Source: Octopus bimaculoides (Eukaryota). Taken from it: a DNA stretch of 60,020 bases. Of the stretch, positions 1 through 60,020 are shown piece by piece. The stretch is from assembly GCF_001194135.2 (NCBI RefSeq), contig NC_068986.1, positions 75,085,424 to 75,145,443 of the forward strand, read 5' to 3'. Under the pieces are notes generated by a model. It was not told the DNA's origin. It worked only from the letters and a program-made list of their open reading frames with translations, and ran no database searches. How positions within the stretch are numbered: position 1 is the first letter of the stretch; each line of letters starts with the position of its first letter. The position numbers were made by a program, and so were the translations under genes.

Positions 1-11830: not shown

Positions 11831-13216
11831 TAAGTTATTACGATAATATCAAGGTAACAATGGCTAGGTATGGCAGTATTACGTATAAAATATAAACAGC
11901 ATGGATAGTTCACTGTAGTAGGATATCGCGTCCATAACATTTCACTTTGCCTTGTTACGGCGATTCCTAAAAAGGTCAACATCAGTAAACACGTTTATGA
12001 TTTCAGTACATTTAGTGATGCTGATACTAATCAATTCACTAGTAAGTATTCACTTTGGTTTTACAGACTCAACAGTAAGATTTTCAGGCTCATTTTGGAT
12101 GCATTGCTATGCTGACTTCTGCAGCATTTCAACGGATCACCTCTTGCTATGAGATTTCATTAACACCTCCAAATAAACTTCCATCTTGAGATTTCGCAGT
12201 CTAGCCAGCTCGATAGCTGCTGGATCTATTGCTTCGTAAAATTCCAGTTTATCGGCATACTTCTAGCTATAACTTCTTCCTGGCTGTGTTCGCTTACTTA
12301 CATTTCTCGATTGCTACGTCAAAACTGATTTGATATTCTCTATGACAGTCTTTGACAGATAGCTTTACATGGCTATTTCTTGAACGAGTAGTCTGAACGT
12401 GAGGTGAAAGTTCTAAGCCGTGATATTCGAAATAACGCATGACCCAACCTATAAAAATTTTGTGGTTAAAAGCAGACGAGTTTCCAACGTTATCCGACTG
12501 CCAGACACACTGTTTCGGTGTGGTTTCACTTCTCCAATGATTGATTTCACCTCGACAGTTAGGATCCCGATAAGAGGTTTCTGTTACTATGAATCAAGCA
12601 TCAAACACACACAAACACATACCTGAATACACAAATACATGTATGTGTATATATANNNNNNNNNNNNNNNNNNNNNNNNNNNNNNNNNNNNNNNNNNNNN
12701 NNNNNNNNNNNNNNNNNNNNNNNNNNNNNNNNNNNNNNNNNNNNNNNNNNNNNNNNNNNNNNNNNNNNNNNNNNNNNNNNNNNNNNNNNNNNNNNNNNNN
12801 NNNNNNNNNNNNNNNNNNNNNNNNNNNNNNNNNNNNNNNNNNNNNNNNNNNNNNNNNNNNNNNNNNNNNNNNNNNNNNNNNNNNNNNNNNNNNNNNNNNN
12901 NNNNNNNNNNNNNNNNNNNNNNNNNNNNNNNNNNNNNNNNNNNNNNNNNNNNNNNNNNNNNNNNNNNNNNNNNNNNNNNNNNNNNNNNNNNNNNNNNNNN
13001 NNNNNNNNNNNNNNNNNNNNNNNNNNNNNNNNNNNNNNNNNNNNNNNNNNNNNNNNNNNNNNNNNNNNNNNNNNNNNNNNNNNNNNNNNNNNNNNNNNNN
13101 NNNNNNNNNNNNNNNNNNNNNNNNNNNNNNNNNNNNNNNNNNNNNNNNNNNNNNNNNNNNNNNNNNNNNNNNNNNNNNNNNNNNNNNNNNNNNNNNNNNN
13201 NNNNNNNNNNNNNNNN

Positions 13217-13274
<58 letters not shown>

Positions 13275-14069
13275 TACATATACCATACATACATACACAG
13301 AAGCATCCGTAACTGTAGAGAAAACTGCAAATACCATAACAAGGTACGTATATATTGGGCCCTAGCTCGGAAGTCACATGGTTTTCAGGCGTGTAAAAGA
13401 ACCTCTTAACCACTACAGTTCCTAGATATAGTACGTTTCGAGGTAGTGGCACGTGTCAGGGTGCCAGCTATAGTTTAATTAGCATATTAGGATTTGTCTA
13501 CCAATGCGTGTGAAGGCTGGATCCGGCAGATTCTGCTGAAAAAATATTCATGGTACGTCGGAATGGAAGACGTATGCAGCAACGCTTTGTGGGGTGCAGA
13601 GAGCAAGATATGGCAAGTAAGTTATCTCGGTCATCCACTGCATCTGTTTCCATCCACAATCGTCTTTACCTGGTCTTTCCACTGGATTGAAGATGGTCAC
13701 GGTTGAGAGGGCGAAGTTGACAGCGCACAACACTTCTTTTTGAACAAAATCACGGCACAAGTCATCAGTTATCATTAAGGCTGACTTGATGCTCCTCGTC
13801 GTTCCATGTATATATGTTTACATATGTGTATGTTCTTTTCTGTTTTCAATTAATTCTTTTCTCTGAAGAAGGAACTGGTTTCTAGCAAAAATACAAAGCT
13901 ACATCGCTGGAATATAGATAACAAAAGCAATGTCACATTTTAAACTTGAGAAAAGTCTTGAATATTTTTATTTACAAATTGTATTTGTAATGTGCGAGGT
14001 AAGATGGGTGATTTCTTTATCTGAAAATCTTAGCTTATTCAGATTTGTAAATTCATCATTTACTCATAA

Positions 14070-14495
14070 AACCATGTGCACCTATTATTACTGGTATTAA
14101 TGGGAATATATAATCTGGATAAAAAGCTGGAGGTTTTGAAGCAGTTGTTCATAATTGTCCTCTCGCCCTTTGATTTTCAAAGAGAGATTCACTTCAGCGG
14201 GTCAGCTGACCTCTATGGTGGTACATACTTTTTTCTTGTCAGTCCCAAACATCAATATCCAGACTCTTATGCTTACACTTGACAGACGTTTTGGTGGGAA
14301 CGTTCTACCAGTATTCCTTGTGTTGATGTTTGTGTATGAATTCAATAGGGGAATCATTATATCTATTCCAGAATTTCCTTTTTTCCCCGATCGCATTATA
14401 TATGCTTTTTCCGACAACGTCGTGTCGCATAGCAGAGTTGTACCGTGACATTATTGGGGAGCTGTTAATCATATATGTGATGTCTTCCATAGAAA
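14070..14495 (-). mobile_element. RLE (restriction-like endonuclease) domain remnant of an R2/R4/NeSL LINE
   Basis: Translation across stops and one frameshift: EDITYMINSSP..RHDVVGKSIYN..W*NVPTKTSVKCKHKSLDIDVWD..KVCTTIEVSCPAEVN..KIKGREDNYEQL..LQLLYPDY..IPVIIGA. Contains the RHD motif and a PD-(D/E)xK-like core. Confidence 0.8.
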
Positions 14496-14580
14496 CATGA
14501 AATAATCTACTTTTTCGGTTGCATCTTGGAGCTCCAACGGCTTTACTGACTTTATTGTATATTAGTTATTTCGTATGTAC

Positions 14581-14615
<35 letters not shown>

Positions 14616-15304
14616 TGTATGTATGTATGTATGTATGTATGTATGCATGTAGGAATGTATGTATGTATGTATGTATGTATGAGTATTGGTGTGTCTGAAT
14701 ATGTATAACTGTGGCATGTGTGTTTTTGCCTCCATATTGAGGAGCGTAAGGGCGTGCCATGGCGATGGATTTGGTTTTATATGTCGGAAAACTACGTATG
14801 TGCTGTATAAATCTAAATGATAAGCAGACACACATACATTAATCTACAAGAAAATAGAGAGGGGCGCCATTCCTCTGGTACATCCCTAGCCCTACACGCA
14901 TTAATAATATTGTACAATGATATGAATGAACGTTATGAATATTCCCCCAGTGAGTTCTGTAGGATATTTCGGTTTGCTAGAAATAGCAACCAAATTCCTC
15001 AAACCACATTGTACCATCCTAAAAAAAAAAAGAGAGAAAAAGAAGTTTGCCCACAACTATTCTCAGATATACGAATTATGACTTCATCATAACTTGGAAT
15101 GTTTTTGATCTTAGATCTCATGGATCAGCGCTTGCCTGGGGCTAAATAACAACGACAATTCTTAAGAGACCTTACATTCTTATCATAGGAAAGTCTATGC
15201 ACGAAATTCTACACTGATCATTTATTTAAATTACTATCGATTATTAAGTGTTTTTAGTAAATGTTCAATCAACAGCGAACATCAGAACGTCACTGATCAT
15301 CATG

Positions 15305-15396
15305 TTTTGTTCTCAGGCTATTTGCTTCCTACGTGTATAATATATATATATATACATATATTATGCGCGCATGAAGCAAATAGCCTGAGAACAAAA
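15305..15396. repeat. Perfect 24-bp inverted repeat around a TA-rich loop (tiny MITE-like hairpin)
   Basis: TTTTGTTCTCAGGCTATTTGCTTC (15305-15328) and GAAGCAAATAGCCTGAGAACAAAA (15373-15396). Confidence 0.9.
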
Positions 15397-16244
15397 TATA
15401 CAAATATATACAAGCACATGCGCACGCTCGCATATGCACATATATGTATGTATTAATATAATACGCACACATATATAAATATGTAGAGATGAATAAATAT
15501 ATATATATATATATACGTACATATATATATATATACATACACACATACAGATATATATATATACATATATACATATATATGTATATATATATATATATAT
15601 ATNNNNNNNNNNNNNNNNNNNNNNNNNNNNNNNNNNNNNNNNNNNNNNNNNNNNNNNNNNNNNNNNNNNNNNNNNNNNNNNNNNNNNNNNNNNNNNNNNN
15701 NNNNNNNNNNNNNNNNNNNNNNNNNNNNNNNNNNNNNNNNNNNNNNNNNNNNNNNNNNNNNNNNNNNNNNNNNNNNNNNNNNNNNNNNNNNNNNNNNNNN
15801 NNNNNNNNNNNNNNNNNNNNNNNNNNNNNNNNNNNNNNNNNNNNNNNNNNNNNNNNNNNNNNNNNNNNNNNNNNNNNNNNNNNNNNNNNNNNNNNNNNNN
15901 NNNNNNNNNNNNNNNNNNNNNNNNNNNNNNNNNNNNNNNNNNNNNNNNNNNNNNNNNNNNNNNNNNNNNNNNNNNGCGGCTTTTTCTGAACAGTTTAGAA
16001 TTGGGGGAAGAAGGAAGCAAGTTTTACTCAGACTGGACATCTGACCCGAAATTTGCTACTGAGTGGACATTGCTTAAAATCAACCGAGCAGAGCACCTAA
16101 AGCGATAGTGTTCAATGCGTGACAGATAACGGCAGTCAACTAAAAACAAGAACTTTTACTAAGATTAACTTCGACCCTGTTTCCTCCTACAAACTTTCCC
16201 TTGCAGGGTTTCGATCATCCCGAAATATTATTGGTTCCAGAAAG

Positions 16245-16660
16245 CCACAAATTTCGGAGTAGAGTGTAAGTGGATTACATTGACCCCTAGCATTCGACTG
16301 GTGCTTATTTTATCGACCCGAATGGATGAAAGGCAAAGTCGACCTCGGTGGGATTTGAACTGAGGAAATAAAGACATACGAAATGCCGCTAAGCATTTTG
16401 CCCGGCGTGCTAACGATTCTGTCAGCCTGAAACCTTAGGTCGCCCGGAAGTAATAATGATTTCAAATTTTGGCACAAGGCTAGAAATTTCGGGGGAAGGT
16501 GTAAGTCGATTACATCGACCCCCGTGTTCAACCGATACTTATTTTATCGAACCGGGAGGGAGGAAAGGCAAGGTCGACCGTGGCGGAACATGGAAATGGA
16601 CGAAATGCTGCTAAGTATTTCCTCTGACATGCTAACGATTCTGTCTGCTCGCTGCCTTTC
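16245..16660 (-). mobile_element. Two tandem SINE family A copies (about 16245-16430 and 16460-16655)
   Basis: Both show TTTATCGA..GGATGAAAGGCAAAGTCGACC and GCTAACGATTCTG. Confidence 0.9.
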
Positions 16661-17159
16661 GTTCCGGCGTAATATTACTAAGCAGTAGACTGTGATTCGC
16701 TGAGATAGGAATCAACATGGAAAGTACGTAGTTGTAAGACGAACTTACACCACTATTCAATTCCCTTGCGGCTTCCTCCCTTTCAAAAGCTCACACATCC
16801 AATCATATAATATTATTTTATTATATTTTTATTGTTTCCTTTTGTCTGGTACTCGTGGAATGTAAATCTTTGTTCAATGTTTGTGTAGGGTCTTTTGTGA
16901 GAAGAAAGCAGTAGTTTGAAGTATCTGTATTAGAGTGGTTAATTTCTGTGTTAGAAGATAAATGGAGGCTGCTTGTTAACGGGAGAATATATACACACTG
17001 TAATGAACTGTCGAAAGATGCTGATGTTCATCGGAAGAAAGATTATATTACTTACTCAAAAGGGAGTATGGTGAAATGGAGACTTAATGAGATTAGGGAC
17101 TTGTTATTATCGACAGATATGTTTTGTTAAGAGAGTTATTGTGCTAATCAGTTCAAAAG

Positions 17160-17311
17160 AATAGTAATAATAATGATGATGATGATGATGATGATGATAT
17201 ATGTATGTATAAGTATGCATGCACATTTATATACATATACATATATACATACATACATGAACATACACACAAATATACACACATATATATATGCATATTG
17301 ATACATACATA

Positions 17312-17347
<36 letters not shown>

Positions 17348-17421
17348 AATGCATATATAAATATCTATGCGTATATATATATGTACATATGTATGTACAC
17401 ACACACATACATATATATACT

Positions 17422-17454
<33 letters not shown>

Positions 17455-17881
17455 ATACACGCATATATACATATATGCATACACACACACTCACACACAC
17501 AGACGCACATACATACATACATACATACACACATACATACATATATATATATATGTGCAGTAATCATTTCGTATGCGTTCTCCATGAACTGTGAAAGCAT
17601 ATATTTTACAATTTCCCAATTCTCAGTTATATAACCAAGTGTCTATGTGAAGAAAATAAAGAATCAATATATATTTCAATTATTAATTTGAACAGAATAA
17701 GAACCGGGCTTTCGCAATACATAAATATTTGGCCGTACAAGTGTGTAACTACTGTATGTGTTTGTCTAAGTATGACTATGTATGCGCAAACGTTTGTGTG
17801 CTAAATGCATTTACGTATTACTATATCTAAATTTATATAATTGCTTCTTCCTCGCTTTTTTCTTTCTTTCATTCCTTTTCC

Positions 17882-17966
<85 letters not shown>

Positions 17967-18104
17967 TTTGTCTCTCTCTTTGTCTTTTTCTCCCTCTAAG
18001 TGTGTGCATATATGTTTACGCTGTGTAAATTTATACATACATACATACCCATACACACACAAACACATACATACACACACACAAACACACACACATATAC
18101 ACAA

Positions 18105-18135
<31 letters not shown>

Positions 18136-18145
18136 TGCACGAATG
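17160..18145. repeat. Microsatellite field (GAT)n, (TA/CA)n, (CTTT)n, (CT)n
   Basis: Seen directly. Confidence 0.9.
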
Positions 18146-19391
18146 TAAACATGAATAATTGAATGGTTGCTTAGGTGTTTGTGTGGCTGTAAAGATAGAT
18201 TGAGTGAACGTTTGTTGGAAATGTATTTATTTTTAGCGGAAAATATCTTCGCATTTTGCCTAATTAGATTAGAAAAAAGCTTTCATGTTGTGTGGGTGCA
18301 TCGATTTTGCTGAGAATATCTATGACAAGAGATCGGCACCAGAGATATGGCCTTTCTGTTAACATCGGAAATGTTAAAGCATATCTTTATATCTTTTTTT
18401 TTTCTCTTCATTTTCTGTACTTTTTATTATTTTCTAAGTGAGTTTACTACCTCCCATCTATCGTTCAAATAGTTTAGTGCCAATTCATACGCTGCACATT
18501 CTTTTATATGGATTGTTTTTGTTCACCTTGTGTACAAATATTTGTGTATTTCTCGGGTAATACAACGCAACAAAAATATTTGGAGTTGGTTCATATGATT
18601 TCATTTCAAATACAACATCACAAATTGTCAATAGATATGTATTTTAATTAGGTATACCTTTTTACGATATTGTTATATATGTTCCGACATAAGTTCAAAC
18701 ACGTAGGCATTAGTTTAGTTTTTTTTTTTTTGTTATTTCTTTTTAGTTAAATGAATATAAAATAGTCACTTCATTTTAAAAGGGATTTGAATCCAATATA
18801 AATAGCTCCAACCAGAAATCAAAAGAACAGTGTATGAATTTTGTTCAGCGTGAGCTCATCTTTGCATCCACGTTCNNNNNNNNNNNNNNNNNNNNNNNNN
18901 NNNNNNNNNNNNNNNNNNNNNNNNNNNNNNNNNNNNNNNNNNNNNNNNNNNNNNNNNNNNNNNNNNNNNNNNNNNNNNNNNNNNNNNNNNNNNNNNNNNN
19001 NNNNNNNNNNNNNNNNNNNNNNNNNNNNNNNNNNNNNNNNNNNNNNNNNNNNNNNNNNNNNNNNNNNNNNNNNNNNNNNNNNNNNNNNNNNNNNNNNNTA
19101 TGTTCCGACATAAGTTCAAACACGTAGGCATTAGTTTAGTTTTTTTTTTTTTGTTATTTCTTTTTAGTTAAATGAATATAAAATAGTCACTTCATTTTAA
19201 AAGGGATTTGAATCCAATATAAATAGCTCCAACCAGAAATCAAAAGAACAGTGTATGAATTTTGTTCACCGAGAGCTCATCTCTCGTTCCATGTTCCTCC
19301 CACGCTCACTTTTTTTTCCATGTTGACTGCAAGCTCAAATTTCGAGTATGAAATTTGTTCACCTTGCGCTTATCTCTTCGCCAAAGACCAC

Positions 19392-19630
19392 TGTTGTGTC
19401 GACGCCTCCAGGCGAAGAAGTAGGATCTCCCAAGACATATAAAAAGAGGTAGCCTAGCCGTGGTAGGAGTGTTGAGTAGCGGTTAAGTATCAGTTGAGTA
19501 GCAGTCGAGTAGCAGTTGTGTGGTGGTTGAGTAGAGATCATCCGAACGTGCTAGATAGCAGTAGCTTGAGGCATAGCAGTGGCGACGAGGATGAGATCCT
19601 ACTTCTTCGCCTGGGTGCGTCGACACAACA
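19392..19630 (+). mobile_element. TGTTG..CAACA element, copy 1: LTR-like unit + tRNA-Ser PBS + 38-bp terminal inverted repeat
   Basis: TIRs 19392-19429 and 19593-19630 match at 36/38. TATA-like TATAAAAAG present. PBS TGGCGACGAGGATG at 19580-19593 follows CA+1 nt. Flanks ACCAC/ACTAC. Confidence 0.8.
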
Positions 19631-19828
19631 ACTACACTGGCGGCTTTGAAGATATATGTGTTTGTAAAACACTAGACTAAATATATTACAGTACTTATTT
19701 TTGGCTAACGTGATTCTAAGCTCAACTACCTTCTACGTCAACTTAAGTGAACATCTTTGAAATCAGGTAACAATTATCCACGGTACTACATTTGATCGAG
19801 AAATCTTCGAAATAGTACTGGTCAGATT

Positions 19829-19849
<21 letters not shown>

Positions 19850-19875
<26 letters not shown>
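19850..19875. repeat. (GTT)n microsatellite (tract starts about 19828)
   Basis: Seen directly. Confidence 0.9.
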
Positions 19876-19992
19876 ATTTTTCTTGTTGTTCATCGCCTTA
19901 TCAACCCCGATTAAGCTATGATCAAACGCATTCCAGCTTTGATCATCCAGCTTACTTTCAGTTATAGATAATATACTTTAAGGATCACTAAT

Positions 19993-20705
19993 GAAGGGGC
20001 GTGGCCCAGTGTTTAGGTAATTGCAATCATGATCGCTAGGTCACGAGTTCGATTCCCGGACTGAGCAGTGCGTGTTCTTGAGCAAAACACTTCATTTCAC
20101 GTTGTTCCAGTCCACTCAGCTGAAAATGGGTAACACTGCGACAAATAGGCGTCTCGTTCGGGGAGAACGTTGGCCAACTCATCTACTCAGCAGGCAGGCA
20201 TCAACCAATAGCTACAACAATGCGAAGAAGGGTATTGTGGTAAGCAGATGTATAACATCCCATAGTTTGGTTAATATAATTATACAGGGATTATATACAT
20301 ACATGCATTCGTATGTGTGTGTGTATTTGTGTGTGTGTATGCGTGTGTGTGTGTGTATTTGCGTGTGTGTGTGAGTATTTATATATTTATATGTGTGTGT
20401 TTGTGTGTGTGTATGTGTGTGTTTGTGTGTTTGTATGTGTGTATTTGTGTGAGTGTGTGTCTTTGTGTCTCTGTTTGTAATCTCTTCCTTGTCGCTTGAC
20501 AACCGCTAGTGGTTTGTTTACGTCCCCCATAACATAGCGGTTTGATAAAAAGGCCCAATAGACTAATTACCATTATGTAAAAACGAAAAAAAAACCAGAC
20601 AAACAAAAAATCTTAAGTACTGGAGTCGATCTGTCCAACTAAAACCCTTTATTCCAATGGTCCACCATGGATATTAGTTCAATGATTGCTATAAGTAAAA
20701 GATAT
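19993..20705 (+). mobile_element. SINE with E-type tRNA head and body, microsatellite, then B-type tail (degenerate)
   Basis: Head GGCCCAGTG..GAGTTCGATTCCCGG, body GTTCTTGAGCAAAACAC..CAGTCCACTCAGCTG, (TG)n, then GCTTGACAACCG..TTTACGTCCCC..AGCGGTT. Confidence 0.65.
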
Positions 20706-20809
20706 ATGTGATATATGATCTGGCAAATTTTTAAACAAGGAAACTTATTTTTAACAAGTCAACTGGCTAATCGCGACACCAGTGCCTCTTCTGGCTTTGT
20801 CAATCTGGC

Positions 20810-20842
<33 letters not shown>

Positions 20843-21082
20843 TGGATGAAGTGCTGCTGTCATTAGTGGTCGAGTGTCCATCACTGACAAGACCCAGCAA
20901 GGCTGAAATCACATGATCTGACGTTCTCGATGCCAGAGGTGGCGGGGATGTATCACTCCGCTGGCGATATAAACAAGACTGCATTTTGCACCAAAAAAGT
21001 CATTGTGAGAGTTTCTCACATGGCAACGACCATTTAATATACATTTATACATGCATACATGTATGTACTCACACACACGGAT

Positions 21083-21110
21083 AGATAAATAGACAGACAA
21101 ACAGACAGAC

Positions 21111-21174
<64 letters not shown>

Positions 21175-21175
21175 C
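21083..21175. repeat. (GACA)n/(GATA)n microsatellite
   Basis: Seen directly. Confidence 0.95.
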
Positions 21176-22299
21176 AACAATCTATCGATTGTGTTTTGTA
21201 TTATAGATAGCTTTTTGAAAACGATGCTGTTGTTATTGCTGTTGTAGTGTTGTTGATGCTGCTAGTGTTGATGTTGCTAGTGTTGCTGTTGTTGCTACTG
21301 CTGCTGTTGCTGTTAGGCTTCAGATCAACATTGATAGAAGACACAGACATACATTTCTGTAGTTCTTTACTTTCTTTCAATGATCACAACTACGCTCCTT
21401 GCAGGAGCCATTGTCTTTAATTTGCTGTGAAAAATATCTTTAAATTCGGAAAAATTATCATGAACTACATTTTGCATATGTCCTTTCATTCAAACTATTG
21501 AGTGTGATTTGGATGCAAATTCTAGTAGTAGCGGTTGTGGGTTTCAAATATCGTCTCATATGGCCGCCATTTAAAAATCAAACTAGATTTCTTTCCTGCT
21601 GCATTAAACAGTGCGAGTGAATATTTTTCATTGGATCACGAGCCGTTAATAAATACTAAGGGCCTTCGCTTCTATTCATTAAAGGATGTCATTTTCAGAT
21701 TATTAGAATCTTTTTTTGCTCACAATATTAAACAGGACAACATCCACTTAACTGTTGGTTTTGCAAGTAGCAGGCGTCCCTAGGTATTTCCCTCGTGGCT
21801 ATTATGTTATATTAGTGGAAGAAAGAAATGGCATAGGATCCATTAAGCTTGTTTTAGTAAAAATGAAAAATCAAACATGTTTTGTGTGTATTTTTCTAAT
21901 TTCCTTTTTATTGTCTTTGTTGATACGTTAAAAGTTGCGGAGCAATATTAATTTCAGTAGGAGAATAAAGGTATGATTCCGACCTAGAGTACTTTCACAC
22001 TTTGTTTATCATTCTCTCTTGTGCCTATTGCAATTAATTTACTCCATTATCGCTGTTTATATAAACATGAATGTGACACTTTCCAATTTCTCACTGCTTG
22101 AAACTTTCTACCCAAATATAAAAATCGATATTTTCCCCCTTAAAATGTCGGTCGTTAACCTCGGTGACATGATACTCAGTCACGGCCCTTGCTTCATTAA
22201 TATTAAAATAAAACACGTGGTGAGATGAAATAATCGTTCCTAACATAGTTACATGAATAAATGATACTTAATAACACGATTAAATAAAATAATTGATTT

Positions 22300-22512
22300 T
22301 GATTTAGGCACAATGCCAGTAGTCTTAAAATCATAGGGTATTAGTCGATACCACTGACTCCAGTACTTTATTGGTACTTTATTTTATCGATCCCAGATGG
22401 ATGAAAGGAAATATTCACTTTGAAGGGATTTTTATTCAAAATGTAAGAGGTGAGAACAAATACTGCTAAACAGTTTTTTCCGGCGTTCTATCGTTTCTGC
22501 CAGTTAGCTCCC
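22300..22512 (-). mobile_element. Degenerate SINE family A
   Basis: TAGGCACAA..GGTACTTTATTTTATCGATCCCAGATGGATGAAAGG..TTCTGCCAG. Confidence 0.7.
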
Positions 22513-23699
22513 TTGAAAAGTTGTTTATAATTTAGACACAAGCCAAGCAGTCACGATGGGAAGGAGATATCGATAGCACCCAAGCAGTTTGGGTTTGAAT
22601 CCTGGACAAATAATACAAAGCATTTTTTTTTTTTTACGACATTGTAATTTAACGATTTATCATTTAAAAATTGACTTTTCCGCCATCAATGAATTGATGT
22701 GAAGTACGGATGTGACTTCACTGGTTTATGTAAGTGATCAACACTAAAGGAGACTCTAAATGCTCACTTTACCTGCTAGAAAAAGCTGTCCAATTTGTCT
22801 CAAATAATACACTACTGCTTCAGAAAAGGAAATGTTACAGTGGAAGTTCTTGTTCTACATGCGCTTAAAAAGACGCGAGGTCATGACTAAAATACTTTTG
22901 ATCAAAAGCTCCTTAATCAGAATCGAGCTGCAGCTATACAAAGTTAACAGCAAAAATACAACGCATTCGGATCGATAAGAATTTGATACATTGTTTTTAT
23001 TAAAAAATTATTTTGGTGTTGCTATTGCTGTTTGGTAGAATTTAGGTTTGCTAAGCATACTTATGATCAGACATTCCATCTGTGATCATCTGCTTTTATG
23101 TTTCTCACGTATAGGATTATATTATGTAGTGTTCTTTATCTTTTTTGAGACAGTAGGGTGTGATGTGAGCTGTTTCTCGGAGATGGACTGACCACATAAA
23201 ACGTCACTTGGAGCAGTCATAATGACCTTCCACTGAAATTATACAATAAGAGAGACAGAGTGTGTATGTATGTGTATGTGTGTGTGTGCTCACGCGATAA
23301 GATATATTCGTGCATATATATGTGGAGAGGTATCTGTATGTACGCATGTGTATATGTGAGTATATTACTGTATAGGTATGTATATAAGTGTGTGTTACGA
23401 CAAAAAGGAAACGATTCATAGACACATAGATACTCCAATCCCACCCGTGATGTAATTAGAGATCTAATCACACGATTTAGCGGAAGAATCTCATATCTAT
23501 GGGTGAACGTTGAGATTTTCAACAGAGCCGAACCCCTCAATAACGAGGCACAAAGGAGGAGCAACTTCGCTGAATTTTAGTGTATAGATAGAATCTCCGC
23601 CCTACCCTCACACCCACAGAGAATTAGAAGTGAAAGATAACCTGCTTTTATCTTCCATTCAATCTAGATGTTTCCATTAATAAAGTTAGAAGCTTTCTG

Positions 23700-24030
23700 A
23701 CACTAATTAAAAAAGCATTTCCAAAGAATCCATAGATATTACAAGCTCTTTAATTCCCATAGCGTCATGGTTAGCTACACATGTTGAGATAATATTGCTT
23801 CCAACATTGCACGCTACAATAGAAGCAAACAGACTCGAACAGTTGTCATTTCTCTCCAACCTGTAACTTCCGAAAACATACCAAGTGCCCATTAAGAGGA
23901 TCCTACTTTCCAAAGGTTCTAGTCTATACGGCCACCTTCACACTAGCAGATGGCATCATGAGACACCACATGGACAGAATAGCCAATATTTTAAGGGAAA
24001 ATACAAGTAACACATTCATTACTTGTAGAG
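23700..24030 (+). mobile_element. Penelope-like element remnant (RT-endonuclease linker and start of GIY-YIG)
   Basis: Translation KKHFQRIHRYYKLFNSHSVMVSYTC*DNIASNIARYN..TCNFRKHTKCPLRGSYFPKVLVYTAT resembles the PLE pattern KHFP..H.IFN...VKVSYSC..N..CNCR...CPL.G.C...VVY.A. Confidence 0.65.
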
Positions 24031-24034
24031 TAAT

Positions 24035-37657: not shown

Positions 37658-37801
37658 ATGGGCTCTGAATATTAAATATAAAGTATGCAATAATATTTCC
37701 CTCGACGTCAGTTTAGTCATTTGCTCATTTATAAGTGATTTTCACCACCAACGTTTTAAATAGTTGCATCGAACCACAATATATTGGCATACGTGCGAAC
37801 A

Positions 37802-38024
37802 TACGAGAGGGTGCTTAAAAGTACCTGGTTTGGGGTATAAAGAAAATACAGGAGGATTTATTAATTATGATTTTATTCAACATATTCTCCTGTCAGGTTC
37901 ACATACTAATTGCAACGGTCCTTCAGTTTTTCTAAGCCCTGTAAATAGAACACGGAAGGTGGGACTTCCAGCCAAGCCTTTTGCGATACTCTTAAAGCCA
38001 GGAACTTTTCATCATCGCTTCGTA
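37802..38024. mobile_element. Mariner-type MITE (TACGAG..TCGTA)
   Basis: TIRs TACGAGAGGGTGCTTAAAAGTACCTGGTTT / AAAGCCAGGAACTTTTCATCATCGCTTCGTA with TA ends. Confidence 0.8.
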
Positions 38025-38080
38025 TGTATACATACATACATACATACATACATACATACATACATACATACATGCATATA

Positions 38081-38298
38081 TACGAGGGTCTGCTGACGTT
38101 CCGGGCTCTGTTTAAAAGAAAATTATGATTTTATTCAACATATTTCCCTCTCAGATTCACACACTTATTGCAGCGATCCTTCAGGTTTTCTAAGCCTTGT
38201 AAAAGAACTCGGANNNNNNNNNNCTTCAGGTTTTCTAAGCCTTGTAAAAGAACTCGGAAGGTTGGACCTCCAGCCGGGACTTTCAGTAGCCCTTCATA
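38081..38298. mobile_element. Second copy of the mariner-type MITE
   Basis: Shares the internal ATTATGATTTTATTCAACATAT..TTTTCTAAGCC..GTAAA..GGAAGG; starts TACGAGGG. Confidence 0.75.
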
Positions 38299-39967
38299 CG
38301 TACATCTAAGTATGTACCTATGAACGCATGTAAGTATTTCTGTATGTCTGAACGCATGATGGACTCCCACGTCGATTTCAATGTACGAGGAACAAAGACT
38401 TCAGAAAAAATTTTGACCCAACAAAACAGCCGACACAGTTAATGTGTTTACAGTGGTGAAGGTTTGTCTTGGAGCTGCTGCACATTATAGAGAAACAAAT
38501 AGCAAAAAAAAAAAAACGATATGTACTTTATTCCGGAGTAACCTTCTCTAAAGGGCATGCTTCAAGGTGCCTGACTCCCTCTAGTTTTACGGCGTACCGT
38601 ATTCCAGCCCGGAAGCTATGTCCCCACGCAAGAGGTATATATATGTGTGTACAGATAAATTAGATAGGTAGACAGATATAGATAAATAATGGATTCAATA
38701 CATGTATAAATTCTTTCATAATATATATATTTTTTAATTGTAATTTCGAAATGTTGCCGATGTGGCATATTAAGTTTCGAAGTCACTTTCATGAAACTTT
38801 GTGTCTGTGTGTGTGTGTGGGTGTATCTGTGTTTGTGCGGGCGTACGTGTGTGTGTGTGTGTGTGCGTGTGTGTATGTATGGTTAGGGTATGTACATATT
38901 TTTGTGTGTGTATGTGTATGCGAGAGAGAGAAAAAGAGACAGACAGACAGAGAGACAGAGACAGAGAGAGACAGCAACAGAGAAAGGCACGCACCTACAC
39001 AGAGTTACCTGAGACCGCGTATTGAAGCTGAAGCTATTAAATCGTGGATCCAGCCATTCTAGCCATTTAAAACACACAAAAACTGTTAAAATCACTGTTG
39101 ATTTATTTTATGAGGTGCTAAAGTTTCCTTCGTGTTTGTTTCATTGTTTGGTGTGCTTGGCCGATTGTATCTCTATGCCTGTTCAATTTAGCACAAGCAA
39201 GCAATGTCTTACAGCCGTATTGGTAGGACAAGTACTTTGGAAAACTGTTTATTGTGCACAACAGAAAATCTTTCATAATCTGCTCCTAAACGATCATTAT
39301 CTACGCTCTCACAGTCTTAGTTTAGAACTCGCTGGCTCTTATCACATTTGCTGTATTCTCTACTGAAGGGCTGTGAGCGCATGATGTCATCTTCCATTGT
39401 CTGGCTATCGGTTTCGGATTTTCTATATGTTCGGTGCCTAGAAGTGCTATTTCGTGTATGATGTGTATATGTATAAATTCTGAGATTTTTATTTTGTTTT
39501 TGTAACTTTTCAAAATTATTTCCAACACAGCTTTTATTATGTAGATAACTTCATAGAATATAAAGTTTTCTAATTGAATTCATTGACGTTGCAAATTTGT
39601 CTTTTTAAAACTGAAAACATGGTTAACATTAGATAACAGAATAAAGAGAAAGGGAAAAATTAGTGGGTTTCCGTTGATATGAACTAAAATAGGCTAGTTA
39701 CCAAACTAATTTACAACTCGCAGACTATAAACCTTATCTTTCGTACGTGTTTATCCTATACCTCTTAGCCAGACACGATAACTGTCGAGGAAAGAAACTC
39801 AGCATCTCTGATCAGGGAGGTGTGTTGTCTAACGGAACTTGGCACTTAATACACGTTCAGTAAGGTTAGTCGAGAGACAAATTTTCACAGGAGAGGACCC
39901 TTGTCTTCTATTGATTGTAACTTTCTCATATTTGTACAGTCTTCACCTTCGCCATACAGAGACGGAT

Positions 39968-40455
39968 AGTGAGGGCAGCGGACTCGCGGTCATAGGATCG
40001 CGGTTTCGATTCCCAGACCGGGTGTTGTGAGTTTTTATCGAGCGGAAAACACCTAAAGCTCCACGTGGCTCCGGCAGGGGATGGTGGCGAACCCTGCTGT
40101 ACTCTTCCACCACAACCTTCTCTCACTCTTACCTCCTGTTTCTGTTGTGCCTGTAATTCAAAGGGCCGGCCTTGTCACACTGTGTCACGCTGAATATCCC
40201 CGAGAACTACGTTAAGGGTACACGTGTCGGTGGAGTGCTNNNNNNNNNNTCTTACCTCCTGTTTCTGTTGTGCCTGTAATTCAAAGGGCCGGCCTTGTCA
40301 CACTGTGTCACGCTGAATATCCCCGAGAACTACGTTAAGGGTACACGTGTCGGTGGAGTGCTCAGCCACTTGCACGTTAATTTCACGAGCCGGCTGTTCC
40401 GTTGATCGGATCAACTGGAACTCTCGACGTTGTAAGCGACGGAATGCCAAAAACA
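39968..40455 (+). mobile_element. SINE family D (5'-clipped; internal duplication across a 10-N gap)
   Basis: GGGCAGCGGACTCGCGGTCATAGGATCGCGGTTTCGATTCCCAGACC..GGATCAACTGGAAC..GACGGAATGCCAAAAA. Confidence 0.9.
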
Positions 40456-40969
40456 GAGACGAATAGTGTAAAATTTTAAAAATAGTAAAAGATGGGGTTT
40501 TTCTTAAACACAATGAGTGCAGTCGATGGAAGGTCATGTTCTGTGTGTTGGTAACTCAAGTACTTAGACACTTCATCGATAATAAATTAAAGCCTTAAAA
40601 CTCATTCGAACGAGTGCTTCGGTTTGCTGAACAGTGCAAAAAAAGAAAATGCAGAAAGACATGAAGCCATCAGTTACTTGGCAGTAGCCATAGTCCGAAA
40701 TCAATGCCTGTAACAGAAGTAAGAATCATGCTACAAAAGTGAACTGAGGTCATAGGTCTGCGACCTAAATATTTGTTATCACGTTATTGTAATGTGAAGC
40801 AGCTTCAGTGTTTGAAGATTAACACGTTGATTAGAAATTCAGACTTGACTAGTCGCCTTCAATTGTATAAAATTGACGACAAAACTCTTCTACTGCAATA
40901 TAATGATATAATGGTCTAATGACTTTGAATTAACTCGCTGCAAGGATTTCACAAAACTCTCCCCGCCAC

Positions 40970-41579
40970 TCTCTCTCTCTCTCCGTCCGTCTTTCTCTTA
41001 CACATACATTCTTTCACACACACGTCTGTTCACATACACTGATTTTCTTCTCCTTCTCGCTTTCTCTCCCTCTACCTCTCCCTCTCCCCTCTCTCTCTTT
41101 CGCTTACAGCACAAACACATTCTCTGTCTGTCTGTCAATCTGTTTTTTTTCTCTTTCTCTCTCTCTCTTTCTTTCACTCTGACACACGCGCGCGCACAAC
41201 ACACATAAACACACACACACACACACACATACACACAGATACTTAAACATACTCATGCATTCATTTACACACACTCTCTCCTTCTTTTTCTTCTTTTTCT
41301 TCTTCTTCTTCACTCTCTCTCTCTCTTTCTTATACACGCACACGGTATCTCTCTCTCTTTCTTATACACGGACACACTTTCTCTCTCTCTCTCTTTCTCT
41401 CTCTCTTACCTATTCACACAAACTATTTTCTTCCTCTGTCTTTTAATCACGACACACATTCCCCGTCTATCTGTCTGTCATCCCCCTCTCCCACTCACTC
41501 ATTCAAACACACATATTCATTTACACACTCACACACTCGCTCTCGCACCTTCTTCTTTTTCCTCCCTTGCCTCACCTCC

Positions 41580-41650
<71 letters not shown>
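40970..41650. repeat. (CT)n/(CA)n microsatellite field
   Basis: Seen directly. Confidence 0.9.
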
Positions 41651-42159
41651 CCTAGTTGTTTATCTCTCTATTCTAGTCACACAAGACAACTTGTTGTTTA
41701 TTGTTCAGTTAGTTATTCCATAACCCCTATCTCTTTCAGTCATTTCCCTGCGCACATTAGTTACGCCGCCGCCGCCGCCGCCACTCTCTCATACCATGTC
41801 TCATTGCTGAAACCGTGTGTTTATTTATTGGGCCATTTATATCTAATCCTTTTCAACAGAAGAATCTGCAGAACATCACTGCCACTTACAAGAATATGGT
41901 TTGACGTTATTTTCACCTGATTCCACAATGTCGATCTGACGGCAGAATGAGCTGGTAATGTTATCACAAACGACATAAATATTGCTGATTTATGTTGAGC
42001 AAGAATCGATTGAATATCATTACCATTTCAGTATGGTACTATGGCATTGTTGCAATGTCAAAGAGGAGGTCATTGCGTCTGTTAAATTTCTCCACTAGTC
42101 GGCATTACTCAGTTCTCACAATTGCTGTTCTATGGATATTAGTCGGCACATTTCTCCAT

Positions 42160-42408
42160 TTGCCGCCTCGGATTTATGCAGTTGAAATTAAATCGGGGAT
42201 AACGCAACTCTTCTTCAGTATTCGCAACGCTTCTTTAAATCCTAGATGGCACAGTGTTTTCATGTGTCGCCTCGGATTTACGCAGTCGAAAGTAAATAGT
42301 GGATAATGCAACTCTTCCTAGGTGTCACATTATTTTCATGTGCCACTTAGGGTTTATGTATCGAAATTAAATCGTGGATTACGCAACTCTTCTTCGGTAT
42401 TCGCAATT
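42160..42408. repeat. Three imperfect copies of a ~60-70-bp minisatellite unit
   Basis: GCCTCGGATTTA(T/C)GCAGT(T/C)GAAA(T/G)TAAAT..GGATAA(C/T)GCAACTCTTC at about 42163, 42266 and 42341. Confidence 0.75.
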
Positions 42409-42433
42409 TTTCGTCCTGAACATTTTTCTTCTT

Positions 42434-42652
42434 CTTTTTTTATTTTTTATTTGTTTCAGTCATTAGACTGTGGCCATGCTGGGGCGCTGCCTCGAAGAAT
42501 CTTCTTTGAGTCGAATGTATCGACCCAGTGCTTACTTATATTTAAGTCTGGTACAGGTCACTTTTCCTGAACCGTTAAGTTACGGGGATATAAACGTACC
42601 AGCAGCGGTTGTCAAGCAATGGTGGTGGTTAAACAGAAGCACNNNNNNNNNN

Positions 42653-42699
<47 letters not shown>

Positions 42700-43875
42700 A
42701 AATGGGACCAATATATTCAGACATGGAAACATGGATAGGTGATACAAAAAAGGGACAAAGAAACATCCAGATAGACGATACAAAGAAATCAACAAGGACG
42801 GGTCATTCGGAGTTTTCTCTCCTCAGTCGAGTTCCAGGTAATCTTTGCCATTTCGGCTGGTTATACTCGAGATTGCTCCAATCTGGCCAGCCCCAAGGGA
42901 AAACTAAGCTAAGAGCATTAGATTCCTTGGAAGAAAGCAGTAAATGTATACGAAAACAAAGACGGAAAACAACGGAGAATGATACACAAACACAAATAAC
43001 AGGTGTCTTTCGACTAAGGACGAATTGAATTAAGCTGGCGTGTGTGGAAATAAAGCCTTGCGGCAAGAATACAAGATTTGACAGGCACAGGGAGGAATAT
43101 AGATGTTGCACCGATGGCAGTCGAACCAAGAAAGAAAAGTCAGGCTAGGCCGAACAACTCCGTGATTCTTCTGTCCCTCTACCTCTACCTCTCTCTCTTC
43201 TCTTCCTACGTGACCGACGTTCGGCCAAGTCTGATCTTTCTGTCTTGGTTCGGCCGTCGTGCGTGCAACATCTATATTCCTCCCTGTGCCTGTGAAACGT
43301 TATATCACTGCTGTAAGGCTTTATTTCCACACACGCCAGCTTAATTTAATTCATCCTTAGTCGAAAAACACCTGTTGTTATGTCCTGTTATTTGTATTTG
43401 TGTAACATTCTCTGTTTTTTTTTTCGTCCTTGATTTCGTATACATTCGCTGCTTTCTTTCAAGGAATCTAATGCTCTTAGCTTAGTTTTTCCTTGGGGCT
43501 AGCCAGATTGGAACAATCTCGAGTATAACCAGCCGAAATTGCAAAGATAATCTGGAACTCGACTGAGGAAAGAAAACTCCGAATGACCCGTCCTTGTTTT
43601 CTTTGTATCGTTTATCTGGATGTTTTGCTCTCACTTTTTTGTATCACCTGTCTGGGTGTTTTGCGTTCCCCTTCCNNNNNNNNNNATATATATACACATA
43701 TATATATATATACGACAGGCTTCTTTTAGTTTCTGTTGCCAAATTCATTCACTAAGCTTTGATCAGCCCGAGGCTATAGTAGAAGACACTTGCCCAAGTT
43801 ATTACGCAGTGGGACTGAACCCGGAACCATATGGCTGGAAAGCAAGCTTCTTACCACACAGTACCACCTGCACCT
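42434..43875 (-). mobile_element. SINE family B split in its internal (TA)n by a ~1-kb insertion
   Basis: Tail at 42434-42640; body and head at 43712-43875 (CGACAGGCTTCTTT..GCAAGCTTCTTACCACACAG..ACCTGCACCT). Confidence 0.85.
42698..43675. mobile_element. Foldback/palindromic element with ~420-bp arms (42738-43155 / 43219-43648) and a 63-bp CT-rich spacer
   Basis: Example pair: GGTTATACTCGAGATTGCTCCAATCTGGCCAGCCCCAAGG versus CCTTGGGGCTAGCCAGATTGGAACAATCTCGAGTATAACC. Flanked by (TA)n on both sides. Confidence 0.88.
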
Positions 43876-43919
43876 CTAATTTTAATAAAATAATACACGC
43901 AACTCTACTACTGCTAGTT

Positions 43920-43952
<33 letters not shown>

Positions 43953-44340
43953 ATTCATAGAACGTCTACCACGCATCAGTTGACAGCTTAAATCATTGTG
44001 AAGATGAAGAAGTCACCCTGTCTTAACAGGCAAGTTAAGATTCAGTTATAATGAGAGGCTTCTACGCAGTCGCCCCACTTGCTATGAAAATACCGTAGAC
44101 AAAAAAAAAACAATTCTTCAAATCAAAATCACATCATGTTTAATCATGTAGTACATACGCTACGTCTGAAATAAAGATGAGACGGCCACAACTAGAACAC
44201 CACTGTCATTACGTCTACTTGATCAATGCTAACTTAATTGGTAAACTAGAACAAAAATCAACACCAACAGACTTTCACCTAAAAGCAAATTACTAATGCA
44301 AAATTCCATATATTTTCATAACACGAAAGAAAAAAAAGGC

Positions 44341-44722
44341 TGTCTGTCAGGTAAGAAGCTTGCTTTCTGACCACATGGTTCCGGGTCCAGTCCCACTGCG
44401 TGGCACCTTGGCCAAATGTCTTCTACTATAGCCTCGGGCCGACCAGATCCTTGTGAGTGGATTTGCTAGACGGAAACTGAAAGAAGCCCGTCGTATGTAC
44501 ATGTATATATGTATGTGTGTGTATATGTTTGTGTGTCTCTGTGTTTGTCCCCTCAACATCGCTTGACAATCGATGCTGGTGTGTTTACGCCACCGTAACT
44601 TAGCGGTTCCGCAAAAGAGACCGATAGAATAAGCACTAGGTTACAAAGAATAAGTCCTGGGCTCGATTTGCTCGACTAAAGGCGGTACTTCAGCATGGAC
44701 GCAGTCAAATGACAAGTAGAAT
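44341..44722 (+). mobile_element. Full SINE family B
   Basis: Same head, body, microsatellite and tail as 30955-31429. Confidence 0.9.
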
Positions 44723-44728
44723 AATATG

Positions 44729-44765
<37 letters not shown>

Positions 44766-44989
44766 ATATGTATACATATATATACGCGCGCGCGCAAACA
44801 CATACACACGGGGGTGAGCATATAATTTCAAATCAAGGTGAAAAGAATGGTACACGAATACCGGAGGTAGAGTAATATACTTTTATTATTACAAGGCTGT
44901 TACTCAAAGTTTCACGTTGTCTGACAAACAGGAACGGGAAATTCTGAGTAGCAGTCTTGTGATAATTTTGTAGCTTGAATAAAAGTGCT

Positions 44990-45150
44990 TAACAACCGGT
45001 GTTGGTGTGTTTGCGTCCTCATGACGTAGTGGTTCGGCAAAAGTGCGGTAGAATAAGTACCAGGCTTGAAAAAATTTCCGGTGTCGATTTGTCTGGCTAA
45101 AACCCTTCATGGCCCGCCATCAAATGTCTGAAACAAATACAGAGAAAAAA
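44990..45150 (+). mobile_element. B-type SINE tail fragment
   Basis: ACAACCGGTGTTGGTGTGTTT..GGTTCGGCAAAAG..AGAATAAGTACCAGGCTT. Confidence 0.7.
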
Positions 45151-45709
45151 AAGAACTCATTAATTTAAGTTTACAGGAATATTATTTTTAGCAGTAATTA
45201 CATTTTAAACATATTTTAGCGAGTTGTTGCAAAGAAATTTTAAAAGAGTTCACACTGTAAAGCTATATCTGCCATTATATAACAAACTGAAAGATTTTTT
45301 GACCTGTACAACTATATCTTTCTACATGGAACAGACTGAAAGCCTTCTCACCGCCAAGAATACAGATCTTTCTCCATCTATGTCTATAGAACACACTGTA
45401 AAATGTTTCACCTATACAACTACAGCTTCCAGTATGGAACAGACTGATAACATCAAATTTGATGTATATAATCCGATAGATCCAGCATCTCACATCAGAA
45501 TCGACACTTCAATCTGAACACATCAAATTCAAAGCAACAATTGTATTCTTCCTGTCAGACTTGTGACACAACACTTGGCATTTCTGATTTGATAAACTAA
45601 TCCCATTATATACGTCTGGGGATACAAACACACATAGATTGTATTTACTTTGATAGTAGATTATGTGTATATTCTTATGTGGGTTTGTGTGTGTGAATAC
45701 GCGTGAATC

Positions 45710-45752
<43 letters not shown>

Positions 45753-46196
45753 TTCTCTCNNNNNNNNNNNNNNNNNNNNNNNNNNNNNNNNNNNNNNNNN
45801 NNNNNNNNNNNNNNNNNNNNNNNNNNNNNNNNNNNNNNNNNNNNNNNNNNNNNNNNNNNNNNNNNNNNNNNNNNNNNNNNNNNNNNNNNNNNNNNNNNNN
45901 NNNNNNNNNNNNNNNNNNNNNNNNNNNNNNNNNNNNNNNNNNNNNNNNNNNNNNNNNNNNNNNNNNNNNNNNNNNNNNNNNNNNNNNNNNNNNNNNNNNN
46001 NNNNNNNNNNNNNNNNNNNNNNNNNNNNNNNNNNNNNNNNNNNNNNNNNNNNNNNNNNNNNNNNNNNNNNNNNNNNNNNNNNNNNNNNNNNNNNNNNNNN
46101 NNNNNNNNNNNNNNNNNNNNNNNNNNNNNNNNNNNNNNNNNNNNNNNNNNNNNNNNNNNNNNNNNNNNNNNNNNNNNNTATATATATATATATATC

Positions 46197-46462
46197 GTAG
46201 CACTCCGTCGGTTATAACGACGTGGGGTCTAGTTGAGCCGATCAACGGAACAGCCTGCTCGTGAAATTAACGTGGAAGTGGCTGAACACTCCACAGATAC
46301 GTGTACCCTTAACGTAGTTTTCGAGGAGATTCAGCATGACACAGAGTGTGATAAGGTTGGCCCTTTGAAATACAGGTACAACAGAAGCAGGAAGAAAGAG
46401 TGAGAGAAAGTTGTAGTGAAAGAGTACAGCAGCGTTCGCCACTACCCCCTGTCGGAGTATTA
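46197..46462 (-). mobile_element. SINE family D, 5'-truncated
   Basis: GCACTCCGTCG..GATCAACGGAACAGCCTGCTCGTGAAATTAACG..AAAGAGTACAGCAG. Confidence 0.9.
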
Positions 46463-47613
46463 GGAGTTCAATAAAATTCATGTTTGTCTAGTAACTCCTA
46501 ATACTTTTTCTTGAATACTCTTTTCTAAACTGTTTTTGTAACATTTTCTTATTATTATCAAAGAATGTATATATGTATTTTAATACTTCTGTGACAACCA
46601 GTACTTAACACAACAAAACTTATACAAACCTTTACATTTTACTTTTGACAATCTGTTTTCTAAAAAAGTAAAACCGGTAAAGTGAATAAACATCTTTAAA
46701 ATTGCATTTTCAAACCTTNNNNNNNNNNNNNNNNNNNNNNNNNNNNNNNNNNNNNNNNNNNNNNNNNNNNNNNNNNNNNNNNNNNNNNNNNNNNNNNNNN
46801 NNNNNNNNNNNNNNNNNNNNNNNNNNNNNNNNNNNNNNNNNNNNNNNNNNNNNNNNNNNNNNNNNNNNNNNNNNNNNNNNNNNNNNNNNNNNNNNNNNNN
46901 NNNNNNNNNNNNNNNNNNNNNNNNNNNNNNNNNNNNNNNNNNNNNNNNNNNNNNNNNNNNNNNNNNNNNNNNNNNNNNNNNNNNNNNNNNNNNNNNNNNN
47001 NNNNNNNNNNNNNNNNNNNNNNNNNNNNNNNNNNNNNNNNNNNNNNNNNNNNNNNNNNNNNNNNNNNNNNNNNNNNNNNNNNNNNNNNNNNNNNNNNNNN
47101 NNNNNNNNNNNNNNNNNNNNNNNNNNNNNNNNNNNNNNNNNNNNNNNNNNNNNNNNNNNNNNNNNNNNNNNNNNNNNNNNNNNNNNNNNNNNNNNNNNNN
47201 NNNNNNNNNNNNNNNNNNNNNNNNNNNNNNNNNNNNNNNNNNNNNNNNNNNNNNNNNNNNNNNNNNNNNNNNNNNNNNNNNNNNNNNNNNNNNNNNNNNN
47301 NNNNNNNNNNNNNNNNNNNNNNNNNNNNNNNNNNNNNNNNNNNNNNNNNNNNNNNNNNNNNNNNNNNNNNNNNNNNNNNNNNNNNNNNNNNNNNNNNNNN
47401 NNNNNNNNNNNNNNNNNNNNNNNNNNNNNNNNNNNNNNNNNNNNNNNNNNNNNNNNNNNNNNNNNNNNNNTAACATGAAATAACTTGCGATGTACGTTTT
47501 TTTGTTAAGAAGACTAAGAGAAAAAGATGTTTTATATGACACATTCTACCAGTGTCCCAAGTTTCAAAGTGTTTCGTTAAGAAAATACTGGTGCCCCCGG
47601 TTTGAACAAGATC

Positions 47614-47654
<41 letters not shown>

Positions 47655-48473
47655 AATAAGCGCACACTGCCTAAATAAATATTGGGATAGTTACGACTAG
47701 AATGTCTTTGCTCACAGGATTGTTCAATGAGGGTAGACTTATGTTTAAATAACAATTACAAAATGAACATCAGAAAAAGAAAGCAACGGCAGTAATACAA
47801 TAGTGATAGCAGCAACTATTGAGTAACACATGCTTGAAGACAAATATGATGCGTAAGGTGAAGAGCAATTTCAGAAGGAATTAGTTTTGACCTCATCACA
47901 AGATCAAAGAAGCTACATCGCATACAATAATATATTGTCCACCATACATTTTAATCATGCTCCACCACGAACAAAAAGCTGCCAAACTTTGCTCGTGGAA
48001 GGAAGTTGCTGGAATGAACTCCACACAAGATTTTCAAAGGACTATTCGAAAAGAAAACCACGATATGATATAGTTGCAAGAATCCAGGATAGATGCAAAC
48101 AAGAAATAGACTTTGAGATAGCACTTAATTTCATTGAAATCAGTTTTAATAATAACAACAAACGATTGAATGTGTTATTGTGATCCAATTTCAAAACTAA
48201 ATTTAGTAGTGACGTAAAAATGCTCAACAGTAATGTGTTGTATTAGTACTTGCACAAGGAAAATATTTCAAAGTCTCACAATAATAAGGCTTGCATCTTA
48301 AAAGTATGCCAGGTACATATTGGCCATCGTGATAAATTTCAGTGGTGGTGGACAATCATAAGTAAATATGTCGATTAACTTCTACGAAAACCGCCTTTGA
48401 AACGAAGGTAACATGATAATAGATTCACCTTGGATTTTCTTCTGATGAATAGTTCAGTGGTCATAAAACTGGT

Positions 48474-48780
48474 ACTTCGTCGGTTACGAGTTGATCCGAC
48501 CCACGGTACAGCCAGCGCTGAGAAAATTAACGTGGAAGTGGCTGAACACTCCACCGACGCGCGTCCCCTTAACGTAGTTCTCAGGGAGATTCAGCATGAC
48601 ACGGAGTGTAACAAGGCTGGCCCTTTGAAATACAGGTCATTCTCACTTTTGTCAGCTGAGTGGACTGGAGCAACGTGGAATAAAGTGTCTTGCTCAAGGT
48701 CAGAACGCGCCGCCATGAATCAAACTCGTGACCTTACGATCGTGATCCGAATACCCTAACCACTAAGCCACAAGCCTTCA
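48474..48780 (-). mobile_element. SINE with E-type head and body and D-type tail
   Basis: D tail (AAATTAACGTGGAAGTGGCTGAACACTCC..CCCTTTGAAATACAGG) joined to CAGCTGAGTGGACTGGAGCAACGTG..TCTTGCTCAAGG..CCCTAACCACTAAGCC. Confidence 0.85.
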
Positions 48781-48895
48781 CTCTCAGTGACCATTATACC
48801 ATTTTAACGATGGCTAATTGAAAGGCTTCTAATATCGACTGCGCTAAAAATAATTTAACAATATTGTCAACAAGTGGAACAGTCAACGCGAGAAT

Positions 48896-49273
48896 TTTTT
48901 GTTGGCACTCCGTCGCTTACGACGTCGAGGGTTCCAGTGGATCCGATCAACGGAACAGCCAGCTCGTGAAATTAACGTGCAAGTGGCTGAGCACTCCACA
49001 GACAAGTGTACCCTTAACGTAGTTCTCGGGGATATTCAGCGTGACAAGGCTAACCCTTTGAATTACAGGCACAACAGAAACAATAAGTAGGAGTGAGAGA
49101 AAGTTGTGGTGAAAGAGTACAGCAGGGTTGGCCACCATCCCTTGCCGGAGCCTCGTGGAGATTTAGGTGTTTTCACTCAATAAAAAATATCACAACGCCT
49201 GGTCTGGGAATCGAAACCGCGATCCTATGACCGCGAGTCCGCTGCCCTAACCACTGGGCCATTGCGCCTCCAC
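48896..49273 (-). mobile_element. Full-length SINE family D with a 12-bp TSD
   Basis: TSD CAACGCGAGAAT at 48884-48895 and 49274-49285. tRNA-like head GGAGGCGCAATGGCCCAGTGGTTAGGGCAGCGGACTCGCGGTCATAGGATCGCGGTTTCGATTCCC. Confidence 0.93.
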
Positions 49274-49783
49274 CAACGCGAGAATAGAAATATGAAAAAG
49301 ATAAAATAATACCAAAGTTGGTCAATATTGTTTTCGTTCACAAGGATCTCGAGCCTTAATAGTAGAAAGGATTGTATAACGAAAACTCAGTATTCTATCA
49401 ATCTACAATGGACGACAATACTAGCTTGGGATCTCAACTTCAACTCTAACACGAAATATCACGATGTCGTGACAATGGTGCACGTGTCCAACAGTTTAGT
49501 CATAAGAAGAAGAGATGTATTGAAAAACGATCGCACAAACTGCAGTTATATGGAAGATCGGCATCTCTGCAGAAATACAATACTGAAGAATGAGAAGGTA
49601 CCGATTCATCAGTTCTGAGAGTGAGACGCAGAGGGAGGGCAGGAGACCTAAAGAAATGAAGGGGAGAGATTAAAAAGGAAATTAATTGATGGATTATAAC
49701 AGGTTCGTGAGAAAGATGTCGCTACCTGAGTGCTAGCAAAAGACAATGGATATCTGAATCAAGTAAAAGATGTGTGTGTGTGT

Positions 49784-49821
<38 letters not shown>

Positions 49822-49900
49822 ACGCGCGCGTTGTGTGTGTATGTGTACGTGCATAGGTATGTCTGTATGTATGTATGTATGTATGAATATATGTACGTTG

Positions 49901-50176
49901 TTATATTTCGTATTTTTTTCTTACCAAATAAACACACGCAATACATATTCGTTCTTCACTCGTTTATTGCTGTTCTTATTTCATCGTATGTCCATCCTCC
50001 AGGAGGATATATGTGCGATAGAAGAGTCGCTGAAGAGGTCATAGATGTATGACGAAAGATTTCCAGACATTGGGCATAGGATAAAATAAGAAGGACAATA
50101 AACGAGTGAAGAATGAATATATAGTGCGTTTGTTTACTTGGCAAGAATAAAAAAAAAAGACTATCCCGAAATATAA
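49901..50176. mobile_element. MITE-like element with ~95-105-bp imperfect terminal inverted repeats
   Basis: 49901-49994 versus the reverse complement of 50071-50176; both share TTCTTCACTCGTTTATTG and AAACA.ACGCA.TA.ATATTC. Confidence 0.75.
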
Positions 50177-50253
50177 TATCTATTTCAACACAGGATTTCA
50201 CATCAGGAATTTTGCAAAACAAATTCCTAAACGTAAAATATATGTACGTGTAT

Positions 50254-50368
<115 letters not shown>

Positions 50369-50884
50369 TGAATGTATGTATTCATATGTTTATGTATGTA
50401 AGTAAATGTACATATACATAGACATGTATCGTGCTCTAAAGCATTATACAGCATATCTATAGATTTTTAGAGAAAACTGTTATGCTATAACATGAACAAT
50501 TGCAGGCATTCCAAAGATACCTATTGATATACAGGTATATCAACATTACTCCTTGATTAATGAAAATGATCTCTACCTCGGGTAATTGAAACCATCCTTT
50601 TATGAGGAGAGAGGATCTTAAGAATTAACAGTTACTTAAGTTTACATGCCATTAAGGAAAAGACAGGCTTTTCGTCGGGAGATAGAAAGGCAATCATAAA
50701 AAATATGTTCCCGCCACAACAACCATTATTAGCGCAGCAATTGTATCATTCTTACTTTCTGTAGCCAAGGGGCTCAGACTTATACTAAAAGAGTACAACA
50801 TATTTATGGCCTGGTTTATTTGCATAATTGAAACAAAATTGAACCAAGAGAAATAAATTGGAGTGGCCAGTGGCATATGTATCT

Positions 50885-51268
50885 TTAATTTTTTACTCGT
50901 TTCAGTCATTTCACTGCGGCCATGCTGGGGCGCTGCCTTCAGTGGTTTTAGTCGAACAAATGGACTCCAAGACTTACTTTTCATATAAAAACGTAGTACT
51001 TATTCTATCGGCCGCACCGCAAAGTTACGAGTACATAAACACACCAACGCCTGTTGTCTAGCAGTGGTGCAGTACAAACACAGACACATCTCTCTCTCTT
51101 TATATATATATATATACACGATAGGCTTCTTTCAGTTTCCATCTACCAAAACCACTCACAAAGCTCTGGTCGACCCGAAGCTATAGAAGAAGACAGTTGC
51201 CCATGATGCCATCATGTTGTTGGGAAGTAAGCTTCTTACCACATAACCATACAACCACACCTGTGCCT
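50885..51268 (-). mobile_element. Full SINE family B (degenerate)
   Basis: Tail TTTCAGTCATTTCACTGCGGCCATGCTGG, (CT/TA)n, then GGCTTCTTTCAGTTTCCATCTACC..AAGCTTCTTACCAC. Confidence 0.85.
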
Positions 51269-52821
51269 ATATTAATATATGTACCCAATATACTAACGCA
51301 CAGGAACTGAAGGCAGATCTGTATCGACCGCACACTGCACCTTTCATGGAATTTTGTCAACAGCAGTGCTCCCTCTTAAACTAACAATGAACACGCTGCT
51401 TATAAATTCACTAACATTAATTGCTCAAGTAAACTGGGTATACGAATTTGAATATTGAACATCTTCTTAGCATCAAGTTGAAATGCAAAATAATTGGTGA
51501 GTTAACAGTGTCACGTTTTATTGTTCTCTTGAATATATCTATAGATGGTTAGCTAATACTATGTTGCGAGGTGTCCGTATAAATACTACAGGACCTTTGC
51601 AAAACTTACGAAGTTTAGTTCACCTTCATTTCACTCCTTAGATATTTTCCCTTCACGCCTAGATACTTTCCCCCAACAAACAGAAACAGTCCCAGTATCT
51701 AGTATAATGTTGGGCTTTCCTGCTGAGTGACTCTACACCATTCCATAGCTATCTGCCCACGGCCCTATAACGGGTTTAACGTTCTCCCTACCAATTCCCA
51801 CAAACCCTCTCTTTATTCACTTCTTACATCACTACTATTGTATCTTCTACTTTGGAGTGTATGTTCATCCGATTGTCAGTTTACGATTCTTTCAGCTCTT
51901 ATATATTCAATACCAGCATCCATCCAATTACATCACTGACTTTATACTTCAATTTTCGATGACCCTAATTAGCTTATGTCTGCTAATTCTTCAAACTCAT
52001 GTTTTAACTGTTCAAACGGCTTTTTGTTTCACCAACTTTCCGTAATTCGGCTCATTCCACTCCTCAAACAATAATTTTATAATATCTATGAATATTAATT
52101 CTTTCTGTGAATTATAATCTTTCATTTTTCATATTTCTCTTTGTCTAAATGGACGATTGCTTTTCTACCATTCATTTCCGGTTTATGCCACTTCTCAAAA
52201 TATATATTTTTCAAATTTGTGTATTTTATAATTTTCTTATTCCACTTGAGTCTTCATAATTATCTCAGTAATTTTTATTTTTTATTTCATTACATGTATT
52301 TCCTTTATTAATTGTTTTTTATTATTTATATTTTTAGACAGAGTTTATTATATATTCAACCTTTATACCGACTTAATCTACGACTAATATACACCTCCAT
52401 TCATAAACGTCTAGCAACTTGCTGCAGAAATAGCATAAATTTATAATTTTTATAATTCATAATTTTTCATATTTCACTTTCTTCGTCATGATTTTCTAAG
52501 TAATTTTTAAAATTTCATCATATATATATTTCTTTTATTCGTTACTTTTTAAATTTTTAAACGAAGTATACTGTATACTAAACCCTTATCCCAACTTAAC
52601 TTACGATTTTTATATACCTCCACTGATAAAGGTTTATAAATATGCTGTAGAAATAATATAATTTTATTTTACTTTTTATTTTCGCTGATTCAAGACCATT
52701 AATCTTAATTTAATCTTTTTTATTTTGTAAATCCTGTTAAACTGAATATATTATATATTCACCTTAATCATGTTCACCTTCAGTCTCCCACATAGTACTT
52801 TATTTATGTACCACTAACTAG

Positions 52822-52950
52822 ACGCAGGATTGGCTGTGTGGTAAGTATCTTGCTTATCAACCACATGGTTCCGGGTTCAGTCTCACTGCATGGCACCTTG
52901 GGTAAATGTCATCTGCTATATCCTCGGGCCAACCAAATCCACTCACAAAT
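52822..52950 (+). mobile_element. SINE family B head and body fragment
   Basis: GCAGGATTGGCTGTGTGGTAAG..GGTTCCGGGTTCAGTC..GGCACCTTGGGTAA. Confidence 0.85.
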
Positions 52951-53420
52951 ATTTGTTACGTTTTAGGTCCCCCGGAGATTACAGATAGAACTTGCTTTCT
53001 ATATTGTATCCACGTACAAGCTTTTTATCTCTCTATACTTTTTACTTATATTTCTTATATATTTAAAAATTTTTTTTACATATTTATAGAGATATTGTTT
53101 TATAGGTTTACCGCTCATATATTTTTTACACATATTTTTTCTGTCTTCTACCTTCGACCCTGCATTTTTCCTGTGCGTATATAGACGTGTATATGAAACC
53201 TTTTGTGCTCGCTTGTGGATGTGTGCATGTGTGTGTGTGTGTGTGCGGGCGTGTGCGTATATAGACGTGTGTGTGTGCGTGCATGCGAGTATGTGCGTAT
53301 ATAGACGTGTTTTACTCTTATTGCTTTTTTTACACTTTTTTACATTTTTTTCTGTATTTTGCCTTTAGCCCTGTTTTTTCTTGTGCGTGTGCGTATGTAA
53401 GCGTGTGTATGAACCTTTTT

Positions 53421-53458
<38 letters not shown>

Positions 53459-53506
53459 AGCGTGTATGTGGGTATGTATATATTTTTTGGCGAATGNNNN
53501 NNNNNN

Positions 53507-53537
<31 letters not shown>

Positions 53538-56096
53538 AGCGTGTATGTGGGTATGTATATATTTTTTGGCGAATGTGTGGGTAAGCATGTGTGTGTTTCA
53601 AGTGAGGGTGGATGAGGATATATATAGGCACATGTACGTGGGTCGTCGGGCGTGCATGTGTATGTATGGATTTGTGCGCTTACGCGAATATTATGAACAG
53701 TTTTACTCCTTAACCTTTACTCCTTCCCCTCACTTAGCGGTCATTCTTATAGCTCTTTTGTCTTAATAACGGTCAATCACAGTTGTTTCCCTTTGTTTAA
53801 CGGTTATTTTCATAGCATTTTTTTGATGGCCAGATAACTGAAGAATTGGTGTCGTGGGTTTCCGCCCCAACATCCGAAACTCGGAGTTTTGTCATGGCTA
53901 CCGAATAATTGTCACATATTATTTACAGGCTGCAGTTTAATGGCTATTTTCATACATCTATATAAAAAATTACTCAAATATCAATTGAATAATCAGCACT
54001 CAATATATTTATGTAGAGAATAACACTTATATCTAAAAGGAAAAAAAATTGACATTAACTTTCAAACAATCAGTTGATAGCTTCGTCAACTTTTAAATAC
54101 TGGAGTTTTGACTGCATTTTTATATATATAATTTGTGAGTGGAGGGGGGTCGTGTTTCTATTGTAAGTACGGTTTTACTGTGTATTTTGAGTCATATTTA
54201 AGACATTTTTGAGGGATTATTTTGATTGGATGAGCAGAAATATAGAGTATAATGAAATTATGTATTAATATAATATATCTAAGCTGCTATTTTTTCTATA
54301 GATATACATAATTCCGATCATCTACTCAAACAAACCATAAAAATGCTTTTGTATATGTCTCAGAAATACACACTTAAAACAATACAACCACTAAACTGCT
54401 TCCACAAGATGAACCGAAAAAATATGATTGCAGTAACGACAAAAGTATACGCTTTGACGAAGTTAATACCCACGAAACTTCGCATTGATCGTTCACACAT
54501 ACACACACACACACGCATACACACACGCAAACTCGCGCGCGCGCATGCACATGCCCATACAAAAATAGCATTCTCTCGAAGCCGTAAAAGTACACAAATC
54601 TTTCGGATTTTCAGCCAGAGGCACAGACAGAAAGAACGGTAGAAAAACAGACAAACTGATATAGATAGACAGACAGACAGACATACAGACAGATAGGTAG
54701 ATAGACAGACAGTCAAACAGTTTGATACGTAGATGGATACATGGATATGTTTGTATATATATATATATATATATATATNNNNNNNNNNNNNNNNNNNNNN
54801 NNNNNNNNNNNNNNNNNNNNNNNNNNNNNNNNNNNNNNNNNNNNNNNNNNNNNNNNNNNNNNNNNNNNNNNNNNNNNNNNNNNNNNNNNNNNNNNNNNNN
54901 NNNNNNNNNNNNNNNNNNNNNNNNNNNNNNNNNNNNNNNNNNNNNNNNNNNNNNNNNNNNNNNNNNNNNNNNNNNNNNNNNNNNNNNNNNNNNNNNNNNN
55001 NNNNNNNNNNNNNNNNNNNNNNNNNNNNNNNNNNNNNNNNNNNNNNNNNNNNNNNNNNNNNNNNNNNNNNNNNNNNNNNNNNNNNNNNNNNNNNNNNNNN
55101 NNNNNNNNNNNNNNNNNNNNNNNNNNNNNNNNNNNNNNNNNNNNNNNNNNNNNNNNNNNNNNNNNNNNNNNNNNNNNNNNNNNNNNNNNNNNNNNNNNNN
55201 NNNNNNNNNNNNNNNNNNNNNNNNNNNNNNNNNNNNNNNNNNNNNNNNNNNNNNNNNNNNNNNNNNNNNNNNNNNNNNNNNNNNNNNNNNNNNNNNNNNN
55301 NNTATATATAAGAGTGAGAGTGAGTGAGAGAGAGAGAGCAAGAAAAGGAGATTGAACGAGAGAGATAACTTACCCATATCTTAATTATTGAACATATCGG
55401 CCAACCACATGAATTTATCCGTTTCTTTTATTGTGTACATTATAATTTCTCAATCAATATGTCTCTTCTGTCACACTCCTTCATTATTCAAACCACTTTT
55501 CTACATATTAGATATGACGTCTTTTGTACCATTAAAAAGTGGTTTTGTACCGTAAAGGAATACTATTGAGATATTTAATGAAAGTGAACTGAAATATATT
55601 CATTTATTAAATTTATACTGTTAGGAAGTAGAAACCTAACGATAAGACATATAACTCGCTGAGAAGATATAAGACTGAAACATACATTTGGGTATCACTG
55701 TATTTGCTAAGAATCAGACGCATTCCAAATAATTCTCCCCTACCTCTCTCTTCCAGATTTAGTCATTGTATTTATGGTTTCACCAACATACAGTTTTTAT
55801 TTACATTTGCTTGGCTCATATTATGTAAGGCAAAAATAATATTGTCTTAATTATCCGGATAGATGGATGGTTTGAAAGAATGATGGATGAATGTATAGAG
55901 GATTGGTTGGGTGTATAGCTGCATAGTTGAATGGTTGGATAGATTGGATGAGTGTAGAAATATGTATTGTTGCCCGGGTGGATGACTCTGTGGATGACGG
56001 CATAGTCGATGAAGGGACACATGTATGGATATATGCACGTGTGCAATTATGTGTATATAGATATATATATATATAGATAGATAGATAGACAATAGA

Positions 56097-56258
56097 TGCA
56101 GGAATGGCTGTGTGGTAAAGTAACTTGCTTACCAACCACATGGTTCAGGTTTAGTCCCACTGCGTGGCATCTTGGGTAAGTGTCTTCTACTATAGACGCG
56201 GGCCGACCAAAGCTTTGTGAGCGGATTTGGTAAAAGGAAACTGAAAGAAGCCCGTCAT
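56097..56258 (+). mobile_element. SINE family B 5' half running into (GGAT)n/(TA)n
   Basis: GCAGGAATGGCTGTGTGG..GAAACTGAAAGAAGCCCGTC. Confidence 0.88.
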
Positions 56259-56480
56259 GCATGTGTGTGTATGCATTATGTATGTGTGTATGTTTATGGA
56301 TGGACGGATGGGTGGAAGACTGGGAAAGCATGTTTGGATGGGTAGATAGATGGATGGCTGGATGGATGGCTGGCTGGATGGATGGATGGATGGATGGATG
56401 GACAAATGGGTGAATGGCTGAATGGGAGGGTGAACGGCATGTTGGGCGAGAAGATAGGTGGATGGATAGACAGATATAGA

Positions 56481-56550
<70 letters not shown>

Positions 56551-57265
56551 NNNNNNNNNNNNNNNNNNNNNNNNNNNNNNNNNNNNNNNNNNNNNNNNNN
56601 NNNNNNNNNNNNNNNNNNNNNNNNNNNNNNNNNNNNNNNNNNNNNNNNNNNNNNNNNNNNNNNNNNNNNNNNNNNNNNNNNNNNNNNNNNNNNNNNNNNN
56701 NNNNNNNNNNNNNNNNNNNNNNNNNNNNNNNNNNNNNNNNNNNNNNNNNNNNNNNNNNNNNNNNNNNNNNNNNNNNNNNNNNNNNNNNNNNNNNNNNNNN
56801 NNNNNNNNNNNNNNNNNNNNNNNNNNNNNNNNNNNNNNNNNNNNNNNNNNNNNNNNNNNNNNNNNNNNNNNNNNNNNNNNNNNNNNNNNNNNNNNNNNNN
56901 NNNNNNNNNNNNNNNNNNNNNNNNNNNNNNNNNNNNNNNNNNNNNNNNNNNNNNNNNNNNNNNNNNNNNNNNNNNNNNNNNNNNNNNNNNNNNNNNNNNN
57001 NNNNNNNNNNNNNNNNNNNNNNNNNNNNNNNNNNNNNNNNNNNNNNNNNNNNNNNNNNNNNNNNNNNNNNNNNNNNNNNNNNNNNNNNNNNNNNNNNNNN
57101 NNNNNNNNNNNNNNNNNNNNNNNNNNNNNNNNNNNNNNNNNNNNNNNNNNNNNNNNNNNNNNNNNNNNNNNNNNNNNNNNNNNNNNNNNNNNNNNNNNNN
57201 NNNNNNNNNNNNNNNNNNNNNNNNGTGGTATCTCTTGATACCCTGTATTATAATTTTAAATAATT

Positions 57266-57296
<31 letters not shown>

Positions 57297-57799
57297 ATAT
57301 AGAGCCAGAATGATAAAGCTTAGGAGGAAGAGATGGAGATAGAGAAAGTACAGAGGCAGCAATATAATTTCAGATATAGTTAGTGAGTGAGAAAGAGAGA
57401 CAAAGAAAAGAGAGAGACAGAGATAAAAGAAGAGAGAGACACGGGATTCAAATTAAAAATTTAAGAGATAAAAAGAAAATGAAGAAAGACAGAGTTCAAT
57501 TCATCACTGAATAATTTTTCGTATTCTATTTCTTTTCTTTCCTTTTTTCTTTTTCAAATATTATCTAGCAAGAAAAGAGAAGAGTTATGTTATCAATTAG
57601 TTTGCCTTTTGCTTAACAACAGTAAAAACTGAAGAGACATTGCTCGGATATCATACAGACAACATGACTTGGAGCTATATACACAGTGACACCAAGTATA
57701 GATTTAATAGACATAGATTTACACACGTTACAGACATTACTTTACAACTGTAGACAATTCGTCAGCAACATAAATTTTATGAGGTGACGGGATGCGAAT

Positions 57800-58255
<456 letters not shown>

Positions 58256-58719
58256 TCGTCGCTGACACGTGACGAAAGGGGATCTATCTTTCTGTCTATT
58301 TCTTTCCTGAAGACAAGACGTGCCTGTCTCCTCTCATGGCTCGTCCTCCTTGCGTTCATAATTATTTTTCTATCGTCTTGGCTCAACAGCCCTCGCCGTT
58401 TGTTTTTACTGTCTTGTTCTCACTGTCCTGTTCTTGTTAACACTTTCACCCTCCGCAAAAATCCAAAATTTTATTTAATTTGCTTTGCGGGAAGGACTGT
58501 TTCAACGAAGTCGCGTATTGTCCTTACCTTCGAAACGCGAAGTAGATGAAACAGGGACAACTGATGAAGGGGTATGTTCTTTATGTTGCATGTCTTGTTT
58601 CTCTGGGGTTTTTTTTGTTGTTCGAAAAAAGTTCGTTTTCTATTTTCGTTTTTATGTTTTCGTTTCTCATTGTGTTTAAAGTTTTTTTATGTTCTATACC
58701 CATATATGCATGTGAAATA

Positions 58720-59542
58720 TCTATAAAACCGTCAACAGCTTGTTTATTTTTATGATTTTTGATTTATTATTAATGTTGCTTAATATGCTTTTCTAAAATT
58801 GCTGCTTCTTTTCAGATATCAGAAAAAGGTAATTAAAATTCATTAAAATGACAGATCTATCGGACTTTGAAAGAGGTAAAATTGTTGGTGCTTGTATGGT
58901 AGGCGCTAGCGAAACAAAAATAGCCGAAATATTTGGTGTATCAAGAAGAACTGTCTCGAAAGTAATGACAGACTTTGAAAACCTCGTTGTTGAAACAAAA
59001 CTCTGGAAGAAAACCAAGAGATTCAGATAGGGACCGTCGGACTCTTACGCGAATTCTACAGCTCCCAAATTTTCTGCAGGGCTTAATGACCACCTCGAGA
59101 ACCCATTTTCCACAAAAACTGTTCGCCGGGAGTTGCACCAAGCCGGATTTCACGGGAAGGCTACAATCAGAAAACCACTACTTTCAAAAGGAAACGTTGC
59201 AAAGCGTTTAGAGTGGAGTAAAAACCTACAGAATTGGTCCCTAGAGCAGTGAAAGAATGTTATTTTCTTGGACGAGTCATCCTTTACCTTATTTCCGCCC
59301 ACCGACCGAATATACGTGTGGAGACAGCCAAAAGAAGCACTTGACCCAGACTGCCTTCTTTCAACTGTTAAACATGGAGGAGGGTCTGTGATGATCTGGG
59401 GGTCTATATCTTGGAAATCCGCTGGCTCAATATTTTCCCTTCATGGCGGAATTAATAGTCAAGACTATTTAAGCATATTATCTGATCAAATTCATCTTTC
59501 AGGATGATAATGTAGCAATTCACACAGCTAAAGTTGTTACTG
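58720..59542 (+). mobile_element. Tc1-family transposon, frameshifted, with an internal deletion; truncated by a gap
   Basis: MTDLSDFERGKIVGA..VSRRTVSKVM, KPLLSK..KRLEW, VIFLDESSF, TVKHGGGSVMIWG, FQDDN.AIHTAK. The left boundary is approximate. Confidence 0.9.
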
Positions 59543-59643
59543 ANNNNNNNNNNNNNNNNNNNNNNNNNNNNNNNNNNNNNNNNNNNNNNNNNNNNNNNNN
59601 NNNNNNNNNNNNNNNNNNNNNNNNNNNNNNNNNNNNNNNNNNN

Positions 59644-60020
59644 TGATCCATGTTTGCAGTTCAGTGAGTGAGACGAGCTGCGGGAAGGCGTGCTTCTCAA
59701 ACGGTGCCCACACCTGTTCACCGTCGTCAATGACGTTCCAGAGATGCCGCAGTCTAAGCGCATGTCTGCGCATCATTAACCACGGCATCGCCAGTCCTCC
59801 ATGTAACGGTTGTTGACAGCAAATGGATCGCCTCACCATCGGAACGCCACCCTTCCACAGAAAGCGGAAAAGTATGCGTTCTAGTTTCGTGATGGTGACA
59901 TCGGGACAAGGCACGACGGTCAGGCGGTAATCGATGACTGATGCGATATACACATTAGCCACCTCCGCCCGGCCTTTTAGAGATAACTTTCTCTCGGCCC
60001 ATGTTTGGCTGAGTTTGATC
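59644..60020 (-). mobile_element. Tx1/L1-clade LINE ORF2 fragment (post-RT region), running off the window
   Basis: W AERKLSLKGRAEVANVYI..LFRFLWKGGVPMVRRSIC..GGLAMP..ALRLRHL matches the L1/Tx1 LS..GR / F.W.G / GGL.LP motifs. Confidence 0.85.

What the first reader, a model, noticed from the sequence alone, without database searches (positions are those of the whole stretch)
19392..19630. LTR/PBS-bearing mini-element with long terminal inverted repeats: a possible retro-to-TIR hybrid family (copy 1)
Seen: 239 bp, starts TGTTG and ends CAACA, with 38-bp TIRs (36/38) and near 5-bp TSDs (ACCAC/ACTAC). Inside, a 187-bp unit TGTTGTGTC..GGCATAGCA with a TATA-like box is followed after 1 nt by TGGCGACGAGGATG. 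Established: this is the reverse complement of the 3' end of tRNA-Ser(GCU) (..ATCCTCGTCGCCA), the primer-binding site of many Gypsy (Mag-type) elements. TG..CA ends with 5-bp TSDs are integrase products. Inference: a 5' LTR + PBS has been capped by an inverted copy of its own left end, so both termini are integrase attachment sites in TIR geometry. It could move as DNA through a Gypsy integrase or Ginger-type transposase, echoing the proposed LTR-to-Ginger transition, or be a recurrent template-switch product of reverse transcription.
Basis: partly seen in the sequence, partly recalled or inferred. Interest (0 to 1): 0.75.

Follow-up and report, generated by a model that had tools for sequence, protein, structure and literature searches.

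The report
Retrotransposon LTR fragment with inverted cap
Two ~240-bp repeats in an octopus scaffold each hold one retrotransposon LTR and its tRNA-Ser primer site, closed by an upside-down copy of the LTR's first 38-52 bases. They are most likely mis-made reverse-transcription products that an integrase still inserted, which is an unusual but small variation on known elements.

Summary
19392-19630 is a 239-bp unit with TGTTG..CAACA ends, 38-nt inverted ends (36/38) and 5-bp flanks ACCAC/ACTAC. A second copy, 91% identical, lies at 29898-30141, with 52/54-nt inverted ends and flanks TTATC/ATATC.

The inner unit passes every LTR test I could run:
- Its ends are TGTTGTG...CATAACA, matching the published TGTTRNR..YNYAACA consensus.
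- It has an A-rich box followed by a GT-rich stretch.
- It is 130-187 bp long.
- One nucleotide after it comes TGGCGACGAGGATG, identical to a published probe for the 3' end of tRNA-Ser(GCU).

Short LTR, Ser primer site and 5-bp duplication together match the Mag lineage of Gypsy.

In both copies the inverted cap is attached where a plus-strand DNA intermediate naturally ends. In copy 1 that is after an 18-nt primer site (17/18). In copy 2 it is after a second LTR 3' end. I therefore favour recurrent strand-switch by-products of reverse transcription, inserted by the parent's integrase (0.45), over a DNA-mobilised Ginger-like family (0.3).

The host genome could not be searched. Copy number, the parent element and empty sites remain untested.

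The parts
19387..19391 (.). Copy 1 left flank repeat ACCAC (putative target-site duplication)
   Evidence: matches the right flank at 4/5; only length 5 fits both copies.
19392..19578 (+). Copy 1 LTR-like unit (187 bp): TGTTGTG ... CATAGCA. It has an A-rich box at 19436-19446 and 11-bp tandem repeats (GTTGAGTAGCA-like) at 19471-19534.
   Evidence: The ends fit the LTR consensus TGTTRNR..YNYAACA, with one mismatch at the 3' end.
19392..19429 (+). Copy 1 left inverted arm (LTR positions 1-38)
   Evidence: pair I1, 36/38.
19580..19597 (+). Copy 1 primer-binding site. 14/14 nt (19580-19593) and 17/18 nt (to 19597) are complementary to the 3' end of tRNA-Ser(GCU), CCA included. It sits 1 nt (G, 19579) after the LTR's terminal CA.
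19593..19630 (-). Copy 1 right inverted arm (inverted LTR 1-38). Its inner 5 nt GAGAT overlap the last 5 nt of the 18-nt primer site.
19631..19635 (.). Copy 1 right flank repeat ACTAC
29893..29897 (.). Copy 2 left flank repeat TTATC
29898..30027 (+). Copy 2 LTR-like unit (130 bp): TGTTGTG ... CATAACA, an exact fit to TGTTRNR..YNYAACA. The left inverted arm is 29898-29949.
30029..30041 (+). Copy 2 primer-binding site TGGCGACGAGGAT (13 nt), 1 nt (G, 30028) after the LTR end
30042..30064 (+). Copy 2 23-nt linker TTCGTAGCTCACACAGCCACTGT of unknown origin, possibly the parent's leader. It is not tRNA read-through.
   Evidence: the 44-nt stretch 30042-30085, which includes this linker, aligned to the tRNA complement gives p = 0.43; no other match in the window.
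30065..30083 (+). Copy 2 second copy of the last 19 nt of the LTR (GTAGTATTGAGACATAACA), ending in the terminal CA
   Evidence: 17 of 18 matches plus one gap to LTR 112-130; 0 of 1000 shuffles reach the score.
30084..30087 (+). Copy 2 4-nt filler AATA between the LTR 3' end and the inverted cap
30088..30141 (-). Copy 2 right inverted arm (inverted LTR 1-52, 54 nt with a 2-bp indel)
30142..30146 (.). Copy 2 right flank repeat ATATC

Best explanation
Each copy is a piece of DNA made by the replication machinery of a Mag-lineage Gypsy LTR retrotransposon that primes on tRNA-Ser(GCU). It holds a complete short LTR, the 1-nt spacer and the primer-binding site. Its right end is an inverted copy of the first 38-52 nt of that same LTR (shown). 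Both outer ends are therefore the same integrase recognition end (TGTTGTG...), facing outwards. The DNA was inserted by integrase-type staggered joining that duplicated 5 bp (shown as 4/5 plus 4/5). How the cap arose is inferred. During reverse transcription, a plus-strand DNA whose 3' end had reached a natural stop switched onto a plus-sense LTR strand. In copy 1 the stop was the end of the 18-nt tRNA-templated primer site of plus-strand strong-stop DNA. In copy 2 it was the terminal CA of an LTR. The acceptor strand was either its own 5' part (fold-back) or a second molecule. Synthesis then ran off at LTR position 1, which creates a perfect second attachment end. On this view the products are non-coding, cannot be copied again through RNA (no second R region, no polypurine tract), and are dead on arrival. 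They are recurrent by-products rather than a self-propagating family.
For: LTR identity:
- The 5' end TGTTGTG and the 3' end CATAACA (copy 2) or CATAGCA (copy 1) fit the published integrase-signal consensus 5'TGTTRNR..YNYAACA3'.
- An A-rich box is followed by a GT-rich stretch.
- The length is 130-187 bp, against a mean of 174 for Mag C training LTRs.

Primer site:
- TGGCGACGAGGATG equals the first 14 nt of a published oligonucleotide complementary to tRNA-Ser(GCT) with CCA.
- It sits 1 nt after the LTR's CA in both copies.
- My rough estimate for a chance 14-mer match to any tRNA end in 240 bp is about 2e-4.

Mag profile:
- In Culex, Mag-lineage elements have LTRs of 119-304 bp, mostly a tRNA-Ser primer site, and almost always 5-bp duplications.
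- Only 5-bp flank repeats fit both copies, joint chance 7e-4.

Cap junctions fall at plus-strand 3' ends:
- In copy 1 the primer site reads 17/18 against the tRNA before the cap continues. The extra 4/5 match has a chance of about 0.016.
- Its last 5 nt (GGGAT in the tRNA copy) can pair with LTR 34-38 (ATCTC) with one G-T pair. That is exactly where the inverted copy begins.
- In copy 2 the cap follows a second LTR 3' end that finishes on the terminal CA (p<0.001), plus 4 filler nt.

Other points:
- Arm lengths differ between copies (38 versus 52).
- Of six variable arm positions, five are private to one arm. The sixth (position 18) is C in both arms of copy 1 and A in both arms of copy 2. So the arms were identical when each copy was made, and they differ by lineage. 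That fits arms being freshly copied from an LTR each time.
- Strong-stop intermediates and integrase-made rearranged cDNAs are documented for LTR elements.
Against: - Only two copies are known. Neither the parent element nor any further copy could be looked for in the host genome.
- Two independent rare by-products lying 10 kb apart in the same orientation is an unlikely coincidence unless such products are numerous.
- Copy 1 can equally be read as a 62-bp deletion derivative of a copy 2-like ancestor. The 17/18 primer site would then be a 1-in-60 coincidence.
- Copy 2 needs at least one further event, the loss of everything between a 23-nt linker and the last 19 nt of an LTR.
- No microhomology is visible at the copy 2 junction.
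- How a fold-back single strand becomes the fully double-stranded two-ended DNA needed for concerted integration is not explained.
- The position-18 argument rests on one site in a variable patch (positions 15-18).
- The host's own tRNA-Ser(GCU) was not available. None was found in the window or in 7 loci, so the match is to the human sequence.
Confidence: 0.45

Rival explanations
1. A true non-autonomous inverted-repeat family (MITE-like). One ancestral LTR + primer site + inverted-cap DNA, shaped like copy 2, was then moved and amplified at the DNA level by an integrase-family DDE enzyme. That enzyme would be a Ginger2/TDD-like transposase or a Gypsy integrase acting on the two outward-facing TGTTG ends. 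Copy 1 would be a 62-bp deletion derivative.
For: - Two copies with the same overall architecture sit at different sites, each with its own flank repeat.
- Two copies within 10 kb suggest a high copy number or local hopping, as cut-and-paste elements show.
- Size, inverted-end length and TGTNR ends resemble Ginger2. One example is the 252-bp non-autonomous Ginger2-1N1_NV with 52-bp inverted ends. TDD-4/5 make 5-bp duplications.
- The structure cannot be regenerated by canonical reverse transcription, so any amplification would have to be at the DNA level.
Against: - No integrase or transposase reading frame was seen in the parts of the window that were scanned. Only ten selected reading frames went through Pfam, which found Tc1 and non-LTR reverse-transcriptase remnants.
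- No further copy was found in 65 kb of Octopus DNA or 83 kb of other animal contigs.
- Metazoan Ginger2 make 4-bp duplications at RTATAY targets, not seen here.
- Position 18 differs between copies in both arms at once, which needs two parallel mutations under cut-and-paste descent.
- Retroviral-type integrases are not known to excise integrated DNA (my knowledge).
Confidence: 0.3
2. An ordinary non-autonomous Ginger2/TDD-type (or other TG..CA) DNA transposon with no retrotransposon ancestry. The internal 'LTR end + primer site' would be a chance resemblance.
For: TGTNR ends, 38-52-nt inverted ends, about 240 bp, a short duplication and no coding capacity are all typical of Ginger2 miniature elements.
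Against: - The 14-nt exact complement of a tRNA 3' end including the post-transcriptional CCA is conserved in both copies (13-14 nt).
- It is placed 1 nt after an internal ..CATAACA that itself fits the LTR 3' consensus and mirrors the element's first 7 nt.
- My rough joint chance for these is about 1e-6.
- Copy 2 repeats that LTR 3' end a second time.
Confidence: 0.07
3. A static rearrangement. An LTR element inserted next to, or into, an inverted solo LTR (head-to-head nesting) and later decayed by deletions. The unit never moved as such.
For: Copy 2 contains two direct LTR 3' ends and one inverted LTR 5' part, as nesting followed by deletion could leave.
Against: - The outer flanks would then belong to different insertion events and should not match, yet both copies show 4/5 flank repeats (joint chance 7e-4).
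- The same architecture occurs twice at unrelated sites.
Confidence: 0.05

Closest known systems
Mag-lineage Ty3/Gypsy LTR retrotransposons (5' LTR + tRNA-Ser primer-binding site)
   Same: Short LTR (130-187 bp) with TGTTRNR..YNYAACA ends. An A-rich signal and a GT-rich stretch. A primer site for tRNA-Ser 1 nt after the LTR. A 5-bp target duplication.
   Different: There is no second direct LTR, no polypurine tract and no gag-pol. The right end is an inverted 38-52-nt copy of the LTR start. The parent element itself was not found.
Ginger2/TDD DNA transposons, especially miniature non-autonomous ones (Ginger2-1N1_NV, 252 bp, 52-bp inverted ends)
   Same: TGTNR..YNACA ends, inverted ends of about 40-50 nt, about 240 bp, and a short duplication made by an integrase-like enzyme. 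TDD-4/5 make 5 bp.
   Different: The octopus units carry an internal LTR 3' end plus a tRNA primer site. Metazoan Ginger2 duplicate 4 bp at RTATAY. No transposase partner is known here.
TRIM/SMART and other non-autonomous LTR retrotransposons; solo LTRs
   Same: Tiny, non-coding, LTR with TG..CA ends, primer site (TRIM), 5-bp duplication.
   Different: TRIMs have two direct LTRs and a polypurine tract and are copied through RNA. Solo LTRs lack the primer site and the cap. Here the second terminal repeat is inverted and truncated.
Aberrant reverse-transcription and integrase products (strong-stop DNA, fold-back or strand-switch cDNAs, autointegration circles)
   Same: The inverted segment is joined at the 3' ends of plus-strand intermediates, and the LTR + 18-nt primer site is exactly the extent of plus-strand strong-stop DNA. 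Such intermediates and rearranged cDNAs are documented in virus-like particles.
   Different: Documented products are extrachromosomal dead ends, mostly circles. Here they are chromosomally integrated with duplications. A concerted autointegration inversion circle cannot hold both a direct and an inverted copy of LTR 1-52, so that specific form is excluded.
DIRS-like retroelements (inverted terminal repeats)
   Same: A retroelement-derived unit with inverted terminal repeats.
   Different: DIRS elements use a tyrosine recombinase, make no target duplication, and have no tRNA primer site or TG..CA integrase ends (my knowledge, not tested here).

Membership tests
LTR retrotransposon-derived sequence (Ty3/Gypsy, Mag lineage) | LTR bounded by short inverted repeats 5'TGTTRNR ... 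YNYAACA3' | tested here: met
   TGTTGTG ... CATAACA in copy 2 is exact; CATAGCA in copy 1 has one mismatch.
LTR retrotransposon-derived sequence (Ty3/Gypsy, Mag lineage) | Primer-binding site complementary to a tRNA 3' end (with CCA), 0-3 nt after the 5' LTR | tested here: met
   14/14 nt in copy 1 (17/18 extended) and 13 nt in copy 2, against published tRNA-Ser(GCT) sequences, 1 nt after the CA. The host tRNA itself was not available.
LTR retrotransposon-derived sequence (Ty3/Gypsy, Mag lineage) | Mag-type profile: LTR about 120-300 bp, tRNA-Ser or tRNA-Leu primer site, 5-bp target duplication | tested here: met
   LTR of 130 and 187 bp, Ser primer site, and 4/5 plus 4/5 flank repeats at length 5 only.
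LTR retrotransposon-derived sequence (Ty3/Gypsy, Mag lineage) | Second LTR in direct orientation preceded by a polypurine tract | tested here: not met
   No direct second LTR exists. Only a 19-nt LTR 3' end is present in copy 2, there is no purine tract, and the right end is inverted.
LTR retrotransposon-derived sequence (Ty3/Gypsy, Mag lineage) | A coding parent (gag-pol) with the same LTR in the same genome | not testable with these tools
   No host genome search is available. There is none in the window or in 148 kb of fetched loci.
Ginger2/TDD DNA transposons (non-autonomous member) | TGTNR..YNACA ends with inverted ends of about 50-180 bp | tested here: met
   TGTTG/CAACA. The arms are 38 nt (copy 1, below the range) and 52-54 nt (copy 2).
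Ginger2/TDD DNA transposons (non-autonomous member) | 4-bp duplication at RTATAY (metazoan Ginger2) or 5 bp (TDD-4/5) | tested here: inconclusive
   The best fit is 5 bp. 4 bp plus an extra terminal A is not excluded. The targets ACCAC/ACTAC and TTATC/ATATC are not RTATAY, with n = 2.
Ginger2/TDD DNA transposons (non-autonomous member) | An autonomous relative with the same ends encoding an integrase-like DDE transposase | not testable with these tools
   No such reading frame appeared among the ten window ORFs scanned against Pfam. The genome was not searchable.
TRIM (terminal-repeat retrotransposon in miniature) | Two direct terminal repeats flanking a primer site and a polypurine tract | tested here: not met
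   The terminal repeats are inverted and there is no polypurine tract.
MITE in the descriptive sense | Short, non-coding, inverted ends, target duplication, many copies | tested here: inconclusive
   The first four features are met. Only 2 copies are known, and copy number in the genome is untested.

The most novel reading that the evidence does not exclude
The units are members of a self-sustaining inverted-repeat family born from a retrotransposon LTR. This would be a 'proto-Ginger': LTR attachment ends re-arranged into inverted-repeat geometry and then moved as DNA by an integrase-type enzyme. It would be a living intermediate of the proposed transition between Gypsy-like retrotransposons and Ginger-type DNA transposons.
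Probability: 0.2. Interest if true: 0.85.

Novelty: new variant of a known kind. Interest (0 to 1): 0.5.

Why it matters
Ginger DNA transposons and Gypsy retrotransposons share an integrase and TGTNR ends, but no structural intermediate between direct LTRs and inverted ends has been described in the papers I could read. These units show one concrete way such geometry can arise. A plus-strand cDNA end switches onto the U3 end of an LTR, which automatically produces a second perfect attachment end that integrase can insert.

If they are only by-products, they are a fossil record of reverse-transcription errors, with strong-stop DNA captured in a chromosome. If they are an amplified family, they make the retro-to-DNA-transposon transition directly testable in a cephalopod genome.

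Tried and rejected
Searches for more copies, all empty:
- Exact degenerate-pattern scans of JGI metagenome contigs, for the arm and for the LTR-primer-site junction, and of viral contigs.
- Protein searches with element translations, hoping for spurious ORFs over other copies. These were a single frame, all six frames of both copies concatenated, and a full HMMER scan of 1.84 billion representatives. The only hit was a low-complexity repeat protein.
- Random sampling of animal DNA through Tc1-transposase homologues. This gave 7 loci and 148 kb, of which 65 kb are O. bimaculoides or O. sinensis. None held a copy, the primer site or the arm.
- A literature search for the arm sequence.
- A look-up of a window ORF to identify the source record.

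Ideas rejected:
- tRNA read-through beyond the primer site in copy 2: alignment score at chance, p = 0.43.
- A concerted autointegration inversion circle as the source. Its topology cannot hold both direct and inverted LTR 1-52.
- Canonical RNA-mediated copying of the capped form. There is no 3' R region for the first strand transfer and no polypurine tract.
- Penelope-like or ribozyme-bearing repeats: no Rfam hit.
- An assembly or library palindrome artefact. Two copies that differ by 9% sit at different sites with their own flank repeats.

Full report
**1. The observation**

The window is AT-rich animal DNA, full of microsatellites and N gaps. A Tc1-transposase remnant in it has its best named relatives in Octopus bimaculoides and O. 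sinensis, so it is an octopus or close relative.

- It is 239 bp long with TGTTG...CAACA ends.
- The arms 19392-19429 and 19593-19630 are complementary at 36/38.
- The flanks are ACCAC and ACTAC.
- The 187-bp unit TGTTGTGTC...GGCATAGCA is followed after one G by TGGCGACGAGGATG.

A 3-mismatch search for the arm finds three sites where shuffles give none. The third site belongs to a second copy at 29898-30141 (244 bp). That copy has arms of 52/54 nt (49 matches, one 2-bp indel) and flanks TTATC and ATATC.

The copies are 91% identical over 182 alignable columns and differ by two blocks. Copy 1 has about 55 bp more of an 11-bp tandem repeat inside the LTR-like unit. Copy 2 has 62 extra bp between the primer site and the right arm. 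BLASTN and nhmmer find nothing else related in the window.

**2. Are the flank repeats real?**

Among lengths 2-10, only 5 bp matches in both copies, at 4/5 each. At random window positions a 4/5 match has probability 0.026, so the joint chance is 7e-4. A 4-bp duplication with an extra terminal A (TATC/TATC and CCAC/CTAC) fits about as well, and two copies cannot decide between them.

The arms within a copy differ by 5-6% and the copies by 9%. These are old insertions, and one decayed position per duplication is plausible.

**3. Is the inner unit an LTR with a primer-binding site?**

Four independent features say yes:
- *End signals.* The published consensus for LTR integrase signals is 5'TGTTRNR...YNYAACA3'. 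The unit starts TGTTGTG and ends CATAACA in copy 2 (exact) or CATAGCA in copy 1 (one change).
- *Internal layout.* An A-rich box (CATATAAAAAG or ACATAAATAG) is followed by a GT-rich stretch. This is the layout reported for animal Gypsy LTRs. The length of 130-187 bp sits by the 174-bp mean of Mag C training LTRs.
- *Primer site.* One nucleotide after the terminal CA comes TGGCGACGAGGATG. This is identical to the first 14 nt of a published oligonucleotide complementary to tRNA-Ser(GCT), TGGCGACGAGGATGGGATTCGAACCCACGCGT. The tRNA sequence itself, ending ...CCTCGTCGCCA, is. The match includes the CCA, which is added after transcription, so the motif reflects pairing with, or copying of, a mature tRNA.
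- *Lineage profile.* In Culex, Mag-lineage elements have LTRs of 119-304 bp, mostly tRNA-Ser primer sites, and almost always 5-bp duplications. The Mag lineage makes up over a third of mollusc Gypsy elements, and O. bimaculoides carries Gypsy elements.

The host's own tRNA-Ser gene could not be checked. No tRNA gene is present in the window or in seven fetched loci.

**4. Anatomy of the caps**

*Copy 1.* The stretch after the spacer reads TGGCGACGAGGATGAGAT, 17/18 against the tRNA complement. The inverted LTR copy continues directly from there. The last five bases of an 18-nt tRNA copy (GGGAT) can pair with LTR positions 34-38 (ATCTC) with one G-T pair, and the inverted copy resumes at position 33. 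LTR + spacer + 18 nt is exactly the extent of plus-strand strong-stop DNA (mechanism summarised).

*Copy 2.* The primer site matches for 13 nt and is followed by these segments:
- A 23-nt linker of unknown origin. The 44-nt stretch that includes it aligns to the tRNA complement no better than chance, so it is not tRNA read-through (p = 0.43).
- A second copy of the last 19 nt of the LTR, ending on the terminal CA (17 of 18 matches plus a gap; 0 of 1000 shuffles reach the score).
- Four filler bases, AATA.
- The inverted LTR 1-52.

So in both copies the inverted segment is joined to a point where a plus-strand DNA naturally ends, and it always runs to LTR position 1.

**5. How it most likely works**

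*Shown:* both outer ends are the same U3-type attachment end, and the insertion duplicated a short target, as integrase-family enzymes do.

*Inferred:* a plus-strand 3' end switched onto a plus-sense LTR strand, either by fold-back or onto a second molecule. Synthesis then ran off at position 1. That creates a second perfect end, which the parent's integrase inserted together with the natural left end.

The capped form cannot be regenerated by ordinary reverse transcription. A transcript would lack a 3' R region for the first strand transfer, and there is no polypurine tract. Each copy is therefore either a separate by-product or was moved as DNA.

Points for separate by-products:
- The two junction types differ but are both mechanistically meaningful.
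- The arm lengths differ between copies.
- The duplication length is Mag-type.
- Of six variable arm positions, five are private to one arm. The sixth (position 18) is C in both arms of copy 1 and A in both arms of copy 2. This is expected if each cap was freshly copied from its own LTR. Under cut-and-paste descent it would need two parallel mutations. It is a single site in a variable patch, so this is weak evidence.

Points against:
- Two rare by-products 10 kb apart in the same orientation is unlikely unless such products are common.
- Copy 1 can be derived from a copy 2-like ancestor by one 62-bp deletion. The 17/18 primer site would then be a roughly 1-in-60 coincidence.
- Copy 2 needs an extra internal deletion.
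- How a fold-back strand becomes a fully double-stranded two-ended substrate is unexplained.

I put the by-product model at 0.45 and a DNA-mobilised family at 0.30.

**6. Other readings**

- *An ordinary Ginger2-type miniature element with a chance primer site (0.07).* The end pattern, arm length and size do resemble Ginger2, for example the 252-bp Ginger2-1N1_NV with 52-bp arms. TDD-4/5 make 5-bp duplications. But the conserved tRNA complement with CCA, placed 1 nt after a consensus LTR 3' end that copy 2 repeats a second time, is very unlikely by chance.
- *Static head-to-head nesting plus deletions (0.05).* This does not explain matching outer flanks at two unrelated sites.
- *A concerted autointegration inversion circle.* This is excluded by topology, because it contains the segment LTR 1-52 only once.
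- *GingerRoot/IS3EU and IS481EU.* These differ in ends or duplication length.

**7. What could not be done**

No tool searches the host genome, so the following all failed to give further copies or a parent:
- Pattern scans of metagenome and viral collections.
- Protein-level searches with translations of the element.
- Sampling 148 kb of animal contigs through Tc1 homologues.

Copy number, parent element, transposase partner, host tRNA and empty sites therefore remain open. They are listed as the decisive next steps.

**8. Verdict**

The structural interpretation (LTR + tRNA-Ser primer site + inverted U3 cap, inserted by an integrase) is well supported. The 'hybrid family that moves as DNA' idea is possible but untested, and the evidence leans to recurrent reverse-transcription by-products.

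It is a new variant of known kinds, of moderate interest. The interest would rise sharply if a genome-wide survey showed an amplified, uniform family or a transposase partner.

Noticed in passing
window 18678-19296: An N gap (18877-19098) is flanked by 198-bp stretches that are 96.5% identical (18678-18875 and 19099-19296). This looks like an uncollapsed haplotype overlap at a scaffold gap, 95 bp upstream of copy 1.
   Followed up: partly
window 30361-30542, 40030-40454, 46200-46457, 48474-48636, 48898-49273: A SINE-like repeat of about 200-380 bp is present at least five times in the window. It also occurs at 90-95% identity in O. bimaculoides loci L001 and L002, and one copy lies 220 bp right of copy 2.
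   Followed up: partly
window 24789-25223(-), 33221-33652(-), 59031-59504(+): Three decayed Tc1/mariner transposase remnants (Pfam HTH_Tnp_Tc3_2). The best named relatives are uncharacterised proteins of Octopus bimaculoides and O. sinensis.
   Followed up: yes
window 4964-6895(-) and 59540-60019(-): Remnants of non-LTR (LINE-type) reverse transcriptase (weak RVT_1 and zf-RVT matches). No LTR-type pol, integrase or Ginger-like reading frame was seen among the ten window ORFs scanned against Pfam; the window was not scanned exhaustively.
   Followed up: partly
window 19471-19534 versus 29970-29985: The LTR-like unit carries an 11-bp tandem repeat (GTTGAGTAGCA-like) that is expanded by about five units in copy 1 relative to copy 2. 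This variable minisatellite inside the LTR accounts for the 187 versus 130 bp length.
   Followed up: partly
window 30070-30102: In copy 2 the second LTR 3' end (AGACATAA) and the inner end of the inverted arm (TTATGTGTCT) form a small near-palindrome around the cap junction. The LTR's 3' end and its positions 44-51 share the 8-mer AGACATAA.
   Followed up: no
window 42240-42392: A 76-bp unit is tandemly duplicated (79% matches) and contains an internal palindrome (CCTAGATGGCACA...TGTGCCACCTAGG). It is possibly another small inverted-repeat element.
   Followed up: no
L004, L005, L006, L007 (ENA assemblies ERZ21867824, ERZ26859072, ERZ22157276): Long contigs filed under metagenome assemblies carry animal Tc1 transposases 56-78% identical to the window's. 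They share no other repeats with the window, so they are host-animal DNA of other species inside 'metagenome' records.
   Followed up: partly
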